Shown here: positions 1 to 64,000 of the stretch, piece after piece
Layout: every line of letters starts with the position of its first letter
Numbering within the stretch: the first letter of the stretch is position 1
Sequence record: OQ363659.1
Reading direction: 5' to 3' (one strand)
Length of the DNA: 64,000 nucleotides
Notes under the pieces: model-generated
The model's input: only the letters and a program-made list of their open reading frames with translations
Databases searched by the model: none
What the model was told of the DNA's origin: nothing
Position numbers and translations under genes: made by a program

Positions 1-262
1 TACGCTGTTTGTTGCGTTCCACGTAGTCGGCAATAAACTGGAGTGGGTAAGGACAGTTCGTGGTGTCTGGGATACAGTCCTTATCCAACTGTCGCATCAG
101 GTTTTCTACGGTACGATCTTTGTCCATGGCGAGATGACCATGTTCATGATAGGTGTTAACCGTCTTCACAACGGGGTTATCGCGAGAACCGGAGAACACC
201 GGGTGACGGGTCAGGTTAAAAAGACCAATACGTTCTTCAAGCGACAGTTTGCGGTTCATCAT
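1..262 (-). CDS. Hypothetical protein, runs off the left edge of the window
   Basis: Manual translation MMNRKLSLEERIGLFNLTRHPVFSG..., open to position 1; start overlaps the end of ORF 237-569; absent from the ORF track. Confidence 0.6.
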   Translation of the reverse strand, partial: MMNRKLSLEERIGLFNLTRHPVFSGSRDNPVVKTVNTYHEHGHLAMDKDRTVENLMRQLDKDCIPDTTNCPYPLQFIADYVERNKQR

Positions 263-569
263 CTGCTTTTATCTCTTCCAGGTATTTCATTTCTTTTTTG
301 GTGAAGAAGCCGTCGGAGTTAACCGGCATTCCATTTTCATGCAGTACGTACCAACGGCTATTCATTAACCCAACCGTGATACCTTTGGTGGTAATGTCGG
401 GATAGTAGCTGAGGAAACAATGTCCGCCAAACACGTTTGCTTCGAAAGCATCAGCATCTACAACACGGACTTGTTTCGTAGCAGTGATCTCTGGCTTCGG
501 ACGGGGCTTAGCCATCAGTTCATCTAGGAAAGCCATTGCATCGAATGCGGTAGTCATTGCCATATCCAT
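237..569 (-). CDS. Hypothetical protein (110 aa)
   Basis: ORF track; tiles with minus-strand neighbours. Confidence 0.75.
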   Translation of the reverse strand: MDMAMTTAFDAMAFLDELMAKPRPKPEITATKQVRVVDADAFEANVFGGHCFLSYYPDITTKGITVGLMNSRWYVLHENGMPVNSDGFFTKKEMKYLEEIKADDEPQTVA

Positions 570-772
570 TTAAGTGGTGATACACTGAACTGGTTCATGA
601 GCCACAGAGCACACCAGCTACCGAACAGTGCCAGCGGAACGGTATACCACCAGTCCAAGATTGCTTTAGCTTTCTTCCGATCTTGTTGAAGCAGGGATAC
701 AAGTGTGATACCAACAGTCCAGATTGCACCAAGTGCAGTTAGAACAATGGCTGCCTCTTGTACGACAGACAT
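554..772 (-). CDS. Small two-TM membrane protein
   Basis: Two hydrophobic segments; start moved to MSVV after GGAGGT RBS. Confidence 0.7.
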   Translation of the reverse strand: MSVVQEAAIVLTALGAIWTVGITLVSLLQQDRKKAKAILDWWYTVPLALFGSWCALWLMNQFSVSPLKWIWQ

Positions 773-818
773 ACTACCTCCAAACATAATGCTTCCCCGA
801 AGGGAAGCACTTATGACG

Positions 819-2219
819 TTAAACAGCTACAGGGGCTTCGATAGCTGGATCAGGATCGTAACCGATTACTTCCAGGTCACGCCAGGTCAGATCGAGCACC
901 GGAGTACCAATCGGGCAATTGATCTTGAGACGTGGCATCTCTTTGGATTTGCGCGTCAGTTGCAATGCGACTTGCTCACGATGGTTGTCGTAGATGTGTG
1001 CATCACCTACAACGTGAATCAGTTCTTCACCATAGTAGTTCAGCTCATGAGCGATCTTGTGCGTCAGAGACGAATAGAACGTCAGGTTGTACGGTGCACC
1101 GAGGAACGCGTCATTACTACGCATGTACACCAGGCACTTCAATGCACGACGTGGGATTTGTCGTTCATCGAGATATGCATGGATTAGTTCATCGTCTTGT
1201 GAAACTTGGTCGTTCTTCTGGCGGGAGAATGCTTCCATCGGCAATGGCTCAGGGACAGAGAACTCGATTATCTTGTCATCTTCCCGATTAGCCAAAGCTT
1301 TAACATGTTCGTTTCGTGCACGACGATAACGAGTCTGCATGATCGACCAGCGTTCCAACATGTCAAGATCACGCACCCAGAACTGGATGAATGAATGGCA
1401 TGGTGGCAAAGCTTGCTCGTCGAGATAAGCTGGGTTCCATGGACACAGAATGTGACGACGGGAATCTGGGTTTTCACGCAGTCCTTTCATCAGATCTTTA
1501 AACTGATCGATCACGCGATGGTACAACAAACCACCACGAGCAAGTTCATCTATCAGAGCAAACCCGCGTTTCTCCAATGCTGGCGCTTCAACGCCATCAT
1601 CTTTACAAACACGGTAGTCATCGATTGCACGGAACATCTTACCGTAGACTGCACCGAGTTCACCTTCAACTACGGTTTCCGTAGGGATACCAATCAACGT
1701 GTAGAACTTACGCATCAGTTCATCACGGTCTGCCTGTGTTAGCATCTGCCCATGATCTTCGATGCAGATATAATGCAAGTGTGTGTACTCACGTCCGGTA
1801 TACTGGCGTTCATAAACGTTGAAACCATCGCCACGGTGAATAGGTCCTTCCCCAGACAATGCCCCATGGCCGATCATCGGTTCATCCCAGCCGAAATGCG
1901 ACCGCTTATAACTACGTTCCATTTCTTTCAGGGTAGCCGGACGATAAACACCGGTGCCTTTCTTGACCCACTCGTCCCAGATGTTACAGTTGTTCTCTTT
2001 CAAGAACTTGACGTTGGTATCACCCGACAACATCCAGTCTTCTTCAACGAAGCCAGTCTTCAGGTGTAGCTTTTTGGTTTGAACAGCAGCGAGGCGATTG
2101 TCGCTGATATTGTAACGACGAACTACGCCAAACGTCGAAGTGGTACCAGTGCCAGTACGGTCACCTTTAGGAACACCGCCTTTCAGGATCTCTTCGAGGT
2201 AAGAATGATATTGTTGCAT
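819..2219 (-). CDS. thyA: Thymidylate synthase with two large insertions (466 aa)
   Basis: Motifs DRTGTGT, WDEW, ALPPCH (catalytic Cys), YMRSNDAFLGAPYN, GDAHIYDNH. Confidence 0.95.
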   Translation of the reverse strand: MQQYHSYLEEILKGGVPKGDRTGTGTTSTFGVVRRYNISDNRLAAVQTKKLHLKTGFVEEDWMLSGDTNVKFLKENNCNIWDEWVKKGTGVYRPATLKEMERSYKRSHFGWDEPMIGHGALSGEGPIHRGDGFNVYERQYTGREYTHLHYICIEDHGQMLTQADRDELMRKFYTLIGIPTETVVEGELGAVYGKMFRAIDDYRVCKDDGVEAPALEKRGFALIDELARGGLLYHRVIDQFKDLMKGLRENPDSRRHILCPWNPAYLDEQALPPCHSFIQFWVRDLDMLERWSIMQTRYRRARNEHVKALANREDDKIIEFSVPEPLPMEAFSRQKNDQVSQDDELIHAYLDERQIPRRALKCLVYMRSNDAFLGAPYNLTFYSSLTHKIAHELNYYGEELIHVVGDAHIYDNHREQVALQLTRKSKEMPRLKINCPIGTPVLDLTWRDLEVIGYDPDPAIEAPVAV

Positions 2220-2245
2220 TGAAGCTTTCCTCTTTTAATAACACA

Positions 2246-2833
2246 CTATTGCCACAGTGCGTCATTTTTCCAGGTTTCATGTCCCACGTTGTACATCACA
2301 CACAGATCACGGTTGTGATGTAAGATCAATGCTGGCCATTCTTTATTCTCACGCAGATGCCGTTGGAGCTGAACCAGCGTGTAGTCGTAGATATCCAGTT
2401 CACAGCTCAACCGAAGACCCGCATTGTAATTAGGTACTCGATAAACCCCTTTAGCCAGTTCTTGGTATTCTGGGGGATCGATGCGTTCTTTGGTTAGCGT
2501 GAGTCGAACTTTTTCGAATTCAACCAGCGTCAGATTCTGAACGCGGTATTCGCCAGTTTCCGAATTGAATTGAATGGTGGAAATCAATTCATCGAATGGT
2601 AACTGCTTACGGTAGACGTTAATGTGCTTACGTTCACCATAACTGTTAAACTGTATTTGGAAACCACCTTTAGGCATCGCACCTTCGACAGTCAGCAGGT
2701 GTCCACCAACGAAGTCAATGCCCTGACCTACGAGATTCTGGTCTACGCCACTACCATCACCGAAATGAACATCGACATCGAATTCAACTCGGTTACCTTC
2801 CACAGCTGATTTGCAATCTTCACAGCAACCCAT
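2246..2833 (-). CDS. Hypothetical protein, Cys-rich N-terminus (MGCCEDC)
   Basis: ORF track; lies between terminator and thyA. Confidence 0.75.
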   Translation of the reverse strand: MGCCEDCKSAVEGNRVEFDVDVHFGDGSGVDQNLVGQGIDFVGGHLLTVEGAMPKGGFQIQFNSYGERKHINVYRKQLPFDELISTIQFNSETGEYRVQNLTLVEFEKVRLTLTKERIDPPEYQELAKGVYRVPNYNAGLRLSCELDIYDYTLVQLQRHLRENKEWPALILHHNRDLCVMYNVGHETWKNDALWQ

Positions 2834-2870
2834 TTACAGCTCCTAACGACATAAAAGAAAAAGGAAGGTT

Positions 2871-2888
2871 GGGGACCCGAAGGTCCCC
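2871..2888 (-). terminator. Intrinsic terminator after the Nampt-like gene
   Basis: GGGGACC-TTCG-GGTCCCC followed by CTTCCTTTTTCTTTT on minus strand. Confidence 0.85.
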
Positions 2889-2894
2889 TCCCAA

Positions 2895-4718
2895 TTAAGC
2901 TTCGACCACCAGCTCTTCCAGATCGAATTCTTCCATCTCATCAGCAATGGATTCTTCGATGTAGTTGCGCATGGTTGCCAGGTCAGTGGTACGAACGAAC
3001 TTACCACCCATCCACAGAGGACGGAGTTCACCCGAACCAGTAGCCAGAGACTTCCAATCCAACGATACCGACTGGATCAGCTTGAAGTCGAAGTTGTCTT
3101 CGTCTACACGCAGGAAGCCACGAGCCGATTTCTTCGATGCAGCAGTCTTCGGATCTTTGTACAGCTCGATCAGACGTTCACGCACTTCACATGCGGTGGC
3201 TTTCATAGCCATACCGAAGGTGTCACGAGTGTTGTACTGATAGGTGTACGAACCGATACCCAACACGACGTTCGACGAAGCGAAGCCTTTGTCAGCCAGA
3301 CGCTGGAAGATCTGTTCAGTACGTTCTACAGTGATCGAGTCACCATAGATCAGGCCGATGTATTCGTTCAGGACTTTGTAGCCCTTGCCGTTTACGTGGC
3401 CACCGAAGGTTTCCCACAGCGACTCGATCGCACCGATGGCTTCAGCACGAGTCATCTCACGACCGATGTAGTCTTCGATAGACCCGGTAGTAGACAACTG
3501 GTTTTGCAGTTCGTAGTACTTGTCGCCGATACGAATTGCTTCGCCTTCAACTGCACACCAGCCGATAGCCATCAGGGCTTCTTGGAAGTCATTCATCGAA
3601 CCGTATTCGACCAGCTTGAAGCCAGTGATAACCTTGACAGGATCACCGGAGTCAGGACGCACTACGACTTTGGCCAGGCCCAGAGCGTTCTTCTTACGTG
3701 CTTCGATCTCCACACGCAGAGTCGGCAGGACGTTGGCGATAACACCCCAGAAGTCGAACGAGTCGCAGACCAGCGAGACAATACCTTCGCCGACTTTGTC
3801 ACGAATGATTTCGAGGATGAACTCGCGCTCACATTCCAGCTTCAGCTTGTCGATGGTTGCCACGTAAACTTCGTGTGGCATTTCCAGCAGGTCCATACCA
3901 ACCGCTTGCAGTTTCTCTTCCAGACGGGAGAGAATGTTGGCAGTGGCTACGGCGTGCTCGGTAGCAGTAACCGATGCACCTACCAGTTCCTTATCAGAAT
4001 CGGCACCGTAAAGAGCTTCCAGGTAGTCGATCGAAGGAATGGTGTCAGTACCAGCGAACGACAGCAGGTGACCGCCGTTAGAACGACCAGCCGCTTCTGG
4101 GCCAGGCATACCACGGAACGAGAAGTCATGACCTTGGAACAGGATGTGGTCACGGTTATCACAGGTCTTGGCTGCCCAACGTTCCATCACCCGACGATAT
4201 TCGTAGGCGATAGTGGCGTTGGTGATTTGCTGCCAGTTGTACGACGACAGGATGGTTTCCAGGTAGTTAACCAACCAGTAGTGTTCTTTGTGCTCTTCTT
4301 CGTTGTAGATAACCCACAGCGGGATGCCGATGTTGACGCGCTTGCCTTCTTCCATAGCCAGCACGGTTACAGGCAGGTAGCCAACGTCGTGCAGCTTGGC
4401 GATTTGCTTGACTGAGATCACGTCTACACCACAAGCGTTATCGAAACGACGCTTAGCGAACTTGATGGCTTTCTCTTTTTCTACCTGGAAGAAAGTACGA
4501 TCCCACAGCTCCACCAGTTCTTGCCAGGTGCCGTAGATACCGAAGTTCACGACTTTGTTATCGTAGTACGACGATGCCGACTTCGAGTGCAGGAAGTTCT
4601 TGGCGGAGCGCGGGGTGAAGTTGGAATACTTACGGGTAGTTCCTTCCGGGTACAGAGGACCGTGCCCTGGTTTGTAGAAATCGGTACCGGTTACAGCTTG
4701 CAGCCACAATGCAGACAT
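2895..4718 (-). CDS. nadV: Nicotinamide phosphoribosyltransferase family protein (probable NARP1 Namat)
   Basis: TDFYK, FHDFSFRG-like (GHDFSFRG), ATEH, SLVCDSFD, VVRPDSGDP, IGLIYGDSIT, LGIGSYTYQYNTRDTFGMAMKAT, KDPKT..KKSARG; directly downstream of a Prs-like gene. Confidence 0.92.
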   Translation of the reverse strand: MSALWLQAVTGTDFYKPGHGPLYPEGTTRKYSNFTPRSAKNFLHSKSASSYYDNKVVNFGIYGTWQELVELWDRTFFQVEKEKAIKFAKRRFDNACGVDVISVKQIAKLHDVGYLPVTVLAMEEGKRVNIGIPLWVIYNEEEHKEHYWLVNYLETILSSYNWQQITNATIAYEYRRVMERWAAKTCDNRDHILFQGHDFSFRGMPGPEAAGRSNGGHLLSFAGTDTIPSIDYLEALYGADSDKELVGASVTATEHAVATANILSRLEEKLQAVGMDLLEMPHEVYVATIDKLKLECEREFILEIIRDKVGEGIVSLVCDSFDFWGVIANVLPTLRVEIEARKKNALGLAKVVVRPDSGDPVKVITGFKLVEYGSMNDFQEALMAIGWCAVEGEAIRIGDKYYELQNQLSTTGSIEDYIGREMTRAEAIGAIESLWETFGGHVNGKGYKVLNEYIGLIYGDSITVERTEQIFQRLADKGFASSNVVLGIGSYTYQYNTRDTFGMAMKATACEVRERLIELYKDPKTAASKKSARGFLRVDEDNFDFKLIQSVSLDWKSLATGSGELRPLWMGGKFVRTTDLATMRNYIEESIADEMEEFDLEELVVEA

Positions 4719-4727
4719 GGTGATTCC

Positions 4728-5669
4728 TTACAGGTGCTTGAATGCGATCAGGTTTACTGGATTGTTTTCACGTTCTGGCAAATCAACGTGATAGGTGTTC
4801 ATGGTGTAGACTTTGTCGAAGACGTCGGTCAACACGTTGACACCAGCCGAGAAGATACCGTGCGTAACGTACAGAGACAGAATCCCTAGATCGTAAGGCT
4901 TCAGTACTTTGGCGAGTTCAGTGAAGGTACGGCCACCGTCACAGATATCGTCGACAACCAGCAGATGCTGATCTTTGAGGTCTTCGAGATCCATGACTTC
5001 ATCACCACAGACATAGCTGTCCACGGTAGTGCGCAGGATCTTGCCATCACGAGTATTGCGCACCTTGTTAGCGTACACGATACCTTTAAAGCCGAACTCC
5101 TTGGCCAGCGATTCGACTTTCTTACGGGCACCAGCATCCGGTGCCACCAAAACGGTATTGGCCGGGATGATACGTTCGTCAGACGAGTAGTCCAGCATGT
5201 ACTTGCGGAACAGATCGTTCAGCGAGAAGATGCGAGCGTTGTTCACAACAGAACCCATCACATCAGAGTGTGGGTCAGTCAGTACAACACGTTCGACGTT
5301 CAGGCTGTTGATGACGTGAGCGAATGCTTTCGCCGAGTTTGCTTCGCCTGGATTACACACACGGTCTTGACGAGCGTATGGCATGTAACCGATGTCCAGG
5401 GTGATCTGCGGGTTAGCAACCACCGCGTTCTCACGGATAGCGTTCACCGCCATGATCAACGACCATGCAGCTGCCGCATCAGGCAACGCCGCTACGATGC
5501 GGTAGGTTTCACCTTTATGCCACACGCCTGGTTGTGCACCATCATCACGAGGAATCGATACGTTCACTTCACCAGCAGGGAACATCCGACCGTCACGGAT
5601 TTCCGTTGGACGGGTCCACGAAGCACCCAGACCTTCTTGTGTGACGATCAACTTCAGATTGGGAGTCAT
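4728..5669 (-). CDS. prs: Ribose-phosphate pyrophosphokinase family protein (probable NARP1 Adps)
   Basis: FPAGEV, YMPYARQDR, DPHS, VAPDAGA, PRPP-binding loop LLVVDDICDGGRTF, YVTHGIFS. Confidence 0.9.
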   Translation of the reverse strand: MTPNLKLIVTQEGLGASWTRPTEIRDGRMFPAGEVNVSIPRDDGAQPGVWHKGETYRIVAALPDAAAAWSLIMAVNAIRENAVVANPQITLDIGYMPYARQDRVCNPGEANSAKAFAHVINSLNVERVVLTDPHSDVMGSVVNNARIFSLNDLFRKYMLDYSSDERIIPANTVLVAPDAGARKKVESLAKEFGFKGIVYANKVRNTRDGKILRTTVDSYVCGDEVMDLEDLKDQHLLVVDDICDGGRTFTELAKVLKPYDLGILSLYVTHGIFSAGVNVLTDVFDKVYTMNTYHVDLPERENNPVNLIAFKHL

Positions 5670-6010
5670 GCAGCTTCCTTTTGTTCAATTGCAAAGTCAG
5701 CATCGAAGAGCAGCTCAACATCACCGAGCTTGGTCTTGATGTTACGGTCAGCTTCATAACGGCAGGTTACCAGATCCATCACCAGATCAGCTTCTTGATC
5801 GCCGCAGCGAACCAAGAACCGAGCAACCTTGCCGAGTTCAACACCACGAGCGATTACGTCAACTTCGTTCGTGAGAATGTTTTCACCATGATAAGCCCCG
5901 ACGAACTTAACCATCGTCACCTGCGCTCCTTCATTAACGAAGAAGCGATCTTTGTGGTAGGTCATTTCATCAGGCAGTACGCGGAACAGGTGGTGCAGTT
6001 TGGTTTCCAT
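5666..6010 (-). CDS. Hypothetical protein (114 aa)
   Basis: ORF track; 4-bp overlap with the prs-like start (translational coupling). Confidence 0.75.
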   Translation of the reverse strand: METKLHHLFRVLPDEMTYHKDRFFVNEGAQVTMVKFVGAYHGENILTNEVDVIARGVELGKVARFLVRCGDQEADLVMDLVTCRYEADRNIKTKLGDVELLFDADFAIEQKEAA

Positions 6011-6020
6011 GCTATCCTCT

Positions 6021-7403
6021 TTATACAGCTGGTTCTCCTACGGCTTCAATAGCTTGCGGTGCACGAGGGGCACCAGCAGGCTTCTTAGCAACAGGAAGTT
6101 CTTGACGCATCGCGTAGTTCTCAGCGATGTACGATTCCGTGATATTTCCCAAGCGATCGACGAAGGCTTGGTGATCGAATGGATGTTCATTGAAAAGGCC
6201 GGACAGTACAGCAGCAGCCGTGTCTTGGAACATTAGATTACGATCGTAAGTAGGATTATCATACATCACATCGATGTAGCGTTTAACCTCAGCATCTTTG
6301 AGGAACGGAACATGGATCTTTTTGTCCACACGGGAAGGACGATATACAGCAGGGTCGATCTTCTCGATATGGTTGGTGGTCATCACGATAATGATGTCTT
6401 CGAGTTCTACCACGCCTTGCAGGATGTTCAGGAACGTGGACAGCTGGATATCACAGTCCATGAAAGCGATCTCTTTAGCCAGATCGTTCTCACCGAGTTC
6501 CAGACGCTTCTCGGCGTCCTTAGCATTGACGCGTTTGTGCAGGGTCTTGACATCGTCGAAGTCTTCGATGCAGAGCATGTCACCAGGCGAGAGCTGGGAG
6601 ATCAGTTTCTGCAACGCACGACCATCGGTAGCCAGGTTGATGAAGTGCAGATCACGTTTGAAACGACGAGCCGCAGCTTTAATCAACGAGGTCTTACCCG
6701 TACCCGGAGGACCTTCGAGAATCACAGTGTGTTTGTAAGCACGCCCACGCTTACGATACCACGCTTCATTATTGATGAACTTTTCAATCGAACCGAAGAA
6801 CTCTTCTTCTACGGTAGGATCGATCACCAACATTTCACCGTGGTTCAACTTAAGCTTACCAGTAATGCTCCAACGACCTTCCTCAGGAGCATAGATCCGA
6901 ACAGAGTTCTTGTCCTTCTTAATACGGAACTCTTCCACCAACCGTTCGAATGGTGCAGTAGAGCGACCGAATGTATAAAGGGTGAACTCTTCCTTTTCAA
7001 TATCCGTACCCGATGAATTTAGGCGTTGAACATTGAACCAGAAATAGCGCCCTTCAAAGAAGAACCAGTGGAACCCAGAACCAGGACCAAACGCAGGTGC
7101 TTCACGATCGAACGTAACACGGCGATTACGATCATACTTGGCCCACTTGGTGCGGGCAAACCACTTCATGAACTCGGCGTAGTTCATCAGGTCCATCGAG
7201 TACGACCCAGCACGGGTAAACGTCATCGAGGAAATGATGTTACGACGAATGGCATTCCAGATCGTGTTAGGGATAGTTCTACCGAACCAACCCAGTACAC
7301 CCATCAGACCCAAGGTCATGAAACCCTTTACCGTGGAATCCCCCGCACTCAACATTTCAAGTGTCTTGTGGAAGAACTCCAATACTTCATTGATGATCAT
7401 CAA
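6021..7403 (-). CDS. BCS1-like membrane-anchored AAA+ ATPase
   Basis: N-terminal hydrophobic anchor; WYRKRGRAYK upstream of Walker A GPPGTGKT; Walker B CIEDFD; LSTFLNILQG; MTTNH; IDPAVYRPSRVD, matching the BCS1 family layout. Confidence 0.8.
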   Translation of the reverse strand: MMIINEVLEFFHKTLEMLSAGDSTVKGFMTLGLMGVLGWFGRTIPNTIWNAIRRNIISSMTFTRAGSYSMDLMNYAEFMKWFARTKWAKYDRNRRVTFDREAPAFGPGSGFHWFFFEGRYFWFNVQRLNSSGTDIEKEEFTLYTFGRSTAPFERLVEEFRIKKDKNSVRIYAPEEGRWSITGKLKLNHGEMLVIDPTVEEEFFGSIEKFINNEAWYRKRGRAYKHTVILEGPPGTGKTSLIKAAARRFKRDLHFINLATDGRALQKLISQLSPGDMLCIEDFDDVKTLHKRVNAKDAEKRLELGENDLAKEIAFMDCDIQLSTFLNILQGVVELEDIIIVMTTNHIEKIDPAVYRPSRVDKKIHVPFLKDAEVKRYIDVMYDNPTYDRNLMFQDTAAAVLSGLFNEHPFDHQAFVDRLGNITESYIAENYAMRQELPVAKKPAGAPRAPQAIEAVGEPAV

Positions 7404-8074
7404 TTCAATCCCGGTTGGATGGTGACGACAGAATCCCAGTTTTCACCGGCAGCCTGTACATATTCGTAGAATGCATCAATTGCTTCAGGAGAAGGGATGT
7501 AGTTCACCCCTTCTTTGGTTGGTACCAGCTTCTGGTCAGTGAGTGTCCAGCGGAACTCTTCGTTGTCATACATCAGAGCGAACACGTCATAACGGACGTT
7601 CAACACAACCGTTACTTCGAGCAGGTTAGTGAAGCCAACCTTGTTCGTGTTAACGCCGACCACAGTTGCATCAACGTACGGCTGGAGTTGTTCGTAGCTG
7701 TACGCACCAGCGAGTTTGGAAAGGCGGAGACCCCAATCCATCACTTGATCCATCAACCCACGTTCGACCATGTCCACGAATGGCACCATGTCGTTACCAA
7801 CTTGCTCCATGTTCGGAGCATGCGTGTATTGACGAGTGCTGACGTCCATGTGGTACAGATGGCCGTTGTTCTGGCGATGTACCGGCAGGAAGTTGAAGAC
7901 GATCCGATGGAGCTCTTCCGAGTGCACCAGAGTTTCCTCAGGGCACCAGATCAAGTCCTTATAGAACCTGTCGTTGAGAGCATAAAGATCCACGGGTGTG
8001 AACCGTGGAGTCTTTGTCATGAAATCAAATGCCGCTGTCTTACGTACAGCAGGAACTAGACGATCCAGGTTCAC
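7400..8074 (-). CDS. Hypothetical protein (224 aa)
   Basis: ORF track; 4-bp overlaps on both sides. Confidence 0.8.
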   Translation of the reverse strand: MNLDRLVPAVRKTAAFDFMTKTPRFTPVDLYALNDRFYKDLIWCPEETLVHSEELHRIVFNFLPVHRQNNGHLYHMDVSTRQYTHAPNMEQVGNDMVPFVDMVERGLMDQVMDWGLRLSKLAGAYSYEQLQPYVDATVVGVNTNKVGFTNLLEVTVVLNVRYDVFALMYDNEEFRWTLTDQKLVPTKEGVNYIPSPEAIDAFYEYVQAAGENWDSVVTIQPGLN

Positions 8075-8778
8075 GCTTTACCCCCTTGGATAACACGCAG
8101 GTGTGGCGGACATACACGACGTTGACGTGGAGCAGGCAGCGAGAAGCCACCAACGTTGCCGAAGTCCAGGAGTGGTTTGGGTTGTTCTTTTGGTGCAGGT
8201 GCAGCAGGACGTTGTGCCAGAGGCTTGCGCTTCATCAGCTCTTGAACGGTGGGCAGTTGATTGCCATCTTCATCGTGCGTCAGAGGTTCCACGCCATGTA
8301 CAGCGTAAGCACCATCTGGCAATGGTTGCATACCAGACTCTTCACCTTCCATGAGGCCCTGAGGACCTTGGATACCGCTTTGGGTCATAAAGTCTTGCAG
8401 TTCTTCACGGAGCTGGATGCCCAGCAGTTCACGTTCGATGTTCGGGATAGGTAGGAAGCTTTGGGTCGACTCGGAAGTCGGAGCGATGAAGCCCAGTACA
8501 GCAGCGTACGGAACTTCTACGAAAACGTCTTGGCGATTGTAGCCACAATTGAAGCTGAAGGTTTCTTCATTGTAGCTGAAATTCTTGGTTGCGTTTGCAG
8601 CGATGTTCAGCTTGATCTGATACAGACCGTTTACTTCGGGTTCCATGATACCAACATCAAACATGCGGGCATCAGCGACCAGCAGGATACGACGTGGCAT
8701 ATCCATGTCGATGAACCACTGGATCATGGTGTTCATTACAGCGCGGGTCATGTTCAGCTCAGGTGCGGCTTGTTGCAT
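8071..8778 (-). CDS. sspB: SspB-like ClpXP adaptor protein
   Basis: IKLNIAANATKNF..FSFNCGY..VEVPYAAVLG resembles SspB core (IVLNIAPRAV..FNARF..VPLAAVLA); disordered linker; C-terminal HLRVI resembles the SspB ClpX-binding tail LRVV. Confidence 0.8.
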   Translation of the reverse strand: MQQAAPELNMTRAVMNTMIQWFIDMDMPRRILLVADARMFDVGIMEPEVNGLYQIKLNIAANATKNFSYNEETFSFNCGYNRQDVFVEVPYAAVLGFIAPTSESTQSFLPIPNIERELLGIQLREELQDFMTQSGIQGPQGLMEGEESGMQPLPDGAYAVHGVEPLTHDEDGNQLPTVQELMKRKPLAQRPAAPAPKEQPKPLLDFGNVGGFSLPAPRQRRVCPPHLRVIQGGKA

Positions 8779-8814
8779 CGTCTTACTCCAATTTTAGTGT
8801 TGTAATTCAAAGTA

Positions 8815-8840
8815 GTTATATAGATTTCAAACTTTTTGGA
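8815..8840 (-). promoter_or_regulatory. phiKZ-type early promoter
   Basis: Minus strand CAAAAAGTTTGAAATCTATATAAC; recurring intergenic motif resembling the phiKZ TATATTAC early motif. Confidence 0.75.
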
Positions 8841-8846
8841 CTGCGC

Positions 8847-9068
8847 TTAGCACCAGTAGGCTAAGGTCAAGGCTTTGACAATCGCAGCTCCAATAGCCAA
8901 CAACAAAAAGCCACCCCCTGCAAGAAAGATCTTGGTATAGATCCGGCAGATAAGATGATAGCGAGGTTGGAACACATGGCTGATAAGTTCGTTACCGATA
9001 GCAAGCAATCCACCCACCACTAACAACAAGAAGCCAATGCACAGCAGAACGAATCCGATATAGAGCAT
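8847..9068 (-). CDS. Small two-TM membrane protein
   Basis: Two strongly hydrophobic segments. Confidence 0.75.
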   Translation of the reverse strand: MLYIGFVLLCIGFLLLVVGGLLAIGNELISHVFQPRYHLICRIYTKIFLAGGGFLLLAIGAAIVKALTLAYWC

Positions 9069-9071
9069 GAT

Positions 9072-9245
9072 TTATATCCAGATGCAAATCAACACGGCCA
9101 CCAACATCATGACCAAACCAGGGAATTTCTCATCTTTGTGCGAACGACCGATGTCATCCGCATCGATGTAATCTGCACGACGGCTGAAAAAGATTCCAGC
9201 ACCGAGTACGAAGATTACAAATGCTACTAGGTAGCCACCCCACAT
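9072..9245 (-). CDS. Small two-TM membrane protein (57 aa)
   Basis: Manual translation MWGGYLVAFVIFVLGAGIFFSRRADY...GLVMMLVAVLICIWI; fills the gap between two genes; below the ORF-track cutoff. Confidence 0.7.
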   Translation of the reverse strand: MWGGYLVAFVIFVLGAGIFFSRRADYIDADDIGRSHKDEKFPGLVMMLVAVLICIWI

Positions 9246-9445
9246 ACATCAACTCCAAATACGTAATAACAGAAAGGTTGCCGAATCAAGAACCAGATGA
9301 ATCCGATAACGACACAACACAGTCCACCGACATACAACCGGTAACTAAGTTCATGTCTTACGTGACCAATCAGTACAACTCCGATTATGCACAGTAACAT
9401 TCCCAGTCCTGTTAACGGACCAAAAAAGAAATCCGGGAAGCACAT
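9227..9445 (-). CDS. Small two-TM membrane protein
   Basis: Start moved to MCFPDFF (GGAG RBS, downstream of terminator); two hydrophobic segments. Confidence 0.7.
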   Translation of the reverse strand: MCFPDFFFGPLTGLGMLLCIIGVVLIGHVRHELSYRLYVGGLCCVVIGFIWFLIRQPFCYYVFGVDVCGVAT

Positions 9446-9462
9446 CAGAAATCTCCAGGGGA

Positions 9463-9487
9463 CATAAGGCCTTCCCGAAGGAAGGCC
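9463..9487 (-). terminator. Hairpin + TATG terminator-like element
   Basis: GGCCTTCC-TTCG-GGAAGGCC then TTATG, just after the stop of 9493-9867. Confidence 0.75.
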
Positions 9488-9492
9488 AAACA

Positions 9493-9867
9493 TCAGTAGT
9501 TGAGAACTATGGATTTGCCATAGTCATTCGCCATACAGCTGACGTAGGAAGTTTGATACGTGTCCATCGGAGTCTTACGTTCCTGATAAACTCGATCTAC
9601 TTCGGATACCGCTTTAGGAAGAATGCTGTAAAGAACGTTATCTTTATTCTTCACAACGTATCCCTTTAGGGAGAGAAGGTTAGAGCGCCATTGTTGCTTG
9701 GACTCCCCGCGCGATTTTGCTTCTGCTCCAGCTTTAGCCATCAAGGCCACGCTATCGCAGTAGTTATTGTTCGCGACAACCGTCTCTGTTGCCATCGTAT
9801 TACTCGCAGCCGCTAATGCGGTTACAAGAACCAACGACCTCAGTACGTGTGTTAAACATTGCATCAC
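9493..9867 (-). CDS. Secreted/periplasmic protein with signal peptide
   Basis: N-terminal hydrophobic stretch ending TMA/TE; two Cys in the mature region. Confidence 0.75.
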   Translation of the reverse strand: MMQCLTHVLRSLVLVTALAAASNTMATETVVANNNYCDSVALMAKAGAEAKSRGESKQQWRSNLLSLKGYVVKNKDNVLYSILPKAVSEVDRVYQERKTPMDTYQTSYVSCMANDYGKSIVLNY

Positions 9868-9911
9868 GTTGCCTCATGTTGAAGGATCAGAATATAATGG
9901 CACTCACACCA

Positions 9912-10364
9912 CTATTGCCACAATCCTCGCAAACGCAAAGCGTAGTAACCATCGCTTGTTTGTTCGTACTGCCAGCCCAAAGCAACCTTCTTTTGTGGGC
10001 GTGGTTTACCCAAGACGTAATCCGCCACCCTGTACATCTGCCAGATCACAGCTTGCCACGCGGTGTCCATGAGCGGATGCAACGCGAACAAATCACAGTC
10101 CTTCCCTTTGACTTTCTCGTCTTCAAGCCACGAGCAGCCAACACCGATAACGATCTTGCCTTCTGGTACGGCAATGGTTGGAGCATCGATTTCGTGATCG
10201 AGCTTGACCATTTCCACCAGCGGCAACAGGAAGTCATAAAGACCCTCCGTATCGCTTTCTACAGGGGCGGCCCAGTAGTACTTCGGACCGACGTAAACCT
10301 TTTCGAGTTTACTAACGAGATGATCGTGATGGGATTGATCGATGACGTATATAACTGAGGGCAT
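9912..10364 (-). CDS. Hypothetical protein (150 aa)
   Basis: ORF track; tiling. Confidence 0.75.
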   Translation of the reverse strand: MPSVIYVIDQSHHDHLVSKLEKVYVGPKYYWAAPVESDTEGLYDFLLPLVEMVKLDHEIDAPTIAVPEGKIVIGVGCSWLEDEKVKGKDCDLFALHPLMDTAWQAVIWQMYRVADYVLGKPRPQKKVALGWQYEQTSDGYYALRLRGLWQ

Positions 10365-10826
10365 TTACAAATTCCGTTCGATGTGGGAAACAGCCGCTAC
10401 GTAATTCCGGCACAGCGCAATGACTTCGCCTTCAGGAGAAGTACCCATTGCCCAGCCACGAGCAGTCCGGCGCAGCATAATGAAGCCATGAGTTTCACGC
10501 GCTTTCGTCATGGCATCCTCTTGTCCTTCGAGAATCAATTGTTGGTAGTGGGTCGATTCATCACCCGAGAAATTTGCCCAGAAGACATCTGTATCTTGGA
10601 CAGTACCGTTGTGGTTCAACACCAACCGAGAACCGATCTGGAGATCTTCTTCTGGATGGAAGCCCACCAACACACCTTTCTTATCCCGCGACAGCCAACG
10701 AGCGTGACGCATCAAAAGCTTTTCGACTAGGTGTGCATCTACTGATCCTTCTGGGATGTACGTGTTGGTATCGATTTCAATACCAACCTCGTTGAAGTGT
10801 TTACGTGCAACTACAGGATGCAGCAT
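10365..10826 (-). CDS. Hypothetical protein (153 aa)
   Basis: ORF track; tiling. Confidence 0.75.
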   Translation of the reverse strand: MLHPVVARKHFNEVGIEIDTNTYIPEGSVDAHLVEKLLMRHARWLSRDKKGVLVGFHPEEDLQIGSRLVLNHNGTVQDTDVFWANFSGDESTHYQQLILEGQEDAMTKARETHGFIMLRRTARGWAMGTSPEGEVIALCRNYVAAVSHIERNL

Positions 10827-10827
10827 C

Positions 10828-11037
10828 TTACCTCCGGTACAACGTCTGCTTTCGCTTCAGTTCCGACAAACTAGCCATAAGCCTTTCATGCTTACGACTC
10901 AATGCATCCAGACGTTTCTCCATTTCGGTTTCACGTTTGAGCAAAGAAGACATCTGCTTTACCAGATCTTGGTTAGATTGGATTAGCAGTGCAACGTCTT
11001 CTGTTAGCTGTGCGATTTGTTCAGTTTTCGTTGGCAT
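10828..11037 (-). CDS. Small coiled-coil protein (69 aa)
   Basis: Heptad pattern IAQLTEDVALLIQSNQDLVKQMSSLL. Confidence 0.75.
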   Translation of the reverse strand: MPTKTEQIAQLTEDVALLIQSNQDLVKQMSSLLKRETEMEKRLDALSRKHERLMASLSELKRKQTLYRR

Positions 11038-11039
11038 AG

Positions 11040-11471
11040 TCAGATCGTGTTATCGAATACCCAGTCACCGTGGTGGGTCTTGTTATGGAATGCAACAGGA
11101 GCAGGCGGACGGTTGTAGTTCCCATGTACATGGAAAGTGGTGTTCAACCGACGACGTTGGTAATAAGGTTCCAGTTTAATGTGGTACTGGTTCTTAGCAG
11201 CGTCTACCGTAATCGTGGCAACCAGCTTCTTGACTGATTGACTCCGCTTGTCCCAAATTTGGAATTGCTTGATTCCTTCATACGAGTGTAACGTAGGTAC
11301 TGTTTTAAATGCATGGACTGGTTGACCGTCAGTTTCGAAAGTCAATCCTGGGGTAATCCAAAAAGGACTACCTAGAGTTTTGTCCTCAGTGCCACGAACA
11401 AATTCCCCCAGGTCACCGATCCGTTGGTCGTAGAGTGCAACTTGGATCTCAATCATACCGCTATACTCCAC
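11040..11471 (-). CDS. Hypothetical protein (possible paralog family A)
   Basis: ORF track; weak similarity to 12164-12544. Confidence 0.75.
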   Translation of the reverse strand: MEYSGMIEIQVALYDQRIGDLGEFVRGTEDKTLGSPFWITPGLTFETDGQPVHAFKTVPTLHSYEGIKQFQIWDKRSQSVKKLVATITVDAAKNQYHIKLEPYYQRRRLNTTFHVHGNYNRPPAPVAFHNKTHHGDWVFDNTI

Positions 11472-11830
11472 AGGTGTGAAGGAATCGCAGGATCTTGAGA
11501 GAACTCCACTACGGTTTGGAAAGGCGTTAACCGAGTCATGCTAACAGGTTTAATCCAACGCATATGTTTCAGCTGCAATTCAATTTCCAGTTCTGCTATC
11601 ATCTGGTTTTGAATGCGATCGAAGAAGGTAAAGATAATGCGGTTAGGGAATTCGATCTGGGGTTCTTTATAAACCCCTAGCTCGGACTCGTAGTTCTGTG
11701 GACCTTGTGTGATCGACACGACATTAGCATCAATGAACGTGTGATCTTTGCAACCGACATGGACTAGGGAATTAGACCGTCCCGATACAACGCCCCGGTT
11801 GGAGTAATCCAGAGTCAGTAGAGTCTTCAT
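11453..11830 (-). CDS. Hypothetical protein (possible paralog family A)
   Basis: Start moved to MKTLL after AAGGA RBS. Confidence 0.7.
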   Translation of the reverse strand: MKTLLTLDYSNRGVVSGRSNSLVHVGCKDHTFIDANVVSITQGPQNYESELGVYKEPQIEFPNRIIFTFFDRIQNQMIAELEIELQLKHMRWIKPVSMTRLTPFQTVVEFSQDPAIPSHLWSIAV

Positions 11831-12215
11831 GGGTTTCCTTGATTTGCACAAGGAAAGCAGCCGACACGTGATCGATTCGTTCGGAGTCTACACAGTTACC
11901 CGTAACGATACGGCCATGTGGACCACCAAATGCGATGTAGCCAACTTTCTCCAGGTTACCGAATATATCCATCCACTGAGCAGCACCCGGTTGGGCATTA
12001 GGATGAACGACAAAGCGATAAGCTGGATTCGGTACGCCCGTGTACTCAATCGAGATCTGGATCGGGGTGATCCATTCGATCTTCTGATGTGGCAGCAACC
12101 CCAAATACATCGGCAGTTCATAACACTCAGTGGTTAGGAACGGGACTTGAACAATGACTTGTCTTACGCCACTGCTTTCGTCGACTGGGAGCTTTCGGAC
12201 GATGAGGTCGGACAT
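11772..12215 (-). CDS. Hypothetical protein (147 aa)
   Basis: AAGGA RBS; ORF track. Confidence 0.7.
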   Translation of the reverse strand: MSDLIVRKLPVDESSGVRQVIVQVPFLTTECYELPMYLGLLPHQKIEWITPIQISIEYTGVPNPAYRFVVHPNAQPGAAQWMDIFGNLEKVGYIAFGGPHGRIVTGNCVDSERIDHVSAAFLVQIKETHEDSTDSGLLQPGRCIGTV

Positions 12216-12544
12216 GTGCTTTCCTTTGGTTGGATGGAGAGATACAGATCGACACCCGCTGGACGATGCATTGGGTTCTCGAGCTTCAGAAAATAATGAC
12301 CGGTTCCGATGTCAAGCATCAGCGAACCAATCTTAACGGATTCTTCACGACCTTTGTGGTAGATCGTACGCTGGTATACGCCAGGGATGATAGCCTCGTT
12401 GCAGATGAGGTAGTCCTTGACTTCTTGCTGGTGTGCATCGAGCAGCTTGCAGCTAATCACCTTTTCGATTACGGTGCCATCTGTGAAAAGGAGACGTGAT
12501 TCTTTTCCTGTATCAAGCACAGGTATACGTGCGACTGGGTTCAA
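12164..12544 (-). CDS. Hypothetical protein (possible paralog family A)
   Basis: GGAG RBS before a TTG start. Confidence 0.7.
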   Translation of the reverse strand: MNPVARIPVLDTGKESRLLFTDGTVIEKVISCKLLDAHQQEVKDYLICNEAIIPGVYQRTIYHKGREESVKIGSLMLDIGTGHYFLKLENPMHRPAGVDLYLSIQPKESTCPTSSSESSQSTKAVA

Positions 12545-12605
12545 CGGGATTACTCCATGTTTATTGTTAGCTTAGGATAAGGATGTTGCTATGCAACCAT
12601 GTTAC

Positions 12606-12729
12606 AAAATAAAAGCCTCCCTCCTTTGCTCTTAGTGGGTCTGTTCACCTATACTAAGGGGGAGCTGAGTATAAAAAAGAAAAAGGTGGTAGATGGACTC
12701 CCCTAACCCGAAGGCCAGAGGAGTCCATC
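12606..12729 (-). terminator. Two tandem hairpins, each followed by a T-rich tract
   Basis: 17-bp stem with G.U pairs and TTCG loop (12692-12729) then TTTTTCTTTTTT; second imperfect hairpin then TTTTATTTTG. Confidence 0.75.
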
Positions 12730-12743
12730 CTGAATAGGAAGAA

Positions 12744-13109
12744 CTATGCGGGTTCAACTTTAAGCGCATAGTTGACGATATGCTTAGGGTTACCCTTTAC
12801 ACGGATATCCACTTTGGCGCTATCGATGTGATACCACTCGAGTTCGATCTCATGGATCTCACATTTGTTCCACCAGTCAAACAGAGCTTGAAGAGTGGAA
12901 TCGTTTTCACCATGCATTACCACCGACGATACCTCAACGCCTTCATGGCGCTTGTCAGTAGCGGTAACAAACATGGAGCGATCAATAGGCTTACGAGAGA
13001 AGCGATCAACCAGTGTGAACTTCAGCCTTTCAGCATCTTGTCCCACTGGGATCAGGTCTTCGTAAACAACGGTGCTATCGGTCAGGTTAAGATACAGTGC
13101 TTTGCACAT
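12744..13109 (-). CDS. Hypothetical protein (121 aa)
   Basis: Start moved to MCKALY after AAGGAGG RBS. Confidence 0.75.
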   Translation of the reverse strand: MCKALYLNLTDSTVVYEDLIPVGQDAERLKFTLVDRFSRKPIDRSMFVTATDKRHEGVEVSSVVMHGENDSTLQALFDWWNKCEIHEIELEWYHIDSAKVDIRVKGNPKHIVNYALKVEPA

Positions 13110-13153
13110 GGGAACCTCCTTGGAATTGATTTTTATTCCGGCTCCCGTATACG

Positions 13154-13459
13154 TTACGGTCGTCGGATAGTTTTGATTTGTAGCTGGATGAGATGTAAAC
13201 GGTTTTCCGAGGGCAAGATGTCCTGGTCTCCGTGGTGATCGTACCATGCTTTGGATTGGTCTGTTAGGCATTCCAATACATTCATAGCTCGATCTATTTC
13301 AGGGCTGAGGATCAACTCAGTGTTGAGTATGATATTCAGGTTACGAATGATCTTGCGTAGTTGTTCTAATTCTACTCCTTGTAGGAAGAGACGTGTGGTC
13401 TCTAGCACGCAGAGCTTAAACAGCTCTAACTTGTTCATGACATCTATCTCTGACGGCAT
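13154..13459 (-). CDS. Hypothetical helical protein
   Basis: ORF track; true start may be the second Met (MNKLEL). Confidence 0.7.
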   Translation of the reverse strand: MPSEIDVMNKLELFKLCVLETTRLFLQGVELEQLRKIIRNLNIILNTELILSPEIDRAMNVLECLTDQSKAWYDHHGDQDILPSENRLHLIQLQIKTIRRP

Positions 13460-13479
13460 AGTAGCCCGCCTAAGCGGGC
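13457..13479 (-). terminator. Hairpin + TATG element
   Basis: GCCCGC-TTAG-GCGGGC then TACTATGCC. Confidence 0.6.
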
Positions 13480-13493
13480 CAGTGCCGGTATGG

Positions 13494-13787
13494 TTAAGCT
13501 ACGTAGTCATCGAGGCGAGGCATCGCGATAGGGCGCCCTTCAGCGCTCTGATCCCGGAGGCAGTCCTGCACGAACACGTAGAAGTCTTTGTTGCTAGAAT
13601 CCCGAAGCCATTGCAGCACTTCAGGGTTCTCGCCGGTCTTCTGGCGACGTTCGATTACTTGTCGACGAATCTCGGACAGCTTGGCAGGAAACACCAAGCC
13701 AGCGTTGATGGTGATGTCCATCACGCCGTATGCAACTTTCTTGATAACGCGATCACGGTTGGTGTGCTGAGTAATTGGGAATTCCAT
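13494..13787 (-). CDS. Hypothetical protein (97 aa), early
   Basis: ORF track; first gene after the CTATATTAC motif. Confidence 0.75.
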   Translation of the reverse strand: MEFPITQHTNRDRVIKKVAYGVMDITINAGLVFPAKLSEIRRQVIERRQKTGENPEVLQWLRDSSNKDFYVFVQDCLRDQSAEGRPIAMPRLDDYVA

Positions 13788-13808
13788 GCTGACATCCTTA
13801 CTGATAAG

Positions 13809-13850
13809 AGGGCTATATTCACGATTGTAATATAGCCCTTTAAAAGTTTT
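13809..13850 (-). promoter_or_regulatory. Early promoter inside an 11-bp inverted repeat
   Basis: AGGGCTATATT-N9-AATATAGCCCT; CTATATTAC at 13827-13835 on minus strand with AT-rich upstream flank. Confidence 0.7.
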
Positions 13851-13856
13851 AAATCG

Positions 13857-15125
13857 TCAGTAAATGGGTGCTTCTGCCCACAGCTGGTTAGTGATGATGT
13901 ACGGCCCCGAATAGGTGTAAATCGAGGCTATCGGTTCTACCCCATGTGGAAGGTTAGGTTTGCTACGGAACACACGTTCATACCCAGGGAAGAAAGGCTC
14001 GGCACCAATAGACGAGAAGCCAGCCGGGTCAGCCGTGTGCTCTGTGCCATCTTTACGCATGAAGTGGAAGTTATCCACATACAAACGTCCGTCGTCGGAA
14101 ACATTTTCCAACCGCAGCCGATGAGTAACTTGCTTATACAGCGTGTGCATGTTGAACAACGTATCCGCGTACAGTAGTTCGGAATCAACTTCGATCCGAT
14201 AACGTGCACGAGTGTAGGTGTCTTTGTTACGACCACTATTGAGAGCCACGTAGCCTTCCATACCGAGCTCTTCGTCTTTCTCGAGTAGACGGACACGGAT
14301 TGGATCGAAAAGCACGCCCACGCTAGCTGTAGTGAAGTCGTAGAGGTATAGTTCTTCTACTGACTCAAACATCGGGCGCAGAATCCAAGTCGGATATCTC
14401 TCTTGGCGGATCAGTGTCGGGTTTTCTTTATTGACCCAGTGTACCATGATCCCATTGGCCGTGCCATCATGTTCTTCGAATACACAGTACGCGTATTCGT
14501 AATTGACCATGATGTAACAGTAATCGGTTTCACCGATGATGATACGCTTGTGTTTATTCCACGGTGTAGCCAGTTCCGCTTTACGTGCCCACTTCATACC
14601 AAGCGGAGTATAAGCCGTGCACTTGTGCGATTCCCACGCCTGGCGGTAAGGGTGAAAGAGACGAGTCGAACGCAGTGCATACTTGACATTGTTCTTGAAG
14701 CGAGGCATTACCTCGTAATCATTTTGAGCGGGCAGCTTACTTTTAGACATGCGCTCGTAAGCTTCGCGATCATCAACTTCCACAGGTTCACTAGATGCAT
14801 AGGAACCAGACTCTACACCCAACCGATAGATCTCGGCAATGGACATGGGTTCCAGAGTACCACAGTTGTAGAACACAGTGTGACCGGGGGTATCCTCATG
14901 GAAGCCATTGCCAACACGCCCACGGTAGATAACATCGGACCCATAGCAACGGATCTCGATCAGGTCAGCACCCGTGCCTTTGACATCTTTGCCCAACGCA
15001 TCCAACCACTCTTGATAGCGGTTAGTACGACAGAAAGTTTCTGGCGGCTTCTCTTCAGGTGCAGCAGGAGTAACCGGGACTTTCTTGCCACAGAACAATT
15101 CAGAAAACCAAGTGCAAACAGACAT
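13857..15125 (-). CDS. Hypothetical protein (paralog family B)
   Basis: Long ORF; ATG after AAGGA RBS. Confidence 0.85.
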   Translation of the reverse strand: MSVCTWFSELFCGKKVPVTPAAPEEKPPETFCRTNRYQEWLDALGKDVKGTGADLIEIRCYGSDVIYRGRVGNGFHEDTPGHTVFYNCGTLEPMSIAEIYRLGVESGSYASSEPVEVDDREAYERMSKSKLPAQNDYEVMPRFKNNVKYALRSTRLFHPYRQAWESHKCTAYTPLGMKWARKAELATPWNKHKRIIIGETDYCYIMVNYEYAYCVFEEHDGTANGIMVHWVNKENPTLIRQERYPTWILRPMFESVEELYLYDFTTASVGVLFDPIRVRLLEKDEELGMEGYVALNSGRNKDTYTRARYRIEVDSELLYADTLFNMHTLYKQVTHRLRLENVSDDGRLYVDNFHFMRKDGTEHTADPAGFSSIGAEPFFPGYERVFRSKPNLPHGVEPIASIYTYSGPYIITNQLWAEAPIY

Positions 15126-15134
15126 GTTCAATCC

Positions 15135-16073
15135 TTACGGGAAACTGGTAGGTAACTTGCCGCTGTAAATGCAGTTCTTATCATCAAAGCCTGCGATGGA
15201 ATAATACTGCTCTTCGTCGAGTCTTTTCTGAGTACCACTCAAGAAGAATCGATGGTCTGGGAGTTCAGTATCGAGATCTTTGATCGCAACGGGCATAGGC
15301 ATCATCCCGATTTGCAGTTTGATCTCATCCACATTCAACATCCACTTCGTGCAATTGTGCGGATGGTGATTACGGAACGCGTCGATAAATGGACGCAGAT
15401 CAACTACAGGCTTGCCCGAGTTATCGAGCGTGTTAATGTTGATCGTCACGTCATATGACAGATAGTCATAAACCCCTGGACAGTTTTCCAACTCAACCAA
15501 CCGGGTATAAGCACCGATTGGGTCAACGCGTTCGTTAGTTACATCGACGATCGTACGGTAAGTCGAATCTTCCGCACCACAACACATGTCCACGATCTTC
15601 GCGGTGTATGGGTGAACATCGTTATACCAGATGCCACGGTATTCACGGAACATAACCGTGGGGAAGCTAATTGCCTGCCCCCCACGGGTATATACCACGA
15701 ACCAATCCCCTTTATCACTATCACGCTTGAGATAGTATTCAACACCAGCCCAAGTCATGAAGTGAATGCCGCAGTCATAACCGACTGTACGCATCTCCAG
15801 GTGATTTACCAACGCAACAGCTCGTTTATGCCAATGGGTAAGCGTCTCGTTGTTCCGCGGTACCCAGCTGAAAGAACTGACTTTGGGTAAGTCGACCTTC
15901 ACGGCTGGGATTGGGTAGAGCGATCCTTTATGGTAGAACACGGGTTCGCCATTCTTGACCACGAGGAACATATCACGATGTTCTTCATGGCGGAAGTATG
16001 GTACCCAGGTTTTGAAATCCCTTTGGCTAAGCAGAGCATCGAGACGACACTTATTGACGAACGACTTAAACAT
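15135..16073 (-). CDS. Hypothetical protein (paralog family B)
   Basis: Long ORF; motifs shared with both neighbours. Confidence 0.85.
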   Translation of the reverse strand: MFKSFVNKCRLDALLSQRDFKTWVPYFRHEEHRDMFLVVKNGEPVFYHKGSLYPIPAVKVDLPKVSSFSWVPRNNETLTHWHKRAVALVNHLEMRTVGYDCGIHFMTWAGVEYYLKRDSDKGDWFVVYTRGGQAISFPTVMFREYRGIWYNDVHPYTAKIVDMCCGAEDSTYRTIVDVTNERVDPIGAYTRLVELENCPGVYDYLSYDVTININTLDNSGKPVVDLRPFIDAFRNHHPHNCTKWMLNVDEIKLQIGMMPMPVAIKDLDTELPDHRFFLSGTQKRLDEEQYYSIAGFDDKNCIYSGKLPTSFP

Positions 16074-16082
16074 TAGCTTTCC

Positions 16083-17054
16083 TTAAGCGAAGGTGCGAGG
16101 GAACAATCCGTTATCACGGATTTGGAAGTTGGCACTTTTAGCGCCATTAGGGAAGTGGAAGAAGTACTGGTTACCGTAAGTACCATGCATTACCATCCCG
16201 TGGTTACGTTCACCATCAATGATGAAATCGATACGATCGAGATCGATCAAGACAGCGCGACCACGGAACTCCGCATTTACGATCTTTTGCAACAGGTAAT
16301 AGATGTTGAGCACTTGATTGTCGGCAACCATCCCAGACAAATCAATCGACAATCGGTAGGAACGCTTATCCGCCAAACCATCGACCTGTGCACCCAGTAC
16401 AATCACTGTGTCATCTTTATCTGCTTCTACCAGGGTATAACGATCACGCAGTTCCTTACTGATGACCGTGTTCGAAACATCAGTGGTCGCCATCGTCGGA
16501 TCAATCACCTCACGGTTCTTGTACGACAGATTGTCAAGGAACCACTCACCACCATATTGGTCCAACAGACCAAACATGAACCAACCCACACGACGAACTC
16601 CTACTGAATCTTTGTTCGTGTAGAGGCTCAATCGTGGACCACGACTGGAATCACAAGCCACGTACCACTTAACACCATTGTCGTCAGTGTAGATGTGGAT
16701 GCCTTCATGTGGCGCTAGTTGCCGAACGATAGCGATATTAGCTGCCATGAAACTAACCAGACTATTTTTGTCAGGGTGATGTTTCAGGTGGCGAACATGA
16801 GTAGACCCATTGCGGGTACAGAACTCGAACGTGTAGTTGTCCACATCACGATCTTCGGTTAGTACCATGCGACCAACTTCAGGACCTTCACCGATACGGT
16901 GCAACCCTACACGGTTGTCATTGTCTGCTTCGACGAAGACAAGCCAGCGCTTCTGATTCGCATCAGTTGCGTAGGCGAAGTGCACGTCGTGCAAATGCAT
17001 TACACGATTCAACCATGCAAGCTTGCCTTCCAGCAGCCTTTTACGAATGCCCAT
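16083..17054 (-). CDS. Hypothetical protein (paralog family B)
   Basis: Start moved to MGIRKR (AAAGGA RBS, downstream of promoter). Confidence 0.85.
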   Translation of the reverse strand: MGIRKRLLEGKLAWLNRVMHLHDVHFAYATDANQKRWLVFVEADNDNRVGLHRIGEGPEVGRMVLTEDRDVDNYTFEFCTRNGSTHVRHLKHHPDKNSLVSFMAANIAIVRQLAPHEGIHIYTDDNGVKWYVACDSSRGPRLSLYTNKDSVGVRRVGWFMFGLLDQYGGEWFLDNLSYKNREVIDPTMATTDVSNTVISKELRDRYTLVEADKDDTVIVLGAQVDGLADKRSYRLSIDLSGMVADNQVLNIYYLLQKIVNAEFRGRAVLIDLDRIDFIIDGERNHGMVMHGTYGNQYFFHFPNGAKSANFQIRDNGLFPRTFA

Positions 17055-17089
17055 CGTTATTTTTCCTTTTAGTGAATTAAGCCACGGTA

Positions 17090-17115
17090 GTAATATAGAC
17101 TTCAAACTTTTTGTG
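17090..17115 (-). promoter_or_regulatory. phiKZ-type early promoter
   Basis: CAAAAAGTTTGAAGTCTATATTAC on minus strand; near-identical to 8815-8840. Confidence 0.8.
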
Positions 17116-17128
17116 ATCAAAAAAAGAA

Positions 17129-17158
17129 CATAGTGCCTCCCCGAAGGGAGGCCTTATG
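17129..17158 (-). terminator. UUCG hairpin with TATG on both sides
   Basis: GCCTCCC-TTCG-GGGAGGC then ACTATGTTCTTTTTTT. Confidence 0.85.
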
Positions 17159-17162
17159 CTGG

Positions 17163-17426
17163 TTACTGCAATTGGACTATCTGGTCATTAATCGAATCCA
17201 GTTGTTCCTGTGCTCGAATAATAGCAGGGATCTTTGCACGATTGTATTTACGTCCGCAGATTCGCTGTAAGCAACATGGACATAGGAAACGTCCAGTCGA
17301 TGCATCGTACGCCATGCCATCAGCGCATGATCGGTTAATCAAACGCAAACGTTCATTACGCAGCTTACGGATTTTCTTGCGGGTTTGATATCGTTTCCAG
17401 ATACCAGATAAAAGGGGTATTTCCAT
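17163..17426 (-). CDS. Small basic protein with possible Zn motif
   Basis: Arg/Lys-rich N-terminus; CPCC..C. Confidence 0.7.
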   Translation of the reverse strand: MEIPLLSGIWKRYQTRKKIRKLRNERLRLINRSCADGMAYDASTGRFLCPCCLQRICGRKYNRAKIPAIIRAQEQLDSINDQIVQLQ

Positions 17427-17431
17427 GGGGG

Positions 17432-20374
<2,943 letters not shown>

Positions 20375-20400
20375 GTAATCACCAAAAAAGAAAATAAAGA

Positions 20401-20418
20401 GTGAGCCCGAAGGCTCAC
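20401..20418 (-). terminator. Intrinsic terminator after dcd
   Basis: GTGAGCC-TTCG-GGCTCAC then TCTTTATTTTCTTTTTTT. Confidence 0.85.
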
Positions 20419-20421
20419 AAT

Positions 20422-21048
20422 TCAAACGCGTGGCAGGACGATCTTGGCTTCCTGATTGTTGTACTTACCTTTACGGTCATGGTACGACGTTTCAGGATCT
20501 TGATCGAGCTTATGGAAGACCAATTGCAAACAGCCTTCTTCGGCATAGAAGATGTTCGGACGATCGGTGGTGTTCTGGAACTCCAGTGTGATGTAACCAT
20601 CCCAACCCGGTTCGATTGGTGTACACAGGCAGTTCCATCCAGCGCGAGCGATGGTAGACTTACCGATGCAGATTGCAACAACGTCACGAGGCATCGCAAC
20701 GTATTCCAGACTACGTGCCAACAGGAATCCACCCGGAGGTACGATAACCTTAGGACCAGTTACCTTCTCGAACATATCTTCGGTGATTTCTTTATAGCTC
20801 AACGGAGATACTGGTTTTGGTTTACCGGTAAACAGATGCTTCAGACGTTCCCACAACGAATACTTGATCGGCTTGAAGATCATGAACTCTTGCGCAGCAC
20901 GAATATCATACCCAGCGGTAGATAGACCAAAGCTTGCAACCTTTTCACCACGATGTTCTTTGACCGAACGACCAAAGAACGGGGAAATCATTGGGACTTC
21001 TACGTTTTCGCAAAGTCCACGAATTGTTTTGTCAGAAAGAACAGACAT
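20422..21048 (-). CDS. dcd: dCTP deaminase
   Basis: LSDKTI, SFGLSTAGYDIR, LARSLEY, GKSTIARAG, PIEPGWDGYITLEF, EGCLQLVF, Y.DRKGKY. Confidence 0.95.
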   Translation of the reverse strand: MSVLSDKTIRGLCENVEVPMISPFFGRSVKEHRGEKVASFGLSTAGYDIRAAQEFMIFKPIKYSLWERLKHLFTGKPKPVSPLSYKEITEDMFEKVTGPKVIVPPGGFLLARSLEYVAMPRDVVAICIGKSTIARAGWNCLCTPIEPGWDGYITLEFQNTTDRPNIFYAEEGCLQLVFHKLDQDPETSYHDRKGKYNNQEAKIVLPRV

Positions 21049-21080
21049 TGAAATACTCCAGGATAGACATTAAATTAGTG

Positions 21081-21572
21081 TCACAAGTAGTATTTCGCTT
21101 TACTGACAACATTCGCTAGGAATGCATGATCGGTAGGTAGTTGTGCAACCCGCTGGCGGTAAACACGATCGAAATGCTGTTGCTCACGGGCGGCCCACTT
21201 CGCCATACTCTTCTGGAACACTGAAGGCTTTGGTACAAGCTTGTGCAGATTGATCAGTGCTTTGGAATCCACCAGAGCTTCGACACTTGGATTGAATTCC
21301 AGATATCGTGCGATCTGCGACATACCTGAATGGTTCGACACCGACGTTATGGTCGCTGCTTCATGCATCTTTAAAGGACGAACGAGAATAGGTGTCCGAA
21401 CAGGATAGATGCCTTCACAGGTCGATGTCAGTGGACGAGAGATATGTTGGGCTGGGTGCGGCATTACAGCAACGATAGAACGGTTGTACAAATACGGAGA
21501 ATTCCGCAGCTGTGCAAACATCTCTTCAGCGGTTTTAGACTTACCTCGGTTGAAGTTCCATTCCAAGCTCAT
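21081..21572 (-). CDS. Hypothetical protein
   Basis: Start uncertain; MSLEWNF chosen because it lies downstream of the hairpin at 21632-21650. Confidence 0.7.
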   Translation of the reverse strand: MSLEWNFNRGKSKTAEEMFAQLRNSPYLYNRSIVAVMPHPAQHISRPLTSTCEGIYPVRTPILVRPLKMHEAATITSVSNHSGMSQIARYLEFNPSVEALVDSKALINLHKLVPKPSVFQKSMAKWAAREQQHFDRVYRQRVAQLPTDHAFLANVVSKAKYYL

Positions 21573-21627
21573 TGATTGCTTCCATTGGTTTGATTGTTGT
21601 GCAACGACGCCATCCGGGAATCTCGGA

Positions 21628-21650
21628 CATAAGCTGGCTTGGAGCCAGCT
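21628..21650 (-). terminator. Hairpin + TATG element
   Basis: AGCTGGCT-CCA-AGCCAGCT followed directly by TATG. Confidence 0.55.
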
Positions 21651-21728
21651 CAATGTGACGTGCGGAGCGTTTGCGATCGGTTCTATGCAGGCTGGCGTAC
21701 AACCGACGGAAACCTCTTTTCATCATTC

Positions 21729-22343
21729 TTAATCCGACCAGCTGCTGGAACCGGAGTCACCCCAGGAACTGGAGCTACTCGACGAACTGCTGTCCCCGCC
21801 CCAGCTTGTGGAGCTAGAGGAACTGCTACTCGAACGAGATGACGAATCATCGTAGCTGGTACTGGACGAGTTATCGAAACTCGAGCTACGGGTGTCATCG
21901 AAGCGAGTAGACGATACAGGTTCCGATGGGCGAGCGGCTTCTGCACGTGCAGTGGAGTAAGCATTTTCAGATGCAACGCGCGCTTCGTGGTCACCCCAAC
22001 CGGCGCGGGATGGTTCTGGTTCCGAACGAACGGCATCGCTTACCATGTCGACAACGTTGTCGATGGCCAGTGCCGTCACTACGGTATCCAGCAGACTGTC
22101 TTCACGACGGGTATAAGTCGGAGCTGACGGTGTAGATGATACCGACATGCGTGAGGTAGCAGCGGTACGTTGACGAGATGGTGGCAAGCGATAGCTATCG
22201 CGTACCTCAGATTCACCAGCCGAACGAATTGGGGTAGAGCGTTGGCTACGACCGACTTTCTGTTGGTCGAACACCAGGGGTTCTTTCTTTTTGATGCCGA
22301 AGAAACTTGCAAACCAAGCTTTGATACGTTGCCACAGACTCAT
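21729..22343 (-). CDS. Low-complexity protein with Ser-rich C-terminal tail
   Basis: C-terminal ~60 aa poly-Ser/Asp/Gly with WG repeats; mixed Ser codons. Confidence 0.8.
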   Translation of the reverse strand: MSLWQRIKAWFASFFGIKKKEPLVFDQQKVGRSQRSTPIRSAGESEVRDSYRLPPSRQRTAATSRMSVSSTPSAPTYTRREDSLLDTVVTALAIDNVVDMVSDAVRSEPEPSRAGWGDHEARVASENAYSTARAEAARPSEPVSSTRFDDTRSSSFDNSSSTSYDDSSSRSSSSSSSSTSWGGDSSSSSSSSSWGDSGSSSWSD

Positions 22344-23050
22344 GCTTCGAATTCCTTTAAACGGGGATCATCTGGTTTATGGATTTGGTGCCAGTCAATA
22401 TCGATGTACGGATAGTCAAGTTCATGTTCTGTCAACCATGCCTCGATTTCCTCAACCACACTGGCTTCGTACAGATTCTTGATAATCGGTACGTTTGCTT
22501 CTTTTGCTAATTGCAGAGCAGTGTTAGTGCCCCCTTCGCATTTCGTTGTTCCTTTAGGTTTAGCGTAGTAATACATCGCACTAACCAGAGAAACCAAATC
22601 TGCTCCATGGATCTGATACACATTGCGGGTATGCAGCAAAACCCCACCAGGTGATAGACCATAGAAACCACCACGAGCAATTGCAGCCATGCTTAACGCA
22701 GTTGCAGTAGTAGTTGAATCAAACAGTGATGCATCGTAGTAGAATGGATTATCTTTAACCCATCTCCCATTCGCACCATCTTTGTGTAAGTACACCCTCG
22801 CGCCAATTTCTTGGTATCGCTTCGACTGCGCTGCGCCATAAAGGAACGCACGGTCTGAATCCCATGCGTCCCCTGATGACATTTGATACCCTAGATCCGT
22901 ATAGGTGCGACCCAAACGGATCATGAGCTCTAATGCCCATTCTGGTACAGTGCGTGAACCGACTCCCGCGACGTAACCGTTAATCAGTACAACCACCCAC
23001 ACGTGGAGGGAATTCCAGGTAATAGAGATGCCGACGACTTTCTTGAACAA
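22340..23050 (-). CDS. SLOG/DprA-like Rossmann-fold nucleotide-binding protein
   Basis: AGVGSRTVP, ..SSGDAWDSDRAFLYGA, GGTNTALQLA match the SLOG-superfamily pattern GIGSR...SGGA.GAD.AF...GGT; start uncertain. Confidence 0.65.
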   Translation of the reverse strand: MFKKVVGISITWNSLHVWVVVLINGYVAGVGSRTVPEWALELMIRLGRTYTDLGYQMSSGDAWDSDRAFLYGAAQSKRYQEIGARVYLHKDGANGRWVKDNPFYYDASLFDSTTTATALSMAAIARGGFYGLSPGGVLLHTRNVYQIHGADLVSLVSAMYYYAKPKGTTKCEGGTNTALQLAKEANVPIIKNLYEASVVEEIEAWLTEHELDYPYIDIDWHQIHKPDDPRLKEFEA

Positions 23051-23378
23051 ACACGACTTCTTTAACGATCCAGCCAGCCTTCGTCAAAGCTTTCTTGGTT
23101 TGTTCCACTTCTTCATCAGTCAAGTACCGACAAGCGGGTAGGCGAATACACCCACTACTCAACGTGAATGCACGAACCTGTTCGGCGTTACCGAGTAGAT
23201 CAGACATCACGTTAAGTACGATGACAACGTTTTCGGTGTACGCATCTAATGCACTACGCACTTGGTGTGGTGCTGGAATCGATTGCAAAAATGGGGTAAC
23301 TCGTTCACCGAGAATCTCAGCAGCAGGTGTACCGTATTCACAGTGATTCCACCAACGCTTCAACCATTCTGGGATCAA
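22980..23378 (-). CDS. Hypothetical protein (paralog family C)
   Basis: TTG start in a TTGA overlap; C-terminal AGW...FP motif. Confidence 0.65.
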   Translation of the reverse strand: MIPEWLKRWWNHCEYGTPAAEILGERVTPFLQSIPAPHQVRSALDAYTENVVIVLNVMSDLLGNAEQVRAFTLSSGCIRLPACRYLTDEEVEQTKKALTKAGWIVKEVVFVQESRRHLYYLEFPPRVGGCTD

Positions 23379-23893
23379 GGGAAGATCACCTTCAACGAAG
23401 TAGAGTTCGGGTTGACCTGGGTGAGCGTTACGGTTTTCCAACCAGCGTCCAGATACTTCTGACGAACGATGTCCGTCACACGACCGCTCAGTACGAACGG
23501 AGCCGATACTTCCAGGAAGCTACCGGTAGCCGAAGCAATCGGTTTGACTTTGATCAATTCAGCTTCGAACTTCATGATGGCTTCAAACGCAGCTTGGTGC
23601 GTGTAGCGATCCATGAATACTTCAGGGGTTACAACATCAGGTAGATCGTGACTACCTGTACCATGTGGCTCGTGAGCACACGGGATTTCAGTTCCGCTCA
23701 TCATCTGTTCCTTGTATCCATCCTGGAATGCTTTGATAGCAGGATGTTCAGTTAGGGGCAATGTCTGTAGTGCTTGCATGAATGCAGCTTCCGCCTCGCG
23801 ATCAGCCGGAGACTTAAGAATGCCTGGGCCGATACGACCGGTGTAGCAGTTTCCGGGTTGCTCGTAACGGTTGCAATGTATGTGGTCTGACAT
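23375..23893 (-). CDS. Hypothetical protein (paralog family C)
   Basis: Start MSDHIHC after AAGGA RBS; C-terminal AGW...FP motif. Confidence 0.75.
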   Translation of the reverse strand: MSDHIHCNRYEQPGNCYTGRIGPGILKSPADREAEAAFMQALQTLPLTEHPAIKAFQDGYKEQMMSGTEIPCAHEPHGTGSHDLPDVVTPEVFMDRYTHQAAFEAIMKFEAELIKVKPIASATGSFLEVSAPFVLSGRVTDIVRQKYLDAGWKTVTLTQVNPNSTSLKVIFP

Positions 23894-23979
23894 GACGTTT
23901 CCTTTAATAGCTAGTGGGGCACGGATGTACCCCACAAACTATTGTTCCGTTAGTATTTAAGAACGGTACAGGCTACGCC

Positions 23980-24717
23980 TCACGGGGTCATCAACGCGCC
24001 ACCAACTGCGCGGATGGTGCTGCTCAGTTTTTGCTGTGCAGCCTCGCTGAGGTCCAACGGTACAGCGACTTGCGGATACATCCGAGCCAGTTCATCGCAA
24101 TCTGCTTTGTGCAGTTCGGCATTATAGCTACCGTCCGCACCAAGCCATACTGGTCTTTTAGCTTCTACTTCTTCAGGAGTAGGCAACCAATCCAACCCCG
24201 CTCGAGCAAGGTGTTTCAGTTGTTCATCCTTTTCTACTACCAACTCATCCGGGATCGATGGATCATGATCTGGATTAGTTTGAAAGCGCTCAATACCTGC
24301 AAGAGTGTCTTCGATGTGAACTTCCGCACTGGAGGAACCCACTTCGATCAAGCCAACACTCTTTTCAACCATGCACATATTGAACACTCCAAGTTTTTGA
24401 TTTCCGATAGAATTCCACACCTTGCCATCCATACCGAAGTCGCGGTATGAGAAGAAGGGGTGGTTTTCAGTGCCTTCGGCCCACGAGATATGAGCTACGT
24501 AGAACCGACCTTGCTTGCTAACCTTCACATAACGGGTACTGTTGATCAGATACCCTTTTCCTTCCGTGAAACTAACTGCTCCATTGAAGAACCACTTGGC
24601 GATCTGTGCCGCCTCTTCCTGTGTAGCACGGTCAATCTGAAAGCTACGTTTCTCCCGATCGTAGATAACAGTGACCGTGTGCAGTTGAAGGATACTCCCG
24701 TCCATTTCGGAAATCAT
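23980..24717 (-). CDS. Hypothetical protein (245 aa)
   Basis: Start moved to MISEMDG, downstream of the small ORF 24747-24920. Confidence 0.75.
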   Translation of the reverse strand: MISEMDGSILQLHTVTVIYDREKRSFQIDRATQEEAAQIAKWFFNGAVSFTEGKGYLINSTRYVKVSKQGRFYVAHISWAEGTENHPFFSYRDFGMDGKVWNSIGNQKLGVFNMCMVEKSVGLIEVGSSSAEVHIEDTLAGIERFQTNPDHDPSIPDELVVEKDEQLKHLARAGLDWLPTPEEVEAKRPVWLGADGSYNAELHKADCDELARMYPQVAVPLDLSEAAQQKLSSTIRAVGGALMTP

Positions 24718-24746
24718 AACAGCCCCATAAGTCAAAAATGCTCGAC

Positions 24747-24920
24747 CTAAGCCGAGCGCTCCAGTGCTTGCATTTCTTTGTATATTTGTTGCTTTTCTTG
24801 CATACGCTCGATGCGGTGGCATTTCTGTTTCGCCCACTTGCTCGGCGACCAGAACCTCATTGGTCTACGCGACCAGTACTCCCAACCACATCCCTTACCA
24901 CCAGTTTTGCTTCTCGACAC
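24747..24920 (-). CDS. Small basic protein (57 aa, MSRSKTGGKGCGWEYWSRRP...)
   Basis: AGGAGG RBS 8 nt before GTG; manual translation; below the ORF-track cutoff. Confidence 0.8.
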   Translation of the reverse strand: MSRSKTGGKGCGWEYWSRRPMRFWSPSKWAKQKCHRIERMQEKQQIYKEMQALERSA

Positions 24921-24957
24921 GATTTTACCCTCCTAAGGGCTGACTGTATAAATCGTG
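24918..24957 (-). promoter_or_regulatory. Hairpin occluding the RBS and start codon of 24747-24920
   Basis: CACGATTT...GCCCT-TAGG-AGGGT...AAATCGTG; SD and GTG lie in the stems/loop. Confidence 0.5.
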
Positions 24958-24996
24958 TCCAGACCTGCTCGTAGATTGGCATCTACTTCTCCTTTT

Positions 24997-25485
24997 TTAT
25001 TGTTGTTTGATCTTAGCCACAAAGATGCGGTTCAGATCTCCGTGCTGCGGGGTTTTCTCAGAACTAACCATTGCCCGTCTATCTGCATCTGGGGCAAAGA
25101 AGTTAGTGCTGTGGGTCAACCGGAACGTATTGTCCGGCAGTTCATCGAAGTGATAGAACGGCTCGATGTTCATTGGTGTAAGCACAGTGTACTTAGTAAT
25201 GATCAACGGACGCCCATCACCTAGGATAAAGTGGGGGATGTATTTCTTACCTTCAATATGGCGGATGAGCTCGATGTTAGATTCATCGGGGATCTCGCCA
25301 TCAAAGAATGTCCCTTCGGTATGCAACAGAATCCACTGCTTGCCTTTTCGCTCCAGGTGACAGAAACGCTTGTTACCTGGAACCAACGGGATAGACTTGT
25401 AGATCACGTTATCACAGAGGACTACACGATCTCCACTCAAACAAAAGAATATTTGCAGCTTAGTAGGCGGTTGCTTCTTGGCCAT
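24997..25485 (-). CDS. Hypothetical protein (162 aa)
   Basis: ORF track. Confidence 0.75.
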   Translation of the reverse strand: MAKKQPPTKLQIFFCLSGDRVVLCDNVIYKSIPLVPGNKRFCHLERKGKQWILLHTEGTFFDGEIPDESNIELIRHIEGKKYIPHFILGDGRPLIITKYTVLTPMNIEPFYHFDELPDNTFRLTHSTNFFAPDADRRAMVSSEKTPQHGDLNRIFVAKIKQQ

Positions 25486-25493
25486 GCTTTTCC

Positions 25494-25919
25494 TTAATAC
25501 AGGTGTTCTGAAAACAGTTCTGTCTCAGAGCCACCTTCTTCCAACAGTTCACGCCCCTGCTCACGGCAAAGGTTGTACGCATCAGTACGGTTCCAGAACA
25601 TGCCATATTGGTCAATGAAACCTTGTTCGCATTTACCGTAGGCTTTCAAGGCATCATCGCCTATCAGCTCTAGGGTAAACCACATGGGTACGGAGAAATG
25701 CCGACTACCCGTAACAATGAAATCGCCATAGCGGTTAGCAGCACAAACAATTACACGCTTGACGTTGTAACGATCCCAACGCCAACCCTTGAAGTCTGGT
25801 TCATCTATCCAGCAGCGTTCGTGTAGCAGCTCATTAGCAACAGCAGCTGCCTGTGCAACGATGCGTACACGAATCCACAGAGGAATCCATCTAAGCCAAC
25901 GATTACGCTTTAGCCGCAC
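25494..25919 (-). CDS. Conserved phage hypothetical protein
   Basis: CAAN...GSRH...EQGFIDQYG.F.NR..A...LFSEHLY, a pattern I recall from widespread phage proteins of unknown function. Confidence 0.75.
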   Translation of the reverse strand: MRLKRNRWLRWIPLWIRVRIVAQAAAVANELLHERCWIDEPDFKGWRWDRYNVKRVIVCAANRYGDFIVTGSRHFSVPMWFTLELIGDDALKAYGKCEQGFIDQYGMFWNRTDAYNLCREQGRELLEEGGSETELFSEHLY

Positions 25920-26373
25920 AGAATGCCTCGTAGTCCGGGATCAAAGTAAACACGGTGTAGTTGTTACCTTCGAGACTGAGTTGTTTCTTCGGCATCATCA
26001 GGTGCCCTGCAACTTGGGCAGCGGTATGCAGTGCCAACATTTGATCCGCTGGAATAATACCGGCCAACGAAACGGTGATACCCATCAGAATGGCATTGCC
26101 TTCAGGATTAGGATCTTCAACAATCCCGAAACGACGTTGGCCTGAACCAGTGATCGTTTCCACAGCCTGCAACGAATGGAATGTATCTTCGTCGTTGAAA
26201 GCTTTATGCACATCCCGATAGGTCAACGCTGTTACCGATTGTAGCGGGAACATCTGGCGAGGCCATTCAGGGAATTCTTCACCTGGGGTAGGGTCAACCA
26301 AGAAGTCTACGTGTGGGGTGAGTTCATGGGTGACAATAACTTTCCCATTTTCTGGGCTCTGGTTGTGAGACAT
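25903..26373 (-). CDS. Hypothetical early protein (156 aa)
   Basis: GGAG RBS; first gene after the early promoter. Confidence 0.8.
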   Translation of the reverse strand: MSHNQSPENGKVIVTHELTPHVDFLVDPTPGEEFPEWPRQMFPLQSVTALTYRDVHKAFNDEDTFHSLQAVETITGSGQRRFGIVEDPNPEGNAILMGITVSLAGIIPADQMLALHTAAQVAGHLMMPKKQLSLEGNNYTVFTLIPDYEAFCAAKA

Positions 26374-26401
26374 TTAAAAACTCCAGTTGGAATGCAGAAT
26401 T

Positions 26402-26430
26402 GTAATATAGATTTGAGATTTTATTGAAAC
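26402..26430 (-). promoter_or_regulatory. phiKZ-type early promoter
   Basis: GTTTCAATAAAATCTCAAATCTATATTAC on minus strand. Confidence 0.8.
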
Positions 26431-26437
26431 GACATAA
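26402..26437. repeat. 36-bp terminator-tail/promoter repeat, copy 1
   Basis: 34/36 identical to 42300-42335. Confidence 0.85.
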
Positions 26438-26456
26438 TGGTTACCCGAAGGTAACC
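26433..26456 (-). terminator. UUCG hairpin + TATG with no protein gene directly upstream
   Basis: GGTTACC-TTCG-GGTAACC then ATTATG. Confidence 0.8.
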
Positions 26457-26620
26457 ACCAGAGGTCAGGCTCTAATAGACAAGGTACGTAGATGAGCATT
26501 CGTTGCTTCTCAGCAATAATGGTCACGCTCATGGGTGCAACTAGGCTGGATCACCTCCTCATGGACTGCGCATTAGCGCGGGCCTTGTCTATACTATCAT
26601 GCACAAAGTATTTAATTACA
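26433..26620 (-). ncRNA. Candidate structured small RNA carrying a 16-nt complement of the 16S rRNA 3' end
   Basis: 10-bp closing stem (26475-26484/26583-26592), three internal hairpins including a GAGA tetraloop, AGGAGGTGATCCAGCC at 26544-26559, own terminator. Confidence 0.55.
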
Positions 26621-26676
26621 TAAACCTGGTAGAGGGGCTAATCTTATGACTTCTAATAAAGAACAAGGGCTCAACC

Positions 26677-28800
26677 ATGCAAAGCTATTTCCGACGTTTG
26701 ATGGGCGTCGTAGTTGCTAAAGAACAAGGCAACGAAATCATCCTCTCCGGCGTAAACGGGAACCATCTCGTTCGGGACATTTCCAAGTATTGGAAAACAT
26801 CGCGTATTGCATCTAACATTTTCAACCACGCTAGTTCTACGGAACTCAGGTTCTATAAGTTCTTCGCCCCGGACTTCCTGTATATCCTGAACAGCGTAAT
26901 GAACTATCGTTCGCGTTTCATCTCGGTTCGTACTGCGGCTGCCATTCGTAGCGCGATGCTGGAATCGACTTGGGTAGGTAAAGCATTTGCTAAACCCGAT
27001 CCGCAAGCTGTTGGTCGTCTGGACTTCTCCAAGCTCAACAACCTGAAGTTCTCGGCTAAACCACCACAGCTCGAATACTTCCAGTCCTACAATACACGAC
27101 TGGACCAGTGGAACTTGGTGGGTGACCTGCTACACGCTGAGCCTGGTACTGGTAAGACGTACATGTGTACGGCTATCGGTGAAATGCTCAATGCCGATAA
27201 GATGGTATTCTTCTGTGAGAAGCGAGCTGTTGAAGTTGTATGGGAAGCATCGATGGATGAGATGTACCACCAGAAACAAACTGTGTGGTCCTCTGCAATG
27301 GGTCGTCCTTATAATGGTGAGCGGATTATCATCGTTCACTACCAATGGCTGTCGAACTTCCTCGACATGGTTCAGACCGGTATGTTTAAAGGCCAGAAGA
27401 TCTTCACTGCGCTTGATGAATGCCACAACATGAACGACCCTAAGTCTTTGCAGACTCAGCTCTACATCGCGTGCGTTAAGGCTCTGGGCTCACAAGACAA
27501 CATCCTGGCTTCTGGTACTCCGGTTAAAGCGCTGGGTGCTGAACTGATCACGTTGATGACCGTATCTGATCCACTGTTCACTCCGGAAGTAGAAGCACGC
27601 TTTCGGTTGATCTACGGTAAGGAAGGCGGTAAGGGTCTGGACATTATCCGACACCGAATGGGTTTCATGTCGTTCTTCATCGCGAAGACTGAAAAGGACA
27701 CAGGCCTCAAGCCACCGATTAACAAGCCGTACAAGATCCAGATCCCGAATGGTAATGACTTCACGCTCCCTGCTATTAAGGTAGTGATGGAAGCCTTCAT
27801 TAAGGAACGAGTTAAGTTCTATAAGGAACGGAAGCCACGAGATGAGAAGTATTGGGCCGAATGCTTACGGTTACACGAAGCTACCCTTCGCACGAAAGAG
27901 CAGATGGCAGCTTATAATGAGTACCGTCGTGTTCTGAAGATCGTTATCGCTAACCCTGACCCACGCTTTACTGGCGAAGAGATCAAGGCTACCAACAAGT
28001 ACGAGAAGATGGTGTTCGGGCCTTCGCTGCCACAGTCGATGATTCACGAGTTCCGTGATGTCAAGTCTGCTATCAAGTACGTGATGCTGAAGATCCAAGG
28101 TGAAACTCTCGGACGTATCCTCGGTGGTAAGCGGATTGAATGTCACGTTGCTATGGTTCCGCACGTTGACTGGGTTGGTATCGTTGAATCCACACAGAAG
28201 AAAACGATCATGTTTACTTCGTTCGTGGAAGCACTGGAAGCATCAGATGCACACACCCGTAAACTTGGTATGACTCCGATTGCGGTGTACGGCAAGACCT
28301 CTAACGAACTGGCTTCGATTGTAGGACGCTTTGATAAAGATCCTAAGCTGAACCCTTTACTTGCTACATACGCGTCGCTAGCGACAGCTGTGCGGTTAAC
28401 CATGGCTGACACCATGTTAATCCTGAACTCTCCATTCCGTAGCTATATCCTCGAACAGGCTATTGCACGTATCTGGCGTATTGGTCAAGATTCACAGTGT
28501 GTGGTTTACACAGCCGTACTCGATACTGGTGACGTACCAAACATCTCTACTCGATCAGCTGATATCTTGGCTTGGTCTCAAGCGATGGTTGAAGAGATCA
28601 CAGGTGTTAAGTCTCCGTTTGAACAGAAGGAAGCATTCGAGTCTTACATCGCTAGTGCTCCGCAAGAGTTCGACGACAACAAAATGTTCTACGCGGTACT
28701 GAAGAAATCTCTGGAAGCCTACGACCTAGACGTGGAACGGAAAGAATTCGAAGTTCCTAAAGCTACGGCTAACCGCGTTCCTGGATGGATGAGATCTTAA
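26677..28800 (+). CDS. SNF2-like superfamily 2 helicase
   Basis: Motif I LLHAEPGTGKT, motif II LDECH, motif III ASGTP, motif VI QAIARIWRIGQ. Confidence 0.88.
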   Translation: MQSYFRRLMGVVVAKEQGNEIILSGVNGNHLVRDISKYWKTSRIASNIFNHASSTELRFYKFFAPDFLYILNSVMNYRSRFISVRTAAAIRSAMLESTWVGKAFAKPDPQAVGRLDFSKLNNLKFSAKPPQLEYFQSYNTRLDQWNLVGDLLHAEPGTGKTYMCTAIGEMLNADKMVFFCEKRAVEVVWEASMDEMYHQKQTVWSSAMGRPYNGERIIIVHYQWLSNFLDMVQTGMFKGQKIFTALDECHNMNDPKSLQTQLYIACVKALGSQDNILASGTPVKALGAELITLMTVSDPLFTPEVEARFRLIYGKEGGKGLDIIRHRMGFMSFFIAKTEKDTGLKPPINKPYKIQIPNGNDFTLPAIKVVMEAFIKERVKFYKERKPRDEKYWAECLRLHEATLRTKEQMAAYNEYRRVLKIVIANPDPRFTGEEIKATNKYEKMVFGPSLPQSMIHEFRDVKSAIKYVMLKIQGETLGRILGGKRIECHVAMVPHVDWVGIVESTQKKTIMFTSFVEALEASDAHTRKLGMTPIAVYGKTSNELASIVGRFDKDPKLNPLLATYASLATAVRLTMADTMLILNSPFRSYILEQAIARIWRIGQDSQCVVYTAVLDTGDVPNISTRSADILAWSQAMVEEITGVKSPFEQKEAFESYIASAPQEFDDNKMFYAVLKKSLEAYDLDVERKEFEVPKATANRVPGWMRS

Positions 28801-28811
28801 AGGTGTAGGTA

Positions 28812-29873
28812 ATGAAAAAAGAAGAAATGGCCACAGATACAAAAGACTTCGCTGATTCCATTAGCAGGAGCATTACCGTACCTGTGAACAAAATGAACAC
28901 GGTGCTGGTAACTAATGATACTGGCAAGTTCGATGGTCGTCATGTATTCATGCCATGTTCGATTGTAGAGAACGACACTGACCTAGAAACTCAGAAGGGT
29001 GCAAGCGAAACATTCGAATCTGTGTTCAAGTGGTGGAAACGTATTAGCCGTGGTGGTCAAACATACACCGATGAATTCAATGCTGCCGAACTCGAGGCAT
29101 GGTCGTATAATGCCACTACGGATGCTATTGCGTGTACCATTAACTCTGCGTCGGTAGTGGGGTTCGTATCACCTGAGAAGTACGATGATTACACATTCGA
29201 AGTTCAAGTTACTTCGAATAACAACGACGACGACTTTGTCGGAGTAATCATCGCCTATGCACTCGACAAGTCTGACAATACCACGCACATCCTGACAGCC
29301 CAGCGAACAGGTAATGGACGTGGCCCGTTCATGATCGACAAAGATTTCAACGGCTATGGGATCTCACGATATCCAATTGATACGGTGTTTGATGGACTGA
29401 CATGGTTGAATGGCACAGTGGCTACTGGGGCAGGTGCCAACGGTGCAAATGGTGGTTGGAGTGCAGCTCCACTAGGAGCACGCATTAAGGTGACCCGTAA
29501 ACAAAACATCATCACCATGGAGACAACCCAGTTCGGCAGCAGCGACTACCATGAACCGGCTAAGCGTGTGATCGATTTATCAGCTGATCCACAACTCGCT
29601 GTTTTCATGGGCCCTCAGTCTTTCGGTTATACAGCCACATCACAGATCAATGCTACATGGAAAGTATTCCAACGACCAGAAGCTCGTTTGCCAATCATCG
29701 ATACTCGGGATTGGTCTAAGTGGGTATTCGCTAATAACACTTGGACGAAAGTCACAAGTTCTAAAGCCAACCTCATCGCTGAAGGGCTACTTGCCAAAGA
29801 GTGGACGCACTACAATGCCACTACGGGTAAGTACTACTACATCGATTCTGAATCGCGGGTATACAGACTGTGA
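28812..29873 (+). CDS. Virion/tail-fibre-associated protein with lectin-like (TSP-C/ConA-type) domain
   Basis: YDDYTFEVQV...NDDDFVGVIIAY resembles thrombospondin C-terminal DDDYAGFVFGY; start of a plus-strand structural cluster. Confidence 0.6.
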   Translation: MKKEEMATDTKDFADSISRSITVPVNKMNTVLVTNDTGKFDGRHVFMPCSIVENDTDLETQKGASETFESVFKWWKRISRGGQTYTDEFNAAELEAWSYNATTDAIACTINSASVVGFVSPEKYDDYTFEVQVTSNNNDDDFVGVIIAYALDKSDNTTHILTAQRTGNGRGPFMIDKDFNGYGISRYPIDTVFDGLTWLNGTVATGAGANGANGGWSAAPLGARIKVTRKQNIITMETTQFGSSDYHEPAKRVIDLSADPQLAVFMGPQSFGYTATSQINATWKVFQRPEARLPIIDTRDWSKWVFANNTWTKVTSSKANLIAEGLLAKEWTHYNATTGKYYYIDSESRVYRL

Positions 29874-30271
29874 GCATGACAAAACAACAAATGATCGACT
29901 ACTCTGTCGCTTGGTTGAAACGTGTAACGGATTTGATTTTGGCTATCCCTAAGCAGACAGCCATTTTCTCCACTACCACGAATACCAAAGGCATGCAGTT
30001 CTATGCGGGCATGCCCATGTCGATTTTTAACTTGGCGACTACTGCTGGTGAAGCTACCACACTCCAAGCCGGTACCGTGGATTACCTAGACACACGTGAT
30101 TGTACTTACTGGACAAAAGCCAGTGGTTCATGGGTGGGTACACCTTACACCGGCGGGAGATCTTTTCTACGTAAGTACACGCTGGTACTGGGTCGTAACA
30201 ATGGCAAAGTCTTCCTGCATGGTGAACCGGGTGCGTTACACCCAGTAGACACAACCACCCCAACCCCATAG
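29870..30271 (+). CDS. Putative tail-fibre accessory protein
   Basis: N-terminal TKQQM..Y..AW helix shared with neighbours. Confidence 0.65.
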   Translation: MSMTKQQMIDYSVAWLKRVTDLILAIPKQTAIFSTTTNTKGMQFYAGMPMSIFNLATTAGEATTLQAGTVDYLDTRDCTYWTKASGSWVGTPYTGGRSFLRKYTLVLGRNNGKVFLHGEPGALHPVDTTTPTP

Positions 30272-30278
30272 GTGACTT

Positions 30279-30713
30279 ATGGCTACTAAAGCTTCAATGA
30301 TCACGTACATCAACACTTTCATTACTCGGGTAATCAATGCCTTCTCGCGGTCTAAAGGGGCGAGAGACCAAGTGTTGTTCATCGATAATAATGAAGGAGT
30401 GTTCTCATTCAAACCAGAATTCGCAATCGGTGTAATCCAGATTGCAACAACAGCAAACGAAGTGACGTTAGCAAAGACAACATTAGTTAACAACTATCCA
30501 AGTGGGGGTGGAGAACTAATCAATGCTTACACGCGTCAAATCGAAACGTATGATCCAGATGCAGGGACATGGACAGCTACATCTACTGGATATTTTGATA
30601 AAATCCGACAACGTCGAGTCTACTACAGTTCATGGAGTGGGCGTGTTCACGTTGCTGATGGTTATGGAGACTTAAAACGTTTCATGACTACCGGACTCAC
30701 ACAAATCGGCTAA
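30279..30713 (+). CDS. Putative tail-fibre accessory protein
   Basis: N-terminal TK..M..Y helix shared with neighbours. Confidence 0.65.
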   Translation: MATKASMITYINTFITRVINAFSRSKGARDQVLFIDNNEGVFSFKPEFAIGVIQIATTANEVTLAKTTLVNNYPSGGGELINAYTRQIETYDPDAGTWTATSTGYFDKIRQRRVYYSSWSGRVHVADGYGDLKRFMTTGLTQIG

Positions 30714-30722
30714 GGTGATAAA

Positions 30723-31082
30723 ATGGCTGCTCTAACTAAACAACAAATGCTTGGATATATCCAAGCATGGTTCGACAAGATCGAAGCAGGTGGTGTAGGG
30801 GGCGGTAAGTTCCGCTACATCACCGGTAGTGTTCCTGCGAACGGTACAGTCGTGTACGATGCCCCTACGGTAATCGGCTACAACAGTACAACCCACAACA
30901 TCTATTCCATCGGTGTTGACTTACGAATGGTTGATCCATTCACTGCTACAAACCCACCAGTAATTCAGGCTACTGCGGTTCTAGACTTTGCTATCGCATC
31001 TGATGGTAAAGTAACGATCCGTAACAACCACACGGCTGCTGTGACTTATCATGCTCGTATTACTGAACCAGTCAAGAAGTGA
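30723..31082 (+). CDS. Putative tail-fibre accessory protein
   Basis: N-terminal TKQQMLGYIQAW shared with 29870-30271. Confidence 0.65.
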   Translation: MAALTKQQMLGYIQAWFDKIEAGGVGGGKFRYITGSVPANGTVVYDAPTVIGYNSTTHNIYSIGVDLRMVDPFTATNPPVIQATAVLDFAIASDGKVTIRNNHTAAVTYHARITEPVKK

Positions 31083-31089
31083 GTAAACC

Positions 31090-33039
31090 ATGGCTGAGAT
31101 TATTACGAGCATTGACCCAGGACAATACATGGGTGCACAGACTCTAACCGTTACGTTCCCAGCCAATACGCGTAAGGTGATCATTACCCGTGATGATCGT
31201 TCTCCCGTGCTGACTGAGATTCTGGCTTACGACCGTGGTTATCTACTACCAATTCCATCTAACCCTAACCCAGCTATTGGAGAGGGACCAATTGTAGATC
31301 GGCCATTCTTAGCCGTAACACAAGACGGACGAGGTAACGTGATCTATGATGGGGGCTTCCCTAAGTTCTATAACTCACACATTGCTTCCGCAAATGGAGG
31401 ACAATGGCCAGCAACATTGCCTACTACGTTAGCAGGTTTGGCCCCAGCTTGTCGCTACCTGCTAAACGCATTGTCATTTATTGCTAACCCGCGAAAGGTA
31501 GCACAAGGCAATAGAAAGATTTTGTTCTTGAACAACACAGTCCGTACATTGCAGTATAACATCTTGAAGTCTTACTACCATCCTGATCCACTACAAAACA
31601 ATGCTGGCGGTGATGGTTTCCGTGATACGTTCGATGCTGTTTGTAATATCGGTGGTTGGATTCCGACATACATCGATTGTACTTCTAATGGCAATACACA
31701 GTTGACTGTTTCACTGGCTACTATGGAACAATATGCGGCTGTAGTTTATTTGGCGTCTAATGGGGGTAGTGGTCCTTCAACGTCAACCATTGCAGAATCC
31801 ACAGCTAGTGCAATCTCGCAGTATCGAAATGCTGGTAGTGGTGTAGCCATTATTACAGACCACTGTTCCGACAACTACACAAACTTAGCTGATGCAATTG
31901 CTCGTGGTGGAGTTTTCGGACATGATGCCACCAAAGTTGCTAAGTACTTCGGGGCGTATTTCTCTGGTGACGTTGCACGTAGTCCAGTTCAAGTCGGTGA
32001 GATTCGCCGTCAAATTGGTGATCCAGGTCCACCTGAAGACCATCCACTGTTGGCAGGTATGGCAGATACAGATTACATCTTTGCTGGTGGTTCAGAATCG
32101 TTAATCGTTCCTGAACTGTACCCAAATGACCAAGTCAGTCCAGATCAACCATGGACGTTGAGTATGCCTACAGCTGGTACATACCGAGCTAACATTCTGG
32201 TTCAGCTGGATGACGGTACAATCCTCACACGTCCTTTGAAGTACATCATCATTAACCCTAGTGACGTTAACTTGCGTGACAGCTTCAACAACATCGTAGG
32301 TAACGCGTATAACACTTACATGGGTAGCGTTGAGTACAATGTGGATGGAACATCGGCTACACAGGTGCTGTTGGGTAAGATCGAAGTAGACGGTGTGTTA
32401 GGTGCATTCTTCCGAGCTACCCCAAACGGCTTAGGTGGTTGGTCTACAGTTTACTATCCATTCGGTGGGGTAGGTTCAGCTGTACCGATTAAGAATGGAC
32501 AGACGATGAAGTTCACTGTGACCGATCCGTTTGAATACTCTATCAGTCGTGTGGTAACGATTCCTGATCCTGCTCCTTATTTGGCTGAGTCTGGTAGCAT
32601 TCCGATGTTCGCTAAGAAAATCGTGACGCATCCTTACTTCTCAGGTAAAACAGCAGCGGCTGCAATTAGTGATATCACTAACTTCGTTGATAAGTACTAT
32701 GCCAAGGCTAAAACTCTGGGCAGTGCAATTCAATCACATTGGTGGCGTACGATGGGTAAAGCACGGATTCCATTCTTAGCATCTGAGCTAAACCCAGCTA
32801 ACCTACGCGTGTATGCTAACGCGGCGGCTTGGACTGTTGGTAAACCATCTTTCGGTAACGTAGGTGATGCAGTTGTGGTAGCTGATACAAACACTGTGTA
32901 CTACTGGGATGATATCCCGATGGTGTGGAAACTACACACAGCTAAAGCAAACGTAATCCTAACACAGGGACGTAAAGTGATTAACACCCTTGATGGTTCA
33001 TTATGGGTAGTTAACGCATCTAATACCACCAAGGTATAA
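31090..33039 (+). CDS. Putative virion structural/tail-fibre protein (649 aa)
   Basis: Gly/Thr/Asn-rich beta-type composition; cluster context; C-terminal module shared with neighbours. Confidence 0.6.
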   Translation: MAEIITSIDPGQYMGAQTLTVTFPANTRKVIITRDDRSPVLTEILAYDRGYLLPIPSNPNPAIGEGPIVDRPFLAVTQDGRGNVIYDGGFPKFYNSHIASANGGQWPATLPTTLAGLAPACRYLLNALSFIANPRKVAQGNRKILFLNNTVRTLQYNILKSYYHPDPLQNNAGGDGFRDTFDAVCNIGGWIPTYIDCTSNGNTQLTVSLATMEQYAAVVYLASNGGSGPSTSTIAESTASAISQYRNAGSGVAIITDHCSDNYTNLADAIARGGVFGHDATKVAKYFGAYFSGDVARSPVQVGEIRRQIGDPGPPEDHPLLAGMADTDYIFAGGSESLIVPELYPNDQVSPDQPWTLSMPTAGTYRANILVQLDDGTILTRPLKYIIINPSDVNLRDSFNNIVGNAYNTYMGSVEYNVDGTSATQVLLGKIEVDGVLGAFFRATPNGLGGWSTVYYPFGGVGSAVPIKNGQTMKFTVTDPFEYSISRVVTIPDPAPYLAESGSIPMFAKKIVTHPYFSGKTAAAAISDITNFVDKYYAKAKTLGSAIQSHWWRTMGKARIPFLASELNPANLRVYANAAAWTVGKPSFGNVGDAVVVADTNTVYYWDDIPMVWKLHTAKANVILTQGRKVINTLDGSLWVVNASNTTKV

Positions 33040-33042
33040 CGG

Positions 33043-33075
33043 CATATTGCCTCTCCCTAGGGAGAGGCAGTTATG
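33043..33075. terminator. Bidirectional terminator between convergent genes, TATG on both strands
   Basis: CATA-TT-GCCTCTCC-CTAG-GGAGAGGC-AGT-TATG. Confidence 0.85.
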
Positions 33076-33729
33076 TCATTTCAAGCTGCGTTGCTGATCA
33101 AACAACAGGATGGTGTTGTGAGTCAGTACGACATGGAACCGAGTCTTAGCCAACGATGTCGCCAGTAGAGCCACTGCTGTACGATGATCGATGGATTCTT
33201 CAACTGCTGGTACTTCAGTGTTACCGAGCTTGGCATTACCTTTCGGTGTAGGGCGTTGACGCAGTTTCCATTTACGGTCTGTACGTACATTGTCCTGCTG
33301 TGCTTTACGGAACATCAATACCAGTTGTTCAGCCAACGAGTCAATGTTGTTCAGCATGGCTTCCGCAGAAGTCAGGTGGAATGCTACACGCGCTAGTTCA
33401 ACGTGAGTCGCGTTGTTATCGATTACTTCACGTACCGATGGATCGAAGTCCAGAGCACGCAGTACGATAGTCACTTGATCTTTGTTACGCAAGATCTCTA
33501 CGGTGCGAATGAAATCAGTCATACCAAACTGGCGTTCTACAGCTGTCATCTCATCAGCAATAGTTTCCAGTTCTTCCTGGTCAGTAGGACCGGAATGTCG
33601 GGAGAATGCGAACATCAAATCCGCTAGGGTTGAATGGGGGTAGGACGTGGACATCAGTAGCCGCAGTAACGTCTCAGGACGGTTCTTACGGTTAGGGCGT
33701 GACGTCATCCGATTATAGTTGTTTGACAT
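33076..33729 (-). CDS. Hypothetical protein (217 aa)
   Basis: ORF track. Confidence 0.8.
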   Translation of the reverse strand: MSNNYNRMTSRPNRKNRPETLLRLLMSTSYPHSTLADLMFAFSRHSGPTDQEELETIADEMTAVERQFGMTDFIRTVEILRNKDQVTIVLRALDFDPSVREVIDNNATHVELARVAFHLTSAEAMLNNIDSLAEQLVLMFRKAQQDNVRTDRKWKLRQRPTPKGNAKLGNTEVPAVEESIDHRTAVALLATSLAKTRFHVVLTHNTILLFDQQRSLK

Positions 33730-33752
33730 GAGAAGTGATCCATATAGGTGGT

Positions 33753-34184
33753 TTAGTCCAATCCCTCTTTCTTGAGGAAAGAGTCGCGGATGGCTCGAGC
33801 ATCGAAAAGAGCGTTGTGCAGAATTTTTGACTTCTTGGCGGATAGATCTCGGTCGACAACAAATGTCAACGGTTGAATCTTAATCCAGTCTCCCTCACCT
33901 AAGTCTAGGGCGCGAGAGAAGTAAGCTGTGTCGTTGATGTGATCTGAAATGATCGTCATGCCAGGGAACTGATCTACAAACAGCTTCAACTTAGCATTGA
34001 ACTGTTCTCTGGTGATCGGTGGTTTCTGAAGGATTGGAATGACGTTCGCCTTGACCCATTCGTCTGTTACCAGGGAGTGAGGCAAGACTTCGTAGAATTC
34101 ACGTTGTCCATCTTCACTAACCAGTGCAACCGAAATGAGTGTGCGAGTTGCATCTTCAAACTCGCAATCGAGGAAAAAGTTCAT
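33753..34184 (-). CDS. DEDDh 3'-5' exonuclease (Rv2179c/RNase AS-like)
   Basis: FFLDCEF...LISVALV...EFY...WVKANVIP...D...HNALFDARA; start moved to MNFFLD. Confidence 0.8.
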   Translation of the reverse strand: MNFFLDCEFEDATRTLISVALVSEDGQREFYEVLPHSLVTDEWVKANVIPILQKPPITREQFNAKLKLFVDQFPGMTIISDHINDTAYFSRALDLGEGDWIKIQPLTFVVDRDLSAKKSKILHNALFDARAIRDSFLKKEGLD

Positions 34185-34229
34185 GTTGTTTTCTCTTGAA
34201 TGAAATACATACCTATTGGGCAAAATAAA

Positions 34230-34247
34230 GCCTCCCCGAAGGGAGGC
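34230..34247 (-). terminator. Intrinsic terminator
   Basis: GCCTCCC-TTCG-GGGAGGC then TTTATTTTG. Confidence 0.85.
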
Positions 34248-34251
34248 CGTA

Positions 34252-34734
34252 TTAGTGTGCTAACATATTCTTTAGGATTTGACATCCGGCTAACACTTTG
34301 CCTCGAGTGCTACGTGTAAAGATGTCATGCTTCTCGCCAACTTTCTTAGGATTGTTGCTGGCTAACATTAAATCTAAAACGTACTCATCCATTTTGAGGT
34401 TGTTCAATACAAACAACGCTACCTCGTGGTCCCACTTACGACTCACCGCTGTACTTGCCCGGATGTACTTAGTAGCCAAGTCTTGATCGTAACCAAGAGC
34501 CTTCAACCAAGTCATGCGGCCTTCCATGTAGACAATGCGAGTCCTAGCATTTGATGGTACGGCGACGATCATGCCACAACCGGGGCAGCGTGTGTCACCG
34601 ATGGCGCGAATATTCCAATCGCCCAACATCCTCGGCATCTCAGACATATCGTCTTGCCGACCATAATAACCGATGGCCAAGCCCTTCCGCACTTCTGCGT
34701 CAATCTCTTGGACAGTGTTACATGAGATTACCAT
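34252..34734 (-). CDS. Hypothetical protein with CxxC
   Basis: TAAGGAGG RBS; RCPGCG. Confidence 0.75.
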   Translation of the reverse strand: MVISCNTVQEIDAEVRKGLAIGYYGRQDDMSEMPRMLGDWNIRAIGDTRCPGCGMIVAVPSNARTRIVYMEGRMTWLKALGYDQDLATKYIRASTAVSRKWDHEVALFVLNNLKMDEYVLDLMLASNNPKKVGEKHDIFTRSTRGKVLAGCQILKNMLAH

Positions 34735-34811
34735 GACCCCTCCTTATTTGGGGACTTCATTATGCTACATTGGATTGAACACCAATCATGTAAATAGATT
34801 GGAGTATCCAC

Positions 34812-35018
34812 ATGTTACCAAAACCTGAATCCTGGTTGAAAAAGAATCTACCTATGATTGCTGTTGTCGTAGGGAGCGTATTAATGATGGGTCGATTGTC
34901 TTATCAAATCGCTGACTTAGAAGGACGACTGAACAATTCTACGGAATGGCTATTAGATGAAGTCATTGCTGTAGGAGACGAGATTAAAGACATCCGAGAT
35001 GAGCTCGATAACACATAA
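34812..35018 (+). CDS. Small single-TM coiled-coil protein
   Basis: GGAG RBS; TM segment then acidic heptads; ends at a convergent terminator. Confidence 0.7.
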   Translation: MLPKPESWLKKNLPMIAVVVGSVLMMGRLSYQIADLEGRLNNSTEWLLDEVIAVGDEIKDIRDELDNT

Positions 35019-35031
35019 AAAAAAAATACGG

Positions 35032-35056
35032 CATAAGGCTCTCCAGAAGGAGAGCC
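35032..35056. terminator. Terminator between convergent genes
   Basis: GGCTCTCC-AGAA-GGAGAGCC; minus side continues TTATGCCGTATTTTTTTTT. Confidence 0.8.
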
Positions 35057-35067
35057 ATTATATCGTC

Positions 35068-35385
35068 TTACGCTGAACGCTTGAAAGTATTCAAACGACA
35101 GGCTTCCAGATAACGGATACCCGCTTCCATCAAACGCTTCTGATTGTCGATGTACGGACCACACTGAGATGGCACAGGATCGTTCACTGTAACCTTATCA
35201 CACTCGTCGGGGAATACGGGTTGAGACGTGGTACCGTCCTCCCATTCGATAGACAGACTAGTCTCAAAGAACTTACCGGATGGACGAACATCGATGTGAA
35301 CGATTTTACCTTTCTTATTGTTCGCACTGGTCAACCAACCTTCGGTAGTAACCAATTGCGGGAAAGGAACCTCGGACAGTTTCAT
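35068..35385 (-). CDS. Hypothetical protein (105 aa)
   Basis: GGAG RBS; ORF track. Confidence 0.75.
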   Translation of the reverse strand: MKLSEVPFPQLVTTEGWLTSANNKKGKIVHIDVRPSGKFFETSLSIEWEDGTTSQPVFPDECDKVTVNDPVPSQCGPYIDNQKRLMEAGIRYLEACRLNTFKRSA

Positions 35386-35394
35386 GCTATCTCC

Positions 35395-35760
35395 TTATTC
35401 AACGAGAAATGGGAGCTCCATTGCTAACAGAACCACCCACAGGACTTTACAACCCAGGTGCAACAATTGATCAGTACGGAAACTGATCTTACCTTCACAA
35501 CTGAAGAAGTCAATGATGGTGTGACATATGAACTCTGCGAATGCCAGCAACACTGATCCGGTAACGACGTAGATCGGTAGTGCATGAATCAAACCATGTT
35601 GGGGCAACACCCACTTCCAATATACCTTACCTACAGCTGTGTTACGGTTCTTGGCTTGCGAAACGAATTCACCCTGCCATGGGTAATCCGCTAGTGCATG
35701 ACCTATGCACAACAGGAAAAGCAGTTCGAGGTAAGGTAAGATAGAGAGGAACAGGTCCAT
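35395..35760 (-). CDS. DUF3307-like membrane protein
   Basis: GHALADYPWQ...AK...H.LIH...H.IID...DQLLH. Confidence 0.8.
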   Translation of the reverse strand: MDLFLSILPYLELLFLLCIGHALADYPWQGEFVSQAKNRNTAVGKVYWKWVLPQHGLIHALPIYVVTGSVLLAFAEFICHTIIDFFSCEGKISFRTDQLLHLGCKVLWVVLLAMELPFLVE

Positions 35761-35768
35761 GGTTATTC

Positions 35769-36440
35769 TCAGAGAGTGGTCTTCGGGTTAATGCCAACTA
35801 CGGCACCATCAGCATTGTAGCAGAAAGCTTCACCACAGTTCGTGGTCATGACAGTTGGGATGTAACGCTTGAGATCGGTGAACGACATTGGACGACCGAG
35901 GTATTCACATTCCATAGCTGGGTTGCAATGTACGTTGTACACGTCGCTCTCCTTCGATTCTGGGATGTATTCGCCATCAGGTACGTCATTGTACTCGGGG
36001 AGGATCTTCACGTCTCGAATCGGATAGGAATTCGCTCGAGGGCCATTACCGAACTTAACCGCAGTGATCTCACCGGATAACGTGGTCAAGTAAAATCCTT
36101 TTGGAATATACCAGTACGTTACCTCATCAGATTCCGTTGAGCCACGACCTTCGCCATAGTTCGATGTGCAGATCTGCCCTACACAAACAACTTCGTCATA
36201 CAGACGAGTAACGAAGGATTCCTTCACACCACCCGACATTGTGGTAACGCCGACTTCTCCTTCTTCAGGATAGTTCGGCCAACCACAGAACCCATAACGA
36301 GCTGTGTCGTTATAGACGCAGTGTGCTACCTTTGGTAAGAACTTCGAGTAGAACACAGGCACCCCTACATAACGCAGAGGTTCAGCTTGAGCAAACCACG
36401 ACATCATCAGCATTGCTACTAATACGAGAGCGCGCATCAT
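35769..36440 (-). CDS. Secreted Cys-rich protein
   Basis: Signal peptide ending AQA/EP; eight Cys, six of them in three C-x3/4-C-x3/4-G modules. Confidence 0.75.
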   Translation of the reverse strand: MMRALVLVAMLMMSWFAQAEPLRYVGVPVFYSKFLPKVAHCVYNDTARYGFCGWPNYPEEGEVGVTTMSGGVKESFVTRLYDEVVCVGQICTSNYGEGRGSTESDEVTYWYIPKGFYLTTLSGEITAVKFGNGPRANSYPIRDVKILPEYNDVPDGEYIPESKESDVYNVHCNPAMECEYLGRPMSFTDLKRYIPTVMTTNCGEAFCYNADGAVVGINPKTTL

Positions 36441-36841
36441 TCAGCCTTAACGAGTTTGGTGTTACCGTCTACACGGATTACTTTGAATGCCTCGATGCGA
36501 CCGTTCTTACGGCAAGTGAACAGTTCACCTTCTTCATTGCAGAACCAATTGGTAATAGCCGCAGCTACTTCCAGGTAATCATCAGGATCGTTTATCTTGA
36601 TGAGCGCCGGAATATCTTCATCCAACGCATTGAATTCAACTACAACGGTATCGCGATGCATGCCATTGGCTAAGCGTGCAACACGACGCTTGGTACGATG
36701 ACGGAATACGAAACCATGATCGCCCAGTATCAGATCGACGATACCACCTTTACCGAAGTTACCTGCACCCCGTGACATTGCATCTACACGGAGAATGATT
36801 TCTTCCAGAGTCTTCAGTCGTTCACATTTAAAGATGTTCAA
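36437..36841 (-). CDS. Hypothetical protein (134 aa)
   Basis: 4-bp overlaps on both sides. Confidence 0.75.
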   Translation of the reverse strand: MNIFKCERLKTLEEIILRVDAMSRGAGNFGKGGIVDLILGDHGFVFRHRTKRRVARLANGMHRDTVVVEFNALDEDIPALIKINDPDDYLEVAAAITNWFCNEEGELFTCRKNGRIEAFKVIRVDGNTKLVKAE

Positions 36842-37116
36842 TATTGCATCTCCGCTAGGCTATTCACAGGAACGGATTTCTTTTTATGCCGGAAGGTCAT
36901 GAGATAGATTTCCTTGGCATGAGCATTCATGGTTTTCAATGGAGGCGTGTGTAGCTCCCATCCTGCCTGATCCATGTAATCATAGAACGATGCTAATGGT
37001 GGATATGGCATGGACAAAGAAGCATAACGACCAGACAGGTTCATTACATAACCCGCACCTGTCAAACCACCACCCACATGGGTATCACGTTTCAACACTA
37101 AATGTTTCGGCATCAC
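36838..37116 (-). CDS. Hypothetical protein (92 aa)
   Basis: ORF track. Confidence 0.7.
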   Translation of the reverse strand: MMPKHLVLKRDTHVGGGLTGAGYVMNLSGRYASLSMPYPPLASFYDYMDQAGWELHTPPLKTMNAHAKEIYLMTFRHKKKSVPVNSLAEMQY

Positions 37117-37131
37117 AACCTCACGAAATAA

Positions 37132-37152
37132 AGTAGCCCCGAAGGGGCTACT
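37132..37152 (-). terminator. Intrinsic terminator
   Basis: AGTAGCCCC-TTC-GGGGCTACT then TTATTT. Confidence 0.8.
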
Positions 37153-37154
37153 CT

Positions 37155-37415
37155 TTATGCAGTTTCAACAGGTTCTTCGACTTTCACCGAGGACAGCAAG
37201 CAGTAATACTTACGGAACTTTTCCTGTGAAATAGTAAACCGATCAACTCGTTCCGACTTAGCGTAAGAGAGTTGTACATCTCGGTTAGTGACCTTCTCCA
37301 GCTTGACTAGAGTTTCACGATTGTTCTTCTTGGTACTAAACGTACGGTTGAGGAATTCGTTCAGGTCTCCTAGTTCAGTGGCAGGTACGTGGACTGTTTT
37401 CTTACTGACTTGCAT
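37155..37415 (-). CDS. Hypothetical protein (86 aa)
   Basis: AAGGA RBS; ORF track. Confidence 0.75.
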   Translation of the reverse strand: MQVSKKTVHVPATELGDLNEFLNRTFSTKKNNRETLVKLEKVTNRDVQLSYAKSERVDRFTISQEKFRKYYCLLSSVKVEEPVETA

Positions 37416-37427
37416 TTGTAATCCTTG

Positions 37428-38492
37428 TTATTCAGCTACGGCTTCGGCGGCTGGAGCATTCGAGCGGTCACGGATGAGATCCATTTGGTGACCGTAGTGG
37501 AAGATGCTGTGCATGTTGGTACGCAGTTGTGCGCGATTCTGACCAACGAACAGACCTGGGTCTTGGATCTGGTTGTAGATCGACAGTACGAACGAACGAG
37601 CAAGAGGCAGGTACTTCTCGACTTGCGATGCGTCATGGTTGAACAGAGCAGGTACCAGGTTTTCAGCCAGGAAGCCTTCTACGGATTCTTCCAGGTTGAA
37701 GGTAGGTTCTTCGACTACTGGTTGCTCGGCAACACCACTATCCAGCTCACGGAGTTCTGCTGGGATCTCGATGTTTTGTTCAGCTTGCGCAGCAGCCTGT
37801 TCACGTTTTGCTTCTTGCTCAGCGAATTCACGAGCTTTCTCTTTTGCTTGTGCCAGTTGCGCTTCGATCTGGGCGACGATGTGGTCAGCCAGTTCGTCAG
37901 GGGATTTGGTTGCATCCAGGGTTACGCTGGTCGGATGCTTCTGGAACATCTTGTACGCGTTCGAAGTTGCTTCCAGTTCTTCGGGAGTACGAGACTCGTA
38001 GAAGTCCAGTTCACGATCAGTCAGACGAGCTTTACGTACGGCTTCGTCTTCGATATCCAGGATCAAAGTAACCGGTTCGATTACGTTGCTACCGATATAC
38101 GGCATGGTATCCATGAACAACTGATACAGCTCTGGTTGGGTTTCGATGTACGGCATGATGTTCAGTGCCAGAGTCGACATGAAGAAGCGTTCACACAGAA
38201 CAACTTTACCCGAGTACAGAGCTGGGAGAATTACTTTCTCGATATGCTCTTTGCGGTAAGCTTGGTGCAGCAGGATGTGAGTAACTTTCTCAAGCGGTTC
38301 TTCACGCTTCAGCAGCAGCTGTTGACGGAGAACTTCACCGAGTTCGGTACCACCAGGTTCACGGGTGTGAACAAATTCGATGCCTTTTGCAGTCAGGCGT
38401 TCTACAACTTTTGTAGCGACAGTGCCTTTACCGGTGCCTTCATCACCTTCGAGTACGAAGAACGGGGCAACGAATTGTACATCTTGAGTCAT
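37428..38492 (-). CDS. tmk: Thymidylate kinase with C-terminal extension
   Basis: P-loop VLEGDEGTGKGT, TREPGGTELGE, VVLCERF (DR motif variant), P..TLILDI; ~140-aa extra C-terminus. Confidence 0.85.
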   Translation of the reverse strand: MTQDVQFVAPFFVLEGDEGTGKGTVATKVVERLTAKGIEFVHTREPGGTELGEVLRQQLLLKREEPLEKVTHILLHQAYRKEHIEKVILPALYSGKVVLCERFFMSTLALNIMPYIETQPELYQLFMDTMPYIGSNVIEPVTLILDIEDEAVRKARLTDRELDFYESRTPEELEATSNAYKMFQKHPTSVTLDATKSPDELADHIVAQIEAQLAQAKEKAREFAEQEAKREQAAAQAEQNIEIPAELRELDSGVAEQPVVEEPTFNLEESVEGFLAENLVPALFNHDASQVEKYLPLARSFVLSIYNQIQDPGLFVGQNRAQLRTNMHSIFHYGHQMDLIRDRSNAPAAEAVAE

Positions 38493-38524
38493 CTAGATAC
38501 AGCCTCTTGAATAAAAAAGAATTG

Positions 38525-38551
38525 AGCATTGGGTCCCGAAGGACCCATGCT
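38525..38551 (-). terminator. Intrinsic terminator
   Basis: AGCATGGGTCC-TTCG-GGACCCAATGCT then CAATTCTTTTTT. Confidence 0.8.
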
Positions 38552-38591
38552 TTGCAGCGGTGTTCCTATTCCATTATGGGAACAGGTATTT

Positions 38592-38999
38592 TTAGTAAGC
38601 GATGGCTTGACCGGAAACCATGCGGTGACGACCTTTCTTGGTAGTCGGTTTACGGTATGCAAGAGAGGATTTGTTGTAATCAGGGAAAGCACGCTTGACG
38701 TTGTCGCGTAGCAGGTAAAGAACTTGAGCGTCATCCAGATGGCGAATACGACCTGGCAATGCTTCACCACCATTGTAGACCAGTCTGTCACGGCCATTCC
38801 AATATGCGTAAAGCTTGGTAATACCAAGTTTGATTTCGAGTTCGATTGCCCCACTCTTACGGGCTTGAGCACGAAGTTCTCGACCATGTACTACTAGATT
38901 ACGCACAACGTTACCGGAATTACCGGTAGTGATACGCCAGAGATGTTGACGCAGTTTCAACATCAGCTTTTCTACAGCCAGATTTTTGCAGGAACTCAT
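38592..38999 (-). CDS. Basic hypothetical protein (paralog family D)
   Basis: Similar to 39013-39432. Confidence 0.75.
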   Translation of the reverse strand: MSSCKNLAVEKLMLKLRQHLWRITTGNSGNVVRNLVVHGRELRAQARKSGAIELEIKLGITKLYAYWNGRDRLVYNGGEALPGRIRHLDDAQVLYLLRDNVKRAFPDYNKSSLAYRKPTTKKGRHRMVSGQAIAY

Positions 39000-39012
39000 G
39001 GTGCATCCTTAC

Positions 39013-39432
39013 TTAACTAATCCGAACGGGCGGTACCCATTCGGCACGAGGTTTGGTGTAACCAGGGAAGTTGTGTTTGAGCTTTTGGCGCAGGTGTTTC
39101 AACACAGCTGCTGGCGTCATGTCCAGCTCACGGTGAATACCCATACCTTTCTCTATACGTTTACCCTCGAGAGTAACTTTTTCTCCGTTGATGCGAACGT
39201 CGATGATGAGCTGGTCAGTTTCATAGAAACCTTTGGTGACAATGCACACACGAACCCAACCACGCTTCGATACTCCAATGTGCATGGTGTGGGTATGCCG
39301 TTCAAAGTGACGAGTCACTCGACCATCGGTACGGTTACTCTCATGCCTCAGGTAATTGCGCAAGTGAATAAGGTTCGCGCGCAGTGCCTTTTCCACTGAT
39401 GTTAAAACCGGTGGTGATGTTTTCTTCGCCAT
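39013..39432 (-). CDS. Basic hypothetical protein (paralog family D)
   Basis: Similar to 38592-38999. Confidence 0.75.
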   Translation of the reverse strand: MAKKTSPPVLTSVEKALRANLIHLRNYLRHESNRTDGRVTRHFERHTHTMHIGVSKRGWVRVCIVTKGFYETDQLIIDVRINGEKVTLEGKRIEKGMGIHRELDMTPAAVLKHLRQKLKHNFPGYTKPRAEWVPPVRIS

Positions 39433-39814
39433 CTTTACATTTTCCTATCATGCCAGTTACTTTCCATGGGCGACCAGGACATGATAACATCGCACCATTA
39501 CCTGAATAACGAGCAAGCATTCTAACGGGTGGGCCACGTGGTACATCGAAATGCGCGATATATACGTTTCCTTGGAGATGTTGCAAAGGGAATTTGCCAG
39601 GCAACTTAAAGCCTTCGTATTCCCCTTTGTTGTCGTAGACGTAGACAGACCACAAATACAACGGTTGCTTTTTGTAAGTCACCGTTATTTTGGTGATACC
39701 TTTGGAGCGGCGCTTTTTAACACGCTGTGCATGTACTTGTCCTTTACGGAAAAGCACTGCTCCTTTTAGGATGTCTACATGACTGATGAAGCGTTCCTCG
39801 TAGGACTCACTCAT
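39341..39814 (-). CDS. Basic hypothetical protein
   Basis: Start moved to MSESYEE, overlapping the stop of 39807-39977. Confidence 0.65.
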   Translation of the reverse strand: MSESYEERFISHVDILKGAVLFRKGQVHAQRVKKRRSKGITKITVTYKKQPLYLWSVYVYDNKGEYEGFKLPGKFPLQHLQGNVYIAHFDVPRGPPVRMLARYSGNGAMLSCPGRPWKVTGMIGKCKDGEENITTGFNISGKGTAREPYSLAQLPEA

Positions 39815-39977
39815 CAGCTTTCGGGATACGGGTAACGGTGATACGTTCGATGTTACCGTGGGAGATACGTTTATCAAGACGCAGTTCAGCGTCGTCTGCT
39901 TTTGCACCCACACCATTCTTGATCAGCATGCCATAGTCGTCGATGTACATCAGGCATTCACGTGCTTGGGAAAACAT
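39807..39977 (-). CDS. Small hypothetical protein (56 aa)
   Basis: AAGGAG RBS; MFSQARECLMYIDDYG...; below the ORF-track cutoff. Confidence 0.7.
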   Translation of the reverse strand: MFSQARECLMYIDDYGMLIKNGVGAKADDAELRLDKRISHGNIERITVTRIPKADE

Positions 39978-39986
39978 AGTTGCTCC

Positions 39987-40424
39987 TTAGAAATCGAGAT
40001 TGAGTTCAGGGTGATTCTGACGCCAGCCGCCACGAGCTTGCCAGGCGCGATGCTCTCGCTCAAGCTGTTCATGGTCAGCTTTTTGTCTTGCATCTTGTAA
40101 AGCTTTTGCATGTAAGTATCGTGGACTACTGAGGATTGGTCCAGTAACACGAACAGCGATAATGCAACCCCGGAATGCACGCTGACCCAGACGGAGTTGC
40201 GCTTCACGTGTACCAGGTCGATTAGGTGCGAATGTATGCAACAAACGATCGACCTTATAACGCACTGGTTCAAACGAATAACAACGTTTCAGGTCAGCGT
40301 AACGGTAGAGGTTGTACCAGATACCGTGACCTTGCGGGAGTTCATTTTGTTCTTGTTTGAGAACATGCTGAATATGGAACGATGCTCGTTGGCGATCCAG
40401 CCCACTGATATCTGGCAACTTCAT
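39987..40424 (-). CDS. Hypothetical protein (145 aa)
   Basis: ORF track. Confidence 0.7.
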   Translation of the reverse strand: MKLPDISGLDRQRASFHIQHVLKQEQNELPQGHGIWYNLYRYADLKRCYSFEPVRYKVDRLLHTFAPNRPGTREAQLRLGQRAFRGCIIAVRVTGPILSSPRYLHAKALQDARQKADHEQLEREHRAWQARGGWRQNHPELNLDF

Positions 40425-40433
40425 GCTAACCCC

Positions 40434-40856
40434 TTACGAGTTGATGTTGGCGAATTCGTCACCCAGCCACGACAACACACGCTTGATGTCTGGGGTCTTG
40501 TGTTTAGTTTCGATGGCGATCACGGTGTGATCTTTTGCTTCACGGTTGAACACGACGCTCACGTTGGTAGCATCGCCTTGTTGATAGTTGAAACCAACTT
40601 CCATTGCATCTGGGTTGGCTTTGAAGTGACCAGTGGCGAGTTCACCGCCGATGTACAGCAGACCGCCGAGAAGCTTGGCGTCTTCTTGTTCGATCTTCTT
40701 GTAGGTTGCAGCAGATACACCCAGAGGATCGAGAACCAGCACTTGACGCAGATCAGCAGGAATCGTGTACAGTCCCGATTCGTTGATGGTAATCTTTTCA
40801 CGCAGGCCGTTCTTTTCAGCGTAACCGACAGCTTGGATTTTGGATACATCGGACAT
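40434..40856 (-). CDS. Hypothetical early protein (140 aa)
   Basis: First gene after early promoter; good codon usage. Confidence 0.8.
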   Translation of the reverse strand: MSDVSKIQAVGYAEKNGLREKITINESGLYTIPADLRQVLVLDPLGVSAATYKKIEQEDAKLLGGLLYIGGELATGHFKANPDAMEVGFNYQQGDATNVSVVFNREAKDHTVIAIETKHKTPDIKRVLSWLGDEFANINS

Positions 40857-40889
40857 TGCAGGTATTTCCCTTGTGTGGATTGCAGTACA

Positions 40890-40914
40890 GTTATATAGAT
40901 CTGAGTTTTATTCT
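40890..40914 (-). promoter_or_regulatory. phiKZ-type early promoter
   Basis: AGAATAAAACTCAGATCTATATAAC on minus strand. Confidence 0.75.
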
Positions 40915-41414
40915 ACTGGGTTGGCTTGTGGAACCGACCGGAACGGGTAGCCCAGGATCGTACCCAGTTCATCAACCTTGGCCAACCACTCAGGATCAGT
41001 GAGTTGGTTGGAGTTCTGGTAGACGATGCCGTTTTCCAGTTTGATAAGCTCGATGCCAATGCGACTACCATGCGCAGCGTATACATTGGTCAGTTCATCG
41101 TAACCTACACGATAGCCACGGTTGATACCGATGACCAGTTCATCCATTTCAACCGATACCCACTGACGACGTTCATGCTCGATGCCATGGGTAGTGACAA
41201 CAACATCGCAACCGAACACCGACTTGACGGCCTTCTTGAAGAAGTCACGACGTTCTGCGAATACACTGGTCAGGTTCATGTTGTTCAATACATGCAGCAA
41301 CCATGCAGCCCGTTCGATACGTTCACGCTGGGTACCGATGTTTTTATCGACCTCAGCTTGAACTTCCAGGTTGTACTCTTTGTGGTTCGGGTTGTTAGGG
41401 ATAAGCTTATGCAT
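40908..41414 (-). CDS. Hypothetical early protein (168 aa)
   Basis: AAGGA RBS; ORF track. Confidence 0.8.
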   Translation of the reverse strand: MHKLIPNNPNHKEYNLEVQAEVDKNIGTQRERIERAAWLLHVLNNMNLTSVFAERRDFFKKAVKSVFGCDVVVTTHGIEHERRQWVSVEMDELVIGINRGYRVGYDELTNVYAAHGSRIGIELIKLENGIVYQNSNQLTDPEWLAKVDELGTILGYPFRSVPQANPVE

Positions 41415-41423
41415 GTCGGTTCC

Positions 41424-42266
41424 TTAGGCGATGTCGATGGAGATTTTGAGGATGACTTCTTTTTCACGCAGTGCAGGTACGACGTCGTAGCCTTTCTTCT
41501 TCAGTGCATCGATCAGCAATGCACTGACTGCATTCTGGATACCTTTGGTAAAGCGGTCATCGGTATACTTGTATTCCATATGTGGATTACCGTTACCATC
41601 TTTATCCCACTTCCAACTTTCGGGATCACGGACTTTTTCTATCAGATCCGAAGCGATGTTGGCGTACTCGTAGTAATCCTTGTCGGTCATGAGTTGACGC
41701 AACATACCGAGCGCGGGCATCAAGCCAGGAGCGACGAGGACGTCACGGGTGTGCGCACCAGAACTGACCGATGTCCGTTGGGGATGCTGTGGATGATGGA
41801 ATGGAAACTGACCAGGCAAACCTGGACCAGGATGGAATGGGTAATCACTTGGACCTTGGTTGAACATACCGGGCACTTGCTGGCCGTATACGCTCTGACG
41901 AATCATACCGCCATTGCGGTAGTTCTGGAGGACGACTTCACCACGGTGACGCGTGGGCAACTCGATCTGTTCCATCGGATCATAGAACAGGATATCGCCG
42001 AAGCTTACAGTTTCGGCTACAGTGAACATGCGGTTCATCAGAGCACGACGAAGGTCATCAGGAGTCCAGTTACGACCTTCCAAAGACCATGCGTGCCAGG
42101 CTGGTTTACCAGTAGCCAGATCAATGCAGAGCAAATGCCACAAAGTAGCACTGCCATCGAAGTACGTGTCATGTTTGAAAGAATAGCCATCGTGATTTAC
42201 GGTACGACCAGAACGGATAATGTTGAGAGCTTGTGCAACCGACTGTACATTGAAAGAATTTTGCAT
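41424..42266 (-). CDS. Hypothetical early protein with Pro/Gly/His-rich linker (280 aa)
   Basis: First gene after early promoter; low-complexity central segment. Confidence 0.8.
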   Translation of the reverse strand: MQNSFNVQSVAQALNIIRSGRTVNHDGYSFKHDTYFDGSATLWHLLCIDLATGKPAWHAWSLEGRNWTPDDLRRALMNRMFTVAETVSFGDILFYDPMEQIELPTRHRGEVVLQNYRNGGMIRQSVYGQQVPGMFNQGPSDYPFHPGPGLPGQFPFHHPQHPQRTSVSSGAHTRDVLVAPGLMPALGMLRQLMTDKDYYEYANIASDLIEKVRDPESWKWDKDGNGNPHMEYKYTDDRFTKGIQNAVSALLIDALKKKGYDVVPALREKEVILKISIDIA

Positions 42267-42299
42267 CTGTATCTGACCATGCTAGTTAATATCAATGTA

Positions 42300-42330
42300 G
42301 TAATATAGATCTGAGATTTTATTGAAACAA
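42300..42330 (-). promoter_or_regulatory. phiKZ-type early promoter
   Basis: GTTTCAATAAAATCTCAGATCTATATTAC on minus strand. Confidence 0.8.
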
Positions 42331-42335
42331 CATAA
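42300..42335. repeat. 36-bp terminator-tail/promoter repeat, copy 2
   Basis: 34/36 identical to 26402-26437. Confidence 0.85.
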
Positions 42336-42355
42336 GAGTTCCCCGAAGGGAACTC
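42331..42355 (-). terminator. UUCG hairpin + TATG
   Basis: GAGTTCCC-TTCG-GGGAACTC then TTATG. Confidence 0.85.
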
Positions 42356-42632
42356 ACGTATGTCCGTAAAGTCCTTGCAGTGACATCCACCGTCCGTTAG
42401 ACCAAGTCCAATAAACATCTCGTACTTGATAGCCTTCACCTTCTTTAGGGTTCTTTGGTAAGTCAGCTGTAGAGATCAGTGTACGCAAACCACCTTTAGC
42501 TACGGCTTCATTGTCTTCCCAAATAGTGGCCCCTTGTCTATCCAAAGGTTTATTTACCAGCTGCGGTAGTTCTTGTTCTACGTAATGGACTTGTTCGTTT
42601 GATGCAAGCCATCGGGTGAGTGATCGATTCAT
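42354..42632 (-). CDS. Hypothetical protein (92 aa)
   Basis: Start moved to MNRSL after AAGGAG RBS. Confidence 0.75.
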   Translation of the reverse strand: MNRSLTRWLASNEQVHYVEQELPQLVNKPLDRQGATIWEDNEAVAKGGLRTLISTADLPKNPKEGEGYQVRDVYWTWSNGRWMSLQGLYGHT

Positions 42633-42652
42633 GTGTATTCTCCTTAACACAT

Positions 42653-42678
42653 CATAAAGGCTATCCCGAAGGATAGCC
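42653..42678 (-). terminator. UUCG hairpin + TATG
   Basis: GGCTATCC-TTCG-GGATAGCC then TTTATG. Confidence 0.85.
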
Positions 42679-42685
42679 GTTAAGA

Positions 42686-43105
42686 TTATTCCTTGATCAG
42701 CTGGACAGCGAGTTCGATGACCAGTTGCTGTTGCGACTTGGTCAGCTGTGGAGCGACTTCTTTTACCACACGCAGTACGTGGGCTTTCTTCTTCATGAAA
42801 CCTTCACCCGAGGCTTCAGCTTCGCGAGCAGCGCATTCGATACCGAAAGCACCTTCACCAACGATGCCACGCAGCAGAGCGGAAGTGACTTGGTTAGGAC
42901 CAGCTTTGGCGCGAGCTTCCAGAGTAGCGTGGAAGAACTGTTCCAACCGACCACGACCAACCAGGTCATTGATTGCACGGGTTGGGATTTCGCGTTCGAT
43001 GGTTTCACGAGTAGTGCGTTCGGTGATCTTGGCAACTTCGCCTTTGATTTCAGCCAGAGCTTTTTCGCCGAGCAGTTTGAGACCGATGGTTTGCAGTAGG
43101 GACAT
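42686..43105 (-). CDS. Hypothetical helical protein (139 aa)
   Basis: Start moved to MSLLQT after GGAG RBS. Confidence 0.75.
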   Translation of the reverse strand: MSLLQTIGLKLLGEKALAEIKGEVAKITERTTRETIEREIPTRAINDLVGRGRLEQFFHATLEARAKAGPNQVTSALLRGIVGEGAFGIECAAREAEASGEGFMKKKAHVLRVVKEVAPQLTKSQQQLVIELAVQLIKE

Positions 43106-43133
43106 TGTACGACTCCAATTGGATTTTAGAAAG

Positions 43134-43149
43134 GACACTGCGCAGTGTC
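43134..43149. other. Perfect 16-bp palindrome, probable terminator after 43182-45164
   Basis: GACACTGCGCAGTGTC. Confidence 0.55.
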
Positions 43150-43181
43150 TACATTAGATCACTACGCCAAGTATTCTTTCA

Positions 43182-45164
43182 TCAGAACCGATCGGTAGAT
43201 GCAGCAAACGCTGCGATCGTACGTGCCACTTCGCCATCCAATACCCACGACATGAAGTTCGATGGACTACGCCAGGATTGGAATGCTTGAACCTGTTTAG
43301 CAATGTTCAGGTTCAGTCGTTTACCAGCATAATAGAAGTCAGCCCAAGACTGAGACGTCAGAGTAGCTGTATAGTCGTTGAACAGAGATTGCTCATCCCA
43401 TACTGCACCGTTAGTCAAAGCAGTGACAGTGTTCAATGTAGTCTCACCTACCATCTCTGCCGCAGTAGCCGCTGCACCACGAGCAGCAGTACCCAACCAT
43501 GAAGCAGAAGCGAAACCAGCCTTTAACGGAATATGCATGATCTTCGAGAGATCCTTAACCGAGATCTGTACTTCGCAGTTAAGCATTTCGTTATCGGCGT
43601 TCCACCCTACGTGGCCAGTGCCACGACGGATTGTCAGCGAGTCAACAATCGCGAGTTGCTTTTGGTTGCGTCCTTGGTGGAACAACTGACAAATAAATGG
43701 AGCAGTATAAGCCGAACGACCAGCTGAACGCGGGAGCGCCATTGGAAGGATCATAGCTAACGGCAGGTAGATGTTCAAGAAACGGGACATCTTGTTGCCA
43801 TGTGCACATACCAATGGAATTGTGTACGAAGCTGTAGGCAACGAAGCCATCGACGATTCCCAGTATTCAGGGACGTCTACGAATGCAGAACCGGCCAGTG
43901 TTGCTAGACCCGACATATTGACCATGTCTAATGCACCACCAACAAAACTAGAGATTGCTTGGAATGCCCCACCGATTGTATCAGTAATGTTACCCTGCAT
44001 GAAGTTGAACTGTGCAGCTCGACCTTCGGTTACTTTCGTGTTAAGTGTCTGTGCAACACCTACGGAAGTAGTAGATGAGGTAAACGATTCTGATTGCTCG
44101 CCATTGAAGTCAGCTCGCAGTGTAATGAACTGGGTACCGTCTCGTTGTGCCCCTGTAATGAAGTTGTATACCTTCGATAGGTCCCCCCACTCGCTAAACT
44201 TCTCCGAGTCAATAACAGCTGAGTCACCCACAGGGTCAGCCGCCAGATAGTCAATGAAGTATTGGCGTGTCGAAATATTCGGTGTCGGGTCTTTATGGTA
44301 CTTTGCCATTTCTGTATTAAGACCAGCTCGAAGTTCCTGGATGTTCCGTGCTTTCTCAGCCATTGATTCCCAGGCCTTCTTAGCTTCGTCAGCTTTACGT
44401 TGCGCTCGACCAGCTAGGGCCATTACATCGATACCCCCATTTGGAGAAAATAACCCCGGCATCATTTTGTGCCAACGTTTCATATCGTCCACAGTTACAG
44501 TCTGACCAGGATCAGCTTGCATTTGTGATTGAGTATCAGGGTCCGTATATAGACGTGGTTGCAGACCCATGTTAATAGCGAATTCGTTTGCCAGTGTATT
44601 TACAGCTGACCAGTACGCGTGCATCGTTGGTTTGAAATAGAACCACTTAGATGGGGACGACTTCGACAAGAACGACAGTACGCGGGATACTGCGGTCACA
44701 CCAATGATGAAAGGCTGTACAGGTAGGGACACTACGAATGACAGCGTGTTACCCAAGTTGTACCACAGGTCTGTAGTTTTACCGGAGTTAGCAAATGTAG
44801 CAGCTGAGCGATCGTAGAAGTTTGTAAAGAACGATGCCCAGCTAGAGAATCGAGGAACACCGAACGACATGTGTAGCTTCTGTGCTAAGTCGTCATGGGC
44901 TTCTGAGTAGTACCGACCCATACCGAGCCGTTTGTTCTCGGTAGTGCGTCCACGGCCAGGCTGACGGATATCAGCGTTACGGGTATACTGTGGTAGGTTG
45001 TTGATGGTAAAGTTACCACCAGGTGTAGTGTTGGTGAATTTGAATGCTGCGGAGTTTGCAAAGCGACGACGTGTTTCAGAACCGAACGATACTTGGTTGG
45101 TAGACGTTGGTAATAAAAATGCTTGCCGTAGCCAAATTGGTGTATCAACTGTTGGAGTTGCCAT
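43182..45164 (-). CDS. Virion structural protein, phiKZ gp182-like (tail/baseplate-associated)
   Basis: Size and synteny directly downstream of the gp181-like gene; start moved to MATPTVD. Confidence 0.7.
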
Positions 45165-45188
45165 ATTGGGACCTTTAGACAAAATAAA

Positions 45189-45206
45189 GCCTACCCGAAG
45201 GTAGGC
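45189..45206 (-). terminator. Terminator after the gp181-like gene
   Basis: GCCTACC-TTCG-GGTAGGC then TTTATTTTG. Confidence 0.85.
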
Positions 45207-45214
45207 CCTAGTTT

Positions 45215-48200
45215 TTAGACTGGAACAGGATAGGCAGCTTTGTTAGCCTGACGTGACTGTTGCTGGGGCATACTATTGCCCTGGCTCTGGACACCCTGAC
45301 CTTGTACCAGCGTCTGTAGTGCTTGCAGCATGGCCTTCTGTACGGAAAGTTGTTCTTGTTGTACCGTCATGATTGCCGTGTCCTGCTGTGTAGATTGCTG
45401 GACTTGCTGTGCACGTTGTTGATCACGTGCAGCTGAAGCGGCAGCAGCGGCATCCGCAGCAGCATTGGTACCAGCGTTAGCCAGACCACCACTCGGAGCA
45501 GCCTCTTCCTTCGGAGCACCACCAGCCATTACACCCACCGGAGCAGTAGACGAACCAGCCGGAGCTTGGGTTGCGGCACCTGTAGCAGTAGTGAGTGTTG
45601 GACCACCTGTACCTGTGTTGGTTGGAGTAGAGCCAGTGGCTGAAGGACCACCAGGCATTGCCGATACACCAGGGATGAACTTGTCTTCCTTTTTGGCTTC
45701 AGCTTCTTCACCCTTCGCTTTCTCAGCGGCTTGGGCTTTCTCTACATCTTCAACTTTCAACGGTACGGCTGCACCACTTGAAGTACCAGCGTTAGCCATT
45801 GCACGGAACTGGTCCATGCGCTTATCAAAGGATGCTTCAATCTGAGCTAAGGTACGGTTATCTTTGAAGATTGACGGGTTGGCAGCTGCTTCTTTGGGGA
45901 ACGCATACTTACCTACCGTGTTCTTCGGCATCTTCAACCACTTAACAGCCGTGCCAGGACCAAGGAAGTGTGCCAAGTAGATGTCGATATCAGTCGGGTC
46001 CTTACCGGTTGCCTTCTTGATAACGTTCATCGAGTACTTCATGTACTCAGCACCCATCAGTGCGTTGATCCGTGGGTCCAAGCGTAGACGACGACCAACG
46101 TCTGCTGGTAAGCCGTATTTCTTGGAATGTTGCTGCAACATCCAGTCCCAGGTCGAGTTAATGAACTGGAACCAACCCGTAGCCGAACCACCTGCCCCCG
46201 CTTTAATGGTCCAGTCGAAACCAGATTCCATTGCACAGAAGATCATCAGGTATTGGACAGGTACACCGACCATCTGAGCTACGACTTCCATGGTCTTCCG
46301 AGAACCTTTAGCATCTTTCGATGTAGGCATTGGAACTTGTTCCCATGAGCCACCGTTACCAGCAGATACGTAGCCGTAGGATTGACCCGTTACAGCTTCA
46401 GATATGGCACCGTAAGCCGATACTGCACCAGCGGCGATAGACGAACCAACAGACCGTACACCATTCGACACAGCCGAAGCTGCGCTACCTAGAGCACTAC
46501 CAACTTTGTCAGCCGCACCACTCAATGCATTCGTTGCAGCATTGAATGCATTAGAGACTTTGTCTACCACACCGTCGAAGAACGATTTACCCGATTCAGC
46601 ATTCATAGCGCCAGCAGCTTGTGCCCCAGCCGATTGTGTCGGCGATGACAATACCGCAGCTGCTTGCTTCTCCAGATAAGCTGCATCAACATCTGCAAGT
46701 TTCTTCAGCTCTTTTAGATCGCCCTTAACCGTAAAGATCGAAGGAGCAGACCAAACAGATTGACCGTTAGAATTAGTAGCACCTAGGACGCCATTGGCAA
46801 CACGGACTTGGTCACCCAGTTTCATCTGGGTAGATGCCATGCCAGGTTTACCACGATACGTAGAACGAGCCATGGTCAGGAACATTTCAGCAACCGGGAT
46901 AAAGCGGTCAGTCATCCAGTTCACAAATTTAACACGGTCTTCGCCATGTTCGGCTGTGTTCTTACCAAACAAAGGACCCGCAGCAACAATGAATTTCTCC
47001 ATGTCCCCGGTAAACTTCACGATGCCGGATTGGTCTGTCTTAGACTGAAGGTCCAGACGAGTTTCCATCGCGATCAACGATTCCATTTGAGTCTTGTTCA
47101 GTGTTTCCATACCGTAAGCACGAGCACGGATTGCATCGAGGGCAGGGAGTTCTTGCGCAGCAATAGGAACCGGCATGATGTTGTTAGCAACAGCAGTAGC
47201 TGATACAGCTACGCCTGCAACTTTCGCCATGTGGTTTACTTTCTGCTGTACGGATTTAGCTGCTTTGTCCTGAGACTCCGCATTAGCTTTACCGATCGCC
47301 TTAGCTTCCTGTGCGGCTTTTGTAGCAGCAGCCGTAGCTGCGGCGGCTACAACAGCAGCGCCTTTCTCTTTGTTCTCCTTCGCTTCCTCAGTAGGTTCAG
47401 TTGCCTTAGGTTTAGTACCCGGCAGAGCAGCCTTCTCTTTCTCAGGATCGATCTTGTACTTCTCGGAAAGTTCCTTGATGCGTTCTTTGGTTTCCTCGAT
47501 AGTGTCATCCAGTTTCTCGTCGTCACCGAATGGGTTATCACGACAAGCGAATGGTCCACCATCACCGTACTCCATGGTGATCTCTTTGACCAATGTACCT
47601 TTCAGCGCATCGTCAACCTTTTCCTCAATGTCAGTTAGTGACATCTGGGTCTTACCGATTGTATCGATTGCTTTAAGCCACTGACAGAACACTGGTTTGA
47701 AGCGCAGGTCCATCCAACGAGCGAAGCGATGAATAGCCGCTTCATCATCTTTGTCAAAGCCCATGATGTCCAGGATAGCCTTACCACCAGCTGCACTAAC
47801 GTTCATCTGTGGTGATTGTCCACGTAGAGCCGTTTTCTCCAACAGTTGTTCGAGTTTCAGGATCTTGTGGCGTTGACGAGTAGATGTGATACCGTACTGC
47901 AACATACGTACCGACATGAACTCACCTTTAACACCAGCAAAGTACTTGTAGGTGAAGTAACCAGCAATGCCGACACCCGCTACAACAGCGGCACCGATTA
48001 GTACAGGGGCCGATACAAGAGAAGCAAGAGCAGAACCAACCATCATTGCTCCACGAGCAGCCATTTGACCACCGGCAGTTGCCATCAGTCGACCACCCTG
48101 AGTGGCAGCAAACTGGCCAGCACGGGAAGTAGCAATACGTCTACCCATACGAGCTAAGCGACCTTTACCGCGTCGACCACCTCGACCTTCACCATTACCA

Positions 48201-51200
48201 CCTAGAAGATCTTTAGCGTCAGCAGCCGTACCGAGAGCGTCTTGTGCTGTGTCTAACAGACCGCCTTCTTCCTCGTCCTCTTCTTCCTCTCCTTTCTTTT
48301 TGCCACGCATCTTGTCCCACAATCCACCGAGCGCAGCGGTCATACGACCGAACATCCCTTTGGATTCTTTAGACTCACGCGCTTCCTCAGCCTTGGCCTT
48401 CTTCTCTTCCTCAGTCTTCTCTGCTTTCTCCATCCAGCTACCCTTCCGATTTTTCTTCGGTACGGTTTCACGGATAGCGTCGCGGATCTGCACGAGTACT
48501 TGATCAGTAGTAGACAGGTTAGCTAATTGACGTTTGGAGAATTCACCGATAGGGGCCAGGACAGTCTTAGCGCCAGCCATGGCATCATTGCCGAACTCCT
48601 TACCGAGTTGACGGTAATAAGCTTTGGTCATGTTCCAGTAGCCTTTAACAGCACCACGAACAACCTTACGGATCAACCCTTGGTTCTTAGCGATCGAGTG
48701 CTTCTTCCCGTTGGTGTCAAGCAGAGTCTTTAGCTCTTTCTTATCAACCAGAGGTTCATCAGTCAATGCGTCAAACACGGGACCGTTAATATCGCCAAAC
48801 GACTTGATGATCTTACCATCCAGGTCTTTGTATCCACCCTCTTTCAGTTTCTCAACTGTAAGTACAGGTTTAACTTCGCCTGGTAAGTAAGCATCACGGT
48901 CACCCATCAAGCGAGCGGCAGTGTTTCGCGTCAGCGCCCAAGCAAACTTAGCACCGAACTTTAAAGCGCTTGTAACGTTCTGGGTAGTGTTACCACGCCA
49001 GATTTGTTTAGCTAACTTAGAAGCACGATCACGGACATCTTTCATGTTGAAAGACTGACCATCAGTCGAACGCAGACCACGACCCAGTTCTTCAGCCGTA
49101 GCTACCAGATTACCGAAGCGGTCACTGACGTTACCTTTGATGTCATCCAACGAATAGATCGGTTCCCCGGTTTCTTCGTCGATCAGGTTACCTTCCATCA
49201 AGTCCTTAGCTTTAATAACGACTTTGTCGGTACCTTCTAAACACCAGTCTTTCAGGTCGTCAGCTTTGTTCTTAGCTGCCGAAGCAGTTTTAGAAGCATG
49301 CTCGGAAATGATAGCCTGAACTCGGTCCATGTGCCCTTTGGCTTTATGTACGAGCTCACCGCGGTTGTTGAACAGACCACGCGATACTTCACCAGCCGAT
49401 ACTACGATCTGGTTGAGTTCGTTACGCACTTCACCGGTGATATCAGTAACCTTTTGGATTACCTTACCGGTGTTTACGTCAACGAGCTTACCTTGCATGA
49501 TATCGGTAGCTTTAATGACAGCATCGTTAGCCGCTTCGAGACGCAGATCAACAACACCCATCGCTTCAGACTTCTTGATCTGATCGATCTTGTCATGACC
49601 CAGGGCTAGAACTTGGTTACCAGCAGCTACAGCCCGCTGACCTTGTTCGGTTGCCAACAACGCTTGACCTTTCTCCTTACCAGTATCAATCGAACTGATA
49701 ATTTGCTGAGCCAATTGCAAACGCGCTTCCCGCATTGCAGGTGGTTCTTTGTCAATGACGTTGTTCAGCAAGGCTTTAGCGAAGTCGAGTTTCTCTTGAG
49801 CGGAGAAGTGTTCCATTACAGCTGGCAGACCACCTGCTTTGGCAGCAGCGGTAGCGGCACTGGCAGAATCCTTCAGGTTCTGTACCCGGCCTTTAGCAGC
49901 AGTAGAACCCGCATCGTACTGATCCCGCATGAACTGCATTGGGTCAGCCTTGAATTGATCCATGAGATCACGAGCTTGCCCAAAGCCACGTTTAGCAGCA
50001 TCTTTAGCAGCTTGTGCTTTTGGACCTTCTAACAACCGCGCAGCAGCCGACTGGGTGCGAGCAGAGAAGTGTCCAGGGAACTGAGGACCAACGAAGTTAC
50101 GATCATTAACATCACCCGAGGCAGCATGGTAACTTGCACCAGCACCTGCATGACGCATGTTAACATCAGACGACATCATCTGCCAAAGCATCGGATAGTT
50201 AATCCGGTCTTGACCTTCGACATTTTGGATAATACCGAGTTCACGAAGTTCGTCAGTTTTACCTGCTTCGATCAGACGGTGTATTTCCTGGGCAGGGTCA
50301 CGGGATACGTTACGGATGTTCAGGAACGAGTCCGACATGCGTTTACGTTTCTCATGGTTGTCTGCGGTGTCAGCAAACTTCCCTTTCTCATCCCGCTCGA
50401 ATTGCCCTTTGAAGAAGTCTTCGAGTTCTTGCAGGGTTTCCTTAGATGTCCCTTCCTTATATCCGTACTTCGAACCGTAACGCATTGGATCGAAACGTTT
50501 GTTAGTAGACGCATCACGCAACAGACGTTCAGCCAATGCACGACGTGCACCAGTCGACAGCTTATTATCGGCATCGATAGTATCCAGGGTTTCAGAGATC
50601 TGACCTGATACCATGCGAGTGGTGGACTTCGATACAATTCGGTCTTTCTGGTTAGCCAACGATTCCTTGGCGGTAGTGAAGGCACCCTTAGTAATGTCGA
50701 ACACTTCCATCGGTACGTTTTCATTACCGGTACGCAGCATGCGCAGTTCACGCAAGATACGAGCTTGGAATCCTGGGAGTACTTCAGTCAATGAACGCTG
50801 GGTTAATTGGTTGAAGACTTGATGCTGGCCAATTGTTTGATAGTTACTCGCCTTCGTTTGAGTATCCAAACCAAACTGCGGAACAAACGGACGAAGCATG
50901 TCTTGCAACACGCCTTTAGCACCGTAAGAGTTCTGGTAGTTGTTAACATATTCCTGCATCATTGCAGGCATGTTATCCAGAGCATAACCGACTTGGTTGT
51001 GTTTACCACGACCATGTTTGTTGGACATCCGAGTCATCGCTGGGCGAGCCATACGACCGAGAATCGGAGCAACTGTGTTACGAGCAAAACCATGAACACC
51101 GTCTGCTGCTAAGTTACCAGCCAGCATGTAACGTTGGTCCCAGAAGTCAGACATCGACTCACCGGTTTGTAGACCTTGCACGATGCCAGACAGTGCGCTA

Positions 51201-52216
51201 GAAGCGCGACTATTAACACGGTTCTGTGCAGTGCTACCATAACCACCCAAGAAGCTACTCAGTGATTTACCAACCATCGACGTACCGGCGTTGGCAAAGC
51301 CTTGACGCATGTTCATCGACATCAGATCTTTCATCGATGACTTCAGGTGATCTGGTAGACCGGTGTTACGGACTAATGCTTGGAAAGCTTTGTTCTGCAT
51401 CTCCAGCTGAGCTTCTGCCAGCTTGGACATATCACGCAGAGCTTGATAGCTACGGAATTGTAGTTCTAAGCCCTTACGTTTGAAATCGTAATCGACCTGT
51501 TCAGAGTAGCTCGCGATACGAGTTAACGAATCGACTGCTTGTGCAAGCCCACGCGCTACGTTCTGATGGTGTTTGTTATCGACTTGGTCTCTTAGGCCAC
51601 GTTCGATACGATCGAGATCCCAGCGGCGTTGGTCGGCCTCCTGGCCCATGTTGAACAAACTACGTTGAACAACCGTACCCTGGTCGACAGCACTACGTAG
51701 ATCTTCGCCTAAACCTTGTTTGATCGTTTCTTCGTCTTGAGCTTTCTGCCGACGAATGGCTAACTTAGCCTGATCCTGGTTTGCTTCGATTTGGTATTTG
51801 TACTGGTCAGCCTTATTGGATAGAGCCGTGTTGATCCGATCATACGCCGAATCAGATACCTTTCCTTTAAGGGAAGGCAAGAACGACTCTGCTCGCTTGA
51901 ACAGGTACTGCAAGTCTCCGGGGTTAGTTTTCTCTAAGTGGTCCTTTACGGATTCTACAGAGTTCTTTGCCTGGTCATAAACGCCGAACAAGCGGTCATA
52001 ACCCTTAGGGACGCCGTTCGTTAAGAACGCCTTCAGAAGACTTTTATTTTTACCTTTATCCAGGATGCCATCTTTGAATCCAGCCATGAATTCTTGTACG
52101 GGTGATTTCTTTTTCCCGCCAATATCTTCATCATCAAAGAAGCTATCAAAGTCGTCATCGAAATCAAATGCTGACTTGTTGCTTGCATCCGCCAATTTTG
52201 TTTTATTGCTTGCCAT
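45215..52216 (-). CDS. Large tail protein (tape-measure-like) with C-terminal lytic transglycosylase, phiKZ gp181-like
   Basis: 2333 aa, long helical region; GH23/SLT motifs [41 protein letters not shown]; divergent from the vRNAP genes as in phiKZ. Confidence 0.9.
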
Positions 52217-52269
52217 GGTTGTACTCCAGACATGAACTTCATATCGTTAACCCCAAAAGGACCCGAAAG

Positions 52270-53922
52270 ATGAAAAAGGCCTTATTACCTTTCAATATCT
52301 CACTACTTGTTCCCGACAGAGATTTACTCGGTCGTATCGGTCGAGTCACCTCTCACGAAATCTTCGTAGGTAATGGTGGCAACTTCCATGAAGAAGGTTT
52401 GTTCTCCGTTTCTATCTTTGGACGGGTGGGTAGCCAAGAGCGTGAAAGTAACTTTGGTTACATCAAGTTGGGTCTACCGGTAATCCATCCGCTGGTGTAT
52501 CGCAACATTCTGAAGCTGAAAGGCTTCTATGAGGATATCATCCTCGGTCGTCAATATGCTGTCTATGATGAAGAGACTAAAGACTTCGTCAAGGCATCTG
52601 AACTCGATGGCCAAACAGGCTACACGTATTTCTTTGATAATTGGAAGCGCGTTGTTTTCAAAGAAACGGATTCTGATATCCGTCGTGTACGTCTGAAGCT
52701 TGTAAATGAAAACATGGATAAGTCTGAGCTATCAGCGATGCTGGTAATCCCTGCTGCTTATCGTGAAGCTGAACCTAACCCAGATGGTCGAATTGAATAT
52801 GACGAAATTAACGATGTTTACCGCGTGTTGCTCCAGCAGTCGACCGGTATCCCCGAGCACTTTGGTCCTAATGCTGATCTATCCATGTATGACAAGCGCC
52901 GGGTGGCGATGCAGTTAAGAGTACAGGAGATCTATGACCACTACGAGAAACTGATCTCGGGTAAGTCTGGTTACGTACAATCGAAGTGGGCTTCTCGCCG
53001 TGTGTTCAACGGTACTCGTAACGTTATCTCGTCGCTTGATACTAACGCAGCTGACTTGGGTGAACCAAACCGTCCTAAGTTTAAAGACTGTGTGATCGGT
53101 ATCCACCAAGCTAGCCGTGGTGCTGCTCCTAAGACTATCTACGGGATGCGGAACTCGATCATCGGTGAGATCTTTGAAACCATGTCCAACCGAGTTGAAC
53201 TGGTTAATAAGAAGACGCTGGTGAAAGAGTGGGTAGACGTATCGGTTGACGATATGGATACTTGGTCTACACCTCAAGGCTTAGAACGAGTCATGAACGA
53301 ACTCGAGGTTATCGAGAAACGTTCACGTGCCGTAGAGATCGCTGATCATTACCTAGCACTCGTGTATCTGGATGATAAGAAGAACTATCGAATCATTCGT
53401 GACATCAATGAGATCCCCGCTGGCTTCGATCAGAAATGGGCTCGACCAATCACGTACTCCGAACTCGTGTACCTCAGCGGTTTAGATATGTGGTACAAAC
53501 TGCGTGGGTTCGTAACACGTTACCCCGTAGAGAACTACAACAGCTCTATCCCGGTGTCTATCTACGTGAAGACCACCGTGACTGGTGAACTGCGTTATCC
53601 ACTCGGTCCAGATTTCAAACGAGATCCTAATGGACCAGTCGCATTGGAATACCCAATGCTGGAAGTAGGCAAGACTGCTCAATGGCACGACTCTACTTCG
53701 GTATCGCCAACTATCCTTTCTCCACTCGGCGCTGACTTCGACGGTGACACCGTATCGGTTAACATCGTTTACTCGAAAGAAGCTCTGGCTGAAATGGATA
53801 AGTTCTTCCGTTCCCGTATTGCATACATCGACGCTACTGGCGGATTGGCGTTCAGTTCCACTATCCACACTGTGAACCTCGTACTCCGGTATATGACTGG
53901 CGATCCAAAACCAAGGACCTAA
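52270..53922 (+). CDS. rpoC: Virion RNA polymerase beta' subunit fragment with catalytic loop (phiKZ gp180-like)
   Basis: SIFG, SRRVFNGTRNVI, catalytic LGADFDGD; start moved to MKKALL (550 aa). Confidence 0.92.
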   Translation: MKKALLPFNISLLVPDRDLLGRIGRVTSHEIFVGNGGNFHEEGLFSVSIFGRVGSQERESNFGYIKLGLPVIHPLVYRNILKLKGFYEDIILGRQYAVYDEETKDFVKASELDGQTGYTYFFDNWKRVVFKETDSDIRRVRLKLVNENMDKSELSAMLVIPAAYREAEPNPDGRIEYDEINDVYRVLLQQSTGIPEHFGPNADLSMYDKRRVAMQLRVQEIYDHYEKLISGKSGYVQSKWASRRVFNGTRNVISSLDTNAADLGEPNRPKFKDCVIGIHQASRGAAPKTIYGMRNSIIGEIFETMSNRVELVNKKTLVKEWVDVSVDDMDTWSTPQGLERVMNELEVIEKRSRAVEIADHYLALVYLDDKKNYRIIRDINEIPAGFDQKWARPITYSELVYLSGLDMWYKLRGFVTRYPVENYNSSIPVSIYVKTTVTGELRYPLGPDFKRDPNGPVALEYPMLEVGKTAQWHDSTSVSPTILSPLGADFDGDTVSVNIVYSKEALAEMDKFFRSRIAYIDATGGLAFSSTIHTVNLVLRYMTGDPKPRT

Positions 53923-53925
53923 ACA

Positions 53926-56900
53926 ATGCGCTTACAGATCGAACAATTTCGGAAACAGTATACTGTCTTCGAACAAGGTAAACTTCAACAACCCAAGCTG
54001 CACCTGCTAAACAAGTTCCACCTGCCTCATCGGTCGGTGGTTCACTTCTCTGATCCTAACTCGGCGGTCCGCGGACCGTCGCAGTCCGATCCGATGTTCA
54101 ACAAGGCTACTGGTAAGGTTTACATTGAGCACGTGCTCAACCTTACCACCTTGGAGGGCAACCCTCGTAAGTCTGCGTTGACTGGTAATAAGCTGCAAGC
54201 TGAATTCCGTCAACACCATGCATTCTTTAAACCACTGACTAAAGATGAGGCGTTGTCAATCAACCCTCTCAACATCATGGTGTTCAACTATAACCTGTTG
54301 GACCCTCAGTGGATCTACCAGCCTAACTTCAAAGCCCAGTACCTGCGTTGGTCTAACAACCAGCGTACGTTCTGGCAAAACGTAGCGGCGTCTCATCGTC
54401 GCTTCGGTTGGGAGCAGTTCGTAGAGATCCACCTGCCTGAACAAATGCCTGATCTGGCTTCGTTCAAACGCATGGCGGATAACCAGAACCAAACCATGCT
54501 GGATATCTTCACCACACCACAACAGTTCTCTATCTGGGATCTGTATCGTTGGTTGGGTCCATTCCGTGAGCAATCGATGATGTCGGTTGTTCAACCAGAT
54601 ATGTACTCGAAGATCTGGTTCCTGATCCGTGCACGAGATCGTTTCGTTGTACTGAACATGGGTGCTCTGGATGAATGGCGCGACGGTACTAAAGATGCAC
54701 AGGTCTCGGTTGAATCGTTCCTGAAAGACTTCGGTCGTGATGCATTCAGCATCGCACAAGAAAACATCTGTGCTGGTGAAGAGTTCGCACATAACCACAT
54801 TACTCAGGTAATGCAGGAATACGGGCTGACTAACCAAGTTGCTTTGGAATCGTTCATCACTACGTTTGGTATGGAAGCATTCTTCCCTCCAGCTGTAATG
54901 CAACGTCGTGTGCTGTCTTTGCTGACCGCATTGACCGAGTACAGCCACCAAGCTGAAACATTGTCCAACGTTATCGATCACTCGAAACTCGAAGATGTTG
55001 TTGACGAAGAACCGGAGAAGAAAGATGACGAGGAAGAAGACGAAGATCAGTATAACGACAGTGAACCTGAGAACGCGGATGATTCGGTCAACGGTGTACA
55101 ATCCGAAGACTCGCTCGATCTCCCGTCCTTCAGTATCCCTAGTCTCGATTTCTCCGAAGATGGAGCGACTTATAACCCGCCTGACGCCGAGCTCTTCACC
55201 ACGAAGCTCCAGATTGAAAGTGATCCTGAACTGGCTAATCGGCCACGGGAGCTTAAGGTCGAAACTCAACGCGTGGATGCCATTCCTCCAGAAGTGGCTG
55301 AAGCCGTCCCGCTAGTAGCTGGTGTTGCTGCTCCTGCTTACGATCTGTACAAGCTCGGTATCATTGCCCCACGTACATTCGAGCAAGCGCTGCAAGACGC
55401 ACAGTCGTACAAGACCATCAAAGATCCATTTGGTTCTGGTGTATCGATGGAAGAAGCAATGGAGTACAAGCAGGAAGACTACACGCTTCCACCAGATACC
55501 CAACTGGCTGACTCCGATACGATTCTGGACAAGTCGATGCTGGGCTCTAAGCTCAAAGCAATGCAACGTAAGTATCAAACGACTCTGCGTAACAAAGACT
55601 TGATCCAAGCGGTAATGTCGGTACAGAAGCAAGGTACTGCGGTAACGAACTACGAAGTGGAAGAAGTGCGTAACGCAATGAACCACTACGAGATTCACAA
55701 AGTTACCCTGAAGCCTATTCGTGGTAAACCAGGTACTGTGTACTTCCGTCTGCCTGTGGTCGATCGTGATGGTCGTTATATGTCGAACGGTGTTACTTAC
55801 CGGATGCGTATGCAACGTGCTGACTTGCCAATCCGTAAGGTGAAGCCTGACACTGTAGCGATGACTTCTTATTACAACAAGACGTTCGTTATGCGCTCGC
55901 ATCTGGCTGCTCACAACTACGATGCTTGGATTACCCGTCAGATCCGTGAGCGTGCTCTGGACCCTGAAGACGATCGTATTACTGGCGTGCTGTATGCTGA
56001 ACTCGATCAATCGGCTTACGCTCTCCCACGAGTCTACACGCAACTCGGTTCTGCATTCCGTGGTTTCTCTTCTGGTCCGTTGTTCCTGTACTTCAAGTTT
56101 GACGATCACGTCGAATACTTCCAAACCAAGTACAAGATCGATGCTAAGGATCACGAAACCAATCGCTTGACGTTGGTAGGTGTTCACGGTAAGAAACCTG
56201 TACTGTTGGACAAAGGTGGTCAGTTCTATGTTAAGGACAAAGACAACCTCGAACCACTGGGCTCGATTGTAGAACTGTTGGGACTGGATCAATCCAAGGC
56301 TCCACTGGAAGCAGCCTTCATGAACGTGGGTTCGAAAGAACTACCACTGGCATTCGTGTTGGGTTACAAGTACGGTCTGCAAGCTACACTGAAACGGTTG
56401 AACGCTAAGTTCACTCGTCATCACCGTGGTGAGCGTATTCCGGTAAGTGCTGACAACTACGTATTGGCTTTCCAAGACGAAGTGTTAGTATTCGATCGTT
56501 CGGACTATCGGACGCAGCTCGTACTGGGTGGCATGCGTAAGTATGCTAAGCTGATGCCTAACTTCTCGATCTACGACTTCGAGAAACCTGATGTATATCA
56601 ACGCTTGCTGTTGGAAACAGGCATGACTGCTCGCTTCACCAAAGAGATCGATGCATTGTTCACTGCTTGGGTTGACCCGATTACTGAAGGTCTGCTGAAA
56701 CAGATGGGTGAACCGACTACGTTCGATGGTCTGTTGTATCGAGCTGTAGACATGCTGCTGATCGACTGGTCGCCTTCCGAGGTAGATGGTGCTTACATGC
56801 GCTATCGTGGCTATGAGCGTATGGCAGGGGCTGTATACAACGAACTGAACAAAGCGGTTAAACGCTTCAACGGTGCTACTGGTTCTGCTGCTGTTCAAGT

Positions 56901-58401
56901 ACAGATGGACCCGGCAGTTGTGTGGAAGAAGATTGCTCAAGACCCTACTATCATGGTGGTCGAAGATTCTAACCCACTAGCTAACATCCGTGAACAGGAA
57001 TCCATGACCTATCGTGGTGATGGTGGTCGTTCAACTACATCGATGGTTGCTCGTACACGTGTGTATGGTCAAGCAGACGTTGGTGTGGTATCGGAATCTA
57101 CAGTTGACTCCGGTGACGTAGGTGTTATTGCTTACCTGACACCAGATGCTAACTTTGACTCGATGCGTGGTACTACTCGTCCGTTTGATCCGACTACTGA
57201 TGGTCCTGCTCGACAACTGTCGACATGTGCACTGTTGGGTGTGGCTACGACCAACGACGATACTAAGCGTATTAACTTTATCTCAATTCAGCAACAACAA
57301 GGGATTTATGCTGATGGATATGAACCCACTCCACTTCGTACAGGCTACGAGCAGATCGTTGCTCAGCGGACTAGTTCCATCTTTGCTTCTGCGGCGGAAG
57401 ATGACGGTAAGGTTATTGCCGTTGATGAGTACGGGATTACTGTCGAGTACGCTAATGGTGAAACTACGTCGTACCAAATGGGCAAGATCCACGGATCAGC
57501 TGCCGGTACCAACTACCCACACTCCATCATCTCCGACCTGAAAGTTGGTGACACGTTCAAGCGTGGACAAACTCTAGCGTACAACGAGAAGTACTTCACT
57601 CCAGATCGCATGACTCCAGGTCAGGTAATTTGGAAAGCTGGTATCAACACAGTCGTTGCTTTCAGTGACAACTTGGATACCCTCGAAGACGGATCGGTTA
57701 TCTCCGAACGCTGTGCTATTAAGATGAACACTCAGACTTCCAAGATCAAATCGGTCGGGGTTAAGTTCGAGCAGAACATCGAAAACATGGTTAAAGTCGG
57801 CGATCACGTGGACTTGGATTCAATTCTATGTACGATTAAAGATGCCGACTCGGGTGGTGGCTCAGTGTTTGACGAAGTATCGCGTGAAACTCTCGCGAAG
57901 CTTTCGAACTATTCCCCTCGTGCGAAGGTCGTCGGCGTAGTGTCTAAGATCGAAGTCTTCTATCATGGTGATCGTGATGAGATGTCGGACTCGCTACGTA
58001 AGCTCGCATACGAATCCGATAAGATTCGTGAAGCAGAAGCCAAGTCTCGTGGGCAACAGTTCTTCAGTGGTGAAGTAGATCATGAATACCGTATTCGCGG
58101 TAATGGTCTGGAACCACAGTCTCTGATTATCAACATCTATATCGATCACGATATCCCTTGTGGTGTCGGTGACAAAGGTGTAGTTGCTAACCAGATGAAG
58201 ACTGTATTCTCTCGAGTCATGCGCGGTGTTAACCAAACTAAATCTGGTTTGGATATCGACTTGATCTTCGGTAACACATCCGTAGAAGAGCGGATGGTAC
58301 TGAGCCCTAAACTGATCGGAACCACAACTATTCTTCTTGCTGAATTGTCCAAGCACCTGGTAGGTGTCTACAGAGGAACCGCAAATGCAAAATCTAAGTA
58401 A
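53926..58401 (+). CDS. rpoB: Virion RNA polymerase beta subunit fragment (phiKZ gp178-like)
   Basis: ESTVDSGDVG, NDDTKRINFISIQQQQ, EDGSVISE, VKVGDHV, VGDKG, DLIFGN..SVEERM; synteny. Confidence 0.9.
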   Translation: MRLQIEQFRKQYTVFEQGKLQQPKLHLLNKFHLPHRSVVHFSDPNSAVRGPSQSDPMFNKATGKVYIEHVLNLTTLEGNPRKSALTGNKLQAEFRQHHAFFKPLTKDEALSINPLNIMVFNYNLLDPQWIYQPNFKAQYLRWSNNQRTFWQNVAASHRRFGWEQFVEIHLPEQMPDLASFKRMADNQNQTMLDIFTTPQQFSIWDLYRWLGPFREQSMMSVVQPDMYSKIWFLIRARDRFVVLNMGALDEWRDGTKDAQVSVESFLKDFGRDAFSIAQENICAGEEFAHNHITQVMQEYGLTNQVALESFITTFGMEAFFPPAVMQRRVLSLLTALTEYSHQAETLSNVIDHSKLEDVVDEEPEKKDDEEEDEDQYNDSEPENADDSVNGVQSEDSLDLPSFSIPSLDFSEDGATYNPPDAELFTTKLQIESDPELANRPRELKVETQRVDAIPPEVAEAVPLVAGVAAPAYDLYKLGIIAPRTFEQALQDAQSYKTIKDPFGSGVSMEEAMEYKQEDYTLPPDTQLADSDTILDKSMLGSKLKAMQRKYQTTLRNKDLIQAVMSVQKQGTAVTNYEVEEVRNAMNHYEIHKVTLKPIRGKPGTVYFRLPVVDRDGRYMSNGVTYRMRMQRADLPIRKVKPDTVAMTSYYNKTFVMRSHLAAHNYDAWITRQIRERALDPEDDRITGVLYAELDQSAYALPRVYTQLGSAFRGFSSGPLFLYFKFDDHVEYFQTKYKIDAKDHETNRLTLVGVHGKKPVLLDKGGQFYVKDKDNLEPLGSIVELLGLDQSKAPLEAAFMNVGSKELPLAFVLGYKYGLQATLKRLNAKFTRHHRGERIPVSADNYVLAFQDEVLVFDRSDYRTQLVLGGMRKYAKLMPNFSIYDFEKPDVYQRLLLETGMTARFTKEIDALFTAWVDPITEGLLKQMGEPTTFDGLLYRAVDMLLIDWSPSEVDGAYMRYRGYERMAGAVYNELNKAVKRFNGATGSAAVQVQMDPAVVWKKIAQDPTIMVVEDSNPLANIREQESMTYRGDGGRSTTSMVARTRVYGQADVGVVSESTVDSGDVGVIAYLTPDANFDSMRGTTRPFDPTTDGPARQLSTCALLGVATTNDDTKRINFISIQQQQGIYADGYEPTPLRTGYEQIVAQRTSSIFASAAEDDGKVIAVDEYGITVEYANGETTSYQMGKIHGSAAGTNYPHSIISDLKVGDTFKRGQTLAYNEKYFTPDRMTPGQVIWKAGINTVVAFSDNLDTLEDGSVISERCAIKMNTQTSKIKSVGVKFEQNIENMVKVGDHVDLDSILCTIKDADSGGGSVFDEVSRETLAKLSNYSPRAKVVGVVSKIEVFYHGDRDEMSDSLRKLAYESDKIREAEAKSRGQQFFSGEVDHEYRIRGNGLEPQSLIINIYIDHDIPCGVGDKGVVANQMKTVFSRVMRGVNQTKSGLDIDLIFGNTSVEERMVLSPKLIGTTTILLAELSKHLVGVYRGTANAKSK

Positions 58402-58582
58402 CAACGTCGCACACGGGCAGAGTCTTTCGATTCTGTCTGCCGCTGTCGAACTGGGCGCAGAAGCAATTCTGCGCATCCTCGGCACGGAACATACCTCTTC
58501 TACGCTGAACGGGGTATTCCTAACCAAGCAAGACGTCCAGGAAGCCCTGGCTGCTCGTATCGCAAAACAACTCGCAATCTAA
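58385..58582 (+). CDS. Small hypothetical protein (65 aa)
   Basis: Start overlaps the end of the beta gene. Confidence 0.6.
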   Translation: MQNLSNNVAHGQSLSILSAAVELGAEAILRILGTEHTSSTLNGVFLTKQDVQEALAARIAKQLAI

Positions 58583-58592
58583 AGGAAACGTC

Positions 58593-60236
58593 ATGTCTGA
58601 TATCGCCACTACCGTGCAATCTGTTAAGCTGATTGCACAGCAACTGACTGAAGCCAGTCAGGTTCTGGTCATTCCGAATCCTGAGTTTCCTATTGCTCAA
58701 TTCGCTAGCGGTTACGCTGTAGACCAAACTCCATCGGCTGCGCCAGTCTCTGAAGAACTTACCGCCTCTGTCGAAGAACACTTCGAAGAGATGAACGAAG
58801 AACAACCTGTCCACGTAGAAGAAGACCAAGCTGACCTTACCAGCTTGGTTGCTGCTGCCCTGGGCAAGATTCAATACAACGTATCGAACGTTGTGATCCC
58901 AGGTGTTGATTCGATGGTTCGTGATTTCAACGAACGCCAGAAGATCTCCACTTCGGCTGACGTTCGTGCAGATTACTTCCGTTACGATGCCGTTCACTCT
59001 GAACCACGTCTGACCTCACATCTGCAAAACTACGCCAACGTAAACCCACAACCTAACTACCGGACTTTCATTCTGGAACCTAAAGGTGTGGAGCAGATCA
59101 TCGAAATGGTTTCCATCAACAACCCACATGCCGATCGTGAGCAAATCACCGAGTGGCTGTTGAAAGTTGATCCTGAGACCATCAGCCGTACTTACGCTGA
59201 TCTGTTCAATCGGAACAAAGCTCTGACAGTTGGTGAGCTGTCGTTCGTTGTTGGCACCAATGCTCCGTTCAACGTTGATGCATTGCTACTGGCATATTTC
59301 CTGTGTGGTCATCTGGGCGAGAACCCAGCTGAGCCGATCGGTGAATCTGTAACCTACGAAGAGTGGGTACACGTACTGCGCATGCTCCATGAGATGCTGG
59401 GTGCTTACCTGCTGCGTGCTTATCAGCGCCGTGCTGAAGATCAACGCAACGGTGTATTCATCCTTCGTTCGGAAGCTACTAACGCTGTAGAGAATCGTCG
59501 TCTGGTCGTATGGCTGAACGGTGACTGCGAAGCACAGTGGAAAGCTGCTAATGGTGACCTGTCTGCTGTCCTGGGTTCTGCTCTGGAATCGGAAGGTACT
59601 CAAACCATCGCTCGACTGGAAGAACGTAAAGCTTACTTCATCCAGAAGTTCCAAGCTGTTTATCCGTTGATCAAACAAGCTGCTGCTGACAATGCTGAAC
59701 GTAGCCGTCGTAAGGACATGGTTGAAGCATTCTTCGAACAAGCTCAAGCCGGTACTCTTGCTGAGATGCAAGTAGACGGTCTGCGTGAGAAAGTCGTTGA
59801 TGCTATCCGTCAAATCCGTCCTGAACAACTGGACAATGAGTTCCTGGCCTTCGGTTCGTTGATCTGTCAGATCTACTTCCCTGAAGCTACTTACTGGGAA
59901 TACATGTGCCTGATGGATCAGTTCTCTCAGAAAGATCCAAACATCACACCACGTGAAATGTCGACTCAAGCTCTGCTGTCGCTGTACGCTGTGTGGGCTG
60001 CATCGCAGATCCAAGTTGATCGCTTCAAGCCTGACGCTAACGAGATCGCTGCACAGCCTCTGGAAGAACCTACTGGTGGTGAAGCTGAATCGGCAATCGC
60101 TGATGCTGCTACCGGCGAAGGTCCTCTGGTAGAAGAAACTGATCCTGAGATGGAAGCCGCTGACGCTGTTGATGCCGAAGGTGAGTCTGCTGAAGAAACC
60201 GATGCTGAAGATCCAGAACACGAACAGCAAGTCTAA
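58593..60236 (+). CDS. Virion head/ejection protein, phiKZ gp177-like
   Basis: 547 aa with acidic termini; synteny between vRNAP beta and the protease. Confidence 0.65.
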   Translation: MSDIATTVQSVKLIAQQLTEASQVLVIPNPEFPIAQFASGYAVDQTPSAAPVSEELTASVEEHFEEMNEEQPVHVEEDQADLTSLVAAALGKIQYNVSNVVIPGVDSMVRDFNERQKISTSADVRADYFRYDAVHSEPRLTSHLQNYANVNPQPNYRTFILEPKGVEQIIEMVSINNPHADREQITEWLLKVDPETISRTYADLFNRNKALTVGELSFVVGTNAPFNVDALLLAYFLCGHLGENPAEPIGESVTYEEWVHVLRMLHEMLGAYLLRAYQRRAEDQRNGVFILRSEATNAVENRRLVVWLNGDCEAQWKAANGDLSAVLGSALESEGTQTIARLEERKAYFIQKFQAVYPLIKQAAADNAERSRRKDMVEAFFEQAQAGTLAEMQVDGLREKVVDAIRQIRPEQLDNEFLAFGSLICQIYFPEATYWEYMCLMDQFSQKDPNITPREMSTQALLSLYAVWAASQIQVDRFKPDANEIAAQPLEEPTGGEAESAIADAATGEGPLVEETDPEMEAADAVDAEGESAEETDAEDPEHEQQV

Positions 60237-60247
60237 GGGGTTAAAAC

Positions 60248-60961
60248 ATGGAGCTGAAGCGTAACGCAGCTCGTGTGTTCGAACACCTTCATCGTCAAGA
60301 TAACGGGAGCACTGTAACAGATGCTCCCTGCAAGATTCATGTACCCGTACGATTTCAGAATAAGGACCTAGCGATCCTAGGTTCTGAAGTCTTTATCGTC
60401 GGCTTCTATGCAATCATCATGAACGACGAGTACTACGGTGTAGACAACACGATTGCAATGATGCAGATTCGTCCAAGTTCTACGAAGAAGGTAACAGTTA
60501 AAGGCACGGATTATTTCGAGTTCGCTTTCGAACCGGGAGACGTTGTGTTTGTTAACAACCACCTTGTAGTGAACGATACCCTGACTTATTACCTTTACGA
60601 TGAACTCGTTGCTAAAGGGAACATTCCGTGGTATATGAACTACTACGACATGTCGAAGATGTTTGATACCGCGGCACATCACGCTGGTGTTAACCTGGGT
60701 TCCCGAGCTATTCTGGAACTGATTATCTCGACGACTGCTCGTGACAAAGACGACCTGACTCGACTCTACCGACACATTCTGAATCGACACGATGATGTCG
60801 TACAGAACCCACCAAAAGTTATTCCCTTCCGCTCTGTAGTTTGGAACACCTCCGATACTACTAGCCGGTTGAACGGTGCTTACTTCCCCGACGCAATCAA
60901 CACTGCTGTCGTGAACCCGAGTGAGTCCGTAGAACTGATTGAAGAAATTCTCCGTACATAA
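60248..60961 (+). CDS. phiKZ gp176-like protein, probable C-terminal vRNAP beta' fragment
   Basis: 237 aa; synteny; C-terminal NTSDTTSRLNGAYF..AINTAVV weakly resembles the beta' C-terminal region. Confidence 0.6.
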   Translation: MELKRNAARVFEHLHRQDNGSTVTDAPCKIHVPVRFQNKDLAILGSEVFIVGFYAIIMNDEYYGVDNTIAMMQIRPSSTKKVTVKGTDYFEFAFEPGDVVFVNNHLVVNDTLTYYLYDELVAKGNIPWYMNYYDMSKMFDTAAHHAGVNLGSRAILELIISTTARDKDDLTRLYRHILNRHDDVVQNPPKVIPFRSVVWNTSDTTSRLNGAYFPDAINTAVVNPSESVELIEEILRT

Positions 60962-60972
60962 GGAACACCACT

Positions 60973-61809
60973 ATGGGCGCAGCTCAAGATCTATTCGGTG
61001 TCCAAAAGCAAGCCGGTAACCAAGTACGTATCAGTGGCAGTCTTCTGACTGCCGGTGGTAAGAAAGGTATCCTGACTCCTGATGCAGATGGTTATTTTAC
61101 TTTGTGCGTCGGTGCTTATGGCACCCATAACTCCGCCGGTATGTTTTACGATGCCGCCTCCGGTGTATCGATGTTCGAACCCGGTTCTCCATTGATGCGT
61201 CGTTTGCTCAAGCAAGTGCTGTACATGGAATTCAAACACCCTGAACCTTGGGAATGGGTATTGAAAGATGGTGAGAAATGCAAACGTTACATGGACGATC
61301 GCGAATACCTGAACCGTATCCGGAAGATCGACGATGATCGCGTTTGTGCACACATCCGTGCTCTGACTATCGTGGATGGTAAAGACGAACAAGGGCGTCC
61401 TTGTAAACTCGTTATTGCTGAAGTGCGACCACATGGTCCATTCGCTAAAGTCTTCTTGGACTCGGTTACCAACCCACACATCAACACTTACTGCTCTGTA
61501 CGTTCGATCACACAAGACGACGTAATGCGTGGCATTAAGTACACCCGTGAAATCTCTACTTGGGACTTCGTAGGTGAAGGTGGTATCTACGTTGCTGGTA
61601 AGCACAACTCTCCAGCTCTGGAAAGCTTTAAAGAAGCTGAAACCGAGATGACCATCAACCCAACTACTCTGTGGGCAATGCAAGATGAAGCCGAGAAGCG
61701 CAAGCGTCTGGGTATGGAATCTGCCGACCACTTGGATGTATCGGACCTGATCCGTAATCTGGGTTGGGAACGTCGCCCTGCTACCCGTCGTCCGGGTTAC
61801 ATGCGATAA
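60973..61809 (+). CDS. Prohead (head maturation) serine protease, phiKZ gp175-like
   Basis: MEFKHP (catalytic His), YCSVRS (catalytic Ser), TWDFVGEGGI..A.K; synteny. Confidence 0.85.
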   Translation: MGAAQDLFGVQKQAGNQVRISGSLLTAGGKKGILTPDADGYFTLCVGAYGTHNSAGMFYDAASGVSMFEPGSPLMRRLLKQVLYMEFKHPEPWEWVLKDGEKCKRYMDDREYLNRIRKIDDDRVCAHIRALTIVDGKDEQGRPCKLVIAEVRPHGPFAKVFLDSVTNPHINTYCSVRSITQDDVMRGIKYTREISTWDFVGEGGIYVAGKHNSPALESFKEAETEMTINPTTLWAMQDEAEKRKRLGMESADHLDVSDLIRNLGWERRPATRRPGYMR

Positions 61810-61827
61810 AAAAAAAATAAGGCTTCT

Positions 61828-61853
61828 GGCTCTCCCGAAGGAGAGCCATTATG
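61828..61853. terminator. Bidirectional terminator
   Basis: GGCTCTCC-CGAA-GGAGAGCC; plus side ATTATG, minus side T-tract. Confidence 0.85.
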
Positions 61854-61856
61854 CCG

Positions 61857-62135
61857 TCATGCCGCTCGGAGGATGTCGTGTGACGCATCCTCGATTACAT
61901 CATGTACAATGTCGCAGCCGTAGTTATTCAGGGTAGTGGAACCCTTACGGCTACGGACATCGTAGCTAATAACCTTACGCCCTTTAGACACTACAACGAA
62001 GATACCGGTAGCAGGATCGTACGACACGCTATTCAATCCACGCTCAATGGTAAAACCGTTTGCTGCTTCTGGTTTTGCGATCAATGCATGGATCATATCT
62101 GCTACACGTGCAAAGTTACCCATTTCAAACTCCAT
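61857..62135 (-). CDS. Hypothetical early protein (92 aa)
   Basis: Single-gene cassette between an early promoter and a terminator. Confidence 0.75.
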   Translation of the reverse strand: MEFEMGNFARVADMIHALIAKPEAANGFTIERGLNSVSYDPATGIFVVVSKGRKVISYDVRSRKGSTTLNNYGCDIVHDVIEDASHDILRAA

Positions 62136-62156
62136 GATGGTTGTTATATCACGAGA

Positions 62157-62180
62157 GTAATATAGGCTTGTAGGAAAGTC
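62157..62180 (-). promoter_or_regulatory. phiKZ-type early promoter
   Basis: CTATATTAC at 62157-62165 on minus strand, immediately after a terminator. Confidence 0.7.
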
Positions 62181-62188
62181 TAATACGG

Positions 62189-62210
62189 CATAAAGCCTCC
62201 CGAAGGAGGC
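62189..62210 (-). terminator. UUCG hairpin + TATG
   Basis: GCCTCC-TTCG-GGAGGC then TTTATGCC. Confidence 0.85.
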
Positions 62211-62656
62211 TAGCCGCGTGGGCGTGGTCTACCCATGCCTGGGTGTTGTCGTGTTGATTGTTCGCGTTGACGGATTTCGTACATCTTCTCTAGGATAGCC
62301 TGTTGTTGTTCTGATGTAAACTCGAAGTGTTCCTTAGGAGGCGGATTGAACTTGTTTGGGTTAGGTGGGTTAGCATTCTGCCATGCTTCATCTACTGGAT
62401 GGATGTAACCCCCAATATCGCCAAACCGTAAGAAGTCATTGAACTGGTCGGTACGCTCGAAGCAACGAATACGCCCTGCTCCACGAGAATGACCAATGTA
62501 GAAGTCTGCCTTAGGTGGACACGTGTAATCAGCACCTGGGTCTATGGTTACATCAACACCGTTACTCTGAAGGAACTGAACGATATCAGCGTAATACTTC
62601 CGAGCGATTTCATTGTTGATGTACTTGGGATTGCCTGTGATTAAGACTGCTTTCAT
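62210..62656 (-). CDS. Small protein with GHSRG (alpha/beta-hydrolase-like nucleophile elbow)
   Basis: AVLITGNP...DFYIGHSRGA. Confidence 0.6.
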   Translation of the reverse strand: MKAVLITGNPKYINNEIARKYYADIVQFLQSNGVDVTIDPGADYTCPPKADFYIGHSRGAGRIRCFERTDQFNDFLRFGDIGGYIHPVDEAWQNANPPNPNKFNPPPKEHFEFTSEQQQAILEKMYEIRQREQSTRQHPGMGRPRPRG

Positions 62657-62658
62657 GG

Positions 62659-63702
62659 TTAGGCCGTTGTGGTTAATGGATACATCGTGCTTACCAGTTC
62701 TTCGACCCGCATTGGTGTGTAGAACGGTGCTGTCAGAATAGCATCCCGATAGTCAGGGCTAGACAAGAAAAGCGTTACAGCGTTCTCTGAGGACGTTGCA
62801 AGGGTACCCAGGTTCCATACTCGTTCATTACCCCGAGTGGTCCAGAACCAATCGGGTTTGAGCATGTCCATTAGTTGTACAAGCTTGGTTAACTGTGATG
62901 GATAATCCGCAACGGTAATACCTTCAACGAATGCGAAGTTCGATAGTACCTTGGTAGCGAAGTCAGGAGTGTTTGCATTGAGTGCATTAGAACCGATGTT
63001 CTGTGTGCCGTCAGCATTCTTTACATTGGCATAGGCTAACAAGACATCTAACGAACTGGAGGCAGAGATCTTCTCAGCGGAACGTTTGATTACAGTAAAC
63101 TTGGTAGTGTCAGTTTTATCCTTGAGGACTTTATCGACCAGATCGGGAATACCCCAAGCAGATACTTCCTCTACAACACCACGCAGGATAGCTGCTTCTG
63201 CACCTAAGTCGAATAGCTTCAAGTTAGGGTTGTCTGTCAGGTCAGAGATAAACCCAACCATTGCACTGACTTGGTTATAGCCACCGTTCTTAAATGTGTC
63301 GATCAGTTGCTTACCGTCTTCAACCATCAACATTGCACCCCGTGCTACGTCTGTTGCTGTCTTGACATAGTTAGTGCTAGTGTCAGTGCCCGTCAGTTCG
63401 CCCATGATCATCTTTTCAGTAGAAGAGGCAATCTTGATAATGTCTGCACGAGAACCCTTCAGAGCGCCTTGTACGCGCTTTACGGCTGAGTTCAAATCGA
63501 TCGTGTTAGTACGGATCTTCTCACCGATACCTTTGGTAATGCTTACAGCTTTATCGAAAGCGTCACCTAAGCCTGAACTAAACGAGTCAATCTTGGATGA
63601 CAAAGCTGTACGGAGTTCTGATGATGTTTCGCCGTATGCATCTACTACTTTTGTTGCGTCTTCTGGAGAACCCAGAAATGACGGGAGTGCAATTATGCCC
63701 AT
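62659..63702 (-). CDS. Putative virion structural protein (347 aa)
   Basis: Long ORF next to the head module; function not recognised. Confidence 0.7.
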   Translation of the reverse strand: MGIIALPSFLGSPEDATKVVDAYGETSSELRTALSSKIDSFSSGLGDAFDKAVSITKGIGEKIRTNTIDLNSAVKRVQGALKGSRADIIKIASSTEKMIMGELTGTDTSTNYVKTATDVARGAMLMVEDGKQLIDTFKNGGYNQVSAMVGFISDLTDNPNLKLFDLGAEAAILRGVVEEVSAWGIPDLVDKVLKDKTDTTKFTVIKRSAEKISASSSLDVLLAYANVKNADGTQNIGSNALNANTPDFATKVLSNFAFVEGITVADYPSQLTKLVQLMDMLKPDWFWTTRGNERVWNLGTLATSSENAVTLFLSSPDYRDAILTAPFYTPMRVEELVSTMYPLTTTA

Positions 63703-63745
63703 GTTTACGTTCCTTGAAAAAAAAATAGAGGTTCATAAGATCAGG

Positions 63746-63770
63746 CATAGCAGCCTCCCCGAAGGGAGGC
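63746..63770 (-). terminator. UUCG hairpin + TATG
   Basis: GCCTCCC-TTCG-GGGAGGC then TGCTATGCC. Confidence 0.8.
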
Positions 63771-63778
63771 CACTGTGA

Positions 63779-63979
63779 TTACAACGCTTCTACAACCTCA
63801 CGAACAATACCCAACCATTCCAGATCAGCTGAGTTAGCTTTATCACCGATATGTACCTCAGTGTTTCGGTTAGCTACCAGGCCGATCATTGGACGATTGG
63901 AGATATCCCGTTGCAACGCACCTTTCAGGATATCTTTCAGATCCCGTACAAACACATACGGCATCTGCTTTTGTGCCAA
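63779..63979 (-). CDS. Hypothetical protein (66 aa)
   Basis: AAGGAG RBS, TTG start. Confidence 0.65.
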   Translation of the reverse strand: MAQKQMPYVFVRDLKDILKGALQRDISNRPMIGLVANRNTEVHIGDKANSADLEWLGIVREVVEAL

Positions 63980-64000
63980 TACATCGAAATCTCCTTGGTG

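What the first reader, a model, noticed from the sequence alone, without database searches (positions are those of the whole stretch)
2895..5669. Prs-like + Nampt-like gene pair: probable NARP1 NAD+-reconstitution anti-defence pathway
Seen: adjacent co-oriented prs-family and nampt-family genes, prs first, 9 bp apart. Established: the phage NARP1 pathway uses a Prs homolog (Adps, ADPR to ADPR-PP) and a Nampt homolog (Namat, ADPR-PP + nicotinamide to NAD+) to counter NAD-depleting defences such as Thoeris, DSR and SIR2-type systems. No NMN adenylyltransferase, which the classical or NARP2 route needs, is visible in this window. Inference: these act on ADPR rather than R5P/PRPP.
Basis: partly seen in the sequence, partly recalled or inferred. 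Interest (0 to 1): 0.65.

Follow-up and report, generated by a model that had tools for sequence, protein, structure and literature searches.

The report
Phage D6 NARP1 NAD-rebuilding gene pair
The two adjacent genes are the Adps and Namat enzymes of the known phage NARP1 pathway, which rebuilds NAD+ from ADP-ribose and nicotinamide to defeat NAD-depleting bacterial defences. This exact pair in Pseudomonas jumbo phage D6 is already listed in the paper that discovered the pathway, so it is correct but not new.

Summary
The window is Pseudomonas syringae jumbo phage D6 (OQ363659.1, record 62001-126000).

Both proteins fall inside strongly supported phage clades:
- The Prs-like clade has support 98/92 and the Nampt-like clade 100/100.
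- Each clade holds every experimentally validated Adps or Namat that I sampled (Bas63, SPbetaL1, FADO, DyoEdafos, ICP1).
- Both clades are separate from cellular Prs, bacterial NadV and NARP2-type Nampt.

The defining residues are present:
- Adps has the catalytic Lys202, the PP loop DDICDGGRTF, the Phe249 lid, and no C-terminal alpha11-alpha12 module.
- Namat has the His255/Arg354/Asp356 core and the aromatic selectivity-clamp helix Tyr491/Tyr493/Tyr495.

An AlphaFold model (pLDDT 93.9) best matches the Namat crystal structure 9W5X. No NMN adenylyltransferase, Nudix, PnuC or RyR gene occurs anywhere in the 307-kb genome.

Osterman et al. 2024 already list both D6 genes in Supplementary Tables 1 and 2 as an Adps homologue with Namat nearby and as "Adps-associated". 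The only open item is a conserved 114-aa ORF of unknown function that overlaps the adps start by 4 bp (ATGA).

The parts
4728..5669 (-). adps: ADP-ribose pyrophosphokinase (Prs-like, 313 aa), first NARP1 enzyme (ADPR + ATP -> ADPR-PP + AMP)
   Evidence: ORF. PHROG 619 at 4e-72. It fails every curated NCBIfam Prs cut-off (best 97 bits against 113). It sits in the phage Adps clade, support 98/92. Residues Phe30, Arg100, His134, Asp178, Lys202, Asp240/241, PP loop DDICDGGRTF and Phe249 are present, and there is no alpha11-alpha12 tail. It is listed as OQ363659_00129 in Osterman et al. Table S1.
4719..4727 (-). 9-nt spacer between the adps stop (TAA, 4730-4728) and the namat ATG (4718-4716). An AGGA Shine-Dalgarno-like motif spans the stop codon and the spacer.
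   Evidence: Sequence read directly...CTG TAA GGA ATC ACC ATG...
2895..4718 (-). namat: nicotinamide ADP-ribose transferase (Nampt-like, 607 aa), second NARP1 enzyme (ADPR-PP + nicotinamide -> NAD+ + PPi)
   Evidence: PHROG 448 at 1e-168. phmmer gives 353 bits to SPbetaL1 Namat 9W5X/9W5W against about 135 bits to mammalian Nampt. It sits in the Adps-linked clade, support 100/100. His255, Arg354, Asp356 and the clamp helix GIGSYTYQYNTRD are present. The AlphaFold model has pLDDT 93.9 and its top Foldseek hit is 9W5X with TM 0.94-0.95. It is listed as OQ363659_00128, 'Adps-associated'.
2853..2888 (-). Terminator-like hairpin GGGGACC-UUCG-GGUCCCC followed by a U-rich tract, starting 7 nt after the namat stop codon. 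It is the probable 3' end of the transcription unit.
   Evidence: Sequence read. The fold gives -18.9 kcal/mol, z = -1.96 against shuffles. The consensus scan missed it because the U run begins more than 2 nt after the stem.
5666..6010 (-). 114-aa ORF of unknown function whose TGA stop overlaps the adps ATG (ATGA), preceded by AAGGAA. It may be translationally coupled to adps. Whether it belongs to the pathway is not shown.
   Evidence: Overlap read. The same overlap and position occur in Psa21, RVTF4 and three IMG/VR contigs, at 60-88% identity. No Pfam, PHROG, NCBIfam or Atlas match. It is unrelated to RyDEP. The AlphaFold model is unusable, pLDDT 47.5.

Best explanation
The pair is a NARP1 operon of jumbo phage D6. 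NAD-depleting defences such as Thoeris, DSR, SIR2-HerA and SEFIR cleave NAD+ to ADP-ribose and nicotinamide. [quoted passage not shown] Namat (607 aa) couples ADPR-PP to nicotinamide through a Nampt-like catalytic core, and an aromatic clamp selects the adenine-bearing substrate, regenerating NAD+. The two genes appear to be co-transcribed, probably together with the upstream 114-aa ORF, and a hairpin with a U tract follows namat. Family membership, the catalytic and specificity residues, the gene order and the lack of an NMNAT are shown here. The substrates, the products and the anti-defence effect in Pseudomonas are inferred from characterised homologues.
For: (1) The window is phage D6 at 100% identity.
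(2) In the Adps tree, D6 lies in a 15-member phage clade (98/92) with the validated Adps of Bas63, SPbetaL1, FADO and DyoEdafos and the structural reference from ICP1. The 16 housekeeping Prs and 3 Prs paralogues lie outside it.
(3) All 19 residues named in the Adps structure paper (PMC13586617) match my ICP1 sequence. Most of the named ADPR- and ATP-contacting residues map to the same residue in D6: Phe30, Arg100, His134, Asp178, Lys202, Ile211, Asp240, Asp241, Ile242, Cys243, Asp244 and Phe249. The exceptions sit at positions that also vary among other Adps. The PP loop is identical to that of Bas63, and the Prs alpha11-alpha12 tail is absent.
(4) The protein fails all NCBIfam Prs cut-offs.
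(5) In the Namat tree, the Adps-linked clade has support 100/100. The NARP2 Nampts (KVP40 and 3 others) and 20 bacterial NadV lie outside it.
(6) The clamp-helix positions are Tyr/Tyr/Tyr in D6. The first two positions are aromatic in 15/15 Adps-linked proteins, against Gly/Ala/Glu and Leu in 24/24 Nampt/NadV. The third is aromatic or His in 11/15, and mostly Gln, Lys or Arg (twice His) in Nampt/NadV. Among 73 IMG/VR relatives the aromatic counts are 72/73, 73/73 and 54/73.
(7) By sequence the protein scores 353 bits to Namat 9W5X against about 135 bits to Nampt. By structure the TM-score is 0.94-0.95 against 0.88-0.90.
(8) No PF01467, Nudix or PnuC is found in the genome, and KVP40 served as a positive control for the PF01467 search.
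(9) Osterman et al. 2024 list both genes.
Against: No biochemical or genetic data exist for D6 or for any Psa21-like or phiKZ-like phage. Substrate choice between Namat and Nampt is a matter of degree: SPbetaL1 Namat still makes NMN from PRPP in vitro (PMC12774641), and KVP40 Nampt can use ADPR-PP. Closeness to Namat is not fully diagnostic either. Haemophilus ducreyi NadV, used as an NMN-forming enzyme, scores 313 bits against D6, although it has Gln and Arg at two of the three clamp positions (alignment). ICP1 Adps Phe92, which contacts the ADPR adenine, is Cys105 in D6, and this position is also variable in other Adps, including Bas63. The clamp-loop residue Arg40 of SPbetaL1 is Lys40 in D6, in a longer loop.
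Confidence: 0.9

Rival explanations
1. Classical salvage. The genes encode an ordinary PRPP synthetase and a nicotinamide phosphoribosyltransferase that make PRPP and NMN, and a host NMN adenylyltransferase (NadD or NadR type) completes NAD+ synthesis.
For: This is the GenBank annotation. The Nampt-like protein just passes the NCBIfam NF006629 cut-off (432 against 405 bits). Namat enzymes keep some PRPP-dependent NMN synthesis. H. ducreyi NadV, an NMN producer, is a fairly close relative.
Against: The Prs-like protein fails every curated Prs model. It lies in the Adps clade away from all 19 cellular Prs. It has the remodelled donor PP loop and lacks the regulatory C-terminus. The Nampt-like protein carries the full aromatic clamp that NadV and Nampt lack. 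In Bas63, NARP1 worked in a host lacking pncC and nadR.
Confidence: 0.04
2. The chemistry is NARP1, but its main role in D6 is housekeeping. It would keep NAD+ high for the phage's own large replication and repair programme, or recycle ADPR from other sources, rather than counter a specific defence.
For: The pair sits in a nucleotide and nucleic-acid metabolism neighbourhood, with thymidylate synthase 676 nt downstream and an RNA ligase about 4 kb downstream. RNA ligase genes lie next to NARP1 in phiHQ, phiPsa347 and ITTPL. No defence phenotype has been tested in Pseudomonas.
Against: Free ADPR and nicotinamide build up mainly after NADase attack. NARP1 deletion in Bas63 and FADO gave phenotypes only on defence-carrying hosts, as described. 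According to Osterman et al., the pathway is almost confined to phages.
Confidence: 0.06

Closest known systems
NARP1 of Escherichia phage JohannRWettstein (Bas63) gp79-gp80 (Osterman et al. 2024)
   Same: Same gene order (adps then namat). The Adps PP loop DDICDGGRTF is identical. The Tyr/Tyr/Tyr clamp helix is the same. Both have the long-form Namat with inserts at the same two sites (593 aa against 607 aa). The two phages belong to the same Gram-negative-phage part of both clades.
   Different: Identity is only about 38-41%. The D6 clamp loop is longer. D6 is a 307-kb jumbo phage of Pseudomonas and has an extra 114-aa ORF overlapping the adps start. D6 has not been tested experimentally.
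NARP1 of Bacillus phage SPbetaL1 (Adps gp190, Namat gp191; Namat structures 9W5X/9W5W)
   Same: The catalytic Lys (K162 of SPbetaL1, Lys202 of D6), Arg306 (Arg354 of D6) and the catalytic His are conserved. The clamp helix is aromatic at positions 392/394/396. It is the best structural match to the D6 model, TM 0.94-0.95.
   Different: SPbetaL1 Namat is the short form (492 aa). D6 has about 32 and about 51 extra residues at two sites and 9 extra in the clamp loop. The SPbetaL1 PP loop reads DDLSSFGGTF rather than DDICDGGRTF.
Vibrio phage ICP1 Adps (UniProt F1D1Q1; structures in PMC13586617)
   Same: The ADPR-contacting and donor-site residues are conserved, with Lys185 of ICP1 matching Lys202 of D6. 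The Phe221 lid matches Phe249. The alpha11-alpha12 module is absent.
   Different: Phe92 is Cys105 and Phe223 is Glu251 in D6. D6 has a 9-residue insertion in the catalytic beta-hairpin region, shared with RVTF4.
NARP2 of Vibrio phage KVP40 (Nampt/NadV plus the bifunctional Nmnat NatV)
   Same: It has a Nampt-fold enzyme with the same catalytic core and the same overall purpose of rebuilding NAD+.
   Different: KVP40 Nampt lies in a separate clade and has Gly/Leu/Gln at the clamp positions. KVP40 has no Adps homologue but does have PF01467 genes, whereas D6 has an Adps and no PF01467 gene.
Cellular class I ribose-phosphate pyrophosphokinase (Prs/PRPS) and bacterial NadV
   Same: The folds and core catalytic motifs are shared.
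   Different: D6 Adps falls below all curated Prs cut-offs. It has Cys-Asp-Gly-Gly where Prs has Ile/Val-Asp-Thr-Gly/Ala, Phe249 where Prs has Leu/Met, and no C-terminal filament and regulation module. D6 Namat has the aromatic clamp and longer loops that are absent from 20 bacterial NadV.
Haemophilus ducreyi NadV (PDB 9KE8/9KEO)
   Same: By sequence and fold it is much nearer to D6 Namat (313 bits, TM 0.92-0.93) than mammalian Nampt is.
   Different: It is used as an NMN-forming Nampt. It has Gln and Arg at two of the three clamp positions. I did not check whether it has an Adps partner.

Membership tests
Adps (NARP1 step 1) | Falls in the phage Adps clade, separate from cellular Prs | tested here: met
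   IQ-TREE with LG+C20: a 15-member phage clade, support 98/92, holds the validated Adps of Bas63, SPbetaL1, FADO and DyoEdafos. All 19 bacterial Prs lie outside it.
Adps (NARP1 step 1) | Catalytic lysine on the beta-hairpin (ICP1 Lys185, SPbetaL1 Lys162) | tested here: met
   Lys202 aligns with both. The lysine is also present in Prs, so it shows catalytic competence, not specificity.
Adps (NARP1 step 1) | Remodelled donor-binding PP loop plus the Phe lid (ICP1 Cys215-Ser220, Phe221) | tested here: met
   D6 reads DDICDGGRTF (residues 240-249), identical to Bas63. Phe at the lid position occurs in 15/15 Adps, against Leu/Met in the 6 cellular Prs in the alignment. Prs has DTGGT here.
Adps (NARP1 step 1) | ADPR-contacting residues (ICP1 Phe18, Arg87, Phe92, His121, Asp161, Asp212, Asp213) | tested here: inconclusive
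   Six of seven are conserved. Phe92 is Cys105 in D6, and this position also varies in other Adps (Met in Bas63, a gap in SPbetaL1).
Adps (NARP1 step 1) | Loss of the Prs C-terminal alpha11-alpha12 module | tested here: met
   D6 ends about 20 residues after the last shared motif. The bacterial Prs continue with the conserved ...AEAIRRI..ES.S..F tail. The criterion comes from PMC13586617.
Adps (NARP1 step 1) | A Namat gene within ten genes | tested here: met
   It is immediately downstream, 9 nt away.
Adps (NARP1 step 1) | Converts ADPR + ATP to ADPR-PP | not testable with these tools
   This needs an enzyme assay.
Namat (NARP1 step 2) | Falls in the Adps-associated Namat clade, apart from Nampt/NadV | tested here: met
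   The clade of 15 has support 100/100 and holds the 4 validated Namat. The 4 NARP2 Nampt and 20 bacterial NadV lie outside it.
Namat (NARP1 step 2) | Nampt-like catalytic core (His, Arg306, Asp of the RPDSGD motif) | tested here: met
   His255, Arg354 and Asp356 are present, and these positions are invariant in 73/73 relatives.
Namat (NARP1 step 2) | Selectivity-clamp helix with extra aromatic residues (SPbetaL1 Phe392, Tyr396) | tested here: met
   D6 has Tyr491 and Tyr495, plus Tyr493. Nampt/NadV have Gly/Ala/Glu at the first position and mostly Gln, Lys or Arg at the third.
Namat (NARP1 step 2) | Selectivity-clamp loop that supplies an adenine-contacting residue (SPbetaL1 Arg40) | tested here: inconclusive
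   D6 has Lys40, the commonest residue among 73 relatives (32 Lys, 22 Arg). Its loop is 9 residues longer than in SPbetaL1. The authors describe this loop as non-conserved.
Namat (NARP1 step 2) | Prefers ADPR-PP over PRPP and forms NAD+ directly | not testable with these tools
   This needs a competition assay.
NARP2 | A KVP40-type Nampt plus an Nmnat gene in the same genome | tested here: not met
   D6 lies outside the NARP2 clade. No PF01467 or Nudix is found in six frames of the 307 kb, while the KVP40 control is positive for PF01467.
NARP3 | A NadR-like enzyme plus a PnuC-like transporter | tested here: not met
   No PF01467 and no PF04973 in the D6 record.
NARP1-AP (NARP1 with the Adpp phosphatase) | A Macro-domain gene within two genes of NARP1 | tested here: not met
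   The flanking ORFs have no Macro match even at E = 10. The only Macro gene lies about 135 kb away and is DarG-like.
NARP1 with RyDEP | A RyR/R12-domain (PF02026) gene in the locus | tested here: not met
   No PF02026 in the genome. The 114-aa ORF shows no similarity to DyoEdafos gp78 (hhalign probability 0.2%).

The most novel reading that the evidence does not exclude
The 114-aa ORF (5666-6010) is a lineage-specific third component of NARP1. Its stop overlaps the adps start (ATGA), and it keeps that position in D6, Psa21, RVTF4 and three IMG/VR jumbo-phage contigs. It could feed or protect the pathway, for example by converting a modified ADPR species or immune signal into ADPR, as Adpp and RyDEP do in other phages. 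It has no detectable similarity to either.
Probability: 0.1. Interest if true: 0.45.

Novelty: already known. Interest (0 to 1): 0.12.

Why it matters
The result confirms that a P. syringae jumbo phage, which has been discussed as a biocontrol candidate, carries a complete and intact-looking NARP1 counter-defence. That bears on predicting its host range against strains with Thoeris, DSR, SIR2-type or similar NAD-depleting systems. It adds nothing conceptually, because the pathway, its structures and this very instance are already published. The practical value is a corrected annotation: GenBank calls the genes 'ribose-phosphate pyrophosphokinase' and 'nicotinamide phosphoribosyltransferase'.

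Tried and rejected
- Promoter and terminator scan. The sigma-70 and terminator consensus scan of 700-9000 gave counts at the shuffle level (9 against 7.7, and 11 against 7.3) and was not used. The hairpin after namat was found by reading the sequence.
- Flanking ORFs (114 aa and 195 aa). Pfam (also at E = 10), PHROGs, NCBIfam and the ESM Atlas gave nothing usable.
- Structure of the 114-aa ORF. AlphaFold with 2 rows gave pLDDT 47.5, too poor for a fold search, so none was run. I dropped the rows and did not send them to any other restricted tool.
- Known NARP1 accessories in the locus. RyDEP is rejected. A Macro/Adpp gene in the locus is rejected.
- The two Namat inserts as foreign domains. 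They give no Pfam match of their own and are modelled as a helical hairpin and a small alpha/beta subdomain. Validated Bas63 Namat has inserts at the same two sites. Insert lengths range from 14 to 84 and from 14 to 98 residues across 73 relatives. The 607-aa length is therefore ordinary.
- Whole-genome search by 'own'. It was not available, so I used the D6 record through a locus handle instead.
- Not used because not needed: the large protein searches, the reads tools and complex prediction. The Namat paper reports that Adps and Namat form no stable complex.
Full report
**Identity of the window.** The 2,775-bp stretch is 100% identical to Pseudomonas phage D6. D6 (OQ363659.1) is a 307,402-bp jumbo phage of P. 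syringae pv. tomato DC3000. Window position 1 corresponds to record position 62001. The nearest relatives are the Psa21-like and phiKZ-like jumbo phages RVTF4, Psa21, phiHQ, PA1C and HPP-Temi. The D6 genome paper (PMC11139720) does not mention these genes.

**Observation.** Two co-oriented minus-strand ORFs fill the reported interval exactly:
- a 313-aa gene at 4728-5669;
- a 607-aa gene at 2895-4718.

The spacer between them is 9 nt and carries an AGGA motif that spans the stop codon and the spacer. Family scans give the following:
- the upstream gene matches Pribosyltran and PHROG 619, 'ribose-phosphate pyrophosphokinase' (4e-72);
- the downstream gene matches NAPRTase and PHROG 448, 'nicotinamide phosphoribosyl transferase' (1e-168).

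The pairing is systematic. All 15 named phages I fetched have the two genes adjacent or up to two genes apart. In IMG/VR, 75 of 77 loci that encode the nearest Namat homologues have an Adps-like gene within 1.5 kb.

**The Prs-like protein is an Adps.**
- It fails every curated NCBIfam model for ribose-phosphate diphosphokinase. The best is TIGR01251 at 97 bits against a cut-off of 113, and the equivalogs score 33-82 bits against cut-offs of 296-536.
- I built a maximum-likelihood tree with 15 phage proteins and 19 bacterial Prs. The Prs came from 16 genomes that also encode NadV. D6 falls in a phage clade supported at 98/92. That clade contains the experimentally validated Adps of Bas63, SPbetaL1, FADO and DyoEdafos, and that of ICP1.
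- The enzyme in the 2026 Adps structure paper (UniProt F1D1Q1) is the ICP1 protein. All 19 residues named in that paper match my ICP1 sequence.
- Mapped onto D6, the following are conserved: Phe30, Arg100, His134, Asp178, catalytic Lys202, Ile211, Asp240, Asp241 and the PP loop. The PP loop reads DDICDGGRTF, letter for letter as in Bas63.
- The lid residue Phe249 is Phe in all 15 Adps and Leu/Met in the cellular Prs aligned.
- The C-terminal alpha11-alpha12 module, whose loss that paper calls a signature of the family, is missing.
- One ADPR-contact residue (ICP1 Phe92) is Cys105 in D6, but this position also varies among other Adps.

**The Nampt-like protein is a Namat.**
- By sequence it scores 353 bits (3e-104) against SPbetaL1 Namat (9W5X/9W5W, identified from PMC12774641). 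It scores about 135-140 bits against mammalian and other Nampt.
- In a tree with 15 Adps-linked proteins, 4 NARP2-type phage Nampt (including KVP40) and 20 bacterial NadV, the Adps-linked group is a 100/100 clade on a long branch, and D6 lies inside it.
- The catalytic core is present: His255, Arg354 (SPbetaL1 Arg306) and Asp356.
- The selectivity-clamp helix reads GIGSYTYQYNTRD, with Tyr491, Tyr493 and Tyr495.
- The first two clamp positions are aromatic in 15/15 Adps-linked proteins, against Gly/Ala/Glu and Leu in 24/24 Nampt/NadV. The third is aromatic or His in 11/15, and mostly Gln, Lys or Arg (twice His) in Nampt/NadV.
- Among 73 IMG/VR relatives the aromatic counts are 72/73, 73/73 and 54/73.
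- The clamp loop is variable by definition. D6 has Lys40, the commonest residue there, in a loop 9 residues longer than in SPbetaL1.
- An AlphaFold2 model built on 73 sequences is confident (pLDDT 93.9, pTM 0.93). Its best PDB matches are the Namat chains (TM 0.94-0.95), followed by H. ducreyi NadV (0.92-0.93) and mammalian Nampt (0.88-0.90).

**Length of the protein.** D6 Namat is 607 aa against about 490 aa for SPbetaL1.
- The difference comes from two inserts, at about residues 262-302 and about 367-428.
- They are modelled as a helical hairpin and a small alpha/beta subdomain, and neither has a Pfam match of its own.
- Bas63 Namat, whose operon was validated in vivo, has inserts at the same sites.
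- Across relatives the two segments range from 14 to 84 and from 14 to 98 residues, and total lengths run from 483 to 625 aa.
- The long form is therefore a normal variant.

**Absence of the alternative routes.** Six-frame profile searches of the whole D6 record gave these results:
- no CTP_transf_like/NMNAT domain (PF01467);
- no Nudix;
- no PnuC;
- no RyR domain.

The same PF01467 search finds two loci in KVP40, and the NAPRTase profile finds exactly one locus in D6. RVTF4, Psa21 and phiHQ likewise lack PF01467. NARP2 and NARP3 are thus excluded. The known NARP1 accessories (Macro/Adpp, RyDEP) are also absent from the locus.

**Locus anatomy.**
- Upstream, a 114-aa ORF ends in a TGA that overlaps the adps ATG (ATGA) and is preceded by AAGGAA.
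- Downstream of namat lies a GGGGACC-UUCG-GGUCCCC hairpin with a U-rich tail (-18.9 kcal/mol). After it, a 195-aa ORFan and a long thymidylate synthase follow.
- The order AAA ATPase, 114-aa ORF, adps, namat, 195-aa ORF, thyA is conserved in D6 and Psa21. RVTF4 keeps it from the 114-aa ORF to thyA, where the fetched stretch begins, and the IMG/VR contig read keeps it from the AAA gene to namat.
- The 114-aa protein has relatives only in this phage group and no family match. Its predicted structure was too poor to use.

**Prior knowledge.** Osterman et al. 2024 (bioRxiv 10.1101/2024.02.11.579819) list both genes:
- OQ363659_00129, 'Pseudomonas phage D6', appears in Supplementary Table 1 (Adps homologues) with 'Namat within 10 genes: Yes';
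- OQ363659_00128 appears in Supplementary Table 2 as 'Adps-associated'.

Function in D6 itself has never been tested.

**Caveats.**
- Specificity in this family is a matter of degree. Namat makes NMN from PRPP in vitro, and KVP40 Nampt can use ADPR-PP.
- H. ducreyi NadV, used as an NMN producer, is closer to the Namat group than to classical Nampt. It lacks two of the three clamp aromatics.
- The assignment for D6 rests on several lines together: clade, clamp residues, an intact Adps partner and the absence of an NMNAT.

**Verdict.** This is a known kind and a known instance, so interest is low.

Noticed in passing
window 4728-5669 versus 2895-4718, compared with L123, L135, L122 and L139: Adps diverges much faster than its neighbour Namat. 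Against RVTF4 the identities are 38% (Adps) and 82% (Namat), against Psa21 46% and 72%, and against phiHQ 41% and 61%. Against the closest IMG/VR relative they are equal at 87% and 89%. In the trees the three phages still group together for both proteins, which points to rapid change rather than replacement of the gene. The cause is unknown.
   Followed up: partly
window 819-2219 (-): The thymidylate synthase is 466 aa, and its Pfam match is split into two stretches. Residues 2-284 cover only profile positions 1-156, which implies an in-frame insert of roughly 130 aa or more. The long form is conserved in Psa21 (473 aa), RVTF4 (474 aa) and phiHQ (476 aa). The nature of the insert was not examined.
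   Followed up: partly
window 6021-7403 (-): A BCS1-like AAA+ ATPase (BCS1_N plus AAA, PHROG 7485, unknown function) lies directly upstream of the 114-aa ORF. GenBank annotates it as 'cell division protein'. It holds the same position in Psa21 and in the IMG/VR relative read (L139), but phiHQ has an RNA ligase there instead.
   Followed up: partly
L003:1429-1956 (-) = D6 record about 202,789-203,316 (outside the window): This is the only Macro-domain protein of D6 (175 aa, PF01661 at 4e-10). It resembles DarG-type macrodomains (PDB 5M3I at 4e-26, 5M31, 7OMU) rather than the Poa1p-like Adpp phosphatase. It may be a counter to DarT DNA ADP-ribosylation.
   Followed up: partly
L001:6649-7953; L122:4633-5886; L124:1503-2408; L125:2099-3016: RNA ligase genes recur close to NARP1 in Pseudomonas phages. 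The ligase is immediately upstream in phiHQ, one gene away in ITTPL, three genes away in phiPsa347, and about 4 kb downstream in D6 and RVTF4. No functional link is known.
   Followed up: no
window 8071-8778 (-): A 235-aa ORF gives a weak SspB-like match (PF04386, 24.1 bits, below the 27-bit cut-off). It might be an adaptor-like protein.
   Followed up: no
window 2246-2833 (-): A 195-aa ORFan sits between the namat terminator hairpin and thyA. It is found only in Psa21 (62% identity) and RVTF4 (26% identity). It has no family match, and the Atlas model of it is poor (pLDDT 0.38).
   Followed up: partly
PDB 9KE8/9KEO versus window 2895-4718: Haemophilus ducreyi NadV, a classical NMN-forming enzyme, is much closer to phage Namat (313 bits, TM 0.92-0.93) than to mammalian or typical bacterial Nampt. 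It may descend from the Namat lineage with a degraded clamp (Gln and Arg at two of the clamp positions).
   Followed up: partly

Follow-up and report, generated by a model that had tools for sequence, protein, structure and literature searches.

Why does a Pseudomonas jumbo phage carry, between two of its genes, a stretch of DNA identical to the end region of the 16S rRNA of its host? The question is raised by a 303-bp gap (26374-26676) in the genome of Pseudomonas phage D6, which was analyzed in a window of 64 kb (64,000 nucleotides of record OQ363659.1; unless stated otherwise, positions are those of the window). A first-pass annotation, made from the letters alone, had noticed there a 16-nt match to the 16S rRNA 3' end within a multibranch fold and had suggested a small RNA directed at host ribosomes. 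The gap is indeed free of genes: it lies between a minus-strand CDS (25903-26373), situated downstream of the RNA described here, and the plus-strand gene of an SNF2 helicase (26677-28800). The analysis revealed in this gap an RNA gene which, together with its strand and its fold, is well supported, and by means of which the phage may act directly, through RNA, on the tail where the ribosome docks mRNA.

Complementarity to the 16S rRNA 3' end and its occurrence

The 16-mer GGCTGGATCACCTCCT is located at 26544-26559 of the plus strand and occurs only once in the window, even if up to two mismatches are allowed; the chance expectation derived from shuffled sequences was 0.01 matches, with any match found in 1 of 100 shuffles. 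Comparison with the 16S rRNA of Pseudomonas sp. B22129 (locus L219), the 3' end of which was set by its Rfam SSU rRNA match, assigned the 16-mer to positions -18 to -3: the same 16 letters are present at L219:394-409, 2 nt short of the end of the match (model end at 411). Because of this orientation, the plus strand is sense and the minus strand antisense to 16S rRNA, in agreement with the first-pass annotation, and the GGCUG form that it had ascribed to Pseudomonas is the one present in the Pseudomonas reference. In D6 the complementarity of the minus strand comprises 18 nt and extends to the last base of 16S rRNA (26544-26561, UGAGGAGGUGAUCCAGCC, here termed block 1, which includes the 16-mer), counting a single G·U pair with the penultimate U and a U opposite the terminal A.

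Two further motifs of the gap belong to the neighboring genes and not to the RNA. The box TCTATATTAC (26402-26411, minus strand) precedes the gene at 25903-26373; it is matched nine times in the window, on the minus strand in every case, as compared to 2.6 expected, and is similar to the middle-promoter element AAanTTACc of phiKZ (PMC4666361). On the opposite flank, a TATG within the invariant GGCTAATCTTATGACTTCT (26645-26648, plus strand) is positioned 29 nt upstream of the helicase ATG and is, judged by its sequence, the helicase's own late-type promoter.

Homologous elements were detected in 19 distinct phage genomes or contigs, always near a gp203-type helicase gene, namely in D6-like phages, Psa21, RVTF4, 201phi2-1, Viktualia, phiKZ, PhiPA3, PA1C, Phabio, Noxifer and metagenomic relatives, with the phiKZ-type contig L309 left out of the count of distinct members. 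The element is found at 88,430-88,589 on the minus strand in D6, and on the plus strand in phiKZ (NC_004629, 212,854-213,040), 201phi2-1 (EU197055, 229,020-229,202) and PhiPA3 (NC_028999, 216,217-216,392). In Psa21 and RVTF4 the conservation of the gap exceeds that of the flanking genes. The motif was not found in gaps within ±10 kb of the helicase in the phages Erwinia Ea35-70, Ralstonia RP12, E. coli Goslar and the EL-like Pseudomonas phage HHBS8_1. The search for homologues in IMG/VR employed two-block patterns, and most of the extra matches were due to chance and located inside genes. The exact 18-mer antisense to the Pseudomonas 16S end had no match in IMG/VR, and a scan with a 15-mer alone was uninformative because its matches, at least 118 and situated in coding sequence or at ordinary ribosome-binding sites, were about as many as expected by chance.

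Every homologue contains an unbroken run of 14-21 nt, including G·U pairs, that is complementary to the Pseudomonas 16S tail and ends at position -1, -2 or -3; in phiKZ, PhiPA3 and PA1C the run spans the terminal CCUUA, and in the Psa21 clade, phiKZ and PA1C it reaches -19 to -21, i.e., the 3' strand of helix 45. Of the 22 invariant columns in an alignment of 18 genomes, 12 lie in block 1, so that conservation of the element is highest here, in support of the first-pass annotation. Substitutions within the run are restricted to A or G opposite U and C or U opposite G and preserve the pairing with 16S rRNA via G·U, with the caveat that the independent events are few and that transitions are common anyway. 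The A-to-G change leads to loss of a GGA triplet while the 16S pairing is kept, and it is also in line with a 3-bp internal hairpin. The suggestion that the motif tracks the 16S sequence of the host was tested only weakly, because all known hosts are Pseudomonas and share the same 16S tail, with which the substitutions retain wobble pairing.

The duplex with the 16S tail was predicted at -31 to -38 kcal/mol, the cost of opening the RNA being estimated at 4-11 kcal/mol (for D6, -37 kcal/mol versus about 8 kcal/mol). The predicted unpaired probability of block 1 (0.31-0.58) is close to the average of the molecule. Alternative local pairings are possible, namely a GGA/UCC mini-hairpin, which would likewise tolerate the A/G change, and pairing of GAGGAGGU with the 3' strand of the closing helix P1; a conserved internal partner of block 1 showing covariation was not found.

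Fold, limits and strand of the RNA element

All 19 homologues share the same layout on the RNA strand, which is the minus strand in D6: a promoter-like box is followed by the helices P1 and P2, the antisense stretch of 14-21 nt, P3 and a generic terminator hairpin. The RNA folds into a three-way junction of P1, P2 and P3, the antisense stretch being located on the strand that joins P2 to P3. The stems named in the first-pass annotation are present, including the inner part of its closing stem, which corresponds to P1 (GACAAGG at 26583-26589 paired with CCUUGUC at 26478-26484), the P2 hairpin GCGC-UAAU-GCGC (26568-26579), the GAGA-loop stem (26503-26516) and the UUCG hairpin (26439-26456), except for the weak GGUG/CACC plus CAGC/GUUG hairpin, which was predicted in D6 only and is not conserved. 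The P3 domain (26492-26532) consists of a lower stem, an internal loop and the apical stem UUGCU/AGCAA with GAGA (26508-26511), a GNRA loop, at its tip; this loop is GAGA, GGGA, GCGA or GUGA in most relatives, and phiKZ and Phabio have five-base loops.

Support for the helices was derived from pair counts. Because P1 and P3 come out of register when all members are aligned with MAFFT, the pairs of P1 were tallied with a script that used the invariant GG/CC pairs as anchors. In P1, P2, the apical stem of P3 and the terminator, both partners of a pair were seen to change. In P1, where four Watson-Crick types occur at one position, the counts across the 19 homologues were A-U 12, G-C 2, C-G 1 and U-A 1 for pair 6, G-C 12 and one each of C-G, A-U and U-A for pair 7, and A-U 13 and G·U 6 for pair 4. 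Compensatory changes were likewise found in P2 (C-G 10 and U-A 6 at one pair, G-C 15 and A-U 1 at another) and in the apical stem of P3 (A-U 5, G-C 4, U-A 3 and U·G 1; U-A 7, C-G 3 and A-U 2), and the terminator stem is fully compensatory across the relatives.

The predicted sRNA gene comprises about 160 nt (26430-26589, minus strand), its 5' end being inferred from where P1 begins and from the conserved TATAG, and its 3' end lying just past the terminator hairpin, with an uncertainty of about ±10 nt. The promoter-like box (26590-26610, minus strand; in D6 TACTTTGTGCATGATAGTATA, followed by a G taken as +1) lies directly 5' of the RNA and adjoins the first P1 base in all 19 homologues, and its end is TATAG in 18 genomes (26589-26593 in D6), Noxifer having TATG instead. 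In phiKZ, late promoters are characterized by TATG with the G as +1 (PMC4666361); the box, which occurs once in the window, resembles them yet differs from the published TATG, and it may serve as promoter. The first-pass annotation had pointed to a TATG at 26619-26622, but this is not kept in relatives and was ruled out as start site; its estimate of about 185 nt is corrected to about 160 nt (from 26589 to about 26430), because the conserved box ends in TATAG at 26589-26593. Directly after the fold, the usual type of terminator of this genome is present on the same strand: the hairpin GGUUACC-UUCG-GGUAACC (26439-26456), after which comes AUUAUG, belongs to a set of 16 CCTTCGGG hairpins in the window, as compared to 1.2 expected by chance. 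Every hairpin of this set is on the minus strand and marks the end of a minus-strand gene. Between P1 and the terminator, the anti-Shine-Dalgarno-like heptamer GACCUCU (26460-26466, minus strand), which could mask GGAGGU, is retained in the D6/Psa21 clade and in phiKZ and is absent in the 201phi2-1 clade.

The element is non-coding. No reading frame is conserved on either strand, ORFs of at least 20 aa vary in frame and position between homologues, and the phiKZ element contains none of this size. Accordingly, coding readings of a 52-aa minus-strand ORF, a 43-aa plus-strand ORF or an AUG-AGG-AGG-UGA mini-ORF were rejected, as was a role of block 1 as ribosome-binding site of an ORF, the nearest AUG in D6 being 21 nt away and not conserved. 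Rfam searches returned nothing relevant in this region of the window at E-values up to 10, and nothing at the gathering score (Rfam 15) for six homologous loci. The 19 homologues, the covarying helices and the lack of a conserved ORF thus bear out the view of the first-pass annotation that the locus harbors a real, conserved and structured element.

With regard to the strand, it is conceivable that the plus strand is the active one and imitates the 16S tail in order to decoy factors or nucleases that act on it, since it is sense to 16S rRNA with a perfect 16 nt in D6 and since its D6 fold scores well against shuffled sequences (z = -3.5; minus strand, z = -2.6). However, the G·U pairs of P1, present in 6 of 19 genomes, and those of P3 become C-A mismatches on the plus strand, the GNRA and UUCG loops are read as such on the minus strand only, the terminator class is restricted to the minus strand (16 of 16 hairpins), T to C and G to A substitutions would spoil the imitation while keeping the antisense pairing, and the only plus-strand promoter box of D6 lies downstream of the element. 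The minus strand, favored already in the first-pass annotation, is therefore the RNA strand, and activity of the plus strand is very improbable. It also had to be considered that the match arose by chance, through the assembly or from a primer, or that it is a captured piece of rDNA in decay and devoid of function, given the earlier remark that the 16-mer overlaps a common 16S primer region. This explanation is refuted by distribution and covariation: 19 independently assembled genomes or contigs carry natural variants, which excludes the primer or chimera artefact that had been named as a possible refutation, conservation within the gap is highest in the core, and the helices covary. Moreover, there is no Rfam SSU rRNA match, and the resemblance to 16S rRNA, in antisense, is confined to block 1 and a short block 2 (described below).

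Possible modes of action

The reading that we prefer, and to which we would give an even chance, is that the phage transcribes the element on its own as an sRNA of about 160 nt, which base-pairs with the anti-Shine-Dalgarno tail of the host 30S subunit. The 16S tail as target is inferred from the sequence; transcription, 30S binding and an effect on translation are likewise inferred. Following this, we propose that transcription of the minus strand would start at the conserved TATAG box and stop at the standard UUCG terminator hairpin, that the strand joining P2 and P3 would display the 14-21 nt antisense to the anti-Shine-Dalgarno tail and its immediate 5' neighbors, and that these would pair with the tail on the host 30S subunit, most likely in the manner of an oversized Shine-Dalgarno mimic. 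Occupation of the mRNA-docking site would then change which messages, or how many of them, start translation during infection. Several points argue against this proposal, among them the unpaired probability of block 1 close to that of the whole molecule, the alternative local pairings, the difference of the box from the published late TATG and the absence of the motif near the helicase in the four phages named above. In the mature 30S subunit, moreover, 16S rRNA is free over about its last dozen bases only, and a full duplex of 18-21 bp would need the opening of helix 45; the phage's own messages, too, should face competition from a tight Shine-Dalgarno mimic.

Alternatively, the RNA might act on 16S rRNA that is not, or not yet, part of a mature ribosome. 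Being antisense, with an interruption, to the last ~45 nt, it would pair with nascent or immature 16S rRNA or open helix 45, with the consequence that 30S maturation is disturbed or the rRNA is marked for cleavage, instead of mere occupation of the tail. In the Psa21 clade, phiKZ and PA1C the run of block 1 enters helix 45 at its 3' strand, which is consistent with this. So is block 2 (CUACG-UA-CCUUGU, 26479-26491, minus strand), which forms the junction J3/1 and the 3' strand of P1 and is collinear to the antisense of the junction that precedes helix 45 in 16S rRNA (ACAAGG-UAGC-CGUAG), with ACGACU beyond it in PA1C. The match of block 2 was better than in shuffled sequences in D6 (p = 0.02), phiKZ (p = 0.035) and PA1C (p = 0.004) and borderline in PhiPA3 (p = 0.07), but it was not significant in Psa21, 201phi2-1, Phabio and Noxifer. 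Furthermore, CCUUG of block 2 is already taken by P1, the use in which alone explains its conservation, and the spacing differs from that of 16S rRNA by 1-2 nt. Block 2 as a second target site on 16S rRNA is thus no more than suggestive, and action on immature 16S rRNA seems to us rather unlikely. In the most far-reaching version, the element would be an anti-ribosomal RNA of phiKZ-like phages, in which block 1 would seize the anti-Shine-Dalgarno tail and block 2, freed from P1, would invade the helix 44/45 junction, whereby host small subunits or their precursors would be remodelled, disabled or re-programmed. We consider this an unlikely, speculative extension; to our knowledge, takeover by direct RNA-rRNA pairing has not been described for any bacterial virus.

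Two further explanations were considered. The element might be a cis-acting leader, i.e., a 5' UTR with a conditional terminator controlling the downstream gene, in which the Shine-Dalgarno-like stretch would be a standby site or a sensor of ribosome availability. A co-oriented gene follows the RNA in D6, Psa21, RVTF4, phiKZ, 201phi2-1 and Phabio, GACCUCU right before the terminator is a possible masking partner, and the phiKZ and 201phi2-1 transcriptome reports describe many short 5' UTR RNAs arising from premature termination (PMC10914365, PMC11512511). By contrast, the element is independent of its neighbors: according to BLASTP the downstream genes of D6, Psa21 and RVTF4 are alike, as are those of 201phi2-1 and Viktualia, whereas no matches were obtained across these groups or to the genes of phiKZ, Phabio and Noxifer, and in PA1C the RNA strand has no gene after the element. 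In PhiPA3 the orientation of the RNA relative to the helicase is reversed, so that the helicase is the downstream gene, with its own promoter after the RNA terminator, and in D6 the next gene is preceded by a separate promoter box, situated after the RNA terminator. A leader function is hence an unlikely explanation of the family. Alternatively, the Shine-Dalgarno-like single strand might bait a protein, such as RsmA/RsmE-type regulators, ribosomal protein S1 or an RNA-binding protein of the phage. GGA-rich sponge RNAs are established in Pseudomonas, and GGA is present within AGGAGG in an apparently open strand of D6-type members and in the P3 loop CAGGA of phiKZ. However, each RNA contains only 0-3 GGA triplets, with none in 201phi2-1 or the member L145, and the core is GGGGG in 8 of 19 members (those named being 201phi2-1, Viktualia, L145, phiKZ, PhiPA3, PA1C and L311), in which GGA is lost and wobble pairing with 16S rRNA is kept. 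Moreover, the 14-21 collinear conserved bases up to the last 16S base go far beyond the need of such a protein site. The Rsm-type sponge was rejected on the basis of the low GGA count and the loss of the core GGA, and for protein baiting in general we see a slim chance.

If the preferred reading, pairing of the sRNA with the 16S tail of the 30S subunit, is true, it would be the first known case of an RNA encoded by a phage that acts on the ribosome via base pairing with rRNA; the phage factors known to us that touch the ribosome are proteins. This would bear on the question of how nucleus-forming jumbo phages bias cytoplasmic translation once the phage genome is sealed off. As phiKZ, PhiPA3 and 201phi2-1, the laboratory models of the group, carry the element and public transcriptome and gradient data exist, the idea can be checked quickly. 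In addition, annotators gain a new RNA family, recognizable by its clear signature, for a gap in which they now enter nothing or small ORFs of doubtful status.

Relation to known RNAs

Like Shine-Dalgarno elements, including long ones, the phage RNA offers a purine-rich single strand for pairing with the CCUCC tail of 16S rRNA, and D6 possesses a perfect AGGAGG. It differs from them in that a usable start codon or conserved ORF is lacking, in that the motif is situated in the junction of a folded sRNA with its own terminator, and in the extent of pairing, which is 14-21 nt to the last 16S base and into helix 45 as compared to 4-9 nt. In concept it resembles 6S RNA, a small, stable, folded RNA that rivals a natural ligand: 6S RNA takes the place of promoter DNA on RNA polymerase, and the phage RNA, as proposed here, would take that of mRNA on the 30S tail. 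Unlike 6S RNA, to which it shows no sequence or structure similarity or Rfam match, it is phage-encoded and would bind by Watson-Crick pairing to rRNA, whereas 6S RNA is held by protein. With the sponges CsrB, RsmY and RsmZ it shares the display of Shine-Dalgarno-like GGA single strands on a structured sRNA; these, however, bind protein by many GGA loops, whereas the phage RNA has few GGA triplets, none in some members, and its core GGA can be lost.

In the literature searched, no report of a phage RNA linked to the 16S 3' end was found. A parallel may be seen in a Val-tRNA fragment of Haloferax (PMC11009984): it is a small non-coding RNA directed against the small subunit that interferes with initiation, which for the phage RNA is a prediction. 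That fragment is a processed piece of a cellular tRNA and is reported to bind the decoding site, whereas the phage RNA is a dedicated viral gene product that is antisense to the rRNA 3' end over a long stretch. Closest at hand are the short RNA candidates of phiKZ and 201phi2-1, 17 and 11 in number according to the transcriptome papers (PMC10914365, PMC11512511); in the text searched, 16S rRNA complementarity is not mentioned. These candidates come from the same phages, belong to the same size class and show the same layout of promoter followed by terminator. The published Grad-seq screen in phiKZ sought phage RNAs that do not co-migrate with ribosomes. The 16S-antisense element is located elsewhere than sRNA005, the one family described in the transcriptome papers' text, which is encoded upstream of gp277/gp182, but it may be one of the unnamed candidates in these published sets.

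A conserved non-coding element beside the helicase gene

The DNA analyzed here derives from Pseudomonas phage D6 (OQ363659.1), which infects P. syringae and, at 307 kb, counts among the jumbo phages; subtraction of 62,000 converts record positions to the window positions used here. As described in the first-pass annotation, the 16-mer GGCTGGATCACCTCCT was found at 26544-26559 on the plus strand, and it is single in the window even when two mismatches are allowed (0.01 expected). It resides in a gap of 303 bp (26374-26676) that has no annotation and is flanked by a minus-strand gene (25903-26373) and by a plus-strand gene for an SNF2-type helicase homologous to phiKZ gp203 (26677-28800). In the 16S rRNA of Pseudomonas sp. 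B22129 (L219), used as reference, the 16-mer occupies L219:394-409 and is followed by TA, and the Rfam SSU model ends at L219:411; thus, the plus strand corresponds to the 16S sequence from -18 to -3, and the minus strand to its antisense.

In Psa21 and RVTF4, conservation of the gap exceeds that of the genes on either side. A sensitive DNA search and pattern scans detected the element also in 201phi2-1, Viktualia and eight more viral or metagenomic contigs (genomes of 305-317 kb), and inspection of helicase neighbourhoods added phiKZ, PhiPA3, PA1C, Phabio and Noxifer, so that 19 distinct sequences carry it. It was not found within 10 kb of the helicase gene in Erwinia phage Ea35-70, Ralstonia phage RP12, E. 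coli phage Goslar and an EL-like Pseudomonas phage. A primer or assembly artefact was ruled out because the element is widespread with natural sequence variation, and the probability that it is an artefact or a relic is negligible.

No reading frame is common to the homologues, and phiKZ lacks an ORF of 20 codons on either strand. The small ORFs overlapping the element, namely 26374-26532 (minus strand, 52 aa, with its end right at the start codon of the following gene), 26492-26623 (plus strand, 43 aa) and an annotated 29-aa CDS in Viktualia (L125:2462-2551), are therefore probably not genes.

Strand, ends and fold of the predicted RNA

The minus strand, favoured already in the first-pass annotation, was borne out as the RNA strand by four independent cues: the terminator, a G.U pair, the GNRA loop and an upstream box. 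Read on the minus strand, the 26439-26456 hairpin is capped by a UUCG loop and is one of 16 CCTTCGGG UUCG-loop hairpins in the window (1.2 expected), all 16 of which are located where minus-strand genes end, on that same strand (796-803, 2876-2883, 9474-9481, 12707-12714, 17140-17147, 20406-20413, 26444-26451, 34235-34242, 37138-37145, 38535-38542, 42342-42349, 42665-42672, 45194-45201, 61834-61841, 62199-62206 and 63758-63765); none was found on the plus strand of the window despite about 15 kb of plus-strand genes. It is therefore the ordinary terminator of this phage, and on the D6 minus strand it has nothing to terminate besides the RNA. Six of 19 homologues have G.U as the fourth pair of the closing helix P1, where the opposite strand would have a C-A mismatch, and the same holds for the P3 domain of RVTF4. 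The apical loop of P3 is GAGA, GGGA, GCGA or GUGA on the RNA strand in most homologues, phiKZ and Phabio having five-base loops instead. Moreover, a conserved promoter-like box ending in TATAG (TATG in Noxifer) adjoins the first P1 base in every homologue. Since phiKZ late transcripts start at the G of TATG (PMC4666361), the G at 26589 is the likely 5' end, which predicts an RNA of about 160 nt reaching down to about 26430. The TATG at 26619-26622, pointed out in the first-pass annotation as a phiKZ late-promoter core, is not conserved in the homologues.

From 5' to 3', the common fold consists of P1, the hairpin P2, a long joiner bearing the antisense block, P3, a short joiner, the P1 return strand, a variable hairpin and the terminator. 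When P1 pairs are counted from the invariant GG/CC pairs, the sixth is A-U in 12 genomes, G-C in two and C-G or U-A in one each, and the seventh is G-C in 12 and C-G, A-U or U-A in one each; in four genomes the helix is retained apart from a single bulged or mismatched base. Two-sided changes were also detected in P2, the P3 apical stem and the terminator (MAFFT/RNAalifold). The D6 RNA strand folds better than its shuffled versions (z -2.6), and no Rfam 15 family matches the element.

Two neighbouring motifs are signals of the flanking genes and separate from the RNA. TCTATATTAC (26402-26411, minus strand) is repeated ahead of other minus-strand genes and resembles a published middle-promoter element; GGCTAATCTTATGACTTCT (26630-26648, plus strand), with its TATG at 26645-26648, lies ahead of the helicase gene from D6 to phiKZ. 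The latter, about 29 nt ahead of the start of the helicase gene, does not vary among D6, Psa21 and RVTF4 and hardly differs in phiKZ and PhiPA3 (L288, about 8950-8968; L289, about 8955-8975), and its TATG is the one known from late promoters of phiKZ. Four times in the window (17090-17147, 26402-26451, 42300-42349 and 62157-62206), TCTATATTAC or a one-mismatch form comes about 40 nt after a terminator hairpin; the copy at 42300-42349 is almost identical to that behind the RNA, and the module also occurs after the major head gene of PA1C-like phages (L126:1501-1557). As TTATG or CTATG follows several CCTTCGGG hairpins within a few bases, a late-type start may lie directly behind these terminators. 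The helicase homologues of PA1C (L291:9001-12155, annotated as two overlapping CDS), PhiPA3 (L289:8989-12159), SL2, PS119XW, BRkr and others span about 3.15 kb, as compared to 2.1 kb, and match in two pieces, which indicates an insertion of about 1 kb, be it an intron, an intein or an extra domain. In Phabio, a gene annotated as RNA ligase (L290:4119-5546) lies about 2.5 kb from the RNA copy on the same strand.

Complementarity to the 16S rRNA 3' end

Every homologue carries on its RNA strand an unbroken run complementary to the Pseudomonas 16S tail: 18 nt in the D6 group (block 1, 26544-26561), 19-20 nt in the Psa21 group, 17 nt in the 201phi2-1 group, 21 nt in phiKZ, 18 nt in PhiPA3 and 19 nt in PA1C (the terminal CCUUA being covered in these three), 14 nt in Phabio and 16 nt in Noxifer. 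In every case the run stops at one of the three final 16S bases, and it varies solely by A/G opposite U or C/U opposite G; therefore, pairing is retained by wobble. Of 22 alignment columns without variation in the whole RNA, 12 fall within the block, where independent substitution events are few. Its predicted duplex with the last 21 nt of 16S rRNA amounts to -31 to -38 kcal/mol at an opening cost of 4-11 kcal/mol; ordinary ribosome-binding sites pair several-fold more weakly. The best-kept part of this conserved and folded element is thus antisense to the 16S 3' terminus, and 16S rRNA is somewhat more likely than not to be its partner in some form.

The predicted openness of the block does not exceed that of the rest of the RNA. 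Possible alternative pairings are a three-pair GGA/UCC hairpin and that of GAGGAGGU in the block (26552-26559) with ACCUUGUC in the P1 return strand (26478-26485), the latter being mutually exclusive with P1. GACCUCU (26460-26466), between P1 and the terminator, is kept in the D6/Psa21 clade and phiKZ. That either the GAGGAGGU/ACCUUGUC pairing or GACCUCU could mask the block is a hint that the RNA has two states, although covariation does not settle this.

A possible second block, CUACG-UA-CCUUGU in D6 (26479-26491, minus strand), comprises the joiner between P3 and P1 and the P1 return strand, and runs collinear with the antisense of ACAAGG-UAGC-CGUAG, the 16S junction before helix 45. Compared to shuffles, this match was significant in D6 (0.02), phiKZ (0.035) and PA1C (0.004, lengthened there by ACGACU), bordered on significance in PhiPA3 (0.07) and lacked it in four other genomes. 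As a lead only, the RNA may have arisen from an interrupted antisense copy of roughly the last 45 nt of 16S rRNA, or may even now function as one; conservation of the second block could be explained by P1 pairing alone.

Possible function and relation to known systems

The element, which is independently framed, is very probably a real sRNA gene. The chances are about even that its RNA is transcribed and, mimicking an outsized Shine-Dalgarno element, base-pairs with the anti-Shine-Dalgarno tail of 30S subunits, which would alter initiation during infection. In mature subunits only about the last dozen 16S bases are free, which counts against this reading, as does the competition with phage messages that a tight mimic would also exert. 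The published phiKZ Grad-seq screen sought phage non-coding RNAs not travelling with ribosomes, and a 30S-bound RNA would therefore have escaped it. Action on immature 16S rRNA or on helix 45 instead is unlikely. Less likely still is a sponge for a protein binding Shine-Dalgarno-like RNA, a reading weakened by the loss of the GGA triplet in 8 of 19 members and by the lack of any GGA in two. That a plus-strand RNA, sense to the 16S tail, imitates it is very improbable, as the substitutions within the run would spoil the imitation.

A cis-acting leader or attenuator also appears unlikely, if less so than any of these last three. The downstream genes of D6, Psa21 and RVTF4 are alike, as are those of 201phi2-1 and Viktualia, whereas BLASTP detected no match between the two groups, nor to the phiKZ, Phabio and Noxifer genes. 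The 201phi2-1 RNA has a co-oriented gene on either side and is 1.5 kb away from the helicase gene, in PA1C no gene follows on the RNA's own strand, and in PhiPA3, where the RNA is directed towards the helicase gene, the latter retains its own promoter box beyond the RNA terminator. Unrelated or absent downstream genes and a separate helicase promoter argue against a leader dedicated to one gene.

The RNA may be one of the unnamed short RNAs in the transcriptome supplements of phiKZ and 201phi2-1 (PMC10914365; PMC11512511); sRNA005, the only family discussed in their text, stems from a different locus. Literature searches turned up no report tying a phage RNA to the 16S 3' end. Membership in the Csr/Rsm-type sponges was rejected for the scarcity or absence of GGA, and a ribosome-binding site for the lack of a shared reading frame. 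The RNA would work like a Shine-Dalgarno element, but outside any message, and as a decoy RNA it is conceptually akin to 6S RNA; it would thus belong to the known kind of base-pairing or decoy sRNAs, with an unprecedented target.
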